From contig JBBROH010000003.1 in assembly GCA_038229595.1 (NCBI GenBank), forward strand, positions 1-63,845: a stretch of DNA of 63,845 nucleotides, read 5' to 3'. Below are positions 1 to 63,845 of the stretch, one piece after another (position 1 is the first letter of the stretch; each line of letters begins with the position of its first letter). The notes under the pieces were generated by a model. That model was not told the origin of the DNA. It made no database searches and was given only the letters and a program-made list of their open reading frames with translations. The translations under genes and the position numbers were made by a program. Source of the stretch: Chloroflexia bacterium (GTDB lineage Bacteria > Chloroflexota > Chloroflexia > QHBQ01).

Positions 1-46
1 CTGCTGGCTGCCTGGCAGGGGGAGCTACGCTAGCCAGCAGCAACAA

Positions 47-78
47 GAGAGGCCATGCAGCGATTTGCACGGCCCTCC
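47..78 (-). terminator. Probable intrinsic terminator after dps
   Basis: Imperfect inverted repeat GAGAGGCCATGCAG / TTGCACGGCCCTCC just past the dps stop; followed by TTGTTG on the minus strand. Confidence 0.4.
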
Positions 79-102
79 TGCTATCTACCAGCCTGCATCG
101 GA

Positions 103-729
103 CTAGCCGCGCACGGCGGGGGTGTCTACCAGATGTTCGACGATAAACCAAACCTGCTTCTCGTTGGTGCGTAGCACCTCGCTCATCAGCAAGTCGTTAG
201 TGCCATCGTCGCCGCTCTCGGCAGTCTCCTTGATCGCCTGGTGAACCTCGCCAATGATCAGTTCATGGGCTTCTAGCAGGCGAGCAAGCATAGCAGGTAC
301 TTCTTCTGCGCCGTTGGGTGGCCGCTTGATCTTGGTGATCTCGGCCACGTGGCGCGGGTCGGCCACGGCAATGCCGCCCAGAGTCTGCACCCGCTCAGCC
401 ATCACGTCAACCAATTCCAACTGCTCATCCGCGTGCTTATCGAGCAGCAGGTGCAGTTGGTAGAAGGTGTGGCCGCGCATCAGCCAGTGGTGCTTCTTGT
501 AGAGGTTGTAGAGGATGATCGTGTCAGCTAGCACCTGGTTGATAATTTCGCCACTCTGCTTGCGAACTTCGCGGTCAAGCGCAATCGGCAGGTCGCGGAC
601 GGTGCCATACTGCTGAATCTCCCTGCCTTCCGGCTGGTTGAGGATCGGCTGGCTGTCCATGCTGCTATGGTCGTTGCCATTCTGGTGAGCCTTGTTCCCC
701 TTCTTCTCTTTCTTCTCCTGGGTCTGCAT
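103..729 (-). CDS. dps: Dps family DNA starvation/stationary-phase protection protein (ferritin-like)
   Basis: KKHHW-x-MRGHTFYQLHLLLD...D-x-MAERVQTLGG ferroxidase signature and C-terminal EKQVWF. Confidence 0.93.
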   Translation of the reverse strand: MQTQEKKEKKGNKAHQNGNDHSSMDSQPILNQPEGREIQQYGTVRDLPIALDREVRKQSGEIINQVLADTIILYNLYKKHHWLMRGHTFYQLHLLLDKHADEQLELVDVMAERVQTLGGIAVADPRHVAEITKIKRPPNGAEEVPAMLARLLEAHELIIGEVHQAIKETAESGDDGTNDLLMSEVLRTNEKQVWFIVEHLVDTPAVRG

Positions 730-795
730 CAGTTTCTCCTTTAGTTTGTCTGGTCTCTAGCTAGGTGTGGTCGTTGCTCGGTAGTTACAGACAGC

Positions 796-828
796 AAAAA
801 GCACACACTGTGCCACCAGCGTGTGCTT
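796..828 (-). terminator. Intrinsic terminator after UPF0182 gene
   Basis: Stem AAGCACAC / GTGTGCTT followed by a T run on the minus strand. Confidence 0.55.
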
Positions 829-863
829 CCAGTTTGGTTGGGGGATAGCAGTGGCGGTCAGCC

Positions 864-3779
864 TTAGGGGGCGGGCGTGCCAATGCGGCGGGCCAGTTCG
901 TCGAGGGTGCGCTTGAGTTCGGCCTGCGCCTGACCGTAAGTGGCGAAGTCGTTAGCGCGCAAAGCAGCCTGGCCGCGCTCGTACTGCTGCTGGGCGAGGC
1001 TAACTAGCTGCGGTGCGCTGAGGGTGGCGAGGTCGGTGCCACCCGCGATGGTTGGTTGGGGGGCGGCGGTCGGCTGCGGGCCGGGGGTGCCGTTCGCGGT
1101 TGGCGTGCCGGTACCAACACCAGTGCCGGGCTGCTCAATCGCGCTACCCTGCCCACTGAGTAGCTTGTTGATCGCCTCGTCAAAGGTGCTAGCGATAGTC
1201 ACCCGGTTGGTGCTAGCGACGATCACATACTTCAGTTCGGGCTGCGGGTTCTGCTCGGCGGTAACGTAGAGCGGCTGCACGTAGAGGATCGACTGGCCGA
1301 TGGGCAGGACGAGCAGGTTGCCCAACTCTACATTGGAGCCTCGTTGCCCCAGGAGGGTGCGTAGTTGAGAGATGCTGGGGTCCTGGTTGGCGCGGGCGAC
1401 CACCTGTTGGGGGCCGCTCACCTGGTTGCCAGCCGGGAAGCGGATCACTACGATCTTGCCATAGTCCGCTCCATCGCTCTTGGCCGCCATCCAGGCCGTC
1501 ATGTTCGGCTTGCCCGCGGGGGTGAAGGGCAGCAGCAGCAGGAAGGACTCGCTCTCGTCACCACGTAGCTTCATGATGTTGTAGTAAGGCTCCATGCCGC
1601 CTGCATTAGCGTTGCGGTTGCGGTTGGGCGTGCCGTCGGTGGCAACAGTCCAGGGGTCTTGCCGCCGCAAGAAGACCTGTGGCTCGGTCATGTGGTATAG
1701 TTCGAGCGTCTGCGCCTGCACATTAAAGAGCAACTCTGGGTAGCGCACGTGGGCCACCAGGTTCGCTGGCATCGCCGAGCGCGGCTTGAACAGGTCGGGG
1801 AATATCTTGCTGTAGGTCTTGAGGATCGGCTCGTTCTCATCGAAGGCGTAGAAGGCCATCTTGCCGCTGTAGGCATCGATCACCACCTTCACCGAGTTGC
1901 GGATGTAGTTGAAGCCGCCAATGGTGCCAGTGTACACCGTTGCGTTGGGGTAGCGGTCGCTGATCGTGTAAGCATCGCGTATCCAGTACAGCTTGCCGTC
2001 GGCGATCACCAGGTAGGGGTCGTCGTCGTAGAGCAGGAAGGGAGCGACCAGGTTGGTCATCTGCTGCACATCGCGGTTGTAGAGGATGCGGCTATCGTCC
2101 TTGAGCGCATCACTGAGCAGGATATTACCGTCGCCAAAGTGGTAGGAGTAGAGCAGCTTCTTCCAGTAGGAGTCAAGGGCCACCCCACCGCTGCCTTCAT
2201 AGCCGCCGCCGAGGGTGTTGGTTGCTGTAGTCGTGCTGCTGAGGCTGCCAGTACTGCTGATCACCCCTTCGTTGCCCTGGAACACGGTGGCCGTCGTCTT
2301 GACGAATACATAGTCGTCGGTTTGCAGGCCGTAGTAGATTTCGGGGCGGCTGAGGTTGAGGTTGGGGTAGCTGCTGACGGGGGGGATGTCGCGCACGAAC
2401 AGGCGCGGCGACCCTTCGCCTACCGCCTCGTTGACTGGGCTGAGGGCTACACCCAGGCCGTGGGTGTATTGCAGGTGGCGGTTCGGCCAGTTGAGGCCGT
2501 TCACCTTGTTCTGATCTAGTTCGCGGGCGGCTAGCATCACCTGGCGGTAGTCGCTGCCGAGGGTGTAGCGATCAATCGTCACTTCGCTGAAGTTGAAGTA
2601 GGTGCTGATCGCCTGCAACTGCTGGTAAGACTGCTCAAGCTGGCGGTAATCCCAGAGGCGCACGTTCTTGACTGTCTGCGGGCTGGCAGCGAGGTCGGCG
2701 CGGGTCAGTTCTGCGGTTGGCCCTGGTCGTTCTTCGATGATGTCGAGGTTGAAGGCAGAGCGGGTTGCCTTGATGTTGTTGTCAGCGTACTTGCTCTCTT
2801 TATCGAATATGTTGGCGTTGACCTGGAACTGCTGTACAAAGGTGGGGTAGACCCCGCCGACCAGGATCGCCACCAGCAGCCACGCGCCCAGGGAGTAGAG
2901 CGGCAAGCGATAGTTGCGCGAACGGATGGTTAGCAGGAGGGTGAGGGCAACCAGGATCACGACTACCAGCAGTATCCAACTGGCGGTGATGCGGGCGTTC
3001 TCATCCGTATAGCCAACCCCGGCGAACGCGGTGCTGCCTTCGCGCTGGTTGAACAGCAGCTTGTAGCGGTCAAGGAAGTAGCCGAAGGCGAAGGTGAGCA
3101 ACCAGAGCGCACCGAGGATGGTCAGGTGGGGGCGGGCTGCTGCTGGCAGGTCGATCTGCGGCAAGCCAAGCTGGTTGAGCATCGTCTCTGGCGACCCATC
3201 CTCGGCCAGGCGACGGGCGGCAGGGCGGGTTACGGTCGGCATTGTCAGGCGGCTGCCAACCGCATAGACGGCAATCACGGCTACGCCAGTAAACAGGATC
3301 AGGCTGCTAATCCAGCCGCGCAGGTCGTCCAAGAAGGGCAGGGTGAAGACGTAGAAGCCAACATCCTGCTGAAATATGCGGTCGGGGCTGCCACCAAAGG
3401 GGGTGGCGTTGAGGAAGCGTAGCACCGTCACCCACTCGCCGCCAGCAGCGAGACCGAAGAAGATCGCCAGCACCAGCGTGGCCGCCCAGATTAGCTGGCG
3501 GATCGACCCTGCACTGAGGGTCGCCTGCTGGCCCTCGAATATCTGCCCCGGCGTGCTGTTGCGCCGGGCCACCTGGAGGTTGACGGCCAGGAAGATCGCC
3601 GCCAGTATGGTACCCGCGATGCCCACCAGCCATTGGGTGGTGAAGCGGGTAATGTAGACCGAACTAAGCGACTGGCTATCGAACCACAACCAGTCTGCTG
3701 CGATATTAAAGATCAGGGGCAGGCCAAACAGCAGCACTGCCACAACGACAGCAATCGGCACCCATATCCTGGGTCGCAT
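864..3779 (-). CDS. UPF0182 family membrane protein
   Basis: 971 aa; DWLWF near the N-terminus, several TM segments, DVGFYVFTLP, NVRLWD, YTHG, YIRNSVKVVIDAYSG, GNLLVLP, PELKYVIV motifs. Confidence 0.92.
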   Translation of the reverse strand: MRPRIWVPIAVVVAVLLFGLPLIFNIAADWLWFDSQSLSSVYITRFTTQWLVGIAGTILAAIFLAVNLQVARRNSTPGQIFEGQQATLSAGSIRQLIWAATLVLAIFFGLAAGGEWVTVLRFLNATPFGGSPDRIFQQDVGFYVFTLPFLDDLRGWISSLILFTGVAVIAVYAVGSRLTMPTVTRPAARRLAEDGSPETMLNQLGLPQIDLPAAARPHLTILGALWLLTFAFGYFLDRYKLLFNQREGSTAFAGVGYTDENARITASWILLVVVILVALTLLLTIRSRNYRLPLYSLGAWLLVAILVGGVYPTFVQQFQVNANIFDKESKYADNNIKATRSAFNLDIIEERPGPTAELTRADLAASPQTVKNVRLWDYRQLEQSYQQLQAISTYFNFSEVTIDRYTLGSDYRQVMLAARELDQNKVNGLNWPNRHLQYTHGLGVALSPVNEAVGEGSPRLFVRDIPPVSSYPNLNLSRPEIYYGLQTDDYVFVKTTATVFQGNEGVISSTGSLSSTTTATNTLGGGYEGSGGVALDSYWKKLLYSYHFGDGNILLSDALKDDSRILYNRDVQQMTNLVAPFLLYDDDPYLVIADGKLYWIRDAYTISDRYPNATVYTGTIGGFNYIRNSVKVVIDAYSGKMAFYAFDENEPILKTYSKIFPDLFKPRSAMPANLVAHVRYPELLFNVQAQTLELYHMTEPQVFLRRQDPWTVATDGTPNRNRNANAGGMEPYYNIMKLRGDESESFLLLLPFTPAGKPNMTAWMAAKSDGADYGKIVVIRFPAGNQVSGPQQVVARANQDPSISQLRTLLGQRGSNVELGNLLVLPIGQSILYVQPLYVTAEQNPQPELKYVIVASTNRVTIASTFDEAINKLLSGQGSAIEQPGTGVGTGTPTANGTPGPQPTAAPQPTIAGGTDLATLSAPQLVSLAQQQYERGQAALRANDFATYGQAQAELKRTLDELARRIGTPAP

Positions 3780-4015
3780 AGAAGTTCCCTCGTTTCAACA
3801 TATCGTGTAATCGCCACTTTTGTCTCCTACCATTGTACAGCAAGCGTCAAGCCCGACACAAGCCTGAGCCAGGGCTTGGCGGCTCCTCACGGCGGTCGCT
3901 ATCAGCGTCCCTGTGGCTGCATCCCTATGCCAATTATCAACCTGAGCCGCCTGCCTTCATCTCTGACCTAGATATGTTATAATCGCAGCGAGACGAGTGG
4001 TGGAGGATAGCAGAT

Positions 4016-5227
4016 GTGACAAAAACAAGCGCGATGATCGGGCTGGTCTGTACAGCCTGTGGCAGCCAGTATGCTGCCGACCAGATGCACGGCTCCTGCC
4101 CCAACTGCGGCAAGGTGCTGTTCTGCCAGTATGACCTGGATGGCCTACGGGAGCAGTTGACGGTGGCTGAGCTTGCCCGCCGCCCACGCGGTGTCTGGCG
4201 TTGGTACGAGTTGCTACCCCTGGCTGACGAGCGCGATATCGTCACCCTCGGCGAAGGGGACACCCCCCTGCTTGCTTGCGACCGCCTTAGCCGCCAATTG
4301 GGGGTGGGCCAGTTGCGGGTCAAGGACGAGGGCTGCAATCCAACTGGCAGTTCGCGGGCGCGCGGGGTGGCGGTAGCCGTCTCTGTAGCCCGTCAGTATG
4401 GCATAGCCGCTGTCTCGATCCCCTCACTGGGCAACAGTGCCGACGCAGTGGCCGCCTACGCTGCTCGCGCTGGGCTGGAGAGCTACGTCTTTGTCCCTGA
4501 TGTAGCGAGCATCGCCCACCTCGCCACTATGGTTGCCGCTGGTGCCTACACCTATAGGATCAAAGCAAAGGAGTTGGAGAACAACCAGCAGGTGCGCGCC
4601 CACAGCAAGCGGTTTGGCTGGTTCGACCTCAGCCACCTGCGCGAACCCTACCGCATTGAGGGCGAAAAGACGCTGGGCTACGAACTGGCCGAGGCTTACA
4701 ACTGGCAACTACCCGACGCGCTGATCTACCCACTGACCAGCGTGATCGGCCTGGCCGCGATCTGGAAGGGCTGGGCCGAGTTGGAGGCGTTGGGCTGGAT
4801 TAGTAGCTATCGCCCCCGCATCTTCGGCGTACAGGCCATTGGTTGCTGCCCTCTCAGCCGGGCCTTTGAGAGCGGTAGCGAGAGTAGCGAACCCTGGGCA
4901 GAGCGCGAAATGGAGACGGTCTACAACTGCCTGCACGCTACCAACCCAGTGGGTAGCTATCTTGCCCTGCGCCTGGTACGCGAGAGTGGCGGCCAGATCA
5001 TCACTGTTGGTGACGAGGCAATTGCCACCGCCCAACTCGATCTCGCCCGCTGCGAAGGGATTTTCGCTTCGCCAAAGGGGGCAATGGCTATAGCCGGATT
5101 GAAGCGGCTGGTCAGCGACGGGCTGATCGACGGTGAAGCCAGCGTCGTCCTGGTCAACCCGTCTAGCGGCCTCAAGGAGCCACAAGTGATCAGCCTCAGC
5201 GATCTCCCCCCCACCCTCGCCCAGTAG
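4016..5227 (+). CDS. Threonine synthase-like (PLP fold type II) protein with degenerate active site
   Basis: N-terminal CxxC...CxxC, TLGEGDTPL, EGEKTLGYELAE motifs; canonical NPTGSFKARG reads NPTGSSRARG. Confidence 0.8.
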   Translation: MTKTSAMIGLVCTACGSQYAADQMHGSCPNCGKVLFCQYDLDGLREQLTVAELARRPRGVWRWYELLPLADERDIVTLGEGDTPLLACDRLSRQLGVGQLRVKDEGCNPTGSSRARGVAVAVSVARQYGIAAVSIPSLGNSADAVAAYAARAGLESYVFVPDVASIAHLATMVAAGAYTYRIKAKELENNQQVRAHSKRFGWFDLSHLREPYRIEGEKTLGYELAEAYNWQLPDALIYPLTSVIGLAAIWKGWAELEALGWISSYRPRIFGVQAIGCCPLSRAFESGSESSEPWAEREMETVYNCLHATNPVGSYLALRLVRESGGQIITVGDEAIATAQLDLARCEGIFASPKGAMAIAGLKRLVSDGLIDGEASVVLVNPSSGLKEPQVISLSDLPPTLAQ

Positions 5228-5231
5228 CCAC

Positions 5232-5720
5232 TCAAGTGCTGTGGTGGATGATATGGATGTGCAAGGTAGCCGGGTCAGCCACGATCAGCCCCTCATAGCC
5301 GCCCACACACGTCCCCTTGTAGTGGTTAAGCACTGATATGGCAACGGCTGGCATACTGGCATAGGGCTGGCAGGCACCGATGAAGGTTCCCTCGCTACCA
5401 TCAGCGGGGCGCAACTGCTCTACATACCGCTGAAAGTCAGAGGCAGGCAGGGCAAAGTCTGCCTCAAAGTACCAGTCGGTGAATTGCTGATAGCTAAGTT
5501 TGATTGCCCCCGCACTGGCTGGTACTGGCTGCGGCGAGTAGTCGTTCAACCACTTGAGTTGCTGAGCCGGAGTTAGCTGCCCCTCATCGAGGCTGGTGCC
5601 AGCCAGCAGGTTGAAGCCCAGCCAGGTCATCAGCCCCAGCACCAGCAGGCAGCCGCCTGCCAGCAGCCCAACAATGAGCAAGAGAGGACGACGGCTGCTG
5701 CGACTACTGCTCTTGAGCAT
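5232..5720 (-). CDS. Hypothetical membrane-anchored protein
   Basis: Basic N-terminus plus hydrophobic helix, then soluble domain; ATG at 5720 chosen over 5774. Confidence 0.6.
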   Translation of the reverse strand: MLKSSSRSSRRPLLLIVGLLAGGCLLVLGLMTWLGFNLLAGTSLDEGQLTPAQQLKWLNDYSPQPVPASAGAIKLSYQQFTDWYFEADFALPASDFQRYVEQLRPADGSEGTFIGACQPYASMPAVAISVLNHYKGTCVGGYEGLIVADPATLHIHIIHHST

Positions 5721-5822
5721 GGCGATCTCCCAGCGTGTGTAGTTTTGCTTGTTCGCCATACAATACGTCGGCATAGGCCATTTTGTTGCAACGTCGTGGG
5801 CTTGAGCAGGAACTTCTTCTCC

Positions 5823-8438
5823 CTACTGCTCCGCCAAAGCGTGGGCCACCGCCTGCTCTAGCGTCCAGGCGGCACCCTCCGCCAGGGCTGCTGCCGCCTC
5901 ATCGCTGCTCAGGCTAGCCAGGGCTGCTGCCAGTTGGCGGGAGTGGCTCTCGCGCTCTGCTGGCGAAAAGGGGGTGCCGAGGTTATCGTGCAGCGCACTG
6001 ATCGCGGCCAACAGAGACAGGGCCAAGCGTGCCTGCCCAAGATGAAGAAAGAGGTCAGCATAATCGTCCAGCCCGGTGAGGATGCCGAGTGTGTCGCCGA
6101 GGCTACGTTGCAGAGCCAGGCTCTCGCGGATCAGGCGGCGGGCGGTAAGCACGTTCCCCTGTCGTAGGGCGATCAGCCCAATATAGCCCGACACCGTCGC
6201 GATCCCGCCCTCGTTGCCCAACTCGCGCTCCAGGGTCAGGCTCTCCTGCAACAGGGGGCTGGCGGTGGCGTAGTCGGCCAACTGGTAGGCGACGATACCA
6301 AGATTGCCGAGGGCGATGGCCGTACCTGCCTTGTTGCCCACCTGCCGCTCGATTGTCAGGCTCTCGCTGAACAGGCTCTGGGCGGTGGCCGCGTCCCCCT
6401 CGTCAAGGGCGATGCTGGCTAGATTGTTGAGCGTGGCAGAGATGCCCACCTGGTCGCCCTGCTCGCGTTGCAGGCTGAGGGCCAACTGGTAGTATACTCG
6501 CGCCCACTCGTAGTTGCTCTGGGCGAAGGCAAGTCCACCCGACCCGTTCAAGGCTTTGGCCCGCAGAGAGGGGTCAGCGGTCGTCTTCTGGGCCAGGGCT
6601 GCTTCCAGCCAGGCACGCCCTTCGCTGAAGTGACCGCGCGTAAACCAGAACCGCCAGAGAGCGACCGCCAGCCGCAGGGCCAGGGTCGTGTCTGTCCCTG
6701 GTTGCAGGGTGTAGGTGAGGGCGGCCCTCATGTTGTCATGCTCCTCCTCCAGCCGAGTCAGCCAGGCACGCTGCTCCGCACCAAGCAGTCCCAGTTCAGC
6801 GGTCTCGGCCAGGCGCAGGTAATATTCAGCATGGCGGTTGGCAGTCGCCGCCTGCTCACCCGCCTCGGCCAGCTTTTCTGCTGCATACTCGCGGATCGTC
6901 TGCAACATGGCAAAGCGCACCTCGCCCTCTGCCGTCTCGCCCCGCTGCAACATACTCTGGTCAGCCAGGGCTTCCAATCCCTCGCCGCCAGCGGCCACTG
7001 ACTGGCAAACCTGCTCGGCAGCCTCGACCATGCAGCCGTCCGCGAAGACGCTGAAGCGGGCAAAGAGCAGCCGTTCGCTCTCGGCCAGCAGGTCGTAGCT
7101 CCACTCAATCGCCCCGCGCAAGCTGCGTTGGCGTTCGGGCCGGTCGTGCATCCCTTGCGCGGTGAAGGACAGGCTGCTGAGGCGGATCAGCATCATCTGC
7201 GGCGGGTACATCTTGCTACGCGCAGCAGCCAGTTCGATAGCCAGCGGTAGGCCGTCCAGCTTGCGGCAGATCGCCACCACCGCCTCCGCATTCTGCGTCG
7301 TCCACTGGACGCCAGCCTTGACCGCCTGCGCCCGCTCTACAAACAGGGCGACAGCGGGGTAGTAGAGCAACTCGTCTGGCGGCGGCAGTTGTGGGCCGGG
7401 GGGTAGGCCCAGGGGCAGCACCGCGAATTCGTGTTCGGCGTAGAGGTGCAAGGAAGTACGGCTGCTGACCAGTATCTTGAGTTGGGGGACAGCACTAAGC
7501 AGATCGGTGAGCAGTGCCGCGCCCTCTACTACCTGCTCGAAGTTGTCCAGCACCAACAGCATCTGCTTGTCGCGCAGGCGCGTCTTGAGGCTGGCGGCCA
7601 GGCTCTCGCCTGCTTCCACTATCTCCAACGTTGCTGCGATCTCCGCCGCGATCAACCCCGGTTCGGTGAGGCAGTCGAGCGGGACGAAGAACACCCCGCC
7701 GTTAAACTCGGTCAGCATCTCGGCGGCCACCTGGGTGCTGAGGCGCGTCTTGCCGCTACCGCCCGGCCCGGTAAGGGTAAGCAGCCGCACCCCAGGCTGG
7801 CGCAGGCGGTCACAGACCGCTGTTACTTCACGCTTGCGGCCTACCAGCGAGGTGGAGTGGGCGGGCAGGTTGGTGGGGTGCGCGTCTAGCGTCCGCAGCG
7901 GCGGAAACTCGCCCGGTAGGTTAGGGACAAGTAGCTGGAAGATTTGCTCCGGCTGGCTCACATCCAGCAGCCGCCGTTCGCCCATGTCGTAGAGTTGACC
8001 GCTATCTGGCAGCCTCCCCCGCACCAGGTCGGCGGCAGTAGCCGAAAGCAGTATCTGGCCGCCATGCCCGGCGTAGAGGAAGCGTTCGACCCGGTTGAGG
8101 ATCGGGGCCGGGTAGTCGCCGCTGGTCGGGAAGGCAGTGGCGGTGTAGAGGGCTAGCCGCACCCGCAGCGGGCCGGTTTCGCCCCACTCCTCAGTGTGCA
8201 GGCCCCACTGGATCGCCAGGGCCGAAGCAAGGGCGGCGTTCGGGTCGCTGAAGGCCGCGCAGAAAGCATCGCCAATCGTCTTGAAGACCGCGCCCAGTGG
8301 CTCAACCGCCTGTCGGATGATCGCGTCGTGGCGGGCAAGGGCAGCGCGCATCGCCAGCGGGTGCCGCTCCCACAGGCGGGTGCTACCCTCGATGTCGGTA
8401 AAGAGGAAGGTTACGACTCCACCTGGTAGTTCTGCCAC
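5823..8438 (-). CDS. Class III adenylate/guanylate cyclase - NB-ARC (STAND ATPase) - TPR protein
   Basis: TFLFTDIEGST and KTIGDAF cyclase motifs; Walker A GPGGSGKT, Walker B LLVLDNFE, GLPLAIELAA; C-terminal TPRs; GTG start after a G-rich RBS. Confidence 0.88.
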   Translation of the reverse strand: MAELPGGVVTFLFTDIEGSTRLWERHPLAMRAALARHDAIIRQAVEPLGAVFKTIGDAFCAAFSDPNAALASALAIQWGLHTEEWGETGPLRVRLALYTATAFPTSGDYPAPILNRVERFLYAGHGGQILLSATAADLVRGRLPDSGQLYDMGERRLLDVSQPEQIFQLLVPNLPGEFPPLRTLDAHPTNLPAHSTSLVGRKREVTAVCDRLRQPGVRLLTLTGPGGSGKTRLSTQVAAEMLTEFNGGVFFVPLDCLTEPGLIAAEIAATLEIVEAGESLAASLKTRLRDKQMLLVLDNFEQVVEGAALLTDLLSAVPQLKILVSSRTSLHLYAEHEFAVLPLGLPPGPQLPPPDELLYYPAVALFVERAQAVKAGVQWTTQNAEAVVAICRKLDGLPLAIELAAARSKMYPPQMMLIRLSSLSFTAQGMHDRPERQRSLRGAIEWSYDLLAESERLLFARFSVFADGCMVEAAEQVCQSVAAGGEGLEALADQSMLQRGETAEGEVRFAMLQTIREYAAEKLAEAGEQAATANRHAEYYLRLAETAELGLLGAEQRAWLTRLEEEHDNMRAALTYTLQPGTDTTLALRLAVALWRFWFTRGHFSEGRAWLEAALAQKTTADPSLRAKALNGSGGLAFAQSNYEWARVYYQLALSLQREQGDQVGISATLNNLASIALDEGDAATAQSLFSESLTIERQVGNKAGTAIALGNLGIVAYQLADYATASPLLQESLTLERELGNEGGIATVSGYIGLIALRQGNVLTARRLIRESLALQRSLGDTLGILTGLDDYADLFLHLGQARLALSLLAAISALHDNLGTPFSPAERESHSRQLAAALASLSSDEAAAALAEGAAWTLEQAVAHALAEQ

Positions 8439-8506
8439 CGTAGCAACCCCCTGCCAAATCTCTGTTCTAGTATAGCACAAACTGCGGATTGTGCTTTGCC
8501 TTTGGC

Positions 8507-10390
8507 TCAGTAGCGCACCCGCCAGTCCCCTTCGCGGCGGGTGAGGTGCGCCTCGTCCAGAGACTCCAGGATTGCCAGGGCGTACTTGCGGCTGGCTCCG
8601 TAGAGGTCACGCAGGCTGGCGATGCTGACCTTTTCGCCTGCGTCGATCAGGGCTAGCACGCGGCTGCTAGCGGCCTCATACGCCGCCCGCTCGAAGAACA
8701 CCCCCCCTGCCTTCACCACTTCGCCGCGCTCCAGCAGGGCGGTCAACACATCACCCTCCCCCTCAAGGCCCAGTTCGGCGGGGGCAGGTGGGGCATAGGG
8801 ACTGGCCCGCAGGGCGGTCAGGTAGCGATCAGCCTGCTGCTGCTGGGCATGGCTGAGGGTGATCGCAAAGTCGGGCAGGTGGTAGCTGCCACCGACTCGC
8901 CCTGCCTGCTCAAGGGCGGAGGGGACAATGATCTTGGCTTCGGCGGCAGCAGCCAGTACCGCAGCAAACGGCTTGCTGTCCAGCCCCAGCTTGCCGCGCA
9001 ACTCCTCCTTGCCGATGCCAGCCCGCAACGGTTGTCGCTGGTGGAACAGGGCGACCACTTCGCGCAGGCGGTGGCTGAGGTCAGCCCACGCGCCGCTGCT
9101 GATCAGGTAGCCAGCCAGTCTGCGGGCGCGGCCCTCGGCTAGCAGTTGGGCCGCCGCCTGCTCTGCTGCCGCTGCGCCCAGTTGCACCAGGCCACCCGCC
9201 CGCTTCAGTTCGAGCGGTTGGCTGAGGACGGTCAGCAGGAGGTCGGCGGGGTCGCCCTTCGCCAACGTGCTGAGGCTGGTCAGCACGCGGGGCTGGAAGC
9301 GTTTGTGGCGGCGGGGCTGCGGATCAACGATTACCCCCCCCGCCACAGTGCGGCTGGGCGAGGGCTGCCGCAGGATAAAGCGGTCGCCCCTTGCGACAAC
9401 GACGGGATTAGCCAGCCGCAATTGCGCCCAACCCTGCGCCCCCGCTGCCAAGCTCTCCTGATCGAGGATAGTCAGGCGCACAGCAGTCTCGCTGGTGCCG
9501 ACGAACAAATCCAATTCGTTATTCTGGGCGATCAACGGCGCGTCTGCCAGCGTGCTGATGAAGACATCCAGGCGGTCACTAGTCTCCAGGCGACCAGGGA
9601 GGGTCAGCACCTGCCCCCGGCGCAACTCGCCTACCTCTAGCCCGATCAGGTTGACCGCCACGCGATTGCCGGGCGGGGCCACCTCCACCTTCTGCTTGTG
9701 CATCTGGAGGCCGCGGATACGGCTCCGCAGTGGTGCGCCATGTGGCCCCGGCCCCACCTCCACCTCTTGCCCGACCGCCAGTACGCCATCCAGCAGGGTG
9801 CCAGTTACCACAGTGCCAAAGCCAGCGATGCTGAAGGCGCGGTCAATGGGCAGGCGAGCGCGGCCCTGATCGCTCACACGGGGCGCGCCCGCCAGCACTG
9901 CTGCCAATGCGATTTGCAATGCGCCCAACCCGGCCCCCGTGCGTGCGCTAACTGGCACGATGGGGGCAGCGGCCAGCCGCGTCCCGGCTAGTAGGCTACG
10001 CACGTCCGCACTGACCAGGGCCAGCCAATCCTCGTCCACCAGATCGCACTTGGTCAAGGCGACAACGCCACGTTCGATTTGCAGCAGGTTGAGGATCGCC
10101 AGGTGTTCGCGGGTTTGGGGCATTGGCCCTTCGTCGGCGGCCACCACCAGGATCGCCGCGTCGATACCGCCCACCCCAGCCAGCATATTCTTGATGAAGC
10201 GTTCGTGGCCTGGTACATCAATAATGCTGATCTCGTTGCCGTCGGCCAGGCGCAACCAGGCATAGCCGAGGTCAATCGTCATCTCCCGCTCCTGCTCCTC
10301 GCGCAGGCGGTCGGGGTTGATGCCGGTCAGGGCCAGCACGAGGGTAGACTTGCCGTGATCCACATGACCAGCAGTGCCGACGACGTACAT
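8507..10390 (-). CDS. selB: Selenocysteine-specific translation elongation factor
   Basis: GTAGHVDHGKS, EREMTIDLG, IDVPGHERFIKNMLAG, long C-terminal winged-helix region ending SRKYALAILE..D. Confidence 0.93.
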   Translation of the reverse strand: MYVVGTAGHVDHGKSTLVLALTGINPDRLREEQEREMTIDLGYAWLRLADGNEISIIDVPGHERFIKNMLAGVGGIDAAILVVAADEGPMPQTREHLAILNLLQIERGVVALTKCDLVDEDWLALVSADVRSLLAGTRLAAAPIVPVSARTGAGLGALQIALAAVLAGAPRVSDQGRARLPIDRAFSIAGFGTVVTGTLLDGVLAVGQEVEVGPGPHGAPLRSRIRGLQMHKQKVEVAPPGNRVAVNLIGLEVGELRRGQVLTLPGRLETSDRLDVFISTLADAPLIAQNNELDLFVGTSETAVRLTILDQESLAAGAQGWAQLRLANPVVVARGDRFILRQPSPSRTVAGGVIVDPQPRRHKRFQPRVLTSLSTLAKGDPADLLLTVLSQPLELKRAGGLVQLGAAAAEQAAAQLLAEGRARRLAGYLISSGAWADLSHRLREVVALFHQRQPLRAGIGKEELRGKLGLDSKPFAAVLAAAAEAKIIVPSALEQAGRVGGSYHLPDFAITLSHAQQQQADRYLTALRASPYAPPAPAELGLEGEGDVLTALLERGEVVKAGGVFFERAAYEAASSRVLALIDAGEKVSIASLRDLYGASRKYALAILESLDEAHLTRREGDWRVRY

Positions 10391-10426
10391 TGTTATCCTC
10401 CTCCTGGTTGGGGAGGCAAGGAGGGC

Positions 10427-11824
10427 TTAGTTGTGGAAGCTACCAAAGACGCTGAGGAGGATCAGTTGATAGACGATAGTGGCTGCCCCACCGAGCAGAG
10501 CTAGCTGGCGGTCAATCGGGTAGAGGCGGGCGGTGAGCAGCCCCGCGAAGTAGGCACCCGCCACTACCCCGCCGAGCCAGAGCAGCACCAGGAAGAAGCC
10601 CAGGTTGGCGACTAGCAGGATCAGCCCCAGGGTCAGCAATAGCACTCGCAGGGCCTGGGTGAAGGGATAGACGCTAGCCGAGATGGTGAAGTAGCGTGCG
10701 CTGCTCTCGCCGGTGAGGATTTCGCCCAGGGCGTAGATCACTCCAGCGGCAATCGGCACCTCTAGCAAGCCGAGGATGAGCAGGATCAGTGGGCGCACCA
10801 CGAACAGGTTGAGCAGCACGCCAATGTTGTTCAACTCGAAGCCGCGATTCTGGCTGAAGCCCCAGAGTAGCGTGTCTACCAGGTAGATCAGGGCGGGCAT
10901 GGCAGCCAGCACTGCCGCCTGCTGCACGACCTGGCCCCGACTGTAGTGGTAGCGTGGCGGCGGTGGTGGCAGCGCGTCGCTGATCGCGCTCTCCTCCAAT
11001 GCCTTGCCGCTCTCCGGGTCTTCAACCGCCCCAGTCTTGCCACCGGGGTTGAGGCCAGTCAGGCGGGCAAGGGCGCGTTGTGGGTTGGCGGGGACGCTGA
11101 TCGCAGGCAACAGATAGTCCTCCTCGATCAACAGGCCCGCCGACATCGGCGTAGCTGCCCGCCCCCGACTCGTTCGGGCGGGGCTGTTGCTACTCATCCT
11201 GTAGCTGACGATTTGTTGGATCAGGTCGTCGAAGTTCTTGATGTTTGAGGTGATCAGGAAGGACGGCCCCTCAAACGGGCCAAACAGGTAGGAGTAGAGG
11301 CGATGCACCAGCCCCAGGCTATCGTCCGAACCCTCGACCACGATGATAAAATACTTGCCGCCGCTCAGTTCGGTGGAGTGCAGGCGCATCAGTTCGCCCC
11401 AGGGTAGTAGCCGTTCGCTGCGCCAGTTGATCAGCACCAGCCCTTCGCTGCTGACGTGCAGGTTGGGCAGCAGGCCACGCACGAAGCGTAGTAGCAGCAG
11501 GGCCAGCAGCAGGGCGAAGATACTCTGGATCAGCGGCCAAAGCAAACCCTCGGTGCCACTCTCCACAAAGAAGTAGTTGGTGACGCTGGCGAAGAAGTCG
11601 GCGACTGGCTTTGGCAGCCAACTGATGGTCGAGATACGGCGTGGGTCGATGCCCAGTGGCCGCGTAACCACCAGGTAGAACATGATGTGGCGCAGGAAGT
11701 TGTAAGCTGCCACCAGGCTGATGCCGTAGCCGAACAGTTCGAGTGGTAGCCGTAGCCAAAGGGGGTAGCGGTAGATCATCCGCTTCACCTTACCTGCCGC
11801 TTGCGTAGTGCTAGCCCCATACAT
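10427..11824 (-). CDS. Hypothetical multi-pass membrane protein
   Basis: 465-aa ORF with N-terminal TMs, a soluble middle part and a 5-TM C-terminus; alternative start at 11779. Confidence 0.7.
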   Translation of the reverse strand: MYGASTTQAAGKVKRMIYRYPLWLRLPLELFGYGISLVAAYNFLRHIMFYLVVTRPLGIDPRRISTISWLPKPVADFFASVTNYFFVESGTEGLLWPLIQSIFALLLALLLLRFVRGLLPNLHVSSEGLVLINWRSERLLPWGELMRLHSTELSGGKYFIIVVEGSDDSLGLVHRLYSYLFGPFEGPSFLITSNIKNFDDLIQQIVSYRMSSNSPARTSRGRAATPMSAGLLIEEDYLLPAISVPANPQRALARLTGLNPGGKTGAVEDPESGKALEESAISDALPPPPPRYHYSRGQVVQQAAVLAAMPALIYLVDTLLWGFSQNRGFELNNIGVLLNLFVVRPLILLILGLLEVPIAAGVIYALGEILTGESSARYFTISASVYPFTQALRVLLLTLGLILLVANLGFFLVLLWLGGVVAGAYFAGLLTARLYPIDRQLALLGGAATIVYQLILLSVFGSFHN

Positions 11825-12086
11825 AGGCGCGTCTCCTTCTTATGTCACCTGCTTGCCCCGGCTGTATGATACAGTACAATCGGCTTGAGCGCAATAGCCC
11901 ATTTCGGTCAGGTCAGGGCTGTAGGCTGGTGGCTGTGTGCGTTGCGCTGCCAGCCTGCGCTTGTTGGAGATGGTTTGTAGCCGGGCAGGTAAAGCGGTGG
12001 ACTCAAAGGCAAGGGGATCGCGTTGTAGCACAAGGGGCGCGCCTCGCGGCACGCCCCCTTGTACTACAACAGCCTACTGCTGTCTA

Positions 12087-13460
<1,374 letters not shown>

Positions 13461-13492
13461 TTAGCTCCTTAGCAAGATGGGTTTTACCGCTA

Positions 13493-13565
13493 GACCGGCT
13501 GTTCGCTGCTGGCGAAGTCACGGTATCCTGGGCTGACCGGGTGTTCGCTGGGGGCGAAGTCACGG
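13493..13565 (-). repeat. Two 31-nt direct repeats with internal hairpin in the ahcY 5' leader
   Basis: 13493-13523 and 13535-13565, 28/31 identical; each contains TTCGC-N5-GCGAA. Confidence 0.8.
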
Positions 13566-13657
13566 CGTAAGGGGCTGTTTACTGCTACCCCAACGCAGAG
13601 GAAGGCGTAAGGGCTAGTGCCTGGGCAAGATGAGGGTGCGAAACACCCTGTACCTTA

Positions 13658-13687
13658 ATTGTACCAACTCCAGTGGCGGCTTGTCAA
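13658..13687 (-). promoter_or_regulatory. Sigma70-type promoter for ahcY
   Basis: TTGACA-N18-TACAAT with extended -10 TGn on the minus strand. Confidence 0.7.
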
Positions 13688-13761
13688 TAGCGGCTGCGGC
13701 TGGCAGCAAGTTAGCCGATGCACATATCGCGCAAGCCGCGTTTCGTCGGTTGGCTGCTGGC

Positions 13762-14730
13762 CTACAACTGCACTGCCAGTTCGCCGAAGTTCTCGGCATA
13801 GCGGGCGCGGAACTCGGCCTGGGTGTAGTGGTGAGCCTGGGTGCCGTGGTGTTCGATGGCATAGACTGCGCTGAGGCTACCCAGCCGCCCGATCACCGCC
13901 AATGGGTAGTTGCTGACCAGCCCTTTGGTGATCCCGGCCAGGTAAGCATCGCCACCACCAGTGGGATCAACCGCTTCTGTCGGCTTGGCAGGCGGGATGT
14001 TGAGTGGCTGCTCGCCCTTGACGTAGATGATGCTGCCCTCGGCCCCGCGCGTGACGAAGGCGTGCTGCCCTTGCTCGGCGATGGCCTGGGGGTCGAGGCC
14101 GGTTTTGTTGCGGATCATCTCAAACTCGTAGTCGTTGCCGACCACCGCGTAGGCACCAGCGATGCCCTCCTGCATCTCCGCGCCGCTGAGGCGCACGATC
14201 TGCTGGGTGGGGGCGTAAATATATTTGATCCCCTGCGCTTTGCACTCGTGGGTCAGCTTGACGATAGCCTCTGGCGTGCTTGGCCCGACGATCACGAAGT
14301 CAGCCGCGCCCGCGTCGGCCAGGCTCAAGTCAACCGAGCGGCCCATTGCGCCAGGGTAGAAGCCCACGATCTGGTTGTCGCTCATGTCAGTAGTGATATA
14401 GCAGGTGGCCGTGAAGTCGTCCTTGTACTCGCGCACGAGGCTGGTCTTGACCCCCACTGCTTCCAACCACTGGCGGTAGCTGTCAAAGTCCTGCCCAACG
14501 GTGGCATAGAGTTCAGGCCGCTCGCCAAGCAGGCCGAGGCTGTAGGCAATATTGCTGGCAACGCCGCCATACTGCCGCTTCATACTTTCTACCAGGAAGC
14601 TGACCGAGAGCATATGAATCTTATCGGGTAGGATGTGATCCTTGAAGTAACCGGGGAAGACCATGATGTTATCAAAAGCGACCGAGCCGCTAACCAGGAT
14701 CGTGGGGTGCTGCGCTTGCGTGTTCTGCAC
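13762..14730 (-). CDS. PfkB family carbohydrate kinase, probably adenosine kinase
   Basis: VSGSVAFD N-terminus, YGGVASNIAY, DPTGGGDAYLAG PfkB signature; GTG start after GAAGGA; adjacent to ahcY. Confidence 0.85.
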   Translation of the reverse strand: MQNTQAQHPTILVSGSVAFDNIMVFPGYFKDHILPDKIHMLSVSFLVESMKRQYGGVASNIAYSLGLLGERPELYATVGQDFDSYRQWLEAVGVKTSLVREYKDDFTATCYITTDMSDNQIVGFYPGAMGRSVDLSLADAGAADFVIVGPSTPEAIVKLTHECKAQGIKYIYAPTQQIVRLSGAEMQEGIAGAYAVVGNDYEFEMIRNKTGLDPQAIAEQGQHAFVTRGAEGSIIYVKGEQPLNIPPAKPTEAVDPTGGGDAYLAGITKGLVSNYPLAVIGRLGSLSAVYAIEHHGTQAHHYTQAEFRARYAENFGELAVQL

Positions 14731-14866
14731 AATATTTCCTTCTGCAACTACTCCCTCGCGGGGAGGGGTGGGGCTGGCGATCTTCGATGGGGCAGCAGCC
14801 AGCACGGTGCCAGCCTGCCAGCCGCCTGCGCGCAATATACCAAATCTGGCGATCCGGTTGCAAGCG

Positions 14867-15238
14867 TCACCGCTCGAAGTTGTAGTCCAACGCGTTGCCC
14901 ACCAGCGCACGGACGATCTGCCAGAGTAGCCAGCCGACCACCAGGGCAGCAAACCAGGAGAGGAAGTCGGTCAGCAGTGGCACGATCTGCAACCCCCCCT
15001 GGGTGAGGTAGGCAAAGGGGAGGCCGCGCACGATGTTTGCGCTCAGGCTGGCCTTCACGCCCGCTGTTGTTGCTGCTGCCTGCAACTGGGCCAGCCCCGC
15101 ATCGTCGCAGACCTGCCTGTTCAGCCCGGCCTGAGCAAAGTAGCTGGTACATTCCCAGCGGCCAAGCAACAGGCTCGCTGCCGTCAGCCCCACTGCTAGC
15201 AACAGGACAGTGATTAGGAAAGATTTACGGATCATCAT
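14867..15238 (-). CDS. Small hypothetical membrane protein, paralogue of the upstream ORF
   Basis: N- and C-terminal TMs; W-x-C...VC-x-D...N-x-x-RG-x-PF shared with 15235-15705. Confidence 0.65.
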   Translation of the reverse strand: MMIRKSFLITVLLLAVGLTAASLLLGRWECTSYFAQAGLNRQVCDDAGLAQLQAAATTAGVKASLSANIVRGLPFAYLTQGGLQIVPLLTDFLSWFAALVVGWLLWQIVRALVGNALDYNFER

Positions 15239-15705
15239 AAGTGGGCTACTCCACCACACGGCGTTAGGATGCTATCATCATACCACATGGGTGCAAGCGG
15301 GGTTAAGCTGGCGAAGGTTTTGGGGTCGAGGATGCCAGTCAGGGTCAGGATGTACCAGAGGAGGACGACGCAGAGCAAGTAGAAGATAAAGTTGCCAAAG
15401 GTGGCAGGTAGGGTGGTCAGTTGCAGTTCGTCGCTGTTGGTCATGACGAAGGGGAAGCCGCGGTTGACGTTCGGCTTCATCTTGCTGCCCTCCAGCGCGT
15501 TAAGGCTCGCTTGCGCCTGTATCTGGTCGAACTGCTCGTCGTTGCAGACAGACGCATCCAGATCGCTACCAGCAGCCTTCGTCTGGGTGAAGTAGACCTT
15601 GCACTGCCAGGTACGCACCACCATGCTGCTGAGGGTGAGGGTGAGGGCGATCACCGCTGCCACGATCAGCATCCCCGTCTTCAACTTGGGCGGCGTTAGC
15701 TTCAT
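15235..15705 (-). CDS. Small hypothetical membrane protein
   Basis: 156 aa, two TMs, stop overlaps the next start. Confidence 0.65.
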   Translation of the reverse strand: MKLTPPKLKTGMLIVAAVIALTLTLSSMVVRTWQCKVYFTQTKAAGSDLDASVCNDEQFDQIQAQASLNALEGSKMKPNVNRGFPFVMTNSDELQLTTLPATFGNFIFYLLCVVLLWYILTLTGILDPKTFASLTPLAPMWYDDSILTPCGGVAHL

Positions 15706-15727
15706 CGTGGGGCCAGGGTGGGGGTGA

Positions 15728-16486
15728 TCACGGCTTCCAGATTTCGTCCAGCTTGATCAGTGCAGTCTTGAGGTCATTGACCGTCATTTGCACCAGTTGA
15801 CCCAGCATTGGCTCCTCCTGCCGAATGATGAAAGCCGGGTGGTAGGTCGCCATCGCCCAGGTGCTGGCGGTCAGGACAGCGGGCTGGGGGGCGGCCTCTA
15901 CCGTACCAAACATACTAAGCTGGTTCTCTGCCACCGCCACGCCCGCCACGCCAGTCTCAACCGGCAGCAGCGAAGGGGGGATAGCGGGGCCAGTGGCGGG
16001 CGCAATCACTCCACGCCCAGTAGTCATCTTGAAGTCCTTGACGATGATCTGGCTGGCCGCGCTGTTGCCGAGAGCAATGATGATGCGCGGACGGATGATG
16101 TCAAGCTCCGTTCCCAGCCACCGCTGGCAGGCTTTCACCTCGCTAGCACGGGGTGGGCGATTGGTCACCCGATTGTTCTGGTTCAGCCCAGTGGGGCGGC
16201 ACTTGACGATGTTGGTCATCCACACGTCTTCGCGCTTGATGCCCGCCTCGGCCAGTATCTTGTTCAGCAGTTGGCCGCTGCGCCCGACGAAAGGGCGCGC
16301 CCGTGAGTCCTCGTCTTCGCCTGGCCCCTCACCGACGATCACCAGCGGGGAGAGGATGTTGCCCTCGCCAAAGACGACGTGGGTGCGGGTGTTCTTCAAG
16401 TCGCAGGCGGTGCAGATCGCGGCCTCGTCGCGGATGCGGGTCATGCGCTCAAGCATGGCCTGTACTTCAGCTTGCGGACTGCTCAT
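15728..16486 (-). CDS. Uracil-DNA glycosylase family 4 (Fe-S type)
   Basis: CTACDL, VFGEG, VGEGPG-x-DED, PFVGRSGQLL, NIVKCRP, ALGNSA, TYHPAF. Confidence 0.92.
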   Translation of the reverse strand: MSSPQAEVQAMLERMTRIRDEAAICTACDLKNTRTHVVFGEGNILSPLVIVGEGPGEDEDSRARPFVGRSGQLLNKILAEAGIKREDVWMTNIVKCRPTGLNQNNRVTNRPPRASEVKACQRWLGTELDIIRPRIIIALGNSAASQIIVKDFKMTTGRGVIAPATGPAIPPSLLPVETGVAGVAVAENQLSMFGTVEAAPQPAVLTASTWAMATYHPAFIIRQEEPMLGQLVQMTVNDLKTALIKLDEIWKP

Positions 16487-17561
16487 CACCGCTACCCTCC
16501 GCCGCACCTACTGCCGCTGCCTGCGCCTCGACCTGCTCCAACTCGCGTTGCTGCAACAACTGATTAGCCGCTGCGTTGATGCTCATTGCCCACAGCCCTT
16601 GCAGCAGCGGGTGGTCGCCGGGGGGAACGAGGTTGAAGCTGCCTGCGGCGAAACTGGCGAGTTCGGCAAGGTCGCGGAAGCGTTGCGGGTCGGTCTGCGC
16701 TCCCCACTGGGCTAGCCGCTGCAACTCGCTCTGCACTGCCGCGATCCGCTGTGGCGAGTAGCGCAGATTGACGGTGGTCTCCATCATCTTCTGCTGCTCG
16801 CTGCGCTCCTCATCGTTCAAGTCGGTGCGCTTGTCTGCCTGAATCTTCTGCTCCATAGCTAGGATGCGCGCCGCGTCGTTGGTCAACTCCTCTGGCGGCA
16901 ATGCCAGGCGGTCAATGTTGAGGAACGGCACCAGGGCCGCGGTGCGCGACAACTGGCGGGCCTGTGGTTCGCCAATGCGGATGATCAGCCGGGTGCTAGG
17001 CTTGACTTCGGTGAGGTTAGGCAGGTTCGCCATCGCCTCCTCCATCTCGGCCATCTGCTGGCTGGCCTCCTGCAAGGTTTGCAGCACCATTTGCTTGAGC
17101 AGTGGGCTATCAACATCTTGCATGGTATCCAGGGTCATTACCCCGACAGCCATGATCAGAGCCTCTACGCTGTTGGGGTCGATCTGCACCAGCGTGCCGT
17201 AGAGGACGGCGCGGATGTACTGCTTGACCTCTGGGCGGGTCAGTTTGGTCACTACCTCGCCGAGGGTCTTGTCCAGCCGATTGCCGACAGTTTCAGCAGC
17301 ATTGGGGTCGTCCTGCACCCGGCCAAACTCGGCAAGCTCGTAGCTAAGGCGTTCCAGTAGCACACCCGCCTCTGGCAGGTTGGGATAGCGCAATTGGGGC
17401 ATCTGCGAGACTAGCACCGGCAACTCGCTAATCATATCTCCCAGCCGCTCCGGGGGGATGCTGGCGACCAACTGGCGTACGCCGCTCTCGATCTGTGTCT
17501 CGATCTTGCGTAGCGCATCGTCACCCTTCGGGCTAGCAGCCCGGCTGATATTGTCGGCCAT
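16467..17561 (-). CDS. Hypothetical alpha-helical acidic protein
   Basis: 364-aa ORF with typical codon usage, overlaps the UDG start; no family recognised. Confidence 0.7.
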   Translation of the reverse strand: MADNISRAASPKGDDALRKIETQIESGVRQLVASIPPERLGDMISELPVLVSQMPQLRYPNLPEAGVLLERLSYELAEFGRVQDDPNAAETVGNRLDKTLGEVVTKLTRPEVKQYIRAVLYGTLVQIDPNSVEALIMAVGVMTLDTMQDVDSPLLKQMVLQTLQEASQQMAEMEEAMANLPNLTEVKPSTRLIIRIGEPQARQLSRTAALVPFLNIDRLALPPEELTNDAARILAMEQKIQADKRTDLNDEERSEQQKMMETTVNLRYSPQRIAAVQSELQRLAQWGAQTDPQRFRDLAELASFAAGSFNLVPPGDHPLLQGLWAMSINAAANQLLQQRELEQVEAQAAAVGAAEGSGDEQSAS

Positions 17562-17708
17562 TAAACTTAGGCTCCTCATCTTTTGTCTCATATTTGATTG
17601 TAGCAGTTGGGTTTACTATACCACCCAGCTATCGCTTTGTCAAACCACATTTCACTTAGAAGAACTGGCTTGTTGGCAAGGATGCTGGGCTTCGGCAGCC
17701 CCACTTGC

Positions 17709-18293
17709 TTAGCGGCCCGGCACCTGGTGGCAGTGGCGGCAGCGGGCTTCGTAGCTCTCGGTTGCGCCAACCAGGATGATCGGGTCGTGGTAGTTGGCTG
17801 GTTCACCGTTGACCAGCCGTTGGGAGCGGCTGGCGGCTGCCCCACAGACCATGCAGATCGCCTGCAACTTGTCCACGCTCTCCGCCTCGGCCATCAGCAT
17901 TGGCATTGGGCCGAATGGTTCGCAGCGAAAGTCAAGGTCGAGACCAGCGACAATCACCCGCCTGCCATCCTCGGCCAGGCGGCGGCAGACCTCTACTACC
18001 CCGCTGTCAAAGAACTGCGCCTCGTCCACCGCGACTACCTGGGTGTCACCCTCAACGCAGCCTGCAATTTCGTGGCTGCTGTTGACTGGCTGGGCCAGAC
18101 GGTTGAGGCCGCTGTGCGAGTAGACTTTCTCTACGGCGTAGCGGTTGTCCATTGCGGGCTTGAAGACCTGCACCTTCTGGCGGGCCAGTTCTGCCCGCTT
18201 AACCCTGCGGATCAACTCCTCTGTCTTGCCGCTGAACATACTGCCACAGACGACCTCGATCCAGCCGTCTCGGCGGCTCTCGCGTGCTGACAT
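17709..18293 (-). CDS. tdk: Thymidine kinase
   Basis: [42 protein letters not shown]...EARCRHC. Confidence 0.96.
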
Positions 18294-18346
18294 TGCGCTC
18301 CTCGTTACCCCCAGCCAGCCTCTTTGGCAGAGCGGTAGGGGAATGG

Positions 18347-18378
18347 AAAGGGCCGAAAACGGTGAGGTCTTCGGCCCT
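18347..18378 (-). terminator. Intrinsic terminator after rpmE
   Basis: AGGGCCGAA / TTCGGCCCT stem followed by TTTCCATT on the minus strand. Confidence 0.55.
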
Positions 18379-18400
18379 GCTGGGTTTCAAGCGATAGGGA

Positions 18401-18739
18401 TTAGCTCTGCTCTGGGGTAGTAACTGGGCGGGCGGGCCGCTGTGGGCGCGGAGCAGGCCGCTGGGCAGCTTGCTGGCGGGCATTGTCCTCGGCGGTGCGG
18501 CGTTGCTCGGCCTGCTGCTCGTTGCGGTTGCGGATTTGGTCCGCAGCACCAAGCCGCCTCATAAACCGCTCAACCTGACCAGCCGTGTCTACGATGCGCT
18601 GTTCGCCGGTGTAGAATGGGTGGCAGTTGGAGCAGAGGTCAACACGCAGATTCTTCTTCGTGCTGCGCGTCTCAAAGACGTTGCCACAGGAGCAAGTCAC
18701 CGTGGTCGCCTCGTACTTCGGGTGGATGTTTGGCTTCAC
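18401..18739 (-). CDS. rpmE: 50S ribosomal protein L31 (Zn-binding type) with C-terminal extension
   Basis: MKPNIHPKY...CSCG...[10 protein letters not shown]...GQVERF; GTG start. Confidence 0.93.
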
Positions 18740-18956
18740 TGGTAATACCTTTCTTGATCGCCTTTTCGTTGCTGGAGCGTCGATCATCTCACTGGGGGTT
18801 GGCACTGTTGCAGCCGGGCGCAACTGCCCTGCTACGTACCGCCGCTATCCTTGCGGCTGATCTGATTATACCACATCCGCCGCCCATTAGCCGCCTGTTT
18901 GCCGCAAGTCTAACTTGCCGCTAACAGACTGGTTTGTTCTCTACCAGGGCGGAGAA

Positions 18957-19268
18957 CTAGGCAGCTTCGGCCAGGGCCAGGCTCTCGGTTGCTAGCTCAA
19001 CCCCAGCGGGGATGCTGAGAGGGAGGATCGAAACCTTCTTCTTATCGCGGGTGGCGGGCTGGAAGAACACGGTGCCATCCACCAGAGCGTAGAGGGTGTG
19101 GTCGCGGCCAACCCCGATATTCTGGCCGGGGGCAATCTTCGTACCGCGCTGGCGCACGATGATCGTGCCGCAGGTAACGAGTTCGCCACCATACCGCTTG
19201 ACTCCCAGCATCTTCGGCCTGCTGTCGCGCCCATTACGCGAGCTACCTACACCTTTTTTGTGTGCCAT
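18957..19268 (-). CDS. rpmA: 50S ribosomal protein L27
   Basis: [16 protein letters not shown]...IIVRQRGT...GRDHTLYAL. Confidence 0.96.
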
Positions 19269-19298
19269 TGTCCTGCTCTCCTTCTAATCCGCGCCCGC

Positions 19299-19616
19299 TC
19301 AGGCGATCACGATGTTGTCAATACTGATGCGGGTAAGGGTTTGGCGATGACCGTTCTTGCGGCGATACCGCTTCTTGGGCTTGAACTTGAAGACGATCAG
19401 TTTATCGCCACGATGCTCCTCAAGCACGGTTGCCAACACCCGTGCGCCGGTGACGACGGGGCTGCCGAACATCACCTCGCCGCCCTCATTGCTGACCATC
19501 AGCACACGGCCCAGGTCAAACTGCTGACCTGCCTCAATCGGCAATCGCTCAATATCAAGTCGGTCGCCGGGGGCAACCTTGTACTGTTTGCCGCCAGTTT
19601 CTACTACTGCGAACAC
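19299..19616 (-). CDS. rplU: 50S ribosomal protein L21
   Basis: FAVVETGGKQYKV...FKFKPKKRYRRKNGHRQ; GTG start after AGGAGG. Confidence 0.95.
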   Translation of the reverse strand: MFAVVETGGKQYKVAPGDRLDIERLPIEAGQQFDLGRVLMVSNEGGEVMFGSPVVTGARVLATVLEEHRGDKLIVFKFKPKKRYRRKNGHRQTLTRISIDNIVIA

Positions 19617-19734
19617 GGTTTTCCTCCTGGTGCGCTGCTGCGCTGTCGCCCTTGAGCCAAACTGTTGCCCCGCCTGGTGGCAGGGCAGCTCAATACGTGG
19701 CAAATCGCGGGCTTGCCAGCCCTTACGTTCGGCA

Positions 19735-19764
19735 ATTATAGCAAAGCAGGCGGCTCTATGTCAA
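19735..19764 (-). promoter_or_regulatory. Consensus sigma70 promoter for rplU-rpmA
   Basis: TTGACA-N18-TATAAT on the minus strand. Confidence 0.75.
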
Positions 19765-19965
19765 GCAATTTTGGCAGCCAGCCGAGGTTGCCGCCAAGTT
19801 GCGCATCGCTAGATTGCCCAATGGCACAACGGCATCTGCGCTGAGGTCAGCCTGCTCTGCTAGTTCGACACTGTGCCGATAGTAGTGTTCACCCTCCTCT
19901 ATCTTGCCACCCAGGAAAACGATGTTGCCTAGCATATTCAAGGCGTGGCCTTGCAGCGGTAGCAG
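19756..19965 (-). pseudogene. TPR-protein fragment
   Basis: LQGHALNMLGNIVFLGGKIEEGEHYYRHSVELAEQ...LGNLA resembles about 1.5 STAND-type TPR repeats; no real start codon. Confidence 0.45.
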
Positions 19966-20182
19966 CTAAGGTATGTAGGAGAGTTATTATAGTCGCATTG
20001 ATCAGGTGTGAGCATCGTCATTGCCTTGTTGTTCCTCTCTACCCTGCTATTACAACAAAGATACAGGGTTTGTGCTACGATCTGCTTGCTGATCCGCAAC
20101 CCCCACAGCCTGCTGGCTCTGCTAATCAGCTAACGACTCCGCCAGTGGCATGGTGGACGGTGGCTGGGCCTGCCTGCTAGCT

Positions 20183-20210
20183 GAAACTTTCGCTTGCGCC
20201 CTGGTGTAAT
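20183..20210 (+). promoter_or_regulatory. ECF-type promoter (autoregulatory candidate)
   Basis: GAAAC-N16-GTGTAAT; the same motif occurs at 22106 and 26768. Confidence 0.6.
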
Positions 20211-20250
20211 ATGGCTGGGCAATACACCCAGGAGGCAAGGGGGCCGCCCG

Positions 20251-20886
20251 TTGGCAGATGCGGAGGGGAATAGCGACGAACAACTGGCAAAGCTAGCCCA
20301 GTCTGGCGACCAGGAGGCCTTCACCCGCCTGCTGCACAGCTACGAGCTACCGATCTACCATCTGGCCTACCGTCTGTCGGGTGACGCGGAGGAGGCCCGC
20401 GACCTGACCCAGGAAATCTTCGTGCGTGCCTACTTGCGCCTCAGCAGCTACGACCCAACCCGCCGCTTCTTCCCCTGGCTCTACCGGCTGGGGGTCAACT
20501 ACTGCCTCAACCAGCAGCGGCAGCAGCGTCGCCAGCCAACCATCACCCTCAGCAGGCTGGGGCGGTCGCAGTCTGGCGAAGATGAAGATGTGATGTTTGA
20601 CCTACCCGACCTGGCGGCGGGGCCAGCGGAGTTGAGTGAACGGGCCGAGCAGCAGGCCGTGGTCAACGCCGCGATCAGCAAGCTGCCAGCCGACTATCAG
20701 GCGGTGATTGCCCTACGCTATGGGGCTGACCTCGATTATGCTGCTATCGCCGAAACGCTGAACCTGCCGCTTGGCACGGTTAAGACCCGCCTCTTTCGCG
20801 CAAAGGAGAGCCTGCGCCGCGAACTGGGCAAAGGGGAGAAGTTATGGAGAAGGCTAACCGCACCCTACCCTCTGAGGAGCAAGTAG
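20251..20886 (+). CDS. ECF (SigW-like) RNA polymerase sigma factor
   Basis: DEQLAKLAQSGDQEAF, DLTQEIFVRAY, FFPWLYRLGVN, LPLGTVKTRLFRAK; TTG start placed downstream of the ECF promoter. Confidence 0.9.
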   Translation: MADAEGNSDEQLAKLAQSGDQEAFTRLLHSYELPIYHLAYRLSGDAEEARDLTQEIFVRAYLRLSSYDPTRRFFPWLYRLGVNYCLNQQRQQRRQPTITLSRLGRSQSGEDEDVMFDLPDLAAGPAELSERAEQQAVVNAAISKLPADYQAVIALRYGADLDYAAIAETLNLPLGTVKTRLFRAKESLRRELGKGEKLWRRLTAPYPLRSK

Positions 20887-21314
20887 AGAAGATGTTGAGC
20901 TACCGCCCGCCGCTGCGCGAACCACTGGCTCTGCTCAGTAGCGTCCTGCTAGTGCTACCCGCCAGCGTCGCCCCTACGCCTGCGCTGGCGGGTCGTTGGC
21001 GGCTGTTGGTCGCGGCATTGTGCGCGCTAGGCCTGCTGCTCACGCTCGCCCCCGATACCTACCTGCTCAACCTGCTGCTCACCGCCCTCGGCGACTTGCC
21101 TGGCACCGGCGGCAACGTAGGGCAGGGGATTAGCGATTGGATCGGCAGCCCTAGTGTCGGCTCTGGCAGCATCACCCAGGAGTTGATCACCCAACACCCA
21201 GTCGTCTTGCTCGGCCTCTGCGTGCTGGTTGTCAGCTTGCTCGGCCTGCTCTACCAGGCGTTGAGCAGCCCCCTCCCCCGGCAGGCGGCAGGGCGAAGGC
21301 TGGCTCAGCGATGA
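20844..21314 (+). CDS. Putative membrane anti-sigma factor
   Basis: Overlaps the sigma stop; short cytoplasmic N-terminus plus two TMs; role inferred from position only. Confidence 0.55.
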   Translation: MEKANRTLPSEEQVEKMLSYRPPLREPLALLSSVLLVLPASVAPTPALAGRWRLLVAALCALGLLLTLAPDTYLLNLLLTALGDLPGTGGNVGQGISDWIGSPSVGSGSITQELITQHPVVLLGLCVLVVSLLGLLYQALSSPLPRQAAGRRLAQR

Positions 21315-22057
21315 GCGAACAGGTAAAGCGTAGCCAGCGCACCTGGCTGCTGGTGGCGGCTCTGGCCGGGCTAGCCCTGTTGTGCGCCTTGCTCGTCAGC
21401 ATCTTCTTCCCGCTGGAGGGCGATGCTGCCCTGGTGCAGTTTGGCAGGCGCGGGGTGGAGGTGACTACGCCCTTTGCGGGTGGCCCGCCCCCGATGCTAC
21501 CACCCTCTGGAGAGCAGCCCGATTTCCCGCGCAATCGGCAGGGGGTCTTCTTCATCCAACAATTGAGCGGTTTCTACCGCTACCTAGCGCAGTTGGTGGT
21601 GCTGCTGGGGGCGGCCCTGCTGACCTTCTTTTTCGTGCCACGACGGGTTGGCGCAGGCGCAGCGATCTTGCGGGGCGGCCCAGCTTATGGCCTACGCGCG
21701 CTGCTCGTTGGCTTCCTCAGCCTGCTCGCCGCCGTTGCCCTCTCCTATCTCAGCGCAATCAGCACTATCGGCCCAGCAGTCATCATCCTCGCGCTGATCG
21801 TGCTGGTGCCAGCCTTGCTAGTGGGTGCCTGCGTGGTGGCCCTCGCTATCGGGCGCAGCCTGGCAGCCCGCGTTGGTGCGCCACTAGCCCAGCCGCTCCC
21901 CGACCTGCTAGCAGGCTTGCTCGTCCTCTTTATGATCAACCTGATCCCCTATGCTGGGCCGCCGCTCGGTTTGCTGACCCTCCTCAGCGGCCTTGGTGGC
22001 CTGCTCTTTAGCCTACGTGGCGACCGCCGCACGGCCCTCGACGAACTCGACTACTAG
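21311..22057 (+). CDS. Multi-pass membrane protein
   Basis: 248 aa, about 6 hydrophobic segments, ATGA overlap with the preceding gene. Confidence 0.7.
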   Translation: MSEQVKRSQRTWLLVAALAGLALLCALLVSIFFPLEGDAALVQFGRRGVEVTTPFAGGPPPMLPPSGEQPDFPRNRQGVFFIQQLSGFYRYLAQLVVLLGAALLTFFFVPRRVGAGAAILRGGPAYGLRALLVGFLSLLAAVALSYLSAISTIGPAVIILALIVLVPALLVGACVVALAIGRSLAARVGAPLAQPLPDLLAGLLVLFMINLIPYAGPPLGLLTLLSGLGGLLFSLRGDRRTALDELDY

Positions 22058-22105
22058 CCCCAGCCCCTGCTAAGGTTAAAGCAGGATTAAGGCTAGCCGC
22101 TGGCG

Positions 22106-22132
22106 GGAACATTGCCGCCAGCCTGGTGTAAT
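22106..22132 (+). promoter_or_regulatory. ECF-type promoter for the exporter operon
   Basis: GGAAC-N15-GTGTAAT. Confidence 0.6.
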
Positions 22133-22184
22133 GCAAGCAGAAGTTGAGTTTCCACCAACACCGTTAGCTATAGGAGAGTAGGTA

Positions 22185-24581
22185 ATGAACAACGCAGTCA
22201 AGTGGATCGGGGGCATCCTGGCAGTTGCTCTGCTGGTGGTCGCCGCCGCCTTCATCCTCAACAAGCCGCAGGGCAGCACCGCCGCCACTACCGTGCAGCT
22301 TGCCCAGGCCACACGGGGGACAATCCAGGCATCAGTTAGCAGCAACGGCTCGGTGCAACCCGCTGCTGACCTCAATCTCAGCTTTGGCGCAAGTGGAGCG
22401 GTGACCGCAATCAAGGTCAAGACCGGCCAGCGGGTGGTGGCTGCTGCGGTGCTGGCGACGATTGACGATAGCCAGTTGCAGCAGGCCGTGCAGCAGTCGG
22501 AGGCCAATCTCGCCTCGGCCCAGGCCAGCCTCGCCAAGACGAAGGCGGGGGCGACTGCCAAAGACCTCGCCAACGCCGAAGCCAGCCTGCGTTCGGCCCA
22601 GGCCAAGTACAACGCGGTCAAGAGCGGCAGCAGCACGGCAGTCGACCTTGCCAGCGCACAGGCCCAGCTAGACAGCGCGAAGGCCAAGCTAGCCCAATTG
22701 AAGGCTGGCCCCACCGCCGCCGAAATTGCCAGCGCAAAGTCGCAGGTAGCCGCTGCCAAAATCAAGCTCGAACAGACCAAGACTGGCAACTACAGTACGT
22801 CCGACATCGCTAACGCGAAGGCGCAACTGGACAGTGCGAAGGCCAAGCTAGCTTCGGTCAAGGCGGGCAGCTATACCGCCAGCGATATCGCCAACGCGAA
22901 GGCGCAACTGGACAGCGCGAAGGCTAAGCTAGCCTCGGTGCAGAAGGGTAGCTATTCGGCTAGCGATATTGCCAACGCGAAGGCGCAACTGGACAGCGCG
23001 AAGGCCAAGCTAGCCGCGGTGCAGGCTGGCCCCACTAGCGCAGACCTCAGCACCGCCCAGTTGAAGGTGACGAGCGCACAGACCAGCCTCGACAAGACGA
23101 TCTCGCAGCAGCAGGCCAGCGTGGATAGCGCGCAGGTTGCCCGCGACCAGGCTGACAACGCGGTGCGGAAGGCACAGGGTAGCTATGCCACCGCTTACGA
23201 CAACTACTACAACGCCGACGGCACGACCAAAGACGACCCGCGTGGCACCATCAAGTCCAGCTTCGACCAGGCTAACCGCGACTTGCAGGACGCGAGCGGC
23301 AACCAGCAGAAGGCGGCCAACAGCTACAACGACGCGCTAATCCAGCAGAAGAACACGCTTGCTGCTGCTCAGGCCAGCCTCGACGACGCGAAGAAGCAGC
23401 TAGCCGACCTGACGGCTGGGCCAAAGGCTAGCGACCTCGCCGCAGCCCAGGCCAGCGTAACCTCGGCCCAGGCCAGCTTCGACAAGGCGGTAGCCCCCGC
23501 GACCGAAGCAGACGTGGCCGCAGCCCAGGCCAGCGTAACCTCGGCCCAGGCCAACTTCGACAAGACCCTCGCCACCCCAACCGAAGCAGACGTGGCCGCA
23601 GCCCAGGCCAGCGTAACCTCGGCCCAGGCCAACTTCGACAAGATGACGAAGGGGGGTACTGCCCTCGATGTGGCCTCGGCCCAGGAGTCGCTCAAGCAGG
23701 CGCAGGCCAGCTACGACAAACTGGTGGCCCCACCGACCGCCAGCGACCTCGCTGCCGCCGAAGCCAGCATCGCCAGCGCACAAGCCAGCTACGACAAGGC
23801 GGCGCAGGGTGGCACTGCCAACGACCTCATCCAGGCTCAGGCCAGTGTAGACCAGGCCAATGCTACCCTCACCGACCTCCAGAATGGGCCACGCAGCGAA
23901 GACATCGCGGTGTCAATGGCTAGCGTCAAGCAGTCGGAGGCCAGCCTCGAAGTGAATCGGCTCAAGCTGAAGAACGCCACGCTCACCGCGCCCTTCAGTG
24001 GCGTAGTCAACGCCGTGAACATCATCCCCGGCCAGTCGCTTACTGGCAACGAAACCGCTGTTGAACTGGTAGACGATAGTAGCTACCACGTAGACCTCTA
24101 CATTGGTGAAGCGGACATCGCCAAAGTTAAGCTGGACAATGCGGTGAACCTCACCTTCGACGCTATCGCTGGCACCACCGTGCAAGGCAAGGTGACGTTC
24201 GTCGCCAGCAAGAGTACGGTTAGCTCCAACGTCGTCACCTACCTGACCACTGTCACGCTCGACAAGGCATCGGCGGCGGCAGTGCGGGCGGGGATGACCG
24301 CCAACGCCACCGTGGTCTACGAAGCCAAGAGCAACGCCCTGCTGGTGCCGAACAAGGCAATTCGCAGCCAGAGCGGTCAGCGCATCGTCACCGTCCGCAG
24401 TGGCGGCCAGAACCACGAGCTAGTGGTTACCACCGGCCTCAACGACGGCACCAACACCGAAATCGCCAGCGTCGTCAGTGGCGGCGACCTTGCGGACGGT
24501 GACAGTGTGGTGCTGAACACCACTGCTACCACCACTACGACGACTACCCGTGGCGGCGGTGGCCTGGGAGGGCTACGCTGA
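22185..24581 (+). CDS. Efflux membrane-fusion (HlyD/MacA/YknX-like) adaptor with greatly extended coiled coil
   Basis: N-terminal TM, lipoyl half-motifs (LSFGASGAVTAIKVKTGQRV; TLTAPFSGVV), beta-barrel, VRAGMTANATV, LLVPNKAI; about 500 aa Ala/Gln/Ser repeat insert. Confidence 0.9.
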   Translation: MNNAVKWIGGILAVALLVVAAAFILNKPQGSTAATTVQLAQATRGTIQASVSSNGSVQPAADLNLSFGASGAVTAIKVKTGQRVVAAAVLATIDDSQLQQAVQQSEANLASAQASLAKTKAGATAKDLANAEASLRSAQAKYNAVKSGSSTAVDLASAQAQLDSAKAKLAQLKAGPTAAEIASAKSQVAAAKIKLEQTKTGNYSTSDIANAKAQLDSAKAKLASVKAGSYTASDIANAKAQLDSAKAKLASVQKGSYSASDIANAKAQLDSAKAKLAAVQAGPTSADLSTAQLKVTSAQTSLDKTISQQQASVDSAQVARDQADNAVRKAQGSYATAYDNYYNADGTTKDDPRGTIKSSFDQANRDLQDASGNQQKAANSYNDALIQQKNTLAAAQASLDDAKKQLADLTAGPKASDLAAAQASVTSAQASFDKAVAPATEADVAAAQASVTSAQANFDKTLATPTEADVAAAQASVTSAQANFDKMTKGGTALDVASAQESLKQAQASYDKLVAPPTASDLAAAEASIASAQASYDKAAQGGTANDLIQAQASVDQANATLTDLQNGPRSEDIAVSMASVKQSEASLEVNRLKLKNATLTAPFSGVVNAVNIIPGQSLTGNETAVELVDDSSYHVDLYIGEADIAKVKLDNAVNLTFDAIAGTTVQGKVTFVASKSTVSSNVVTYLTTVTLDKASAAAVRAGMTANATVVYEAKSNALLVPNKAIRSQSGQRIVTVRSGGQNHELVVTTGLNDGTNTEIASVVSGGDLADGDSVVLNTTATTTTTTTRGGGGLGGLR
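22791..23033 (+). repeat. Three tandem 81-bp (27-aa) coding repeats
   Basis: Y-x-x-SDIANAKAQLDSAKAKLA-x-V units starting at 22791, 22872, 22953. Confidence 0.9.
23442..23675 (+). repeat. Three tandem 78-bp (26-aa) coding repeats
   Basis: GCAGCCCAGGCCAGCGTAACCTCGGCCCAGGCCA at 23442, 23520, 23598. Confidence 0.9.
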
Positions 24582-24624
24582 GCAGCCGCCGCATCCTCGG
24601 CAGCGGGCAGGTTAAGGAGATAGA

Positions 24625-25431
24625 ATGAACAACCACACCGTAATCCAGGCAGAGAACCTCGTCAAGTCGTATCAGATGGGCGACGTGAAGGTAAACGCCC
24701 TGCGCGGGGTCAGCTTCCAGGTGCAGAGTGGCGAACTGGTGGCAATTATGGGGCCGTCTGGCTCTGGCAAGTCTACCCTGATGAACCTGCTCGGTTGCCT
24801 CGATGCGCCAACCAGTGGCCGCTATATCCTCGACGGCGACGATGTGGGCAAGTTGAGCGGCAAGGTGCTGGCGAAGGCGCGCAGCAAGAAGATTGGCTTC
24901 GTCTTCCAGCAATTCAACCTGCTGCGCCGCACTTCGGCTCTGGAGAACGTAGAGTTGCCGATGATGTATGCGGGGATTGGCAGCGGGAAGGATAGGCGAG
25001 CGCGGGCGACCAGCGTGCTGCAAGCTGTCGGCCTCGGCGACCGCCTCTTTCACCAGCCCAACGAACTCTCTGGCGGCCAGCAGCAGCGCGTTGCCATTGC
25101 GCGCGCTCTGGTCAACAACCCCGCCATCCTGCTGGCTGACGAGCCGACTGGCAACCTCGACAGCACCGCCAGTGCGGAGATTATGGCTATCTTCCAGCGG
25201 CTCAACCAGACGCAGGGTATCACCGTCATCTTTGTTACGCACGAGCCAGAAATCGCGCAGCACACCCGCCGCATTATCCGCATCCGCGACGGCCTGCTTG
25301 CCGCCGACGAGCCAGTATTGGCTCCTATCGTGATTGGGGCTAGCCCGCCAGTGCAGCCCGAAGGGTCGGCTGCCACGCACAGCATGAACGGCAGTAGCGA
25401 ATTGGTCAAGGTGGCTGGCCTAACCAGCTAG
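24625..25431 (+). CDS. ABC transporter ATP-binding protein (MacB/LolD/YknY type)
   Basis: GPSGSGKST, GFVFQQFNLL, LSGGQQQRVAIARAL, LLADEPTGNLD. Confidence 0.93.
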   Translation: MNNHTVIQAENLVKSYQMGDVKVNALRGVSFQVQSGELVAIMGPSGSGKSTLMNLLGCLDAPTSGRYILDGDDVGKLSGKVLAKARSKKIGFVFQQFNLLRRTSALENVELPMMYAGIGSGKDRRARATSVLQAVGLGDRLFHQPNELSGGQQQRVAIARALVNNPAILLADEPTGNLDSTASAEIMAIFQRLNQTQGITVIFVTHEPEIAQHTRRIIRIRDGLLAADEPVLAPIVIGASPPVQPEGSAATHSMNGSSELVKVAGLTS

Positions 25432-25451
25432 CGCAAGTAGAGGTAACAACA

Positions 25452-26726
25452 ATGGGCCTGATGCAAAGTACCAGGATTGCGGTCAAGAGTCTGGCCGCCA
25501 ACAAGCTACGCTCTGTGCTGACCATGCTGGGGATTATCATCGGTGTAGCAGCGGTAATCGCGCTGCTCTCGCTCGGCAACGGCACCACCAAGAGCATCAC
25601 CAGCCAGCTTACCGCAAATGGCACAAACCTGATAACGGTGCGGCCCGGTAGCGGCGGCTTCGGGCCGGGTGGCGCACGTGGTGGGCAGGGGGGGGCGCAA
25701 ACCCTCACCTACGAGGATGCTATCGCCTTGCAGAACACCGACAAGGTGCCGAGTGCCGCCGCGATTGTGCCGCAGGTGACCAGCCAGGGGCAGGTTGTCT
25801 ATCAAGGAACGAACAATAGCTACAGCGTGATTGGCACTACCAGCGACTACGCTACCGCCTACAGCGTCAGTGCGGCCAGCGGCGACTGGTTCGGCCCTGG
25901 CGAACTGAGCGGCATCCAGAACGTCGCCCTGATTGGCCCCAACGTTGCTAGCGACCTGTTCCAGGGTGAAGACCCTGTCGGCCAGACCATCCAAATCAAC
26001 CGCCTCAGCTTCCGGGTGGTCGGCGTGCTGACCAAGAAGGGCGGCAACACCTTCGGCAGCAGCGACGACCAGGTGTTCATCCCAATTACTACCGCCTACA
26101 CTAAGCTATCTGGCCGCAAGGCTGCCACTGGGGTGGTCGGCCACCCGATCAACAACATCACCATCCAGGCGGTTGACGACAAACACACCGATAGCGTGCA
26201 GACTGAAGCGACCGCCGTGCTGCGCGAACGCCACCGTACTACTGAGGGGACTGATGACTTCAGTATGCTAAACCAGGCTTCGCTGCTCACTACCCTGACG
26301 GGCGTGCTGGCAGCAATCACCGGCTTCCTCGGCGCAATCGCCTTCATCTCTCTGCTGGTCGGTGGCATCGGCATCATGAACATCATGCTAGTCAGCGTTA
26401 CCGAGCGGACGCGGGAGATTGGCGTGCGGAAGGCGGTAGGGGCAACCGAGGGCAATATCCTCACCCAATTCCTGGTTGAGGCAGTAGTAATCAGCTTGCT
26501 GGGGGGCTTGATTGGCATCGGCCTGGGGGCGGGCATCAGCTACGCGGTCAGTTCGCTGGGGGCGCGCTTCGCCCTCTTTGGCAGCAGCACCATCGCCTCA
26601 CAGATTGACCTCGGCTCCGTCCTGCTCGCCTTTGGCTTCAGTGCAGCAATCGGCCTGTTCTTTGGCATCTACCCCGCCCGCCGCGCCGCCCGCCTCAACC
26701 CGATTGAAGCCCTGCGCTACGAATAG
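25452..26726 (+). CDS. ABC transporter permease (MacB/FtsX/YknZ type)
   Basis: RSVLTMLGIIIGVAAVI, GGIGIMNIMLVSVTERTREIGVRKAVGA, YPARRAARLNPIEALRYE. Confidence 0.93.
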   Translation: MGLMQSTRIAVKSLAANKLRSVLTMLGIIIGVAAVIALLSLGNGTTKSITSQLTANGTNLITVRPGSGGFGPGGARGGQGGAQTLTYEDAIALQNTDKVPSAAAIVPQVTSQGQVVYQGTNNSYSVIGTTSDYATAYSVSAASGDWFGPGELSGIQNVALIGPNVASDLFQGEDPVGQTIQINRLSFRVVGVLTKKGGNTFGSSDDQVFIPITTAYTKLSGRKAATGVVGHPINNITIQAVDDKHTDSVQTEATAVLRERHRTTEGTDDFSMLNQASLLTTLTGVLAAITGFLGAIAFISLLVGGIGIMNIMLVSVTERTREIGVRKAVGATEGNILTQFLVEAVVISLLGGLIGIGLGAGISYAVSSLGARFALFGSSTIASQIDLGSVLLAFGFSAAIGLFFGIYPARRAARLNPIEALRYE

Positions 26727-26767
26727 CCAGGGGGAGATTAGAGCAGGGTTAGAGCCGCCGCCCAGCC

Positions 26768-26795
26768 GGAACATCGCAGGGGGCAGCGGTGTAAT
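26768..26795 (+). promoter_or_regulatory. ECF-type promoter
   Basis: GGAAC-N16-GTGTAAT. Confidence 0.6.
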
Positions 26796-26842
26796 GTAAG
26801 CAGCTAGCGACCCTCGTCGCAATCACAACAAGGAGCATAGTA

Positions 26843-27727
26843 GTGAAAAGTATTAACCTCAAGGTAGTTGGCAGCGTCGTCGCGGTGACTTTCGTCGCCA
26901 TCGCCACCGCCGCCTTCCTGATTGTCCAGCCGGGAGCGGCAGCAGCCACGCCCGCCAGCATCGTCGGCCAGGCCAGCACGATAGCCCAGGTTGGCGCAAG
27001 CCCCACCGCCAGCACTGGTAGCAGCGCGGCTACACCGTCGGCTAAGCCACAGGGCGACTTCCAGCAGTACGCCGACCTCTACCAGCAGAAGCTGGCGGAC
27101 GGAGTGGGCGTGAGCAAGGACAAGCTCGCCACCGCCCAGAAGGACGCGAGCAAGGCCGTAGTAGCCCAGATGGTCAAGGACGGTAAGCTGAGCCAGGCCC
27201 AGGCCGACGCGCTTAACCTGCGGATTGACGCTGGCACGGGCGAGGGCTTCTTCGGCGGCCACGGCATGGGGCGTGGCATGGACGACCCTGGCATGATGGG
27301 GAGGGGCGGCATGATGGGCGGCATGATGGGCGAGATGAGCAAGGTTGTGGCGGCGGTTGCTGCCAAGCTCGGCCTGACCAGTGAGCAACTGCTTAGCGAG
27401 ATGCGGGGCGGCAAGAGCCTGCTGGCTATCGCTAAGGAGAAGAATATTAGCGAGGCCGACCTGAAGGCCACCATCGTCGCCACCCTGAAGCCAATCCTTG
27501 ACCAGGCAGTGAAGGATAGCAAGCTGACCCAGGCCCAGGAGGATGCGACCCTCAAGCAGGTGCAAGACGCAGACCTGAGCAAGGGTTTTGGCTTCGGGCT
27601 GCGCGGTATGGGCGGCCCTGGCATGGGCAACCACCAGCGTGGCATGGGCGGCATGGGTGGCTGGGGCAACCAGACGCAGAACCAGGATACCCAGGACCAG
27701 GATGACAGCAGCACCCAGAACGGCTAG
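26843..27727 (+). CDS. Exported helical protein with Gly/Met-rich segments (Spy/CpxP-like candidate)
   Basis: Signal/TM segment; two repeats ending LSQAQADAL and LTQAQEDATL; GM-rich linkers. Confidence 0.65.
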   Translation: MKSINLKVVGSVVAVTFVAIATAAFLIVQPGAAAATPASIVGQASTIAQVGASPTASTGSSAATPSAKPQGDFQQYADLYQQKLADGVGVSKDKLATAQKDASKAVVAQMVKDGKLSQAQADALNLRIDAGTGEGFFGGHGMGRGMDDPGMMGRGGMMGGMMGEMSKVVAAVAAKLGLTSEQLLSEMRGGKSLLAIAKEKNISEADLKATIVATLKPILDQAVKDSKLTQAQEDATLKQVQDADLSKGFGFGLRGMGGPGMGNHQRGMGGMGGWGNQTQNQDTQDQDDSSTQNG

Positions 27728-27818
27728 CCGCCTCCGCCTTTGGCGGGAGCCAGCCAGCTAACTTTGATTGGCAGGGGCGGCGCAACCACGCTGCCCCTTG
27801 ATTAGAGGAGGAAAGAGG

Positions 27819-28460
27819 ATGACTGAAGATAGAAGCCTGCTGCCTGCTATCGAGCAGAGCCAGGCACCCCGCCCACCGGCTAAGGGTATCAATGTTCCCA
27901 CCTTCATCGTCTCGCTCGTCCTTGTCGCTGGGCTGGCAGGCGGGGCGGGCTGGTTCGTTGGCAACAGCGGCGGCGATGCGAAGGCTTACCAGCTATTCCG
28001 CGACAGCCCGATTGGCTTCATCCAGGCGGCCTGCACTGGCGGCCAAAGTTGTAACTTCCCTGGTGGTGGCGCATTTGGGGGCGGCGGCTTTGGGGCTGGC
28101 GGCGCGGCGACGGGCAGCACGGGGGCGGCGGGCGGCACTGGCACCCAGGCCAATCGCGGCACTGGCGCACGGGGCGGCTTCGGCGGCGGCACCCAGGGCA
28201 AGGTGACGGCAATTAAAGGTGATACCCTGACGGTGGAGACGGCAGACAAGTCGCTGACCGTCAAGCTGAGCAGCAGCACTACGGTGAGCGCAGTAGAACA
28301 GAAGCAGGCTAGCGACCTGAAGGTGGGCGACCGCATCACCGTGCAGGGCCAGACCAGCGGCGATACCGTGACCGCCAACCGCATCATCCTCGGTAGTCTG
28401 ACCAGCCTGTTCCCCGGTGCAGGTGGGGCTGGTAGTCAGGCCACGCCGGTTGCACCTTGA
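27819..28460 (+). CDS. Membrane-anchored Gly-rich protein with DUF5666-like beta domain
   Basis: TM helix, Gly-rich linker, GKVTAIKGDTLTV...DLKVGDRITVQG; ATG after AGAGG. Confidence 0.65.
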   Translation: MTEDRSLLPAIEQSQAPRPPAKGINVPTFIVSLVLVAGLAGGAGWFVGNSGGDAKAYQLFRDSPIGFIQAACTGGQSCNFPGGGAFGGGGFGAGGAATGSTGAAGGTGTQANRGTGARGGFGGGTQGKVTAIKGDTLTVETADKSLTVKLSSSTTVSAVEQKQASDLKVGDRITVQGQTSGDTVTANRIILGSLTSLFPGAGGAGSQATPVAP

Positions 28461-28542
28461 CGCTGGTACACCGCTTGCTTCTAGCCCGACAAGGCGGGCG
28501 GCAGCTTAGCCGTCCAGCAGAGCTAATTAAGGAGCAAGTACA

Positions 28543-29058
28543 ATGGCTGACAGCAACCAGAATGAACATAGCCAGAGCGAAGATGTAAATAAGCTGGCTG
28601 AAATGATTAAGGGTATCCGCATTGCTATGCTAACTACGGCGGATGAAGATGGTAGCCTGCGTAGCCGCCCAATGGCAACCCAGGATGCGGACTTCGATGG
28701 TACGCTCTGGTTCTTCACCGCTGACGACTCGCCGAAGGTGGATGAGGTGCAGAAGGAGCGGCACGTCAACCTCAGCTTCGCCGATGGCGGCAAGAACCGC
28801 TACGTCTCGGTCAGTGGCACGGCCACCCTGGTCAAGGATGAGGCGAAGATGAAGGAGCTATACTCGCCCTTCATCAAGGGCTGGTTCCCTGACGGCCTCG
28901 AAGACCCCAAGCTCGCTCTGCTCAAAGTGGAGGTGAGCCAGGCCGAGTACTGGGACGCGCCGAACAACACTGTGGTGAGGTTGGCTGGTTTCGTCAAAGC
29001 TCTGATTACCCACCAGCCGATTCAGGCTGGCGAGAACGAGAAGATAGACCTCAAGTAG
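28543..29058 (+). CDS. Pyridoxamine 5'-phosphate oxidase-like general stress protein (YdaG/Gsp26 type)
   Basis: IAMLTT...LRSRPMATQ, LWFFT, YVSVSGTA, GWFPDGLEDP, AEYWDAP. Confidence 0.9.
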   Translation: MADSNQNEHSQSEDVNKLAEMIKGIRIAMLTTADEDGSLRSRPMATQDADFDGTLWFFTADDSPKVDEVQKERHVNLSFADGGKNRYVSVSGTATLVKDEAKMKELYSPFIKGWFPDGLEDPKLALLKVEVSQAEYWDAPNNTVVRLAGFVKALITHQPIQAGENEKIDLK

Positions 29059-29166
29059 GGTGCGCCAGCAGCAAAGCCGCGCGCCCAGACCGTGCTGTTC
29101 GGGCGGTTTGCTGGGCGGCCCTTCCCAAGCTAGTTGCCAGCCATTATACTTAGGGCAGGGGGCAGC

Positions 29167-30138
29167 ATGAGCGTAAAGTGGTCGTACTCGGCGGATGGGA
29201 CGCGGCGGCGGTGTCAGCGGCAACTGGCTTACAACCAGGTGGTGGCTTCGCACAACGCTCGCGATAGCTTGCGCCGCGAAGTCTACGTCCTCAAGCAGGT
29301 GCAGCAGGTGCGGGCCTGGCAGGGCAGCCTCGTGCATGGCGTGTTGGCGACCACATTCCTCGGCTGGCTGCGGGTGCGCCAGCAGCCTGACCCCGCCGTG
29401 CTGACTGCGCTTGCGGTTGCGCGGGCGCGGCGGCAGTTCGCCTTCTCTGCTGCTCAACGCTATCGCCAGCCGACTAGCAAGGCGAGTGCGGGTGACGACT
29501 ATGGTGCGCTGTTTGAGCATGAGTTTGGCTCAACCCTGGCGGTCAGCGACCTGGGGCGGGTGGAGGAGAACATCGCCACGGCCTTCCGCAACCTGGTTAG
29601 CCAGCGCGAGTTGCTGGCCGAACTCTATGGGGGCTGGAACCAGCGCAGCGAGTGGCCGCTGCGCCTGGTGCAGGGTGGTATGGCGGTTAGTGCTAACCTC
29701 GACCTGATTAGCTTGCGCCAACGGGGGGAGCCGACCATAGTGGACTGGAAGGTGTCGGAGAGCGAGAGCAGCGACTACGCTCGCCAACTGCAAGTCTACG
29801 CCTGGGCCTTGATTCGCAGTGGCGGCTGGCCGCAGGAGCGAGCCGAGCAGCTTAACCTCTACGAAGTCAACCTGCTCAAGAACCTCGTCCACAAACATCC
29901 TTTTGATGCTGACCGCTTGGCGGAGACGGAGGGGTTTGTTGACGAAGGGATTGCTGCCTTGCGCGCGGTGCTGGGCGAGGGCCGCTACGAAGCTGACTTG
30001 CTGGCCCGGCTGCCGATTGCCGAGCAGGAGCAAGCCTGCCGCTACTGCCCCTATCAACGCCTCTGCCCGCAGCAGCTATCTGCCGAGGGTCGGCCCCAGG
30101 AGGCGCAGATTGTGCTTGAGCGGGTGGCTGGGGGCTAG
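29167..30138 (+). CDS. PD-(D/E)XK nuclease, RecB/AddB/Cas4-like
   Basis: GSLVHG, ANLDL...IVDWK, QLQVYAWAL, N-terminal Cys plus C-terminal CRYCPYQRLC. Confidence 0.8.
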   Translation: MSVKWSYSADGTRRRCQRQLAYNQVVASHNARDSLRREVYVLKQVQQVRAWQGSLVHGVLATTFLGWLRVRQQPDPAVLTALAVARARRQFAFSAAQRYRQPTSKASAGDDYGALFEHEFGSTLAVSDLGRVEENIATAFRNLVSQRELLAELYGGWNQRSEWPLRLVQGGMAVSANLDLISLRQRGEPTIVDWKVSESESSDYARQLQVYAWALIRSGGWPQERAEQLNLYEVNLLKNLVHKHPFDADRLAETEGFVDEGIAALRAVLGEGRYEADLLARLPIAEQEQACRYCPYQRLCPQQLSAEGRPQEAQIVLERVAGG

Positions 30139-30549
30139 AGTAGTAGCCCCACATTGGTGAGGCGTGGCAGGCGGAGCAGGCGCAGGAAGCGACCGAGGGT
30201 GCCAGCCCGCGTCCCCTGGCTTATAGCCTGCGCTGTCGAAGCAGACCTGCGCCCCTATCTGCTCGCTGACGGCCTGGAGGCAGAGCAGGGCGCGGGGGTG
30301 CATGAAGATGGGGTGGTCAGGATGTGCGAGAAGGCGCGCTGCAACTGCCCGGCTTCGCTTAGCAGGGCGGCCATCTTGTTGATGTCGCTGGTAGTAACGG
30401 TTAGCAAGGTGTGGAAGTCGAGCATCGGCCCCCTGTTCTAAGCTAGCAGTGTTGAGGGGTGGACTATAGCACAAGTAGGGGCGGGTGGCAATGTGAGGCA
30501 AAGCAAAGGGTCGGCCTCTGTGTGAGACCGACCCCGGTTTGAGGCTGGG

Positions 30550-31002
30550 TTAGCGGCTGTAGCGGTCGTCGCCGCCGCCACCGCCACCGCGATTGCCGCC
30601 GCCGCCGCCGTAGCCACCGCCACCGCCGCCGTAGCCGCCACCGCCGCTGCCGCCGTAGCCACCGCCACCGCCGCCGCCGCGATAACCGCCGCCGCCGCCT
30701 CGGTTGCCGCCACCGCCGCCCCGACCGCCGCCGCCGCCTTCTTCACGGGGGCGGGCTTCGTTGACGACGATGCTGCGGCCCAACATATTGTAGCCGTTGA
30801 ACTGCTGGATAGCAGCCTCGGCTCCTTCACGGTCGGCCATCTCGACGAAGCCGAAGCCCCGGCTACGAGCCGAATTGCCGTACTCATCGCGCTCGGTTAC
30901 GACGCGGGCGGAGACGACCTCACCCACCTGGCTGAACAGGCTCTGCAAATCTTCGTCCTTCGCCGCCCAGGCGAGGCCACCAACATAGAGCTTAACGGTC
31001 AT
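30550..31002 (-). CDS. RNA-recognition-motif (RRM) RNA-binding protein with Gly-rich tail
   Basis: RNP2 LYVGGL, RNP1 RGFGFVEM, VVNEARPRE, GGGGY repeats. Confidence 0.93.
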   Translation of the reverse strand: MTVKLYVGGLAWAAKDEDLQSLFSQVGEVVSARVVTERDEYGNSARSRGFGFVEMADREGAEAAIQQFNGYNMLGRSIVVNEARPREEGGGGGRGGGGGNRGGGGGYRGGGGGGGYGGSGGGGYGGGGGGYGGGGGNRGGGGGGDDRYSR

Positions 31003-31236
31003 GGTCTTGTTACAACTTCCTTTCTGAACAGGCACGAAACCTTACCTAACGAACGGCACACACGGCGCGGCTATCCATAATACCGGGTATCACGGCTGGC
31101 GGCGGCGGCGAGGAACGGAGCGCAAAGACCACACCCACCTGCTGAACTACTGCTGTAAGCCGGAACCATGCGCTTGACACGAACTGGGCGGTGGCTAACC
31201 GCACGGCGGGCTGCACAGGCACAACCCTCGGCAATA

Positions 31237-31265
31237 ATCATAGCACAGATGTAACAACCTGTCAA
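31237..31265 (-). promoter_or_regulatory. Sigma70 promoter for the RRM gene
   Basis: TTGACA-N17-TATGAT with extended -10. Confidence 0.7.
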
Positions 31266-31412
31266 TAGCCTGGCTGAGATTACTACCTGACTGGCTGCCA
31301 CCTCTTGCGGGCGGGCTGGCTCGCGCTAACCGCTGGCCTGCAGCCCCCACGCAGGGAGGTTAGCGCAGCACACCACTGGCAAGATTAGCTACGAAGCGCA
31401 GCGGCCAGGGTA

Positions 31413-31440
31413 TTGACAACCGCCAGAAGTGTGCTATAAT
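31413..31440 (+). promoter_or_regulatory. Consensus sigma70 promoter
   Basis: TTGACA-N16-TATAAT with extended -10 TGc. Confidence 0.7.
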
Positions 31441-31684
31441 GCTGCTGTCAGTAAGATAGGTTAGGTTCAGGCACGTGCGTTCGGCTATGCCCCTGAATAC
31501 ACAGAGGGAGTAGGCTATTCTTACAAGGACAATCGTATTCCTCCGTGGCGACGAGATCAGCCCGCAGCAACTCTTACCAACGCGCAGTTGCTAGCAGCCT
31601 CGTACACGACCAACACGCTTGCCAGCTTTGTGGTCGGCAACAACGACCCTGGCAAGCCTGTGCATACACCCTCCACTAGCGTAG

Positions 31685-31831
31685 TTGGGAACTACACGAA
31701 GAACCAAAACCCCGACACGAACAGCAACAGCGACGTGTACAAGAACACCTACTACAACGGCCACAAGAGTATTTACTCCAACCGAGGCAACCATCTCGAC
31801 AAGAACACCAACAAATACTTCAGTACACTAA
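31685..31831 (+). pseudogene. Remnant Pro/Thr linker of a secreted protein
   Basis: One frame reads TKTPTRTATATCTRTPTTTATRVFTPT...TRTPTNT, like the linkers of the SLH and RHS genes in this window; flanked by stops. Confidence 0.35.
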
Positions 31832-31849
31832 GCAAAGGAGCTTGAAGTA

Positions 31850-32971
31850 GTGGATGATCACACCCATAATCCCGATGCTGCTAAGGCTTGTAGAAGTACC
31901 ACAATTGGCTGGCTCTTGCCTATTGTCTTTGTTGCTCTTGTAATTGCTTTGCTGCTTGTTTATGTACTCGTGGTCAGAGTAGGGGGCCAAGTCTCAATCT
32001 CTGCTTCTCCCAAAAAGATGTGTGTAACCGCCGATGCAACTCATGTTCAAAGTGCTGCTGGTTACAGGTTGGAGAAGTTGCAAATGCTCTCACCAAGTGA
32101 AGGCTGGGCAGTAGGTAGTAGGAATGGCGTAGATGTTTTCCTGCATTACTATAAGGGCAATTGGGCAAGCCTTCCTATCCCTGCTAATGTGAATCTACAC
32201 AGCGTTAGTATGATTTCTGCTACTGAGGAATGGGCGGTAGGTGACGAAGCGTTCGTACATTACAAGGATGGTTGCTAGATTGATGCTGGTAGACTAGGAG
32301 ATTTTCCACATGGGCCATCTGTGTATCTAGCACTTAATAGCGTAGTTATGATTTCAGCCACGGAGGGATGGGTTGTTGGTGATGGTGTTAGCGCACATTA
32401 TGATGGGAACTCATGGACAGAAGTAGCCAGTCTCAAGAACTACAATCTCAGAGACATAGCGATGATTTCGAAGGACGAAGGCTGGGCTGTGGGGAGTGAC
32501 ATACTTCATTACAAAGAAGGACGTTGGGCGGTGACAAACAATGGCACTACTGGATTTGGCATCTCGATGCGCTCTCCTCTTGGTGGTTGGGCTGTGGGAG
32601 CCAACACGATCCTGCATTACAAGAACAACAACTGGGTTCCAGTAATTAGTCCCACTAGCAAGCACCTAAACAGTGTTAGCTTTATTTCACAACGTGAAGG
32701 TTGGGCAGTAGGAGGTAATGTTCGCTATGGTGGTAGTGACAGCATTATCGTTCATTACAGAGATGAAACTTGGACTGAGGTGGCTAATCCTACTAATTTT
32801 ATACTCATAAGTGTGTACATGAACTCTGTTAATGATGGATGGGCGGTTGGAAATGGCGTAATTCTCCATTATACAGGTGGCAAGTGGGTGGATGCCTTCG
32901 GCTCCGCTACAAGGATTTGGATAATAGCTCATGCACATCATGACTGCGCTTCACCTCCTCGCCCAGCTTGA
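31850..32971 (+). pseudogene. Membrane-anchored beta-propeller (WAVG...HY-x-G-x-x-W repeats) split by one in-frame TAG
   Basis: ORFs 31850-32278 and 32321-32971 share a frame; TAG at 32276 falls at the repeat Trp position (HYKDGC*); the 3' end is also disrupted; low GC. Confidence 0.7.
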
Positions 32972-33098
32972 ACATCGTCGCCACTGCCCGATCCACCATC
33001 AGCGGCCTGAACTCCTCAATCGCGTCGTAAACCAGACTTTTCTTGCCGTTGCGGTCGGCGTGGATGAAGCCATCGTAGGAGTCAGGCCCCGCCCGCTC
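32943..33098 (-). pseudogene. cas1: CRISPR-associated cas1 internal fragment
   Basis: ERAGPDSYDGFIHADRNGKKSLVYDAIEEFRPLMVDRAV matches the Cas1 GLDPY-x-GFLH...SL-x-x-D-x-x-EEFRP-x-x-VDR catalytic segment. Confidence 0.75.
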
Positions 33099-33406
33099 AA
33101 GCTGCTTCAGCACCAGGTCGCTGTCACCACGCACCTCGATCTGCCACGCGCTCGGTTGTTGGCCTGCCGCTTCGATGCGGGGGGTAATGTCTGCCAGCCC
33201 AGCAATCAGCGACCTGTACTCGGCTTCGTTGTTGGTGCCGTAGCCAAAGTCCAGCCTGCTCACGACCTCAACCGGCGCGGTAGGCCATTCGCCGTCCGCG
33301 CCCGGCACGAACAGGGCGTAGCTGCCGTAAGAGTGGCCGGGTTGGGTTCGGCTCCACCGTCGAACCAGATCACAATCCGCTGCTGCGGGTTGATGATGTT
33401 CGCCAT
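33099..33406 (-). pseudogene. Ribonuclease HI, frameshifted and 3'-truncated
   Basis: IWFDGGAEPNP, then a frameshift near 33336, then TNNEAEYRSLIAGL...VRGDSDLVLKQL; AAAGGAG RBS; upstream TCGACA-N17-TATAAT. Confidence 0.75.
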
Positions 33407-33519
33407 TTTGCTCCTTTGTGCAGTTTCGCCATCTGCCGCTACTCTATCGCTGCGTGATACCTGTAATCTCTATTATAGTCACGCAGACCACGCTTGTCGA
33501 GGTTGGTAAACTCAGCGCG

Positions 33520-33557
33520 GGTTCAATCGCTCAACCGCGATCATATCCCCCTGCAAC
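33520..33557 (-). CRISPR. Single CRISPR-like direct repeat (no array)
   Basis: GTTGCAGGGGGATATGATCGCGGTTGAGCGATTGAAC: GTTGCA start, ATCGC/GCGAT hairpin, ATTGAA(A)C-like end; about 420 bp from the cas1 fragment. Confidence 0.4.
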
Positions 33558-33718
33558 CGCCTCGGTCAGATTGTGACCATCAAAGCTTGCAACGGCAAAC
33601 ACCACCCTGACTCACCGATGCTCATAGTTCTAGTTATAATACAGAAGCAAGTTAATTACAAAATGAAGCAGGCGCACTGCCGTGAGCAGATGCGCCCATC
33701 TTGTTCTCCGGGCCGGAT

Positions 33719-34813
33719 TTAGCGGCGGGTCAGCAGGCTGTGTTGGTGTCGGTGCAGAGCGAGGAGCAGCAGCCCACCAACAAAGGCGACAGTACCCAGC
33801 AGTAGCCCCCAACTGTCGAGGTCACTAGCCATGCTGCTGCCAGTCTTGGGCAACATTGGCTGGTTGCCAGCACTAGCCTGGGCAGCAGCGGCAGCGGCGA
33901 CCCTGCTTTTCTCAGCGGGCATGATGGTGGCGGTGTAGGTAGTCATCTTCCCGCCCTCCACCACAGCTGTGATCTGGAACTTCACCGGAGCGACCCCCAG
34001 GTGCTGGAAGGCATCGTTGGTAACGAGGGCGGACGCGGTTACGTTGTTGCCGTCCACCTGGGGGCTGCCTTCGAGTGTGTGTTGCACCTTGTGCGCCACG
34101 GCGTAGTCTAGTGCCTGGCGCAGTTCAGCCTTCCCGCTCCAACTGCCAGACGTGCCTTGCGGGGCGGGGATGATCTTCTGCACCGCATTGTCGGCGTAGA
34201 GAGCAAGCGCAGCATCGGTATCCTGCCCGTTCCCGATCATCCTCTCGAAGTTCGTCACCACCGAGGCGGGGTCGCTGGTCTGCTGCGGCTGGGTGGCAGT
34301 TGGCTGGGTGCCTTGTGCAGCAGCAGCGGCAGCAACACGGCGGCCCTCAGCGGGGGCAATGGTAGTGCTGTAGGTGGTGATCTTGCCGTTCTCGATCACG
34401 GCTTCAGTCTGAAATTGCACCGGAGCAACGCCCAACCGCTGGAAGAAGTCGTTGGTTGTCAACGTTGCGACCGCAACCGTGTTGCCATTCACTTGTGGGC
34501 TACCGTTGAGGGTGTGTTGCACCTTGTGCGCTACGGCGTAGTCCAGACCTTGCCGGATTTCGTCCCGCCCGGTCCAGAGGCCGGAAGTGCCTTGCGGGGC
34601 AGGGGTGATCTTCAGGGTGGCGTTGTCCGCGAACATAGCCAGAGCGGTATCAACATCCTGGGGGCTGCCGATAATCTGCTCAAAGGCAGTCAGCACGGCA
34701 ACGGGGTCGGTAGTCTGCTTGAGCGGGGCCGCACTGCTAAGGCGGGCCGAGCCTGCGATAACGATCAGGGTCAGCAGGGTTGCCAGCACGTAGCTGAGGT
34801 TTATAGATTTCAT
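33719..34813 (-). CDS. Secreted LPXTG-anchored protein with two tandem SnoaL/NTF2-like domains
   Basis: Signal peptide; two ~135-aa internal repeats (DP-x-x-V...ALA-x-(F/Y)ADNA...LDYAVAHKVQHTL-x-GSPQV...GK-x-TTY); LPKTG plus hydrophobic and basic tail. Confidence 0.75.
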   Translation of the reverse strand: MKSINLSYVLATLLTLIVIAGSARLSSAAPLKQTTDPVAVLTAFEQIIGSPQDVDTALAMFADNATLKITPAPQGTSGLWTGRDEIRQGLDYAVAHKVQHTLNGSPQVNGNTVAVATLTTNDFFQRLGVAPVQFQTEAVIENGKITTYSTTIAPAEGRRVAAAAAAQGTQPTATQPQQTSDPASVVTNFERMIGNGQDTDAALALYADNAVQKIIPAPQGTSGSWSGKAELRQALDYAVAHKVQHTLEGSPQVDGNNVTASALVTNDAFQHLGVAPVKFQITAVVEGGKMTTYTATIMPAEKSRVAAAAAAQASAGNQPMLPKTGSSMASDLDSWGLLLGTVAFVGGLLLLALHRHQHSLLTRR

Positions 34814-35030
34814 TGAGGTGTCCTTTCAAGACTGTTGCCATCTGCCCCAGGTTGAGGCTGGTTGAGGGGGAGCAGCACTTCCGCTCCACTTGTCCATTAT
34901 CCACGCAATCACTGGTGAAGGGAACAGGTTTTAGTGTGCTGTTTTGTGTGCTGTTTCGTGCGCCATTGTGTGCCAGGCAACAAAAAGCCCTCTTTGGCTG
35001 AGGGCTGGGTGGGGAGGATAGCAGTTTGCG

Positions 35031-37644
35031 TTAGTGTGAGATCGGGCTATCGGTAGGGACGGGTACATTGAGGGCGTAAGCAATCGCCTGGGCCACGCTC
35101 ATCCTGCGCCCTGCGGCCCAGGCAGCCTCGAACTCTGCATCGCTCATTTGCGGGCGGGCTACCACCAGGATGCGTTCACTCTCATCTCGTTCAAAGGGCT
35201 TTGCCAGGGTACGCAATGCCTCGCGCAAGGCGGCAGCGGCCCCAAGCAAGTGTACCGCCTGCCGAGCCTGACCATGAGCAACGCACAACGAGGCGAAATC
35301 GGCCAGGTAAGGAGCGACCCAAACCCCGCCTTCCGTTCCCTGTTGCATTCTAATAGCCTCGCTAAAGAGATCGTGGGCAGTGTGGTAGTCGCCCCTATCC
35401 CTGGCAACCCGACCCAGCCCGGCGAGGGTAGAGGCTACCCACACCTTGTCGTCCAGGACACGGCTGATGGTTAGGCACTCGGCCAAAGCCTCCTGTGCGG
35501 TCGCATAGTCACCGCTCAAGCGCGCACGTTGCCCCTTGAAGAACAGCAGTTCGGCGAGGATTGAAGTGTTGCCCACGGCATGGGCAATGGCGATACCCTC
35601 GGCCACATACATACTGGCGGCCTCATGATCTCCCTGAACGTAGGCAACCGTGCTGAGGCGGCTGAGACCGACCGCTATGCCCCAGTGGTCATCCAAGCTA
35701 CGCTCGATCACAAGGGACTGCTCAAAGCGCGAACCAGCAGCCTGGTAATCGCCCTGGTAGAACAGCACGATGCCGAGGTTGAACAGGGTTTCAGCAACCC
35801 CGCGCTCGTCCTGCAACTCGCGGCGAAGGGTCAGGTTTGCTTCGTGCAGCGAACGCGCCGCCGCAATGTCGCCCTGCTCGAAAGTCAGCACTGCCATGCA
35901 CGGCTTTGGCGCGGTCAATGGGAGCAGCAGCACTAGCCTGGGCCAAAGCAGCCGCCAGCCAGCGGTGGCCCTCATTGATGTGGCCGCGCATCACCCAGAA
36001 CTGCGACTGTACGCCTGCCAACTGCAAGGCTGTCGCTGGCTCATGATTCAGCAGCCAACCCAGAGCCAACGCAATGTTGTCATGTTCGCGCTCCAGCCGC
36101 TCTAGCCAGCCGCTCTGCTGGGGGCCACGCAACCCCGGTTCAGCTTGCTCGGTGAGGGCTAGATAAAGGTGAGCGTGGCGGTGGCGCATTTGCTCCTCCT
36201 CACCACTTTTCGCCACCATTTCGCTACTGAACTGCCGCACGATCTCCAGCATGGAGTAGCGTACCACCCCAGCCTGCTCGTTCATCTGCACTAGTGACTT
36301 GTTCACCAGCGCAATGTGGCCGATCAGCACATCGTCCGCTTGCAGCTTATGCTCAAAAGCGGCTGCTTCCGGGTAAGTTGCAGCCTGCGCTTGCTGATCG
36401 TCAGGTACGGGGTCGGGACAGATCACTTCGGCGGCTTCAAGGCTCCAGCCACCGGCAAAAACGGCGAGGCGGCGCAGCAGTGTGCGCTCAACTGCACCCA
36501 GCAGGTCATAGCTCCATTCGATTGAAGCGCGTAGGGTTTGCTGACGGCTGGGTGCGGTGGGATCACTGCTGTGCAGCAGCCGCAAGCGATCATCCAGACG
36601 GCGGGCCAGTTGCTCTGGACTGAGAACCTTGACCAGCGGTGCGGCCAATTCGAGGGCAAGGGGGATGCCCTCAAGCTGTCGGCAGATCCGCAGCACACTG
36701 GTAGTGTTGCGCTCGTTTAGCCGAAAGCGGGGCAGTGCGGCCCGCGCTTGATTGACGAACAAAGTGACCGCCGCGTACTCTTGCGCCTCGGTACTGGATA
36801 TTTGCGTGCTGGTCGGCAGTGAGAGGGGGTTCAGCCGCCACTCGTTTTCACCCGCAACCCCCAGCGGTTCGCGGCTGGTGATGACGATGCGAACGTGGAC
36901 ACAGGTTGTAAGTAGCAACTTGACCAACCCGGTGCAAGCGGCAAGCAGGTGTTCGCAGTTGTCCAGCACGAGCAACAGCTTGCGGGGGCGCAGCCAGTCA
37001 ACCAGCGTCTCGCCAATGCTACGCTCCGGCTCCTCGCGCACCCCCAGCACGTTGGCAACCGTACTAACTACCTGCTGGTCGTCGGTTAGTGGTGCAAAAC
37101 CAACCAGCCAGCAACCGTCTGGGTAGTCGGGCAGCAGCCGGGCGGCCAGTTCGATGGCAAGGCGGGTCTTGCCCATCCCGCCCGCCCCAATGATACTCAA
37201 AAGCGGCGTGCCTGTCAGCAACCCTGCTAGTGCGGTGATCTCCTGTTCGCGCCCAACGAAGATAGTTGTTTGTAGCGGTAGATTGTTGCCGTTGTGTTCA
37301 AGCTGTGCCTGACTAGCCTGGTTGAGGGGGGCAAGCTGGTCAAGGGGGGATGCGTGCCACTCCGCCGGTGTGAGGGGTGTACAGCCAAGCAAAACCAGGA
37401 GATCGATGGCCTGGGCTTGCGTTTGCAGCGCACCCCACTTTGCCAGGGTACGCACTACCGCTTGGGCATTAGCGCAACTTAGCGACTGCTTACCGCTACC
37501 GTTCAGCCGCCTGCTTAGTTCAGCCCGGCTTAGGCCAACAGCCTGGGCCAAATCATCTACGGTCGGACGGCGATCATCGGCAAAGGGACGAACGCTGTGG
37601 TAGAGGTGTTGTACCCGTTCACGAAAGGTGTTAAGGTCATACAT
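35031..37644 (-). pseudogene. HTH - NB-ARC (STAND) - TPR regulator, frameshifted
   Basis: N-terminal HTH-like DLAQAVGLSRAELSRRLNG, GAGGMGKT, LLVLDNCEH, GIPLALELAA; frame switch near 35892 (AKAVHG / VLTFEQGD). Confidence 0.8.
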
Positions 37645-37844
37645 CCTGGTCTGTCTCCTCGCTAATCTTGCGCCGCCCCACCTGTTAAGCTACGAAAGGA
37701 ATATCCTTACTCATCTCACATCGTAGGAAAATTATAGCACAGGTGCGCCAATTTATGCTCTACGCCGTAGGGCAGCGGCGCGACCGCTCGTTACCTAACG
37801 AAGCAGGGTGAACCAGCAGGCAGCCTCACCTGCCTGTGGGTTGA

Positions 37845-38025
37845 TCTAGCTCTATCACCATGTGGTGCAGCCCCGGCCACATCACCGCCTGGTACGCCAA
37901 TCAGCCGTCCGAGTAGTAGCTGTCAGCCTGCGGCAACGCCGCCACCACGTTCGCCAACGTCGCCGCATCTATGTCCGTCAGCACCGCTTGAGCGCAGCCG
38001 AACAGCAGTGCGTCTATGACTATGG
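37845..38025 (-). mobile_element. IS1-family insB remnant
   Basis: Reads VAALPQADSYYSDG*LAYQAVMWPG-x-H, homologous to the fragment at 59183-59385; in-frame stop. Confidence 0.55.
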
Positions 38026-38185
38026 GCATGAACGAGTGGCAGTGGTGCTGCCCGCCACGTAGATGCTGCCATCGTTGCCAGCCACTATCGCATTGCCCGC
38101 GTCAAAGTCGCTGCCACCAAAATAGAGGTACTGGCTGACCCGCTGACCGCTGGGATCGAGCTTGAGGATGCGGGTGTTTAGCAAA
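38025..38185 (-). pseudogene. SBBP beta-propeller repeat fragment
   Basis: ILKLDPSGQRVSQYLYFGGSDFDAGNAIVAGNDGSIYVAGST resembles the repeats of 50364-53261. Confidence 0.55.
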
Positions 38186-38320
38186 CCGCTGTTGGAACAG
38201 ACCAGCCAGCTAATATGTCAGCGTCGCTTCAGGTACAAAATGCCAGCTTTGGAGTATATGCACCGAACCCTTACCCTCACCTTCACGTGGGTACAGCAAG
38301 CAGACGGTAAACAGTCAAAG

Positions 38321-38363
38321 TTCATGCCTGATTCATGGCGGTTCAATCCTGGGTGGTTACAAT
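38321..38363 (+). promoter_or_regulatory. OmpR/PhoP-type box plus -10
   Basis: TTCATG-N5-TTCATG-N5-TCAATC-N9-TACAAT. Confidence 0.6.
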
Positions 38364-38436
38364 GTGGGTGTTCGCTACGAGCGGACATCGCCAACGCAGA
38401 CTAGTCGCGTTTACAGATTAGCAAGGAGCAAATACT

Positions 38437-39060
38437 ATGAAGTTGAAGTTCATCGCAGTCACTGCGGTCGCTTTCCTGCTGCTGGGGGCATTCCTGGCTG
38501 GCGGCATCAGCCTGAGCCTCACCAGCGCGAAGACCACCGCCAACCCTAGCGTCGTGCAGTCGAGCCAGCCCAATACTGGCCTCAAGCCTATCGTCCAGAG
38601 CCAGCCGCAGACCAGCGCGACCCAGCCCGTCCCCGCCCAGCCACAAGCTGCCGAGCCGACCGAAGTAGCCGGTACCCCGGAAGCGACTGAGGTCGTAGGC
38701 GCAAACGAGCCAGCCGAAGCCAACGAACCGGCTGGTCAGAGCGAGGCCAGCAAGCCGAACGAACCTGCCGGACAGAGTGAGGCTGCTGAAGCGGCCAGTC
38801 TACAAAGTCAGGCGACCATCACCCAGCAGCAGGCCGAGGCTACGGCTCTTGCTGCCAACCCCGGCACGACAGTAGTCAAGACCCAGCTTGGTGACGAGAA
38901 TGGCACCGTTCTCTACAGCGTCGAACTGTCCAACGGCAACGATGTCAAGGTCAACGCCAAGACTGGCACGATCACCGCTACCGACTCGGCTAGTACCGAA
39001 CAGGCTGGCGACAGCGGCCAGGACAGCCAGAATGCAGGCGACCAGCAGGGTGAACACTAA
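38437..39060 (+). CDS. Exported PepSY-domain protein
   Basis: Signal peptide, acidic NEPAGQSEA repeats, ITQQQAEATAL...LYSVEL...DVKVNAKTGTI. Confidence 0.8.
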   Translation: MKLKFIAVTAVAFLLLGAFLAGGISLSLTSAKTTANPSVVQSSQPNTGLKPIVQSQPQTSATQPVPAQPQAAEPTEVAGTPEATEVVGANEPAEANEPAGQSEASKPNEPAGQSEAAEAASLQSQATITQQQAEATALAANPGTTVVKTQLGDENGTVLYSVELSNGNDVKVNAKTGTITATDSASTEQAGDSGQDSQNAGDQQGEH

Positions 39061-39081
39061 ACCTATTGCTCACTAACCAGC

Positions 39082-39116
39082 GGGGGTGCGTCGGCAACGG
39101 CGCACCTCCTCTTGTT
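39082..39116 (+). terminator. Probable intrinsic terminator
   Basis: GGGGGTGCGTCG / CGGCGCACCTCC stem then TCTTGTT. Confidence 0.5.
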
Positions 39117-39172
39117 GCGTTGCGTAACCAGGGCAGCTAGATTAACATATCATCCTGAGTTATGGCGACGGT

Positions 39173-39204
39173 TTAATGTTGGTTCAATGTTTCGGCTGTA
39201 TAAT
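39173..39204 (+). promoter_or_regulatory. OmpR/PhoP-type box plus -10 for the RR-HK-uppP operon
   Basis: TTAATG-N5-TCAATG-N9-TATAAT. Confidence 0.6.
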
Positions 39205-39228
39205 AGCGCGTGTGGAGGTTTGCTTCTC

Positions 39229-39909
39229 ATGCGTGTTTTGATTGTGGAAGATGACCGTAAGATCAACGAGGCGATGCGCCGCTACCTGACCGAGCAGAGC
39301 TACGCCGTAGATGTCGCCTTCGACGGCAAGGAGGGGTTGGAGACGGCCCGCTGCACCCCTTATGACGTGATCGTACTCGACCTGATGCTGCCGCTGGTGG
39401 ACGGCTTCAGCGTCTGCCGTGAACTGCGCCGCCTGCGGGTTAACACCCCCGTGCTGATGCTAACCGCCCGCGACAGCATAGACGACCGTGTGGATGGCCT
39501 CGACAGTGGGGCGGACGACTACCTGATCAAGCCCTTCGCCCTGCGTGAACTCAGCGCACGCCTCCGCGCCCTGATCCGCCGCCAGATCACCCGCCAGCCG
39601 GAGATCACCGTTGCCGACCTGCTGATCAACACCGCCACCCACCAGGTACGCCGGGCCGGGCGCAAGATCGAACTGAACGGCAAAGAGTACGCAGTGCTTG
39701 AGTATCTGGCCCTCAACAAAGGGCGGATCGTCAGCCGCAGCCTGCTTGAAGAACACGTGTGGAGCTACGACTTCCAGCCTTCATCCAACATCGTAGATGT
39801 CTACATTGCCCGCATCCGCCGTCGCATTGACGACGATCACGCGGTCAAGCTGTTGGAGACGGTGCGCGGGGTCGGCTACCGCCTGCAAGTGCCGGACGAA
39901 ACGCTATGA
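39229..39909 (+). CDS. OmpR-family response regulator
   Basis: MRVLIVEDD, YDVIVLDLMLP, PVLMLTARD, GADDYLIKPF, VDVYIARIRRRI, ETVRGVGY. Confidence 0.95.
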   Translation: MRVLIVEDDRKINEAMRRYLTEQSYAVDVAFDGKEGLETARCTPYDVIVLDLMLPLVDGFSVCRELRRLRVNTPVLMLTARDSIDDRVDGLDSGADDYLIKPFALRELSARLRALIRRQITRQPEITVADLLINTATHQVRRAGRKIELNGKEYAVLEYLALNKGRIVSRSLLEEHVWSYDFQPSSNIVDVYIARIRRRIDDDHAVKLLETVRGVGYRLQVPDETL

Positions 39910-41354
39910 GGCGGCTACGCAGCGTCCGCGTGCGGCTCACCGCCTGGTACACCCTGGCCTTGCTAGTGCTGCTAACCCTGTTTGCCCTGGCGATCTACCT
40001 GCTGGCGCGGGCGCAGCTTTACGACAGCTTCGACCAGAGCTTGCGGACGCGCTTGCAGGAGGTCTCCGCTGCGCTCGATCATGATAGTAGCGAAAACCAT
40101 CTGGCTGTAACCCGCCTCAGCCGCGACGAGAGCATGGTCAACGTCGCGAGCGGCGAACGAGTGCTGCTGTTCGACGGCGCAGGTCGGGTGCTGGATCAGT
40201 TGGGTAAGCCGCTAACCCCCGCCCAGCAAGCCGCGCTGTGGCGAGCAGTCGGTAGTGAAGTGCGGATGCTGTGGCTGGATGGCAGCTTTGATGTGCGGCT
40301 GGCGCGGTCGGCACCGCTGGCTGGCGGGCTGACCGTCGTCGTCGCCCGCCCCGACGACCCGGTAGAGCAGCCGCTGCACAACATTCTGATCGCCTTTGCG
40401 GTTGCGGCCCCACTAGCCCTGCTGCTGGCGGCGATTGGTGGCTACTTCCTGACGGGCCGGGTGTTGCGCCCGGTGGCGGCGATTACCCACGCTGCCCGCG
40501 AGATGAGGGCGCACGACCTCAGCCACCGCCTCGCCCTCGGCCCGGCGCAGGACGAACTGACCGAGCTTGCCAGCACCTTCGACGCGATGCTGGATCGGAT
40601 CGAAGCCGGGGTTGAACGCCAACGCCGCTTCACCGCCGATGCGAGCCACGAGCTACGCACCCCCCTAACCGCGATCACTACCCATGCTGAACTGGCCTTG
40701 AGCGAACCACGCACCGCCGCCGACTACCGGGCTACGCTGACCACGATCCTCGGTGAAGGGCAGCAGATGCAACGGCTAATTGCTGACCTGCTCGACCTGG
40801 CCCGCAGCGATGCCGAGCAGCTTGCCGCTCAAGAGCCAGTTGACCTGCTCGACCTTGCCACCGAAGCTATCGGGCGGCTGTCGGGGCGGGCGGCAGCGGC
40901 TGGGGTGGAGTTGTGGCTGGACGATGGTGGCGTGGAGCGGGCGGTCGTTTGTGGCAGCCCCGGCCCGCTCGGTCGCGTGCTGCTCAACCTGCTCGACAAT
41001 GCGATCAAGTACAGCCCCGCTGGAGGCTGCATCGTCGTGCAACTGGCGACCCCGCCTGCGCCGCCGGTTGCTGAAGTCAACAGCGGCGAAGTACAGCGCA
41101 ACTGCCCGCTGCTGGCGGTCAGTGTACTTGATCAGGGTGCAGGCATCACCGCCGACCACCTGCCCCACCTGTTCGACCGCTTCTACCGGGCTGATGCAGC
41201 AAGAACGCGGGAGGAAAATAGCAGCAGTGGGCTGGGGCTGGCGATCTGCGCGGCCATCGCCCACGCGCACGGAGGCTGGATTGGGGTCAGCAGCCAACCA
41301 CAAGGCAGCCGTTTCACCCTCTACCTGCCGGTTGCAGCAGGTAATTGCAGTTAA
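39906..41354 (+). CDS. Sensor histidine kinase (HAMP-HisKA-HATPase)
   Basis: Two TMs, DASHELRTPL, LNLLDNAIKY, DQGAGI, FDRFYR, GLGLAI. Confidence 0.95.
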   Translation: MRRLRSVRVRLTAWYTLALLVLLTLFALAIYLLARAQLYDSFDQSLRTRLQEVSAALDHDSSENHLAVTRLSRDESMVNVASGERVLLFDGAGRVLDQLGKPLTPAQQAALWRAVGSEVRMLWLDGSFDVRLARSAPLAGGLTVVVARPDDPVEQPLHNILIAFAVAAPLALLLAAIGGYFLTGRVLRPVAAITHAAREMRAHDLSHRLALGPAQDELTELASTFDAMLDRIEAGVERQRRFTADASHELRTPLTAITTHAELALSEPRTAADYRATLTTILGEGQQMQRLIADLLDLARSDAEQLAAQEPVDLLDLATEAIGRLSGRAAAAGVELWLDDGGVERAVVCGSPGPLGRVLLNLLDNAIKYSPAGGCIVVQLATPPAPPVAEVNSGEVQRNCPLLAVSVLDQGAGITADHLPHLFDRFYRADAARTREENSSSGLGLAICAAIAHAHGGWIGVSSQPQGSRFTLYLPVAAGNCS

Positions 41355-41378
41355 CCTAAACCACCAATAGGAGCAAAG

Positions 41379-42305
41379 ATGGAGATTATTCAAGCGATCA
41401 TTCTGGGGCTGGTACAGGGTTTGACCGAGTTCGCCCCGGTCAGCAGTTCGGCTCACCTCGTGATCGTCCCCTGGCTGTTCGGCTGGCAGGACTATGGCCT
41501 CGGCTTCGACGTGGCCCTACACATGGGGACGCTGGTTGCGGTGTTGACCTACTTCTGGCGCGACATCCTGCGCTACGTGCGGGCGATCTTCAGCGGCTTG
41601 CCGCGCTTCAGCAGCCAGCGGCTCGGTTTCGCCACCAACGCGGGGCTAACCAAACCCGCCCCCACGATAGAAGGTGCTGGTGACACGAGGGAGAGCGACC
41701 GCCGCATCGCCTGGCTGCTGCTCCTCGCCACCATCCCCGGCGCGATCTTTGGTGCTATGCTAGAGTCGAAGGTGGACGACTCGTTCCACCAGGGCAACAA
41801 CCTGCGGACATGGGGCATCTACGCGATTGGCGCAGCGATGATCGGCATGGGCCTGGTGCTGGCTCTGGCCGAGCGTCTGCACCGGGGACGGGGCAAGGAG
41901 ATGGAGCAGATGACCTTGCGCGACGGCGTGGTAATCGGCCTCGCCCAGGCGTTTGCGTTGCTCCCAGGCGTGTCGCGCAGCGGGGTGACGATCACCGCCG
42001 GGCTGTTCCGCAACCTGGCCCGGCCCGCCGCCGCCCGCTTCAGCTTCCTGCTCTCGGCTCCGATCATCTTCGGCGCAGGGCTGAAGAAAGCCTACGACCT
42101 GCTCCAAGACCCGGCTGCCGCCAACCCGCAGCACATCTCGGCCATCGCGGTGGCGGCAGGCTTCATCGCGGCGGCGGTCAGCGGCTACCTAGTCATTCGC
42201 TTCCTGCTCGGCTACCTGCAAAAGCAGGACACGATGGTGTTCGTCTACTACCGTCTGGTTGCCGGGCTGGTCATCATCCTGCTGGCTCTGCTCGGCTTGC
42301 GTTGA
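41379..42305 (+). CDS. uppP: Undecaprenyl-diphosphate phosphatase
   Basis: GLVQGLTEFAPVSSSAH, PGVSRSG, AARFSFLL. Confidence 0.93.
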   Translation: MEIIQAIILGLVQGLTEFAPVSSSAHLVIVPWLFGWQDYGLGFDVALHMGTLVAVLTYFWRDILRYVRAIFSGLPRFSSQRLGFATNAGLTKPAPTIEGAGDTRESDRRIAWLLLLATIPGAIFGAMLESKVDDSFHQGNNLRTWGIYAIGAAMIGMGLVLALAERLHRGRGKEMEQMTLRDGVVIGLAQAFALLPGVSRSGVTITAGLFRNLARPAAARFSFLLSAPIIFGAGLKKAYDLLQDPAAANPQHISAIAVAAGFIAAAVSGYLVIRFLLGYLQKQDTMVFVYYRLVAGLVIILLALLGLR

Positions 42306-42396
42306 TACCCAAGTACAACCGCTGGTTGACTATGCTATCCACGGCCAGCTTAGAGCGTGCTACCTATTAGCAAAAGTAGCAACCAGGTGTCACTCC

Positions 42397-42461
42397 TTAA
42401 CATAGTGTTAACCAATATTTAACCATCTGTTAAAGCCCCACCGCTGCGGAACTGCTACACT
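42397..42461 (+). promoter_or_regulatory. Four phased hexamers (Pho-box-like) upstream of the phosphoesterase
   Basis: TTAACA, TTAACC, TTAACC, TTAAAG at 42397, 42408, 42419, 42430 (exact 11-bp period); TACACT at 42456. Confidence 0.6.
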
Positions 42462-42524
42462 GGCAGAGGCAGCCTTGCTGATGCTGCTGCCCGGTTTCGC
42501 TTGAACACAAGAGGAGGATGAAAG

Positions 42525-44081
42525 TTGATAAGCAAGACTCGTATGTTCCTCGTGGCGGCTCTGTTTGCCGCCCTGCTGCTCAGTCAGGTGAGTAGCGTAG
42601 GTTACTCCCAGACCACTGTCCCGGCAGCTAGCCCTGCTGCTGGTAGCCCCACCCCCATCCCCCCGCCGCTGGTGGTGCAGGCGGCCAGCGGCACAGCAAA
42701 GCACGCGCTAGTGCTGTTCCTCGACGGCGGCCACCCAGAACTATACACCCCAGAGAACGCCCCCAACATCAACGCCCTTGCGAAGATTGGCACCAGCTTT
42801 ACAGCAGCGCAGGCCAGCTTCCCCAGCGACTCGATGAGCAACATCCTCGGTACCTTCACCGGAGCGAGCTTCACCGAACAGGGTATCCTCTACGACAGCT
42901 ACTACGACCGCAAGTTGGGGATGCACATTCAGCTTGACGAGTCGGTGTCGCTCCCGGCTGGTGCGAAGCCGACTGATATGGTGTTGGTACCGACGCTGTT
43001 CCAGGCGGCTAAGGCAAAGGGGCTACGGACGGCCTTTATTAGCAAGCACCCGGCCTACTCGATCCTCAACGGCCCAACCGCTGGCGGCCAGGGCATTGAT
43101 GACTTCCAGGGGCCAGAGATCGCCGAATGGAAGGGAACGCAAAGCACCTACGACCAGATGACCTTCGATATACTGCGTGCGCAGATCAAGAGCAGCACCC
43201 CGCCAGACCTGATGGGCCTCTACATCCTTGCTCCCAGCGGGGCGCAGAAGAAAATCGGCCAGGGTATCACCTCGACCGCTACCCTCCAGGCGATCAAGCT
43301 GGAGGACGACGAGATCGGCCAGACCGTGACCGCGCTGCAGGATGCAGGCCTCTACAACGACACCGTGATCATCATCACCGCCGACCACGGCAACACTGCC
43401 ACCCCACGCAACATTCCCGAAGACGGGGCTGGCTCGATTGCCGACTTCCTCACCAGCAACAATATTGCTGTAATCGAAGGCGGTCATGACGACCTCTACA
43501 TGACCTATCTCAAGGACAGCAGCCAGACCCAGGCGGCGGTTAACTTGTTGAGCAAGGCTGAGAACAAGGAGAAGTTCGGGGTTGATCGCATCCTGACCGA
43601 GGCCGACATGAAGACGCTGGGGGCTGCCCCCACCAATCGCACTCCCGACTTCGTGGTGATCCCGACCGAGGGTATCGTCTACTCCAACAAGGCGAAAGCC
43701 GCCGAGCATGGTGGTATCAGCCTGGCCGACCTGAACGTACAGATGATCATCAGCGGCCCCGGTATCAAGCAAGGTGCTGTGGTCAGCGAGCCGGTGAAGG
43801 TGCAGCAGATCGCCCCCACCCTGGCGCAGATGCTCGGCCTCAGCTTGCCGACCGCCTCGTTCAAGCCACTCAGCGCAGCCTTGAGTGGCAACGCACAGGC
43901 AGCAGCCAGCCCGACCACTGGTATGATGATGAGCAGCCCCACCGCCGTCATGGGTGGCAGCAATCCTGGCCTGCCTCGTACTGGCAACGCTGACAGCAGC
44001 CTGCTCTGGCTAGCCCTGCTCGCCCTGGTGTTCAGCAGCCTGGGTCTCAGCGTGCGTCGTAAGGTGCGTGCTAGCCGCTAA
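42525..44081 (+). CDS. Secreted alkaline-phosphatase-superfamily (phosphodiesterase-like) protein, LPXTG-anchored
   Basis: LFLDG, FPSDS, ITADHG, AEHGG, QIAPTLA; LPRTG plus TM and basic tail. Confidence 0.82.
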   Translation: MISKTRMFLVAALFAALLLSQVSSVGYSQTTVPAASPAAGSPTPIPPPLVVQAASGTAKHALVLFLDGGHPELYTPENAPNINALAKIGTSFTAAQASFPSDSMSNILGTFTGASFTEQGILYDSYYDRKLGMHIQLDESVSLPAGAKPTDMVLVPTLFQAAKAKGLRTAFISKHPAYSILNGPTAGGQGIDDFQGPEIAEWKGTQSTYDQMTFDILRAQIKSSTPPDLMGLYILAPSGAQKKIGQGITSTATLQAIKLEDDEIGQTVTALQDAGLYNDTVIIITADHGNTATPRNIPEDGAGSIADFLTSNNIAVIEGGHDDLYMTYLKDSSQTQAAVNLLSKAENKEKFGVDRILTEADMKTLGAAPTNRTPDFVVIPTEGIVYSNKAKAAEHGGISLADLNVQMIISGPGIKQGAVVSEPVKVQQIAPTLAQMLGLSLPTASFKPLSAALSGNAQAAASPTTGMMMSSPTAVMGGSNPGLPRTGNADSSLLWLALLALVFSSLGLSVRRKVRASR

Positions 44082-44180
44082 GCCATTGACCGCTGCTTAA
44101 CCATCTTTATCACACCGCTGCCGGTTCAATCCCCGGCGGCGGTTTTGCTTTTTCTCATTTCATCTTCCCTGCAGCCCAGT

Positions 44181-44212
44181 TTAATGTTCATTCAACCTTT
44201 GTCGGTTATGAT
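44181..44212 (+). promoter_or_regulatory. OmpR/PhoP-type box plus -10 for the lipoprotein-ABC operon
   Basis: TTAATG-N5-TCAACC-N9-TATGAT. Confidence 0.6.
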
Positions 44213-44272
44213 GGTAGCAGACCCACCCTCTGCTGCCTAGCGAGGGCGACAAACCCTAGCAAAGGAGCGAAC

Positions 44273-45001
44273 ATGAACCTTAGACGCAGCAGCCTGAACC
44301 TCGGTCTTGCCCTGCTAGCCACCCTCATCCTCGTAGGCTGCGGCGAAAGCCCGGCTGCCACCAACACGCCAGGCCGCCCCAGCCCCACCCGCATTGCCCC
44401 TAGCGTACCACTTGCGCTCGTTACTGCCAGCAGGCACGCTGATGGCGCAACCAGCCCCACCATCAGCGTGCCTGCTACCAGCACAGCCCGCGAAACCGCG
44501 ATTGGTAGCAGTGAACAGCCGCTCACCCCAGAGCAGAACCCAGCGGGCGACATCCCCGACAACCAGGCCTTCATCACCTACACCGCAAGCAGTGGTGGCT
44601 ACCACCTCGAAGTGCCGGAAGGCTGGGCGCGCACCGAGAATGGCACGGCTGTGGACTTCAACGACAAGCTCAACAGCGTGCGGGTGCAGGTAGCAGCGGC
44701 GGCAACCGCCCCGACTGCCACCAACGCAGCGACGATTACGGATGCGCTGACGAAGGCGGGCCGTGCTGTGCAGGTCGGGTCGGTCAAGGCCGTGCAAACT
44801 TCGGCTGGCCCTGCCCTGCTGGTCGCTTACACGGTCAACTCGGAGCCGAACGCCGTCACTGGCAAGCAGGTGCGGCTGGAAGCCAACAACTACTACTTCT
44901 TCAAGAACGGCAAGCTGGCAACCCTGACTCTTTCCGCACCGCTCGGTGCTGACAACGTGGATCAGTGGCAGCGGATCAGCCAGAGCTTCGGCTGGCAGTA
45001 A
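44273..45001 (+). CDS. Lipoprotein (PsbP/DcrB-like fold candidate)
   Basis: Lipobox LVGC, Pro/Thr linker, YHLEVPEGW...DQWQRISQSF. Confidence 0.7.
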   Translation: MNLRRSSLNLGLALLATLILVGCGESPAATNTPGRPSPTRIAPSVPLALVTASRHADGATSPTISVPATSTARETAIGSSEQPLTPEQNPAGDIPDNQAFITYTASSGGYHLEVPEGWARTENGTAVDFNDKLNSVRVQVAAAATAPTATNAATITDALTKAGRAVQVGSVKAVQTSAGPALLVAYTVNSEPNAVTGKQVRLEANNYYFFKNGKLATLTLSAPLGADNVDQWQRISQSFGWQ

Positions 45002-45012
45002 GGACAGCAACC

Positions 45013-45675
45013 ATGATTGCACTACAGGCACACAACCTCTACCGCTTCTACCATGCGGGCGAGGATGAGACGCTGGCCCTGCGCGGCGTAAGCATCGGTG
45101 TGGCGGCGGGCGAGATCGTGGCGGTGATGGGGCCGAGTGGCAGCGGCAAATCCACCCTGCTCAACTGCCTGGCCGGGCTGGACGAGCCAGACGGCGGCTA
45201 CGTCGAACTGGCAGGCGAACGCCTGAGCCGCCGCCCGGAGGCGGTGCGGGCGGCAATGCGGGCGCGGGGCATAGGGGTGCTGATGCAAAGCAGCAACCTG
45301 CTCGACCACCTGAGCGTGGCCGCTAACCTGCGGCTGCCGATGCTCCTCGCAGGGCGACGCAATGAACGCTGGCTGGCTGAATTGCTGGCCGCCGTCGGGC
45401 TGACCGAACGCGCGCACGCGCTGCCGCGCCAGCTATCCGGCGGCGAGGCGCAGCGGGCGGGGCTGGCGGTTGCGCTAGCCGCCCAGCCGTCGGTACTGCT
45501 GGCCGACGAGCCGACTGGCGAAGTGGATGCGGCAACCGAGGCGTTGATCGTCCGCCTATTGTTCGACCGCCGCCGCGAGGGTAGCGCGATTCTGCTCGTC
45601 ACCCACAGTGAGGCTTTGGCGGTGCAGGCCGACCGCATCGTGCGCTTGCAGGATGGGATGGTTGCCAATGAATAG
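45013..45675 (+). CDS. ABC transporter ATP-binding protein
   Basis: GPSGSGKST, LSGGEAQR, LLADEPTGEVD. Confidence 0.9.
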   Translation: MIALQAHNLYRFYHAGEDETLALRGVSIGVAAGEIVAVMGPSGSGKSTLLNCLAGLDEPDGGYVELAGERLSRRPEAVRAAMRARGIGVLMQSSNLLDHLSVAANLRLPMLLAGRRNERWLAELLAAVGLTERAHALPRQLSGGEAQRAGLAVALAAQPSVLLADEPTGEVDAATEALIVRLLFDRRREGSAILLVTHSEALAVQADRIVRLQDGMVANE

Positions 45676-46333
45676 CACACACCTGCTGGTCGCAGCCGAC
45701 GCGGTAAGCCGCCAGTACGGGCAGGGGTTGAGCGCGGTCGTCGCGGTAAGCACAGCCACCTGCGAAGTCGAGCCGGGAGCGCGGATTGCGCTGGTCGGGC
45801 CGAGCGGCAGCGGCAAATCCACCTTGCTGCAACTACTCGGTGGGCTGGATGTGCCGGACGGTGGACAAATCGCCTGGCCCGCACTGGGCAGCCGCGACGA
45901 ATTGCGGCCCGGCAAAGTCGCCTATGTCTTCCAGACCCCCAGCCTGCTCCCCGCCCTCAGCGTGGTGGAGAACGTCGAACTGCCGCTGCTGCTCGGCAAC
46001 CGCGCCCCGGCCCTGGCCCGCCGTGCCGCCTGCGCGTCCCTTGACCAGCTAGGGCTGACGCACCTGGCCGAGCGTCTGCCGGAGGAGCTATCTGGTGGGC
46101 AGGCCCAGAGAGTAGCGGTCGCTCGCGCGTTGGTCGCCAAGCCGCGCTTGATCCTGGCCGACGAACCGACCGGCCAACTCGATCACGCCACCGCTGCACA
46201 GCTACTTGACAGCTTGTTGGCGGCTCTAGTAGGTACCGACACCGCCTTGCTAATTGCCACCCATGACCGGGCAGTGGCCGGGCGGATGGAGCGAAGCTGG
46301 CAAATGCAGCATGGCATTTTGGAGGTAAGCTGA
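45668..46333 (+). CDS. ABC transporter ATP-binding protein (second)
   Basis: GPSGSGKST, LSGGQAQR, ILADEPTGQLD. Confidence 0.9.
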   Translation: MNSTHLLVAADAVSRQYGQGLSAVVAVSTATCEVEPGARIALVGPSGSGKSTLLQLLGGLDVPDGGQIAWPALGSRDELRPGKVAYVFQTPSLLPALSVVENVELPLLLGNRAPALARRAACASLDQLGLTHLAERLPEELSGGQAQRVAVARALVAKPRLILADEPTGQLDHATAAQLLDSLLAALVGTDTALLIATHDRAVAGRMERSWQMQHGILEVS

Positions 46334-48987
46334 TGTTGACTACATTGTGGCTCAAGGGGATAACGCGTCGTCGCAGCGGGCGGCTGGCAGCGGCAGCGTT
46401 GGGCGTGGCCCTGACTGTTGCGCTCCTGACTGCGCTCGGCAGTTTCATTGCAGGCGCGTCGGCAACGATGACCGGGCGGGCGATCCAGCAGGTTGCCACC
46501 GATTGGCAGGTACAGCTTGCCCCTGGTACTGACCCCGCCGCTGCCGCTGCTGCCCTCGCGCAGACCACGAAGTACGAGGCGGCCTTGCCAGTCGGTTATG
46601 CGGATGTAGCCGGGTTTGTTGCCACCACTGGCGGCACGACTCAGCAGACCGGCGCAGGCAAGGTGCTGGGCCTGCCAGACACATACCGCCGACAGTTTCC
46701 ACAACAACTGCGTCCGCTACTAGGTTCCGACCAAGGTGTGCTGGTTATGCAACAGACCGCCGCCAACCTGCACGTCGCAGTTGGTGATACGGTAGCGATC
46801 CAAAGGGTGGGCCAGCCTGATGTGCAGGTGAAGGTAGCCGGGATCGTTGAATTGCCGAATGCCGACTCGCTGTTCCAGATCGTGGGCCAGCCCGCAAAGA
46901 CCGCGCCGCAGGCTCCGCCCGACAACGTGCTGCTCCTACCCATGTCCGAATGGCAGCCGCTTTTTGCCGCGCAGCAGGCGGCCCGCCCCGATAGTGTGCG
47001 AACGCAGCTACACGTGCGGATCAGCCACGATCTGCCGTCCGACCCAACCGCCGCCTACACTTACGTGCAGCAGCTAGCCAACAACCTCGAAGCAAGGCTA
47101 GTGGGGGTTGGCATCGTCGGCGACAACTTGGCGGCACGGCTGGGCGGCGTGCGGCAGGACAGCCTCTACGCCCGCGTGCTGTTCCTCTTTCTTGGTTTGC
47201 CGGGGGCGGTGTTGGCCGCAGTGCTGACCCTGGCAGTGGCCGCGACTGGGGCCGCGCGGCGGCGGCGGGAGCAGGCACTCCTCCGCCTGCGGGGCGCGTC
47301 AACCAGTCGCATCCTGGGGCTGGCAAGCATTGAGGCAGTGCTGCTGGCAAGCCTCGGCCTGGCTCTCGGCCTCGCACTGGCGTGGCTGGCGGGCTTGCTG
47401 GTCGGAACTAACGCAGGGCTATTCGAAGCCACAACCTGGCTCTGGACGCTGCTGGCTGCGTTTATCGGCCTGCTGTTGGCGGGCGCAGCGATCCTGCTTC
47501 CAGCCTGGCGCACCGCCCGGCAAGCGACGGTTGTGCAAGCGAGGCAAGCTGTCGGCTCGGAGCGTCCACCGCTCTACCAGCGACTTGGCCTCGACTTCGT
47601 GCTGTTGGGGGTGGCCGGGCTGATATATTGGCAGGCGGCCAGCAGCGGCTACCATCTGGTACTCGCTACCGAAGGCGTGGCGCAGACTGCCGTAGACTAC
47701 ACCGCCTTCCTTGCCCCCTTTTGCCTCTGGCTGGGCGGTGGGCTGCTGACGATGCGGTTCGCCCGCCTGCTGCTGCTCCGCAGCAAGTTGCTGACCCGCC
47801 TGCTACGGCCAGTCGCCCACAACCTGAGCGGGGTAGTAGCAGCGGCAAGTAGTCGGCAGCGAGGGCTGCTCGTGCGTGGGCTGGTGCTGGTTGCGCTGGC
47901 AACCTCGTTCGCGGTCTCGACCGCCGTGTTCAACACGACCTACAACGTGCAAGCACAGGTAGATGCAGAGTTGACCAACGGCGCGGACGTAGCTGTTACT
48001 GGCACGGCTGCTGCCCCGGCGGGTAGGCTGCTGGCAAAGCTGGCCGCCACACAGGGAGTGGCTGCTGCCCAGCCGCTAATGCACCGCTTTGCCTACGTCG
48101 GCACTGACCTGCAAGATATGTTTGGCGTTGATGCGAGCCACATTCAGCAGTCAACGACCATTGCCAACGCCTACTTCGGCAGTGGCAACGCAGCAGCAAC
48201 CTTGGCTGCACTGGCGGCGCAGCCTGACGGTGTGCTGGTTGCGGCGGAGACGGTCAAGGACTTCCAGTTGCAGGTAGGCGATCAAATCAACCTGCGGCTG
48301 CAAAGTGCGAAGGATCAGCAGTACCACATCGTCCCCTTCCACTTCCTCGGCGTGGTGCGTGAGTTCCCAACCGCACCGAAGGACTCGTTCCTGGTCGCTA
48401 ACGCCAGCTATCTTGCCGCGCAGACCAGCAACCCTGCCGCCGAGGTGGTGCTGCTGCGGGCAAAGGGCGATGCACCGACGTTGGCGGCTGCCGTGCGTCC
48501 GCTGGTCGCTGACTTGCCAGGGGTACGCGTCACCGACTTGGAAGCAGCAGCACAGACGATCAGTTCAAGCCTGACGGCGGTTGACCTGAAGGGGCTGACC
48601 TTGTTGGAACTGAGCTTCGCGGTGCTGCTCCTGGTGGGGGCAAGCGGGCTGGTGCTGGCTCTAAGTCTGGCCGAGCGGCGGCGCAGCTTCGCCATCCTCT
48701 CGGCGTTGGGGGCAAAGCAGGGGCAGATCGCTGCCTTCTTCTGGAGTGAGGGGCTGCTACTCAATATTGGCGGTGGAATGACTGGGGTGCTGCTGGGCCT
48801 CGGCTTGGCCCAGATGTTGGTCAAGGTGCTGACCGGCGTGTTCGACCCGGCTCCGGAAGGGTTGAGCCTGCCGCTCGGCTACCTGCTGGTGCTGGTTATG
48901 GCTATTGCTGCGGCGACCATTGGGGTTGTTGTCCTCATGCGCTCGCTGGCCCGTCAGCAGGTGGCGGAGGTGTTGCGCGACATATAA
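46333..48987 (+). CDS. FtsX/MacB-like double-domain ABC permease
   Basis: 884 aa, two FtsX-like TM bundles (RRREQALLRLRGAS; ERRRSFAILSALGA) and two extracytoplasmic domains. Confidence 0.88.
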   Translation: MLTTLWLKGITRRRSGRLAAAALGVALTVALLTALGSFIAGASATMTGRAIQQVATDWQVQLAPGTDPAAAAAALAQTTKYEAALPVGYADVAGFVATTGGTTQQTGAGKVLGLPDTYRRQFPQQLRPLLGSDQGVLVMQQTAANLHVAVGDTVAIQRVGQPDVQVKVAGIVELPNADSLFQIVGQPAKTAPQAPPDNVLLLPMSEWQPLFAAQQAARPDSVRTQLHVRISHDLPSDPTAAYTYVQQLANNLEARLVGVGIVGDNLAARLGGVRQDSLYARVLFLFLGLPGAVLAAVLTLAVAATGAARRRREQALLRLRGASTSRILGLASIEAVLLASLGLALGLALAWLAGLLVGTNAGLFEATTWLWTLLAAFIGLLLAGAAILLPAWRTARQATVVQARQAVGSERPPLYQRLGLDFVLLGVAGLIYWQAASSGYHLVLATEGVAQTAVDYTAFLAPFCLWLGGGLLTMRFARLLLLRSKLLTRLLRPVAHNLSGVVAAASSRQRGLLVRGLVLVALATSFAVSTAVFNTTYNVQAQVDAELTNGADVAVTGTAAAPAGRLLAKLAATQGVAAAQPLMHRFAYVGTDLQDMFGVDASHIQQSTTIANAYFGSGNAAATLAALAAQPDGVLVAAETVKDFQLQVGDQINLRLQSAKDQQYHIVPFHFLGVVREFPTAPKDSFLVANASYLAAQTSNPAAEVVLLRAKGDAPTLAAAVRPLVADLPGVRVTDLEAAAQTISSSLTAVDLKGLTLLELSFAVLLLVGASGLVLALSLAERRRSFAILSALGAKQGQIAAFFWSEGLLLNIGGGMTGVLLGLGLAQMLVKVLTGVFDPAPEGLSLPLGYLLVLVMAIAAATIGVVVLMRSLARQQVAEVLRDI

Positions 48988-49081
48988 CTACGGTGGGTTT
49001 TAGCTGTGCGAACCATAGGAGGTGATAAATTACGCCCCATACGCATCAAGGGAACGAGGCTAGAGCATCGGTAAAGTAACT

Positions 49082-49770
49082 TCAAGCGGCTGGCCCGCTG
49101 CCAGCCTGCCGCATTAGCACGTGCAGGTTGTGACCACTACTACCCGCCGCAAGTCCGCCGGGTTCTTTCGCTTGCCGATGTACCAGGCGCGGCAAGCCTT
49201 GCCACTGGCCGACATGAGCCAGCCTGTGTTCCACCGCCACCCGCTGCCTTAGCTCCGCCCGTCCCCTACTACGCAACTGCCGCTCACGTAGTTCCACCAG
49301 CAGCCGTTCGTCCGGGTGGATGCTCACGCTGCGTCCCCGTTCACTGCTCGTACACTGCGCCCGCAACGGACAAGCTCCACATACCTCGGCGGAGAACTGC
49401 ACCCGCCCCCTCCGCGAATGGCGTTTGCACCTGATTGTGGGGCAACACACTTCGCAGTACACCGTCAACTCTGGCGGGCGGCTGCGTACCAGCTTACTGC
49501 TCAGGTAGCCCCAGTCGATGTGCAACTCAGTCAACTGCACCGCTTGCCCTAGCAGGTCGGCCCTGATCTCGTCGCTCACACTTGCTTCCGGCTGATTGGC
49601 TGCCGTCAGCCCCACCGCTCGTATCAGCTCCAGGTCAAGCTCATACACCACATGACGTTTGTAGCCGTCGAAGCGCAGGCTGCGGCTTTTGCGCCCGTGC
49701 CGCATTTCGCTATCTTCGACTTCTTTGCCTACTTTGTGCGCCAGGCTCTCGCTCAGGTGAGCCGCCAGCG
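49082..49770 (-). mobile_element. IS1182/IS5-like DDE transposase remnant
   Basis: DSEMRHGRKSRS-x-RFDGYK-x-H, HID-x-GY, C-x-x-CPLRAQCT, LRQRVAVEH; N-terminus missing, apparent internal deletions. Confidence 0.7.
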
Positions 49771-50075
49771 TGACGACCTCAAGCTCATCAATGCTGACCT
49801 CTTGCTGAGGCACGAGCAGGAGCAAGAGGTGAGTGCTTCGGTGGCGGGCGCAATTACCAGCCTCAGTGCGGTCTCTAGTCAACAACTACGTAGCGCAAAC
49901 GAGCAGGCGGCTGCTCTCAGTCAGGTGACGATGGCTATTGAGGAGTTGGCCCAGACTGCCTACTCGATAGATGAGACGGCCAACCTGGTAGGCAAGGAGG
50001 CGCAGCAGGCACTCGATGAGCTAGCCAGTTCGCAGCAGGCTGTGAGCGACAGTGCGGCGCAGTTGACTACCCTTG
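49740..50075 (+). pseudogene. Methyl-accepting chemotaxis protein fragment
   Basis: SSQQ...EQAAALSQVTMAIEELAQTAYSI heptad signature; truncated at both ends, abutting the IS remnant. Confidence 0.55.
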
Positions 50076-50363
50076 TCTACGATCCTGTACTGGCTGCTTT
50101 GCGCCTGCCAAGTTGCGAAGCAGCCTGGTTGTCCACTCCTCGTTCCAAAGCTATAAAGCTGACCGCGCTAAGGCTGACTACCGTGATCATCCTGCAGAAG
50201 GCTGTGCTTGACTCCTTTTGTCACTATCAGCCCAACTGTCACCAGCACCATCGGCGCAAAGGCAGCACATCAAAGCGAAGGGGTGGTCATTCACGAATGC
50301 ATAAGGAAGCGGAGCCGTCGGAGCGGCTCCACTTGCTCAAATGCTTGCCTGTTGCCTTGCGAC

Positions 50364-53261
50364 TTAGGGTTGGCTCTCAACCGCCCGGCGCACGACCTTG
50401 CTCAGTTCGCCGCGCCGGATGTTGTCGTTGGGCCGGAAGCAGGTGCCAACCCCGCCGGGGCAAGCTGCACCATTAATGATGCTGCGTCCAGCCAGCGTCT
50501 CAATTGCGTTGTAGGCGAAGTTGTTGCTCGGCACGTCGGCGAAGGTCGGGGTCGGCGGGGTAGTTACGCGGTAGGCTCGCGCCCGCAGCACGATCACCGC
50601 CACCTGCGCCCGGCTGATGTTGACGTTTGGGCCGTAGCAAGAGCTGGCTGCACCGATGGCAGTACACTGCGCGGCGGTCAAGCCGTTGACGACCCCAGCG
50701 TGGTAGGCGGCTTCGACGTAGGGGTAGAAGACGTTGCCGCTACTCACATCGCTGAAGTCAGGAGCGATGGGGTTGTAAGCAGGGATGCCGAAGCCCAGGG
50801 CGGCGATCTTGGCGAACTGGCCGCGAGTGGTGTTAGCGTTGGGCTGGAAGCTGCCGTCGGGGAAGCCGCTGATTGCGCCGCGACAGGCGAGGAACTGGAT
50901 GTCGGCGTAGAAGATGTAAGTGCTGGGTACATCGCTGAAGTTGACGGTGCAGGCGGTTGCACTCGGCTGGGGGGTAGCAGTCGCGCCGCCGGGGGTTTGG
51001 GTCGCCTGCAAGGTAGCAGTTGAGCCAGCCGGGGTCTGGGTAGGCGCAGTGGTGTCGGTCGGTTGCAGCGTGTCAGTCGGCAGGGGGGTATTGGTCACGC
51101 CGACAGGGGTGTTGGTCGGCACCGGCGTAACCAGGTCGAAGCGAGTGACGAAGGCATCGCTACCACCGCCGCCGTAGGTAGTCTGACTGCCACTACCGAG
51201 GATCGGGAAGCCGCCGCCAGTGAGGCCAATGGCGTAGGTGTTACCTGCGCTATCTACTGCGCTGCCAGCACCCTGATCCAGGGTGTTGCCGCCGAGGTAA
51301 GTGGAGTAGAGCCGTACCCCTCGGTTGTCGATCCGGGCCACGAACGCATCGCTGCTACCACCGCCGAAGGTAGGCTGAGGCACATCTCCCCGGATCGGGA
51401 AGTTGTTGCTCTCGGTGCTGCCAACGACGGAGACGTTGCCTGCACCATCTACCGCAATGCCCCTACCGCCATCGAAGGCACTACCACCGAGGTAGGTGGA
51501 GTAAACCCGTGCGCCGGTGTTGCCCAGGGCAGTCACGAACGCATCATCAAGACCGCCACCGTAGCTGGTCTGCTCAGCATTGAGGAGCGGGAAACTGCCG
51601 CCTTCGGTGAGGCCAGTAATGTAGGCGTAACCAGCACCGATGGCGATGCCCATGCCCTGATCCTGAGCACTACCACCCAGGTAGGTAGAGTAGACCCGCA
51701 CTCCTACGCTGTTCATCTCAGTCACAAATGCATCATAGCCACCACCACCATAGGTGTTCTGACCACTACCCAGGGTCGGGAAGCCGCCCCCGGTATAGCC
51801 AGTGACGTAGGCATTGTCGCTGCTGTCTACGGCGATGCCTTGACCATAATCGGGACCGTTGCCGCCGAGGTAGGTAGAGTAAATCCGTGCGCCCGTAGGA
51901 CTAATGGACGTGACAAACGCATCGCCACTACCACCGTAGGTAGTTTGGCTGACACTACCCAGGATTGGAAAGTTGAGGCTGGCAGTGTGGCCGGTGACAT
52001 AGGCTTTGCCCGCGCCATCCACGCCGATGCCGTTACCAATATCGGTGTTGTTGCCGCCCAGGAAGGTGGAGTAGACCCGCCCCCCAGCCGCGTTGATCCT
52101 GGTTACAAACGCATCACCGCCGCCGCCGAGGGTGGTCTGGCTGACACTACCGAGGATGGGGAAGTCGGTGCTGCTGGTGTAGCCGGTGACATAGGCACCG
52201 CCTGCGCCGTCTACCGCAATGCCGCTACCAACATCGCTGCTGCTGCCGCCGAGGTACGTAGAGTAAACCCGTGCGCCGTTGCCGTCGATCTTGGTCACAA
52301 ACGCATCATTACTACCCCCGCCGAAGGTGGTTTGGCTGACGCTACCGAGGGTAGGAAAGTCGGTGCTATTGGTAGTGCCAACAACATAGGCGTTGCCTGC
52401 GTCGTCTACCGCGATGGCGCGACCAGTATCGCCGAGGGTGCTACCAAGATAGGTAGAGTAGCCGAGGGTGGGGTCAATCACCAACGCCAGGGCGCGGTCA
52501 TAGTTTGGCACCAGGAAGCTCACGCTGCCATCGGCCTGCAAGTGGTAGCTGCCTGCCACTGCCGTAAGCGAGCCATCAGCCTGCCGCTGGTAGATGCGGG
52601 CTGCTGCCTGACGCACGTCCCCCACCGCAGTGTGTAGTACCAGGTCGCTGCCACTGGTCTCGATCCGCTCGGCTCCGACCACCGCCAGCCTGATCTGGGC
52701 TGGGTCGGCACCGGGATTCACGATCAAGTCGTATTCAAGCTGACCCCCTGCGTCGGTGTACCAGGCCAGATCGATCCCGTCGTACACACCCTGGTAGCTA
52801 ACGCGGGCGTAGGCGGGTACATTCTCACGCCAGCGGCTGGGGTCGTTGCCGAGCAGGTAGTTGCTGACCCCGGCCAGTTTGTGGCTGGCGGCCAGTTGGG
52901 CACCCATCTTGCCGCCTTGCCACTGGAAGCGTAGGGTAGCAGTCTTGTCAGTCGTGGTCGCGTCGGGCTGACTATTGTGCAGCACCATCACTGCCTCAAC
53001 GTCGGTGAGGAACAGGTTGTAACCGGCTCCACGTGCCAGATAGCGCACGCTGGGGTCGAACTGGCCGAGATTCGGCTCGAAGCGCAGTGCTTGACTGTCA
53101 AGCAAAGCCTTGATGCCCGGTTGTGCCTTGCTCGTGGTGGCGCGGGGCTGGTTGGCTGGCTGGCTGATCGTCTGGCTGAGGTATAGCCCCACCAGGCTGA
53201 TGACTAGCATCATCGCCAATCCAACCTGCAGCCAAAGCCACGTTCGCTTGTTCGTCTGCAT
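50364..53261 (-). CDS. Secreted SBBP beta-propeller surface protein with Pro/Thr linker and C-terminal SLH domains
   Basis: Signal peptide; FEPNLGQ N-domain; about 7 YSTYLGG...GIAVD...YVTG-x-T-x-S-x-x-FP repeats; FSDVP...F-x-PN-x-N-x-TRGQ SLH repeats. Confidence 0.88.
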   Translation of the reverse strand: MQTNKRTWLWLQVGLAMMLVISLVGLYLSQTISQPANQPRATTSKAQPGIKALLDSQALRFEPNLGQFDPSVRYLARGAGYNLFLTDVEAVMVLHNSQPDATTTDKTATLRFQWQGGKMGAQLAASHKLAGVSNYLLGNDPSRWRENVPAYARVSYQGVYDGIDLAWYTDAGGQLEYDLIVNPGADPAQIRLAVVGAERIETSGSDLVLHTAVGDVRQAAARIYQRQADGSLTAVAGSYHLQADGSVSFLVPNYDRALALVIDPTLGYSTYLGSTLGDTGRAIAVDDAGNAYVVGTTNSTDFPTLGSVSQTTFGGGSNDAFVTKIDGNGARVYSTYLGGSSSDVGSGIAVDGAGGAYVTGYTSSTDFPILGSVSQTTLGGGGDAFVTRINAAGGRVYSTFLGGNNTDIGNGIGVDGAGKAYVTGHTASLNFPILGSVSQTTYGGSGDAFVTSISPTGARIYSTYLGGNGPDYGQGIAVDSSDNAYVTGYTGGGFPTLGSGQNTYGGGGYDAFVTEMNSVGVRVYSTYLGGSAQDQGMGIAIGAGYAYITGLTEGGSFPLLNAEQTSYGGGLDDAFVTALGNTGARVYSTYLGGSAFDGGRGIAVDGAGNVSVVGSTESNNFPIRGDVPQPTFGGGSSDAFVARIDNRGVRLYSTYLGGNTLDQGAGSAVDSAGNTYAIGLTGGGFPILGSGSQTTYGGGGSDAFVTRFDLVTPVPTNTPVGVTNTPLPTDTLQPTDTTAPTQTPAGSTATLQATQTPGGATATPQPSATACTVNFSDVPSTYIFYADIQFLACRGAISGFPDGSFQPNANTTRGQFAKIAALGFGIPAYNPIAPDFSDVSSGNVFYPYVEAAYHAGVVNGLTAAQCTAIGAASSCYGPNVNISRAQVAVIVLRARAYRVTTPPTPTFADVPSNNFAYNAIETLAGRSIINGAACPGGVGTCFRPNDNIRRGELSKVVRRAVESQP

Positions 53262-53279
53262 CGTCGTGTCCTTTCTTGC

Positions 53280-53513
53280 CTATTGTTTGCCGGGGGCGGG
53301 TTCAGTGATCGGTTCGCTCAAGGTCGGGACGCTCCCAACTAGAGTTGCGGGGTTAAGCAGAGCGGCGGTTAGCTGTGACAGGTCGGCGAAGTAGCGCAGG
53401 CTACCGCCGGGGATCGTCTCGACCGAGCCGCGCCACACCGCCGCTGCCTCCGGTTCGCGCCAGAGCCGCACAATAAAAACGTAGCGGTCACGCTGACCCC
53501 GTTTGCCTGCCAC
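53280..53513 (-). CDS. Small hypothetical protein (F-x-VRLWRE...WRGSVE...RYF-x-DL-x-x-L)
   Basis: AGGAGG RBS then GTG; compact 77-aa ORF between two surface-protein genes. Confidence 0.65.
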   Translation of the reverse strand: MAGKRGQRDRYVFIVRLWREPEAAAVWRGSVETIPGGSLRYFADLSQLTAALLNPATLVGSVPTLSEPITEPAPGKQ

Positions 53514-53596
53514 AGCCAACCCTCCTGTTGCTCACCGCTGGTTCTGACCAGCCACATCACAGGCGTAGCGGTTGGCTACGCCTGTTCCGTCGCTGC

Positions 53597-54949
53597 TTAC
53601 TTGAGGGTGACGATGACCGGGATCGCGCCAGTGCCGCTGTTGAGGTCGCCCAGAGCCTTGCCGATTACCGCCCCACTGGTCTTGCCGTCAGGGTCAGCCT
53701 TCATCGCATAGCCGGGATTGGTGCTGGCAACGAGCAGGTCGCCTGCCTTGATCGGGCCGAAGCTGGCATCCACCTTGACCGACTTGTAGCTGCCGAGGGT
53801 GACAGCGTTGATGTAGCCGCCGGTCGCCACCCCAGCCGCATCAGCTTGCGCCTCGACTGCTACTGCCTTGTCGCTGATTGTCTGCTGCGGGATGGTGACA
53901 GCCGCCGCCATCTGACCGCTCTGCTTCGCCGCAAGTTCGGTGGCATCGCGGCGGGCGAGGGCCGCCTTGATCGCGGCCTGCTCGGCAGCATAGTGGGCCT
54001 TCAGTTCGCTGCTGGGGACGTTGACTGCCGCATCCACCACCCCGACCACGCCGATGTCATACGCCCTCGTCGCCTTCCTGACGGTGATGACTGGCACGCT
54101 GCCCTGCGCCGGTGCGCTGCTGCCGACGATTACGACGATATCGCCCTGCGACAGCGGTTCGCTGCCGACGTTCTGCATGATGTCAACCACGTAGCCGGTC
54201 TTGGAGCCGCTGACGTTGAGGTCGCCACTCACAAACAGACCGCCGCCGATGTAAGCCGCAGCTGTGCTGGCTACACCGCCCGCTGGCTCAACCCACAGCG
54301 AGTAGGAGGCAGAGGCACCGGTTTTGGCTTGCACACCACGACTGCTGGTACTCAAACCGTATACGCCCCAACCGCCACCACCAGTGGAGGAGGCATACAC
54401 CGCCGGGCGATCAGTGTCGGCAGCCGATGCGAAAACGCCCTTGCCGCCCTCGAAGACCCCAGCAAAGCTGCCAGTAGCGGCACTACTACTAACCGCATAG
54501 CAGCCGGTGCCAGCGGTGATGCACGAACCGCGAACAGCATAGCCGCCACTACTGTTCGACACGCTGAGGGCAACAAAGTTGCTGGTAGTGATCACCAGCG
54601 AGTTGCCGATAGCGTTACCTATCTTCTGGCGACCGTTGTCGAGGAACTTGGCAAGCTGGCCGCGAGTCACATTGTCGCTGGGCAGGAAGTAGGGCAGGTT
54701 GGCCGGTGGCACACAGGGGTTGTTACCACCACAAGGATAGCCGCCGACGATGCCGTTGTCATACAGGCTGTTGATAAAGGGGGCGAACAGGTAGGTGTCC
54801 GGCACGTCTTGGAAGCGTTGCACGAGGGGGCTGCCAGGGGTGCCGCCTTGAGCCTGGGCCTGCCACGCACTACCGCTGAGGAGTAGGGTGAGGGTGAGGG
54901 CGAACACCGCCAGCAGGCGGCTACTACTAAACCGGGGGAAAGAACGCAT
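53597..54949 (-). CDS. Secreted SLH-domain protein with Gly-rich beta-repeat stalk and fibre-like C-terminal domain
   Basis: Signal peptide, RFQDVP...VTRGQLAKF SLH, GVYG/AVRG repeats, GDLLVASTNPGYAMKA...IGKAL tail; ATG after AAGGAG. Confidence 0.75.
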   Translation of the reverse strand: MRSFPRFSSSRLLAVFALTLTLLLSGSAWQAQAQGGTPGSPLVQRFQDVPDTYLFAPFINSLYDNGIVGGYPCGGNNPCVPPANLPYFLPSDNVTRGQLAKFLDNGRQKIGNAIGNSLVITTSNFVALSVSNSSGGYAVRGSCITAGTGCYAVSSSAATGSFAGVFEGGKGVFASAADTDRPAVYASSTGGGGWGVYGLSTSSRGVQAKTGASASYSLWVEPAGGVASTAAAYIGGGLFVSGDLNVSGSKTGYVVDIMQNVGSEPLSQGDIVVIVGSSAPAQGSVPVITVRKATRAYDIGVVGVVDAAVNVPSSELKAHYAAEQAAIKAALARRDATELAAKQSGQMAAAVTIPQQTISDKAVAVEAQADAAGVATGGYINAVTLGSYKSVKVDASFGPIKAGDLLVASTNPGYAMKADPDGKTSGAVIGKALGDLNSGTGAIPVIVTLK

Positions 54950-55210
54950 GATGTGTCTCCTTCTTGGATGAGTTGCTGCATTACCTCGTATTAGTGGTCT
55001 GGGTGGGGCGGCGCACAACCTTCGAGCGTCCGCCGCGTTCCGTGATGTGGTTGTGGTTGATCCGAATGCCCTGACCCCGACCGATGTCGGAGCGGCTGGT
55101 TCTAGCATAGCGCATGGGCGTTCGGCCGGCGTTCAGGCGGTGACGGGCTATGGCGCGAGCAGTTTAGGGCGTGAGCAGCAGCGGCGGCATGACAAAACAA
55201 ATCCCTACCC

Positions 55211-55287
55211 GCTAAAAGGGTAGAGATTTGGAGCTTCAGAGGGCAGATGGCATCCTTGTCAGGGTGGGGGTGCTAAAAGGGTAGAGA
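55211..55287. repeat. 16-bp perfect direct repeat GCTAAAAGGGTAGAGA
   Basis: Copies at 55211-55226 and 55272-55287; the first also forms a CTACCC-N7-GGGTAG hairpin. Confidence 0.75.
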
Positions 55288-55291
55288 CGAA

Positions 55292-55545
55292 TCAGTCTTC
55301 TACTTCGGCCTGCAACCAGTTGGCGACGCTCTGGCGGTTGACACCGAGAGAGCGGGCAATGGCACTGAGGCTGCGACCCTCGCGGTGCAGACGGCTAGCC
55401 TCGGCCCGCAAGTCGGGCTGATGACCCATAGGCTTGCGGCTGGGTGTGAAGTAACGTTGGCAGGCGCGGCATTGATAGCGTTGGCTGCCGCTGGGGTTGA
55501 GGCCTGCCTTGACCGTGTTCGTGTGCTGGCAGTATGTGCAAGCGG
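55292..55545 (-). mobile_element. IS1-family insA-derived segment, in frame with the regulator
   Basis: CxxC-N-K-x-G-x-x-x-x-G-x-QRY-x-CxxC zinc ribbon plus HTH typical of InsA. Confidence 0.7.
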
Positions 55546-58500
55546 TAGTGGGGGCGGGAGGCTGGTAGCCGGGAGCGGCGTAGGCGGGCCACTCGTCGCG
55601 CTCGTAAGCGGCCAGCATCTCGCGGTGGAAGTGGATGTTTAGGTAGTAGCTGCGCCACGCTGCGTCGGCATAGGTTGTCAGCTTGAGCGCGCTCTCAGCC
55701 AGAGCCGTGCTGAAGTAGCGGTGCGCTTCCGCCAGATAGTGGCGGCTCAACTGCTGCTCCCCGGCTGCCCTGTGGTAGCAGGCCAGTTGCCAGCAGAGGC
55801 GTTGGGGGTAGCTGTTGCTACCCTGCTCGGCCCACAACGCTGCCTGTTCGATTTGCTCGGCGATAGTACGGGCAGCAGGCAAGTCAGCCATTTGCAGCGC
55901 AGTCAGCAGCAGATAGGAGTTGGTCTCCTCCAATTCGCTCTGGCTGCCAGCGTGCTTGAGCCGCAGGCTGGCTTGCAGATTACGGCGGGCGGCGGCCAAA
56001 TTGCCCAGCATCACCTGCGCCGCGCCCAGATGCGAGTACAGAAACTCTTGATACCAACTGCTGGAGATAGCTTGCGCGAGGCGCAACCCCTCGCTGGCAG
56101 CCCGTTCAGCCCCGGCGAAGTCCCCGGCCCACAGGCTGTGGACGGCCAGTTGCAGCAACGCCGCCGCCTGACCACGCTGGTTGCCGCAGCTTGCATAGAG
56201 GGTTGCACTCTCTTGCAGCAAGGCCCGACCCCACTCGCTCTGCCCGATGATGTAGTGGACGATACCCAAACGAGCTAGTACCGCCGCCTCGCCCAGCGGT
56301 TTGCCAATTGCGACATAAATGCTTCTTGCTTGCTGGCAATGATCGAGGGCGGCCTGTACCTGCTGCTGATCTTCGGCGGCGGTTGCTAGCATGGCGTGGG
56401 CATCCGCTTCCCCACTGACATCATGGATCGCCTGGCAGAGGGTCAACAGTTCGTCAGCGAAGGTGTGGACGGCGGCATAATCAGCGTGAGCCTGAGCCGC
56501 GACGATGCTGGCCTGCACTATGCGCCGCAATGCGGGCCAGTCGGCAGCGGTGATGCAGGCGCGCGCAGCCTCAAGCAGTGCAGCCGCCCTGTCATACTGA
56601 AGCTCCCCGCTGGCGGCTTGACTGAGCCAGCAGTAGCAGGCCACCTGATTGCCCATCTCACCAAGCGTACCAAAGATGGCGAGGGCCGCTTCAAGATGCT
56701 GGCTAGCCGTCGCCTCTCCCCTGACCACTCCGCTGCTACCTTGCTGGAGAAGGGCGACCGCCTGCCAGTGGGGGTTGCCGTTGGTGGTCGCCAGCGAGAG
56801 CAGAGCCGCCGTCAGCGCATCGCGTTCGCTATGCTTGTCCATGATGGTTGCCAGCTTCAGCTTACGGTGCAGCACTTCAGCCTGCAACTCGGCCTCGCCA
56901 AGCTCCTCGGCGACAGCAGTCATCTGCTCCAAAAGGGCTTGCTGGGCTTCACGCCGCCCCAGCCGCTGGTAAATACCTTCTTGCAGAGCCAATAGTGCAA
57001 AGCAGCGATGTGGATCGTCACCGAGCAGCAGGGCGCGTTCGCTGAAGGTCAATGCCTCGCTGTCGGCATAGAGGCTCAACGCCTGTTGCGCCGCCTGCAA
57101 GTACCAACCTTGCGCCTGCTCATCCTCGCCACCCGCCGCAAAGTGCGCCGCGATCTCCGCCACTGGTTGCTGCGTCGCCTCGGCCAGCAACAAGCCGATG
57201 CGCCGATGTCGCCGCTGCCGACTGACTGGCTCGATCCCGCTGTAGATTGCCCCCTGGATCAGATGGTGGTTGAAGCTGTACTGACCGGCCTCACCTTCGC
57301 GCACCAGCCGTTGGTCAATCAACTCGTCGAGCGCACTGAGTACCCGACCCGCGCTCAACCCCACCGCCTCGCCAACCAGTTCCAGGCTGAAGCTGCTGCC
57401 GATCACACTGGCGACTTCGGCCACCAGCCGGGTATTACTGGGCAGGGGCGCGATCCGGCGGGCGAGTAGCTCCTGCACCTTGAGTGGCAACGGCTCCGCC
57501 TCCGCCATGTTCAACGCCTGCCCACCAGCCAGCCAGTTGTAGACCAGTTCGCCAAGGAAGAAGGGGTTGCCTTCGCTGACCCGATACCAGGCCGCCGCCA
57601 ACTCCTCACCCAACTCCTGCCCCGGCAACTGGGCTACCAACTCAGCGACCGCCGCTGCGGGCAAGCGGTCAAGCGCGATGTGCTGACTAGCTGCCGCGTT
57701 CCGGCGGCGCAAATCACGCAGGGGATGGTCACGCCCAGCTTCCTCCTCGCGGTAGGTAGCGACGATCAGGATCGGGTTACCCGCTGTGCGACCAACCAGA
57801 AATTGCAGCAGGTTGATGCTTGCCTGCCCCGCCCAGTGCAGGTCTTCGAGGATGAGCAGCAGCGGGCGGCTGGCCGCCAGGCTGGTGAGGCATTCGCTGA
57901 CCGCCAGGTAGAGACGGTCACGTTCGCGCTCAGGTTCAAGCGGGGGCAGCGGAGTGATCTGCTGGTTCGCCAGTTCAGGGAGCAGTGGCAGGATCGCCCG
58001 CAGAGTGGCGAGCGCGACTCTGCTCGACTTAAGCAGCGGCATAGCCGCCCGCAGCACAGCGGCCAACGCCTGATAGGCATGACCTTCACCTTCCGTCGTG
58101 CCGCCACGCAGTACCCAGCCACCCTGCTCCAGCACGACCGAGGCCAACTCTGCACTCAAACGAGACTTGCCGACCCCGGCCTCGCCCGCGAGGAAGTAGA
58201 GTAGACCGCGCCCATTGGCCGCTTGCTGCCAGGCGGCAATCAGCAAACCAAGCTCCGGCTGGCGGCCAACAAAGGGCAGGCCCAGTGGCAGCGGCCCAGC
58301 GGTGGCTGGTGGCAGGGGCGCAGCGAAGGTGGGCAAGGGTTGGTCGCTGCGGATTGCATCGTAGAGAGCGGTGGTCTCGACCATCGGCACAGCGGCTAGT
58401 TCGGCTGCAAGGCGGGCGGCGAACTGGCTGTAAGTTGCCAATGCAGAGGCACGATCCCCCATCGCGTAGCGCACGGCCATCAACTGGCGCGTCATCTGCT

Positions 58501-59038
58501 CATGGAGGGGGTCGCGGGCGAGCAGTTGCGCGGCGAAGTGGCTGGCAGCGGGGTAGTCGCGCTGGCGGTGACACTCCTCAACCAGACGTTCCAGGCAGGA
58601 TTGGTAGCTGTAGCGCAGCCACTCGCGGGCGTAGAACAGCCAGTCGGCGTAGAGGTCGGGCAGCAGGTCAGCACGGTAGAGGGCAACGGCCTCAGCCAGA
58701 TGCTCAGGGGCAGCGGCCAGCCGCTCGAAGTCGGCGACATCCAGCCAGTAGTCGCTGGCAGTATTCCACTGCACGGTATCGGCGGTGGTCAGCAGCCAGC
58801 TTTCAGCCGGGGGCAGGGCATGGCGCAACTGGTGCAAGGTGCGGCGCAGGTGGTTGCGGGCGGCTGCTTCGGGGCTGTCGGGCCAAAGGGTGTAGGCAAG
58901 TGTATCACGGCGCAGCGGGGTATGACGGTTGAGCAGCAGGTAGACAAGCAAGGGGGTAGTTTTGCTCGGAGCAGGCAGCAACAACGATTGCCCTTGCCAG
59001 GTTAGCTCAAGCTGACCCAAGAGGTGGATGTGCAGCAT
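55292..59038 (-). CDS. SARP/AfsR-type regulator: wHTH-BTAD - STAND AAA ATPase - TPR, fused to an IS1 InsA-like Zn-finger/HTH
   Basis: LHIHLLGQLEL, ALYRADLL, DPLHEQMTRQLM, GEAGVGKSRL, LILEDLHWA, SEGNPFFL, TPRs, then CTYC...GLNPSGSQRYQCRAC...SLSAIARSLGVNRQSVANW. Confidence 0.88.
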   Translation of the reverse strand: MLHIHLLGQLELTWQGQSLLLPAPSKTTPLLVYLLLNRHTPLRRDTLAYTLWPDSPEAAARNHLRRTLHQLRHALPPAESWLLTTADTVQWNTASDYWLDVADFERLAAAPEHLAEAVALYRADLLPDLYADWLFYAREWLRYSYQSCLERLVEECHRQRDYPAASHFAAQLLARDPLHEQMTRQLMAVRYAMGDRASALATYSQFAARLAAELAAVPMVETTALYDAIRSDQPLPTFAAPLPPATAGPLPLGLPFVGRQPELGLLIAAWQQAANGRGLLYFLAGEAGVGKSRLSAELASVVLEQGGWVLRGGTTEGEGHAYQALAAVLRAAMPLLKSSRVALATLRAILPLLPELANQQITPLPPLEPERERDRLYLAVSECLTSLAASRPLLLILEDLHWAGQASINLLQFLVGRTAGNPILIVATYREEEAGRDHPLRDLRRRNAAASQHIALDRLPAAAVAELVAQLPGQELGEELAAAWYRVSEGNPFFLGELVYNWLAGGQALNMAEAEPLPLKVQELLARRIAPLPSNTRLVAEVASVIGSSFSLELVGEAVGLSAGRVLSALDELIDQRLVREGEAGQYSFNHHLIQGAIYSGIEPVSRQRRHRRIGLLLAEATQQPVAEIAAHFAAGGEDEQAQGWYLQAAQQALSLYADSEALTFSERALLLGDDPHRCFALLALQEGIYQRLGRREAQQALLEQMTAVAEELGEAELQAEVLHRKLKLATIMDKHSERDALTAALLSLATTNGNPHWQAVALLQQGSSGVVRGEATASQHLEAALAIFGTLGEMGNQVACYCWLSQAASGELQYDRAAALLEAARACITAADWPALRRIVQASIVAAQAHADYAAVHTFADELLTLCQAIHDVSGEADAHAMLATAAEDQQQVQAALDHCQQARSIYVAIGKPLGEAAVLARLGIVHYIIGQSEWGRALLQESATLYASCGNQRGQAAALLQLAVHSLWAGDFAGAERAASEGLRLAQAISSSWYQEFLYSHLGAAQVMLGNLAAARRNLQASLRLKHAGSQSELEETNSYLLLTALQMADLPAARTIAEQIEQAALWAEQGSNSYPQRLCWQLACYHRAAGEQQLSRHYLAEAHRYFSTALAESALKLTTYADAAWRSYYLNIHFHREMLAAYERDEWPAYAAPGYQPPAPTTACTYCQHTNTVKAGLNPSGSQRYQCRACQRYFTPSRKPMGHQPDLRAEASRLHREGRSLSAIARSLGVNRQSVANWLQAEVED

Positions 59039-59182
59039 CGGTACGCGCTCCAATGTTAAGCCTTGTGCTGATTATACCCGATGCCACCACTGTGGTTGGC
59101 AGCCAGTTGATCACCGAATACTGCTGCCCAGTGTGTGACTACAGCATAGCTGATGTAGCGCAGTATGTAGCTAGCCGCTATC

Positions 59183-59385
59183 TTACTGCCGCAACTGCGC
59201 GTTCATCCCTTCTAGCGGGTACGTGTTACGCTTACCAGCACTCACCTCGTGCCGCCCACCGCCCGGCCACGCCAAGTGCTGATGAACCGCCAGCCCGTCA
59301 CTGTAGTACACCTCGGCTGCTGGCAAGCTGTCGGCTAATAACTGCATCGTCGCTTGCTCCCGACTCTCCACTACTTCGCAGCGCG
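59183..59385 (-). mobile_element. IS1-family insB remnant
   Basis: EVYYSDGLAVH-x-x-L-x-WPGG-x-H-x-V-x-x-GK-x-NTY-x-LEG-x-NAQLRQ; truncated at both ends. Confidence 0.65.
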
Positions 59386-61089
59386 CCGACCAACACAGCG
59401 ACGAACACGGCTACGCTCACCAGCACGCCGACGCGCAGCAGCACGCCGACAAGCAGCCCAACCCCGATCCAGTACGACTACGTAAGCGGGCGGCTGGGGG
59501 ACTGGGACAGCGGCAATGCTATCCCCGGCAGCATAGTTAAGCTGTACAAGGAAGATGTCAATCATGTACGTGGTGGCACAGCCGTAGCAACGGCAGTTGT
59601 TGCCAGCAATGGTAGCTGGGTACTGCAGGCTCCTGTTTCAGCACGGGGGTCTAACTTCAGTGGCTACGACATAGTGCAGGAGCCGACCCCCGCCAACTAC
59701 TACAACTACAACGTTAGTATTCCCGCTGGTAGTCAGCCCGCGCTACCGCTCAACGCTGCGTTCCACTTCGAGATGACGGAGACTGGGCCTAAGCTGAGTT
59801 CGGTAGATGGGGCGATCTTCTGGCTGCGCTACACGGGCAATGGCCCCCGGCTCGATGGTGGCTCGTCTATAATCAAGCGGGTGAGCAAGACCACCTACTA
59901 CATCGGCGGCGTGTACGAAGTGGACAGCGATGGCACCACGCGTAGCTACTTCGGCGCAGGGGGAGCTACGGCTCTGCGAACGACTAGCGGCGGGAGCCAG
60001 AGTGTGCTATACTTGCATGGCGACCATCTGGGTAGCGTCAGCCTGGCGACGGACGGCGTGGGCAACAAGGCAAGCGAGCAGGACTTCGACCCCTGGGGCG
60101 GCGCACGAGGCAGCGGGAGCATTAGCCAGACGACGACGCGCAACTACACGGGGCAGCAGCTAGACAGCACGGGGCTACTGTACTACCACGCCCGGATGTA
60201 CGATCCAGGATTGGCACGGTTTGTCAGTGGCGACAGCATCGTGCCACAGGCACCGTCCAGTCTAGCAGTGGATGCACACGAGAAAGGGATTGTTCTAGCT
60301 GTAAACAGTCAGAACGTTGTTGTGACAGACGAAGGTTTCCGCTTCCAATCCCAGAGAGGCGAGAACACTAACGCACCTTCCAACCCGCAGAACCTCAACC
60401 GTTATAGCTACGTCAACAACAATCCAGCCTCTCACTTGGATCCAAGTGGTCACAACCTCACAAACCCAGGTGGGAAGGTTCACAATCGCAGCCATAGAAC
60501 AGTGTTGGTCTATGGTAACATAACGGCAAAGGACTTTTATGCCAACTGTGGTAACGGACCTGATCATCCTTATTCGTGCCAGCTAGACCCTAGCATGAGT
60601 CAGCACTGGGTGTACGGAAGCGATGGCAGTGGACACAAAGCAGGTGGTGGTCTTTCAGCAGAAGATCAAGCTAAACTAAACTCGCTGTCCCCAGAGGATC
60701 AGAAGAATCTGGCAATAGCCAATGGTTACGACCTACAAGGCTGGTTTGTTCTGGGGGCGGGTAAGGACTCTGATACCTGGCTCCATATGCCCGATGCTGA
60801 TTTTGTCCGAGCAGCTGATCACGATACTATATACGAGTACTCACAAGCCTGTGTTGTTTGGGTTATATGTAGCAGTTCACAAGGGTCAGGCCATGCTACA
60901 TCAGAACTCTATAAGTTGGCAGACAGCCAAGAAGTAGTCATTACTGACGATCTAGGATACTTGAACTTGTCGGTGAGCGGATTCTATTTCCATATCAATC
61001 CCTTCGGGACCTCCAACGGTTGGCATCATTGTAAGTACAATGGAGACGACCCGAGTCATCCTACCTGCGAGTACGGAACTGTGCGGTAG
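59380..61089 (+). pseudogene. 5'-truncated RHS/YD-repeat polymorphic toxin with unrecognised C-terminal tip
   Basis: Pro/Thr linker, TTYYIGGVYEV, YLHGDHLGS, DFDPWG, YTGQQLDSTGLLYYHARMYDP, PQNLNRYSYVNNNP...DPSGH; no start codon or RBS for the RHS part. Confidence 0.8.
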
Positions 61090-61296
61090 GAACCACTTGT
61101 TGGAGGTGCAAAAGCGTCAGCACAGCCAACGAGGTCTGGAGAGTGTCGAGTGACACTCAGCTAGTGCGTACGCAAGTAGTTGCGAAGGTTGAACGAAGAC
61201 GCATGGCCTGAGATACAGCAGGAACCAAGTGCGTAGGCTATAGGGTGACAGCCCAGCTAGAACAGTGTTGTAGGTCAGTTAAAAGAGGAGACAGCT

Positions 61297-62607
61297 ATGA
61301 ACTCTAATCAACAACCAATGCCTTCTACGCTAAGACAACGTGGGTCGAAGAGCAAGACTCGTCTGTCTGCACCTCACAACGTTAAAAAGTATGTTTGGCT
61401 TTCTATTCTTGTAGTATTTATATCAGGTGCGGTTGGGAGCGCAGCTGTAGCTAACTCTAACCCTGATGTGCAGCGGCAGATAGTTCAGCAGTCAGTTTGC
61501 GGTACCTGGAAAGTTACCACTGGGCCTAAGCTAGGGTATAATCCGCTTCATACATTTAGCGGTGTGGCTGCTGTCACAGGAGATGATGTTTGGGTGGTTG
61601 GATCTAAGCTAGGGCTTTTTGGATGGACTAAAAATGAGCCACTATCTCGTCACTGGGATGGGGCAAAATGGCAAGAGTTTGCTATTCCAGGTGCGGGCGG
61701 TGGAAGAAATACTTACCTAACCAAAGTTGTAGCTCGATCTACCAACGATGTGTGGGCTGTTGGTGCCTCGAACGATGATGGCAGAGCACACCGTACCTTT
61801 GTCACACGGTGGAATGGTAACAAGTGGAATGTAGTTGATAGCCCCAACCCTGGACAATATAGTAACGGTATCAGTAGTGTAGCTGCTATTGCTGCTGATG
61901 ATGTATGGGTAGTTGGTGACTATGAAGATAAAATCTCCAACCCACAGCCGCTGCTGCTGCACTGGGATGGTCATGGCTGGCGTAGCGACACGAGCTTCAA
62001 ACTTAGAGGCAGCAGTGGGGATATTCGTGACGTACTGGCGTTCGCCTCGAACGACGTATGGGCTGTTGGTGGCTACTTCCACAACGGCAAGGCTTACTCT
62101 TTGGTAATACATTGGGATGGCAGTCAGTGGAGTGAGGTAGCTATACCAGGCGAGGGCGATGGCATTGGTCTACAGGTTCTAGCTGGTTCTTCTGCCCAAG
62201 ACTTGTGGATAGCTGGTTATCGCGGGAAGGGTGAGGCCCTAATGCACTGGAATGGCGTAAGTTGGAATGTACCAGCGCAGCCTGCTGGAACTAGTAATAA
62301 CGTAATATATGGGATAGAGGTAACATCCGAGAAGGATGCTTGGGCTGTAGGACCAGAACTAGACTCGAACAATAACATACATCCTAAAATCCTGCATTGG
62401 GATGGGAACCAATGGACACAAGTGTTTAGTCTTCAGCAGGAAGGTGAGCAAGCCTTCTATGAGATAGTAGTAGATAAGAATAAGGATGTGTGGGCTGTTG
62501 GGCGCAGCTACGATGCTGAAAGTCACATCTCCTACGGCTTGACTGCCCTGCTCAAATCTTCTTCATGCTCTGTAGGTGTTAACTCTACCATACGCGGAGA
62601 CAGGTAG
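61297..62607 (+). CDS. Secreted/anchored beta-propeller protein (WAVG...HWDG-x-x-W repeats), candidate immunity protein
   Basis: GAGGAG RBS, N-terminal hydrophobic segment, about 7 repeats, low GC, first intact gene after the RHS tip. Confidence 0.75.
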   Translation: MNSNQQPMPSTLRQRGSKSKTRLSAPHNVKKYVWLSILVVFISGAVGSAAVANSNPDVQRQIVQQSVCGTWKVTTGPKLGYNPLHTFSGVAAVTGDDVWVVGSKLGLFGWTKNEPLSRHWDGAKWQEFAIPGAGGGRNTYLTKVVARSTNDVWAVGASNDDGRAHRTFVTRWNGNKWNVVDSPNPGQYSNGISSVAAIAADDVWVVGDYEDKISNPQPLLLHWDGHGWRSDTSFKLRGSSGDIRDVLAFASNDVWAVGGYFHNGKAYSLVIHWDGSQWSEVAIPGEGDGIGLQVLAGSSAQDLWIAGYRGKGEALMHWNGVSWNVPAQPAGTSNNVIYGIEVTSEKDAWAVGPELDSNNNIHPKILHWDGNQWTQVFSLQQEGEQAFYEIVVDKNKDVWAVGRSYDAESHISYGLTALLKSSSCSVGVNSTIRGDR

Positions 62608-62611
62608 TAAC

Positions 62612-62990
62612 AAGCTGTGGAGTGGGCCACCTACCTCGGCGGTAGTGGAGTGGAATGTGGTATATAGCTGGCTGCGCCCGATGGTTCGCTCTATGTCTGT
62701 GGTACTGCCTACTCAACTGACTTTCCTACAACCACTGGCATCTATCGCTCCGTTTTCACTGGCACAGTCGGCTACCCTGACCTCTTCGTGACCAAACTTG
62801 CCCCTGACGGTCAATCTATCATCTTCTCCACCTACATTGGTGGCACCGTCGGTGAGCAGGGTGGCTGTGAGCAGTTCTACCCCAACGGTGATGTTCTTAT
62901 CGTTAGCGATGCAGCCATCTAGCACGCCAACCCCTATTGTCACCGACACCAGCACAGCCACACCCAGTGCTGCTATGTTGACAGCGCGGT
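62612..62990 (+). pseudogene. SBBP-repeat gene remnant
   Basis: EWATYLGGSG...*...GSLYVCGTAYSTDFPTT...DLFVTKLAPDGQSIIFSTYIGG with stops, then a Pro/Thr linker in another frame. Confidence 0.65.
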
Positions 62991-63523
62991 AGCGATAATG
63001 GCTCTTAGCTTTATCACCTTCCACAACCATCAACTCTAATCCCATTCTCATCCTCCACAACATTGACCTGAGCTACCAACCTGTGCTAAAATATTTCCAC
63101 GTCAGCCGGTGCATGGCACTGACGCTGATCACTCAATCCCGGTGACAGGTTGAGGCTTGGTTGTACCCGCTGCATGGTGCATGGCATTGTTCAGCTACAA
63201 CTAAGTTGGCATAGCAGGTACTCTAGCGTTGGTGACACACCTCCGCTGCCTATCTCCTTGGCCGCACCAACCCTATACTGGCTGCGGCCTGTGTGTATAC
63301 ACGGGGCAAACATCACCCACAGCCAGCCGGTGCCAACCCTCGACCTATCGGTGGACGGTGACGCACCAACCCACCGCCGACCTGCTACCAACAGTCGGCA
63401 ACCGACCGAACAAGCGGAAGGGCTACGGCCTCTGCTTGTCCGGGGCGGTCGGGCCGCATCTAACGGGCCTGTTCTCTCCCCTGACAAGTCACGACCTCGC
63501 CCAACTTGAACATGAGGTTGATT

Positions 63524-63845
63524 GTGACCAAAGCACCACGCTATACCTCGGCAGTGGTCGCCCTTGACGCGATCCACGCGCCTGCCGAGCAACCGCGCCT
63601 GCTGGTGGACGACCTAGGCGACCTGCAAGCCAGCATTGAGCAGCATGGCTTCTTCAGCAGCGTGCTGCTTGAGCAGCAGCCAGATGGCAGCTACCGGCTG
63701 ATACATGGCGCACGTCGCTTGCAGGCAGCGCGGCAGGTGGGCCTCACCGAGATACCGGCACAGGTTTACCCCGCTGGCAAGTTCAGCCCAGCGCACATAT
63801 GGCTTACCCAGATCGACGAGAACGAGCGGCGCAAAAACCTTTCCC
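63524..63845 (+). CDS. ParB/Spo0J-like protein, N-terminal part (runs off the window)
   Basis: GAGGT RBS, GTG start; QPR...L-x-ASIEQHG...YRLIHGARRLQAARQVGLTEIPA...DENERRKNLS; absent from the ORF track because it has no stop. Confidence 0.8.
   Translation, partial: MTKAPRYTSAVVALDAIHAPAEQPRLLVDDLGDLQASIEQHGFFSSVLLEQQPDGSYRLIHGARRLQAARQVGLTEIPAQVYPAGKFSPAHIWLTQIDENERRKNLS

Follow-up and report, generated by a model that had tools for sequence, protein, structure and literature searches.

Our analysis identifies a C-terminal tip of 212 amino acids, encoded with its stop codon at 60451..61089 on the forward strand of the window (the whole 63,845-nt stretch of DNA analysed here), as a genuine, undescribed cargo domain of bacterial RHS proteins, found so far at five Chloroflexota-type loci. 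RHS and other polymorphic toxins are a main source of new antibacterial activities, and to our knowledge almost nothing is known about the polymorphic toxins of Chloroflexota, whose envelope is atypical. The explanation that we favour, at somewhat better than even chances, is that positions 59382-62607 constitute an orphan rhs-CT/immunity cassette in which the tip is an envelope toxin and a membrane-resident partner provides protection. Toxicity, disulfides and immunity are what we infer here, since no fold or activity could be assigned to the domain.

Translation of 60451-61086 yields the 212 residues of the tip exactly as the preliminary description had delimited it, and the drop in GC content that it had noticed after the DPSG motif is real, from about 0.60 to 0.49. 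In this regard, GC is 0.488 in the tip and 0.487 in the downstream gene versus 0.594 in the rhs core and 0.62 in the genome, and GC3 is 0.48 and 0.42, respectively, versus 0.69. Tip and downstream gene, the latter encoding a predicted propeller protein, lie in a low-GC island (60300..63100; ~0.47-0.53 vs 0.62) together with some 500 bp of DNA that is non-coding or decayed, decayed sequence being found 3' of the propeller gene at 62608-63100. The tip is acidic (pI 4.5-5.4), has no hydrophobic segment and contains the block GWFVLGAGKDSDTWLHMPDADFV; the GWFVLG...DADFV segment pointed out earlier is present. Its six cysteines, likewise described before, fall into three pairs (residues 33/43, 134/140 and 194/206), and the 355 RHS residues that precede the tip contain none.

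Four relatives of the tip were found. A metagenomic orphan (L006) carries a tip with 43-51% identity (phmmer E 1.6e-21) that keeps all six cysteines and the motif block and, because of this conservation, the tip can be considered coding beyond chance. Another relative is the tip of G464:C221, a copy cut by the contig end in a genome of the same family. Other RHS cores, on which the preliminary description had proposed to look for the same tip, do carry it: two full-length RHS proteins (2515 and 2605 aa) bear the domain at their C-terminus, directly after DP[TN]GH. The first of them (G435:C25; profile E 6.4e-9, BLASTP 2e-6) has RHS_repeat, DUF11 and Ig-like domains and an N-terminal hydrophobic signal, so that at least one complete RHS protein carrying the domain has an N-terminal export signal; the second (G531:C1) was matched by hhalign with a probability of 96.6% and an E-value of 5.9e-10.

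The family is small and clean: it comprises five loci, has an invariant core of 10 residues and comes with membrane partners of two kinds. In the five-member alignment the invariant core reads DxDxVxA...YK...VxI...GW, and both its DxDxV motif (D115-A-D117-F-V119 of the tip, 60793..60807, forward strand) and its Tyr-Lys pair (Y154-K155, 60910..60915, forward strand) are present in 5/5 members. The number of cysteines varies from member to member (6, 6, 8, 4 and at least 2), and so in part do their positions, but they always form pairs whose two residues are 4-13 positions apart. The pairs are always local, the cysteines even in number, and across the five members they are gained or lost as pairs, which fits disulfide bonds.

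The tip falls in no described family, as had been anticipated: phmmer and profile searches found no match in Pfam, NCBIfam, PADLOC or PDB sequences, the five members had no Pfam, NCBIfam or PDB match at E-values up to 1-10, and neither a nuclease, deaminase or ART motif nor a Pfam match of that kind was found in the tip. AlphaFold2 gave no usable fold, either from the two-sequence alignment A1 (pLDDT 38) or from A2, with the compact L006 tip as first sequence (pLDDT 46), and Foldseek against the PDB with a low-confidence model retrieved nothing at E<=0.001, the best E-value being 0.86. An exhaustive phmmer search of 1.8 billion cluster representatives returned one real match and two repeat-protein false positives (P0005 and P0006). 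Among proteins of 373-1186 aa the tip was found in the query itself only; among those of 805-2562 aa none was found with a query that fused the C144 shell in silico to the remainder of P0001, a chimera built solely to satisfy the length filter. Degenerate-pattern scans of genome and metagenome contigs gave no match, and a two-sequence profile found none in a first phylum sample of 400 genomes; further relatives surfaced only on tracing the propeller partner into genomes of the same order.

Several candidates were set aside along the way. The pattern DADFVxAAD occurs at 120 loci, 0/120 of which have the GYLNL or GKxSDT motifs, so these are chance matches. Marginal matches turned out to be an Asp-tRNA synthetase (L164), a transaldolase (L165) and a beta-helix surface protein (L174), and L171-L173 and L175 were rejected on E-value alone (0.02-0.05 in ~400 genomes). 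Judging by eye, we also dismissed a HAD-type DxDx[TV] motif (domain too small, motif spacing off, no Pfam match), a Colicin M-like DxYDxN...HR (His unconserved), an SGNH-type GDS (Ser context unconserved in L132 and L163), a papain/NlpC Cys-His pair (every Cys is paired), ricin QxW repeats (unconserved) and a deaminase or zinc CxxC (wrong spacing).

The tip lies at the 3' end of a forward-strand ORF of 678 aa (59053-61089) that ends in ...NRYSYVNNNPASHLDPSG followed by H, and whose sole Pfam or NCBIfam match is TIGR03696, the RHS-associated core domain (E 3.7e-17, residues 345-397, plus a second stretch). The core (60085..60450, forward strand) contains YDPGLARFVSGDS and NRYSYVNNNP....DPSG, bears the autoproteolysis motifs, and can be aligned with the cores of C30 and L008; the aspartyl-protease motifs (RxYDPxxxRF..D) and the DPxG site before the tip, YHARMYDPGLARFVSGDS and NRYSYVNNNPASHLDPSGH, are present and aligned, DPSG being the predicted cleavage motif of this carrier. 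In the rhs lineage of the window, an inserted domain of ~200 aa (59466..60084, forward strand), with 79-90% identity to the paralogues on contigs C202 and C144, separates the core from the last YD strands. Pfam gives no match for this domain in the window, and the RHS protein of G435 shows an N_BRCA1_IG match at the equivalent position.

Upstream of the inserted domain the carrier is broken. In blastn comparisons the C144 and C202 paralogues align with the window from position 59382 on, at 86% nucleotide identity (over 622 nt and 843 nt, respectively), and sequence 5' of 59382 is unrelated to any rhs. The homology starts within a Thr/Pro-rich linker (59382..59465, forward strand), which marks the truncation point of the orphan and which, in C144, is preceded by a YD-repeat shell of ~800 aa and followed by insert and core. 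The YD shell is also present in relatives L166 and L170, whereas Pfam detects no RHS_repeat or YD shell anywhere in the 678-aa ORF. Adjoining the 5' end of the rhs homology is a fragment of an IS1-family transposase (59186..59410, reverse strand), with 51% identity (tblastn E 3e-17) to an intact 272-aa IS1-like ORF on contig C256; this 75-aa fragment has no Pfam match of its own. Residues 1-110 of the ORF contain no signal peptide and no secretion or delivery domain, no RBS precedes the ATG at 59053, which is no credible start, and their antisense strand bears the IS1 fragment, while the start of a divergent STAND regulator gene overlaps the first codons.

It had escaped the preliminary description that this carrier is not an intact RHS protein: it is cut at 59382 next to the IS1 fragment and lacks YD shell, signal and credible start. 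Lacking these, the gene is best regarded as a displaced orphan rhs-CT/immunity cassette, and the tip cannot be delivered as the gene stands, the carrier having lost its YD shell and its export signal at the IS1-associated junction. The earlier identification as an RHS toxin tip is consequently sustained in one respect, the cargo position of the domain on related RHS proteins, and not in the other, the window carrier being truncated and undeployable.

Two accounts of the truncation compete with a stored cassette. It might be an assembly artefact in which unrelated DNA was joined inside the Thr/Pro repeat, the real tip sitting on an intact RHS protein; the genome is indeed a MAG of 318 contigs, 87% complete, the junction lies in low-complexity DNA, and C144 reaches its contig end within that repeat. 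However, the copies on C3 and C144 are merely 86% identical and must therefore be different ones, C202, a second copy, is likewise truncated at the linker and preceded there by other DNA, and the IS fragments flanking the junction offer a biological cause, all of which leave the artefact very improbable.

Tip and perhaps propeller gene might also be decaying, unexpressed leftovers of IS rearrangement that are never re-used. The truncated carrier beside an IS1 fragment, the missing start and RBS at 59053, the decayed DNA 3' of the propeller gene and the other broken rhs fragments in the same genome (C202 stops early, C45 is frameshifted) are what a dead relic would leave. Yet both ORFs are intact (212 and 436 codons), the propeller gene has a strong RBS and C144 offers an 86%-identical substrate for recombination. 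Moreover, the tip/propeller pair is intact at two other orphan loci, whose tips share 27-43% identity with that of the window; selection, on the partner at least, would explain this. A relic thus appears unlikely, even if it is the most plausible of the alternatives.

In the stored-cassette reading that we prefer, the carrier would have lost shell and export signal at 59382 and kept linker, inserted domain and core with DPSG, and the tip could be re-used through recombination with the full-length rhs on C144 over more than 600 nt. Orphan rhs-CT/rhsI modules are known from Enterobacteria (Poole et al., 2011, PMC3150448; Koskiniemi et al., 2014, PMC3967940). Like them, the window cassette is a 3' rhs fragment devoid of the delivery part, with a core showing homology to a full-length rhs elsewhere in its genome, its own divergent tip, a downstream partner gene and atypical GC, and by analogy it could be re-activated by recombination. 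Unlike them, it does not lie directly behind a main rhs, its 5' neighbours being the IS1 remnant and the STAND regulator (the G435 locus, by contrast, has a classic downstream orphan array); its host is of the Chloroflexota type, with RHS proteins that are apparently Sec-exported and not T6SS-linked; and the recombination substrate includes the Thr/Pro linker and the inserted domain.

The first gene 3' of the tip encodes a candidate immunity protein of 436 aa (P0002; 61297..62607, forward strand). As read from the sequence, it is preceded by the RBS AGAGGAG (61284..61290, forward strand) 6 nt 5' of its ATG, and no recognisable promoter was seen in the 207-nt gap before it. P0002 has a basic N-terminus and one predicted TM or signal-anchor helix (~residues 33-51; maximum hydropathy 2.19), followed by about seven hWDGxxW blades with a conserved N/C-terminal pair, Cys68/Cys424; Pfam gives a weak match to the Rax2 propeller. 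A TM-anchored propeller is found 3' of the tip at 3/3 orphan loci (window, L006 and L132), those of L006 and L132 being homologous to P0002 and coming directly after the tip. P0002 is sister to the L006 partner with support of 100/97, at only 37% identity, and five TM-anchored propellers form one subclade (support 0.93). At the full-length loci the partner is of another class, a 76-aa ORF with 2 TM segments after the tip in L163 and a 91-aa ORF with 3 TM segments in L170. Partners are therefore predicted to be membrane-anchored or -embedded in 5/5 cases, which supports action of the tip at the outer face of the membrane or in the envelope; lipoprotein or membrane partners also occur at other RHS loci of this genome and of the order.

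That the tip acts instead in the cytoplasm of the target, its cysteines binding metal or being incidental and the propeller being an unrelated co-traveller of the island, seems improbable to us. Nucleases, NADases and ARTs make up the majority of characterised RHS tips (PMC3482391), the very large propeller family has for the most part no link to toxins, and no fold is at hand to exclude an enzyme of nucleic-acid metabolism. Against this stand the five membrane partners, three of which (in L006, L163 and L170) follow the tip without space for another gene, the cysteines, which are spaced by 4-13 and come and go in pairs, unlike CxxC metal knuckles, the acidic character of the tip and the absence of nuclease, deaminase and ART motifs and Pfam matches. 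The preliminary description had proposed disulfides and an extracytoplasmic target; paired cysteines and membrane partners agree with it, the disulfides being still deduced, and action outside the cell membrane is the most likely.

A further alternative is that the tip is a non-toxic cargo or binding module (e.g., for carbohydrate or a surface) and the propeller a co-operating surface protein or receptor. P0002 is one of a great many exported surface propellers of Chloroflexota (a family with >2700 matches), which resemble ordinary surface proteins, some with SLH domains, and the invariant DxD could be a structural Ca2+ site. However, the domain sits exactly at the cargo position after DPxGH in complete RHS proteins. 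It is also polymorphic and part of a low-GC island, and in orphan arrays, which contain other pairs of tips and membrane proteins, small TM proteins come after it. Polymorphism, low GC and TM partners in arrays are together the signature of toxin/immunity modules, and we know of no characterised post-core RHS/TcC cargo that is not a toxin. We accordingly give the non-toxic module only a slight chance.

The invariant core and the membrane partners together point to an envelope target reachable from outside the cell. The exported domain, once freed from the RHS cocoon, would fold extracytoplasmically, stabilised by two to four short-range disulfides, and would attack a target on the outer side of the cytoplasmic membrane or in the envelope. 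Our favoured guess is an enzyme, metal-dependent through DxD, whose substrate would be a membrane-bound envelope precursor or lipid, a helical pore-former being less favoured. The membrane-resident partner would shield producer and kin: here, the TM-anchored extracytoplasmic seven-blade propeller of 61297-62607 may be the immunity protein, binding and blocking the toxin at the membrane surface, and elsewhere a 2-3-TM miniprotein would take that part.

A similar logic has been described for TelC of Streptococcus intermedius, a T7SS LXG toxin and lipid II phosphatase that works outside the cytoplasmic membrane, and for its immunity protein TipC, whose inhibitory domain, behind an N-terminal TM segment, faces the wall zone and which the cell needs only when toxin arrives from outside (PMC5555719; PMC6193138). 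P0002 shares with TipC a predicted N-terminal TM segment and extracytoplasmic domain, in the absence of sequence similarity between the two systems and with a propeller in place of the crescent alpha/beta fold of TipC. The tip resembles the Tox-/Ntox polymorphic-toxin domains catalogued by Zhang et al. (2012; PMC3482391) in being C-terminal cargo after an RHS core with a partner gene behind it; unlike those, its five members match none of these domains in Pfam.

As regards the small partners, membrane-targeting RHS or T6SS toxins, such as Tse5/Tsi5 and the colicin-type pore formers, have small polytopic immunity proteins, to which the 76-91-aa proteins behind the tip at the two full-length loci may be analogous, their 2-3-TM format being the usual one for immunity to toxins that act on membranes. 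Unlike these toxins, the tip, hydrophilic and acidic as it is, shows neither hydrophobic helices nor a glycine zipper, which makes a classical helical pore unlikely. A precedent by analogy for an exported seven-blade propeller as a tight inhibitor of an extracytoplasmic enzyme could be BLIP-II, a secreted seven-bladed beta-lactamase inhibitor that is not membrane-anchored and forms no toxin/immunity pair.

The immediate significance of the locus is moderate, since it adds a further uncharacterised RHS tip on a broken carrier. It shows orphan rhs cassettes and IS-driven shuffling outside Proteobacteria. Should the propeller prove to be the immunity protein, toxin inhibitors would gain a new structural class; we know of no characterised polymorphic-toxin immunity protein with a TM-anchored seven-blade propeller. 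More speculatively, and with odds that we regard as clearly against it, the tip could define a new fold or enzyme class, a disulfide-stabilised Chloroflexota toxin acting at the outer face through a DxD...YK centre and countered by membrane immunity proteins of two unrelated types. In that reading, the genes for the propeller type may derive from an envelope propeller with a housekeeping role, itself a possible toxin target or receptor. Two of the closest TM-anchored relatives of P0002, P0083 (L130), which adjoins guaA and a serpin gene, and the one at L135, which adjoins genes for a GTPase and a hydrolase, have no toxin nearby, and the propeller subclade is therefore not exclusively toxin-linked.

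The open reading frame at 59053-61089 (+) encodes 678 aa and ends in PQNLNRYSYVNNNPASHLDPSG, followed by HNLTNPGG... and the remainder of the tip. The interval 60451-61089, proposed for the tip in the preliminary description, covers exactly the 212 tip residues that follow DPSG, together with the stop codon. The reported fall in GC content is borne out: the tip has 0.488 and the gene after it 0.487, versus 0.594 for the RHS core and 0.62 for the genome. GC3 decreases from 0.69 (core) to 0.48 (tip) and 0.42 (next gene), and the low-GC island extends from ~60300 to ~63100. The six cysteines indeed fall into three pairs (tip positions 33/43, 134/140 and 194/206), the 355 RHS residues preceding the tip contain no cysteine, and the GWFVLG motif block is found in the tip as QGWFVLGAGKDSDTWLHMPDADFVRAAD. 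Likewise, the tip lacks any match in Pfam, NCBIfam, PADLOC or PDB sequences, in line with the absence of recognizable motifs noted before. As an observation, the first account of the tip is correct as written.

A phmmer search run exhaustively against 1.8 billion cluster representatives recovered a single true relative, P0004 (E 1.6e-21); the other two matches were repeat proteins. P0004 is an orphan tip ORF on a metagenomic contig (L006), with a stop codon just upstream, an apparent transposase remnant nearby (by eye) and, directly 3', a 440-aa gene homologous to 61297-62607. Targeted searches for the tip on long or mid-sized carriers, pattern scans of genome and metagenome collections and a first phylum sample of 400 genomes found nothing. 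Further members were reached by tracing the propeller partner, the product of 61297-62607, into genomes of the same class. In G464, of the same family as the window genome, a contig end cuts the tip, which is followed by a 442-aa TM-anchored propeller and another rhs core fragment (locus L132). Full-length RHS proteins carrying the tip, a search for which had been suggested, are present on two contigs. The first, G435:C25 (same order), encodes a complete 2515-aa RHS (E 6.4e-9 with the three-tip profile) with RHS_repeat, DUF11, an Ig-like insert, a weak SpvB match and an N-terminal hydrophobic signal, and its tip lies directly after DPTGH. On the second, G531:C1 (same class, other family), the tip follows DPNGH in an RHS of 2605 aa; its match within the single genome was weak (per-genome E 0.009), but hhalign against the four-member profile gave 96.6% probability (E 5.9e-10). 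The remaining marginal profile matches were housekeeping or surface proteins and were rejected.

The five-member alignment has the core DxDxVxA ... YK ... VxI ... GW, with D115, D117, V119, A121, Y154, K155, V162, I164, G190 and W191 invariant (window tip numbering); GKDSDT, H148 and E129 are not invariant. The tip represents a conserved domain family. The proposal of a new family is upheld insofar as the cargo domain is undescribed, and its detectable members are confined to five loci of a single class. Many RHS tips are still uncharacterised, however, and the system itself, an RHS cargo with its partner, and an orphan cassette, is of a known type.

The carrier has no RHS_repeat match, its sole family match being the RHS-associated core TIGR03696. 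Paralogues were sought in the MAG to which the window belongs (318 contigs, 87% complete). On contig C144, a copy 90% identical to the window protein has a YD shell of ~800 aa ahead of a Thr/Pro-rich linker, which leads into an inserted domain of ~200 aa and then the core; the contig ends within the gene. A second fragment, on C202, starts at the linker. Nucleotide homology to both (86%) starts exactly at 59382, in the linker, and directly upstream of it lies an IS1-family transposase fragment (59186-59410, -) with 51% identity (E 3e-17) to an intact IS1-like ORF on C256. ORF residues 1-110 lack a signal peptide, a domain and an RBS, and the opposite strand is coding there, with the IS1 fragment and the 5' end of a divergent regulator gene. 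Given the homology start, the abutting IS1 fragment and the featureless, antisense-overlapped N-terminus, the window gene is, on its sequence, a 5'-truncated rhs remnant that retains the autoproteolysis motifs YDPGLARFVSGDS and DPSGH. Although the 59382 junction is situated in low-complexity sequence and the MAG is fragmented, the IS fragment beside it and the second copy on C202, cut at the linker as well but with different upstream DNA, argue that it is real.

In this rhs lineage, the last YD strands YEYDADGERAARTFD are followed by the linker and the ~200-aa domain, and then by KTTYYIGG... and the core. This insert occurs in the window (59382-60090), on C144 and C202, and at residues 1916-2005 in L166, the G435:C25 locus; the equivalent insert of the G435 RHS matches the Ig-like N_BRCA1_IG family. 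Both orphan copies, on the window contig and on C202, start exactly at the repetitive linker, and this Thr/Pro repeat may be a recombination site.

As the gene stands, the putative toxin in the window cannot be deployed. Because of its 86% identity to C144, the cassette could be used as a recombination reservoir, and it may also protect, through the propeller gene, against kin with an active toxin. As a truncated remnant, the gene belongs with the orphan rhs-CT cassettes described in Enterobacteria (PMC3150448, PMC3967940), but unlike those it has been displaced beside an IS remnant.

The first gene 3' of the tip encodes a predicted membrane protein in all five loci. In the window, L006 and L132 it is a propeller of ~440 aa, whose basic N-terminus leads into a single hydrophobic helix, followed by about seven hWDGxxW blades; a cysteine lies near each propeller end. 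The window propeller, P0002, has its helix at residues ~33-51 (hydropathy 2.19), and its gene is preceded by a good RBS, AGAGGAG, 6 nt 5' of the ATG. The two full-length RHS loci have small polytopic partners instead, of 76 aa with 2 TM in G435 (with a weak holin-like match, below threshold) and of 91 aa with 3 TM in G531.

P0002 belongs to a very large family (>2700 matches) of exported propellers from Chloroflexota and actinobacteria, some of which carry SLH domains; among 401 genomes of the class, the propeller is confined almost entirely to this order. A maximum-likelihood tree of 41 single-propeller members places P0002 as sister to the L006 partner (support 100/97). Both fall with the L132 propeller and two toxin-less TM-anchored ones, P0083 and L135, in one subclade (support 0.93) of weakly supported internal order. 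Since P0083 and L135 lie in ordinary gene contexts, the subclade is not exclusively toxin-linked, which weakens the assignment of P0002 as immunity protein but leaves it standing. If it holds, immunity would take an unusual form here, that of a TM-anchored seven-blade propeller. Many single-propeller relatives of P0002 have a cysteine just before blade 1 (CGxW) and another at the extreme C-terminus (..HYC, ..HCC, ..PC). This terminal pair suggests a disulfide closing the propeller ring, which would place the whole family outside the cytoplasm.

The tips themselves always have an even number of cysteines, in local pairs. The residues between the cysteines of each pair number 9, 5 and 11 in the window tip (6 Cys), 8, 4 and 13 in L006 (6 Cys), 5, 4, 6 and 5 in G435 (8 Cys), 7 and 7 in G531 (4 Cys), and 4 in the visible part of L132 (2 Cys). 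Whole pairs come and go by position: the middle one is missing from L132 and the last one from G531, and G435 has extra pairs. We infer that this pattern is as expected for short-range disulfides in an exported protein, and unlike CxxC metal sites or catalytic cysteines.

RHS and TcC proteins keep their cargo unfolded inside a shell until aspartyl autoproteolysis at DPxGH sets it free. In this lineage, an N-terminal signal peptide or hydrophobic signal is present on the RHS proteins (C30 and G435), which would be exported through it and release the encapsulated, unfolded tip in this way. With a pI of 4.5-5.4 and no hydrophobic segment, the tip is an acidic, hydrophilic domain, so that a helical pore-former seems unlikely and a nucleic-acid enzyme is not favoured. 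The extracytoplasmic target put forward earlier gains some preference from our results, and we lean toward the outer face of the cytoplasmic membrane, or the envelope, as the site of action. Four observations point there: the cysteine pairs behave like disulfides, the partners are always membrane proteins, tip and partner gene lie too close together for a further gene between them, and the export route requires no entry into the target cytoplasm. The invariant DxD and Tyr-Lys prompt a tentative guess, rather doubtful, that the tip might be a metal-dependent enzyme whose substrate is membrane-bound, for instance a lipid or a lipid-linked precursor of the envelope. The closest functional analogy is the non-homologous pair TelC and TipC: TelC acts in the wall zone, and an N-terminal TM helix anchors TipC so that its inhibitory domain faces outward (PMC6193138).

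The theme of membrane or exported partners recurs at other RHS loci. On C30 of the window genome (2462-9702), a complete RHS of 2162 aa starts with a signal peptide and ends in a Gly/Ala-rich hydrophobic tip, with a TPR lipoprotein encoded next, and on C45 (7653-8928, -) a broken, frameshifted rhs orphan precedes a 105-aa membrane protein. The C202 orphan (2342-5339), which stops inside the core, is followed by a 612-aa HEAT-repeat-like protein (by eye) and is the exception. Downstream of the full-length RHS of G435 lies a classic orphan array (G435:C25:31000-42500) in which the tip and its 76-aa 2-TM partner are followed by a 286-aa rhs-CT fragment with a different tip and a 274-aa polytopic membrane protein. 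In another Chloroflexia MAG (L008, JBBQXW010000013.1, 574-3689), an RHS C-terminus has a tip with VHEIGHIID, zincin-like HExxH by eye with no Pfam match, followed by two exported proteins with lipoprotein-like signals; it is likely another RHS cargo of the class acting outside the cytoplasm.

Around the cassette, a BTAD/AAA_16 STAND regulator of 1253 aa has an InsA-like zinc ribbon and HTH at its C-terminus (Pfam Zn_ribbon_InsA, HTH_23; 55292-55545, -), and the IS1 fragment, an InsB part, lies just upstream of its start, so that the regulator is bracketed by IS1 pieces. Within the low-GC island, 3' of the propeller gene, an open frame without a start codon (62668-62922, +) reads YVCGTAYSTDFPTTTGIYRSVFTGTVGYPDLFVTKLAPDGQSIIFSTYIGG; it looks like part of an SBBP-type beta-propeller repeat protein and is probably the leftover of a decayed gene. 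GC content is back to about 0.61-0.63 at the contig end, by an ORF with a ParB N-terminal domain (63506-63844, +; Pfam E 7e-11) that runs off the contig.
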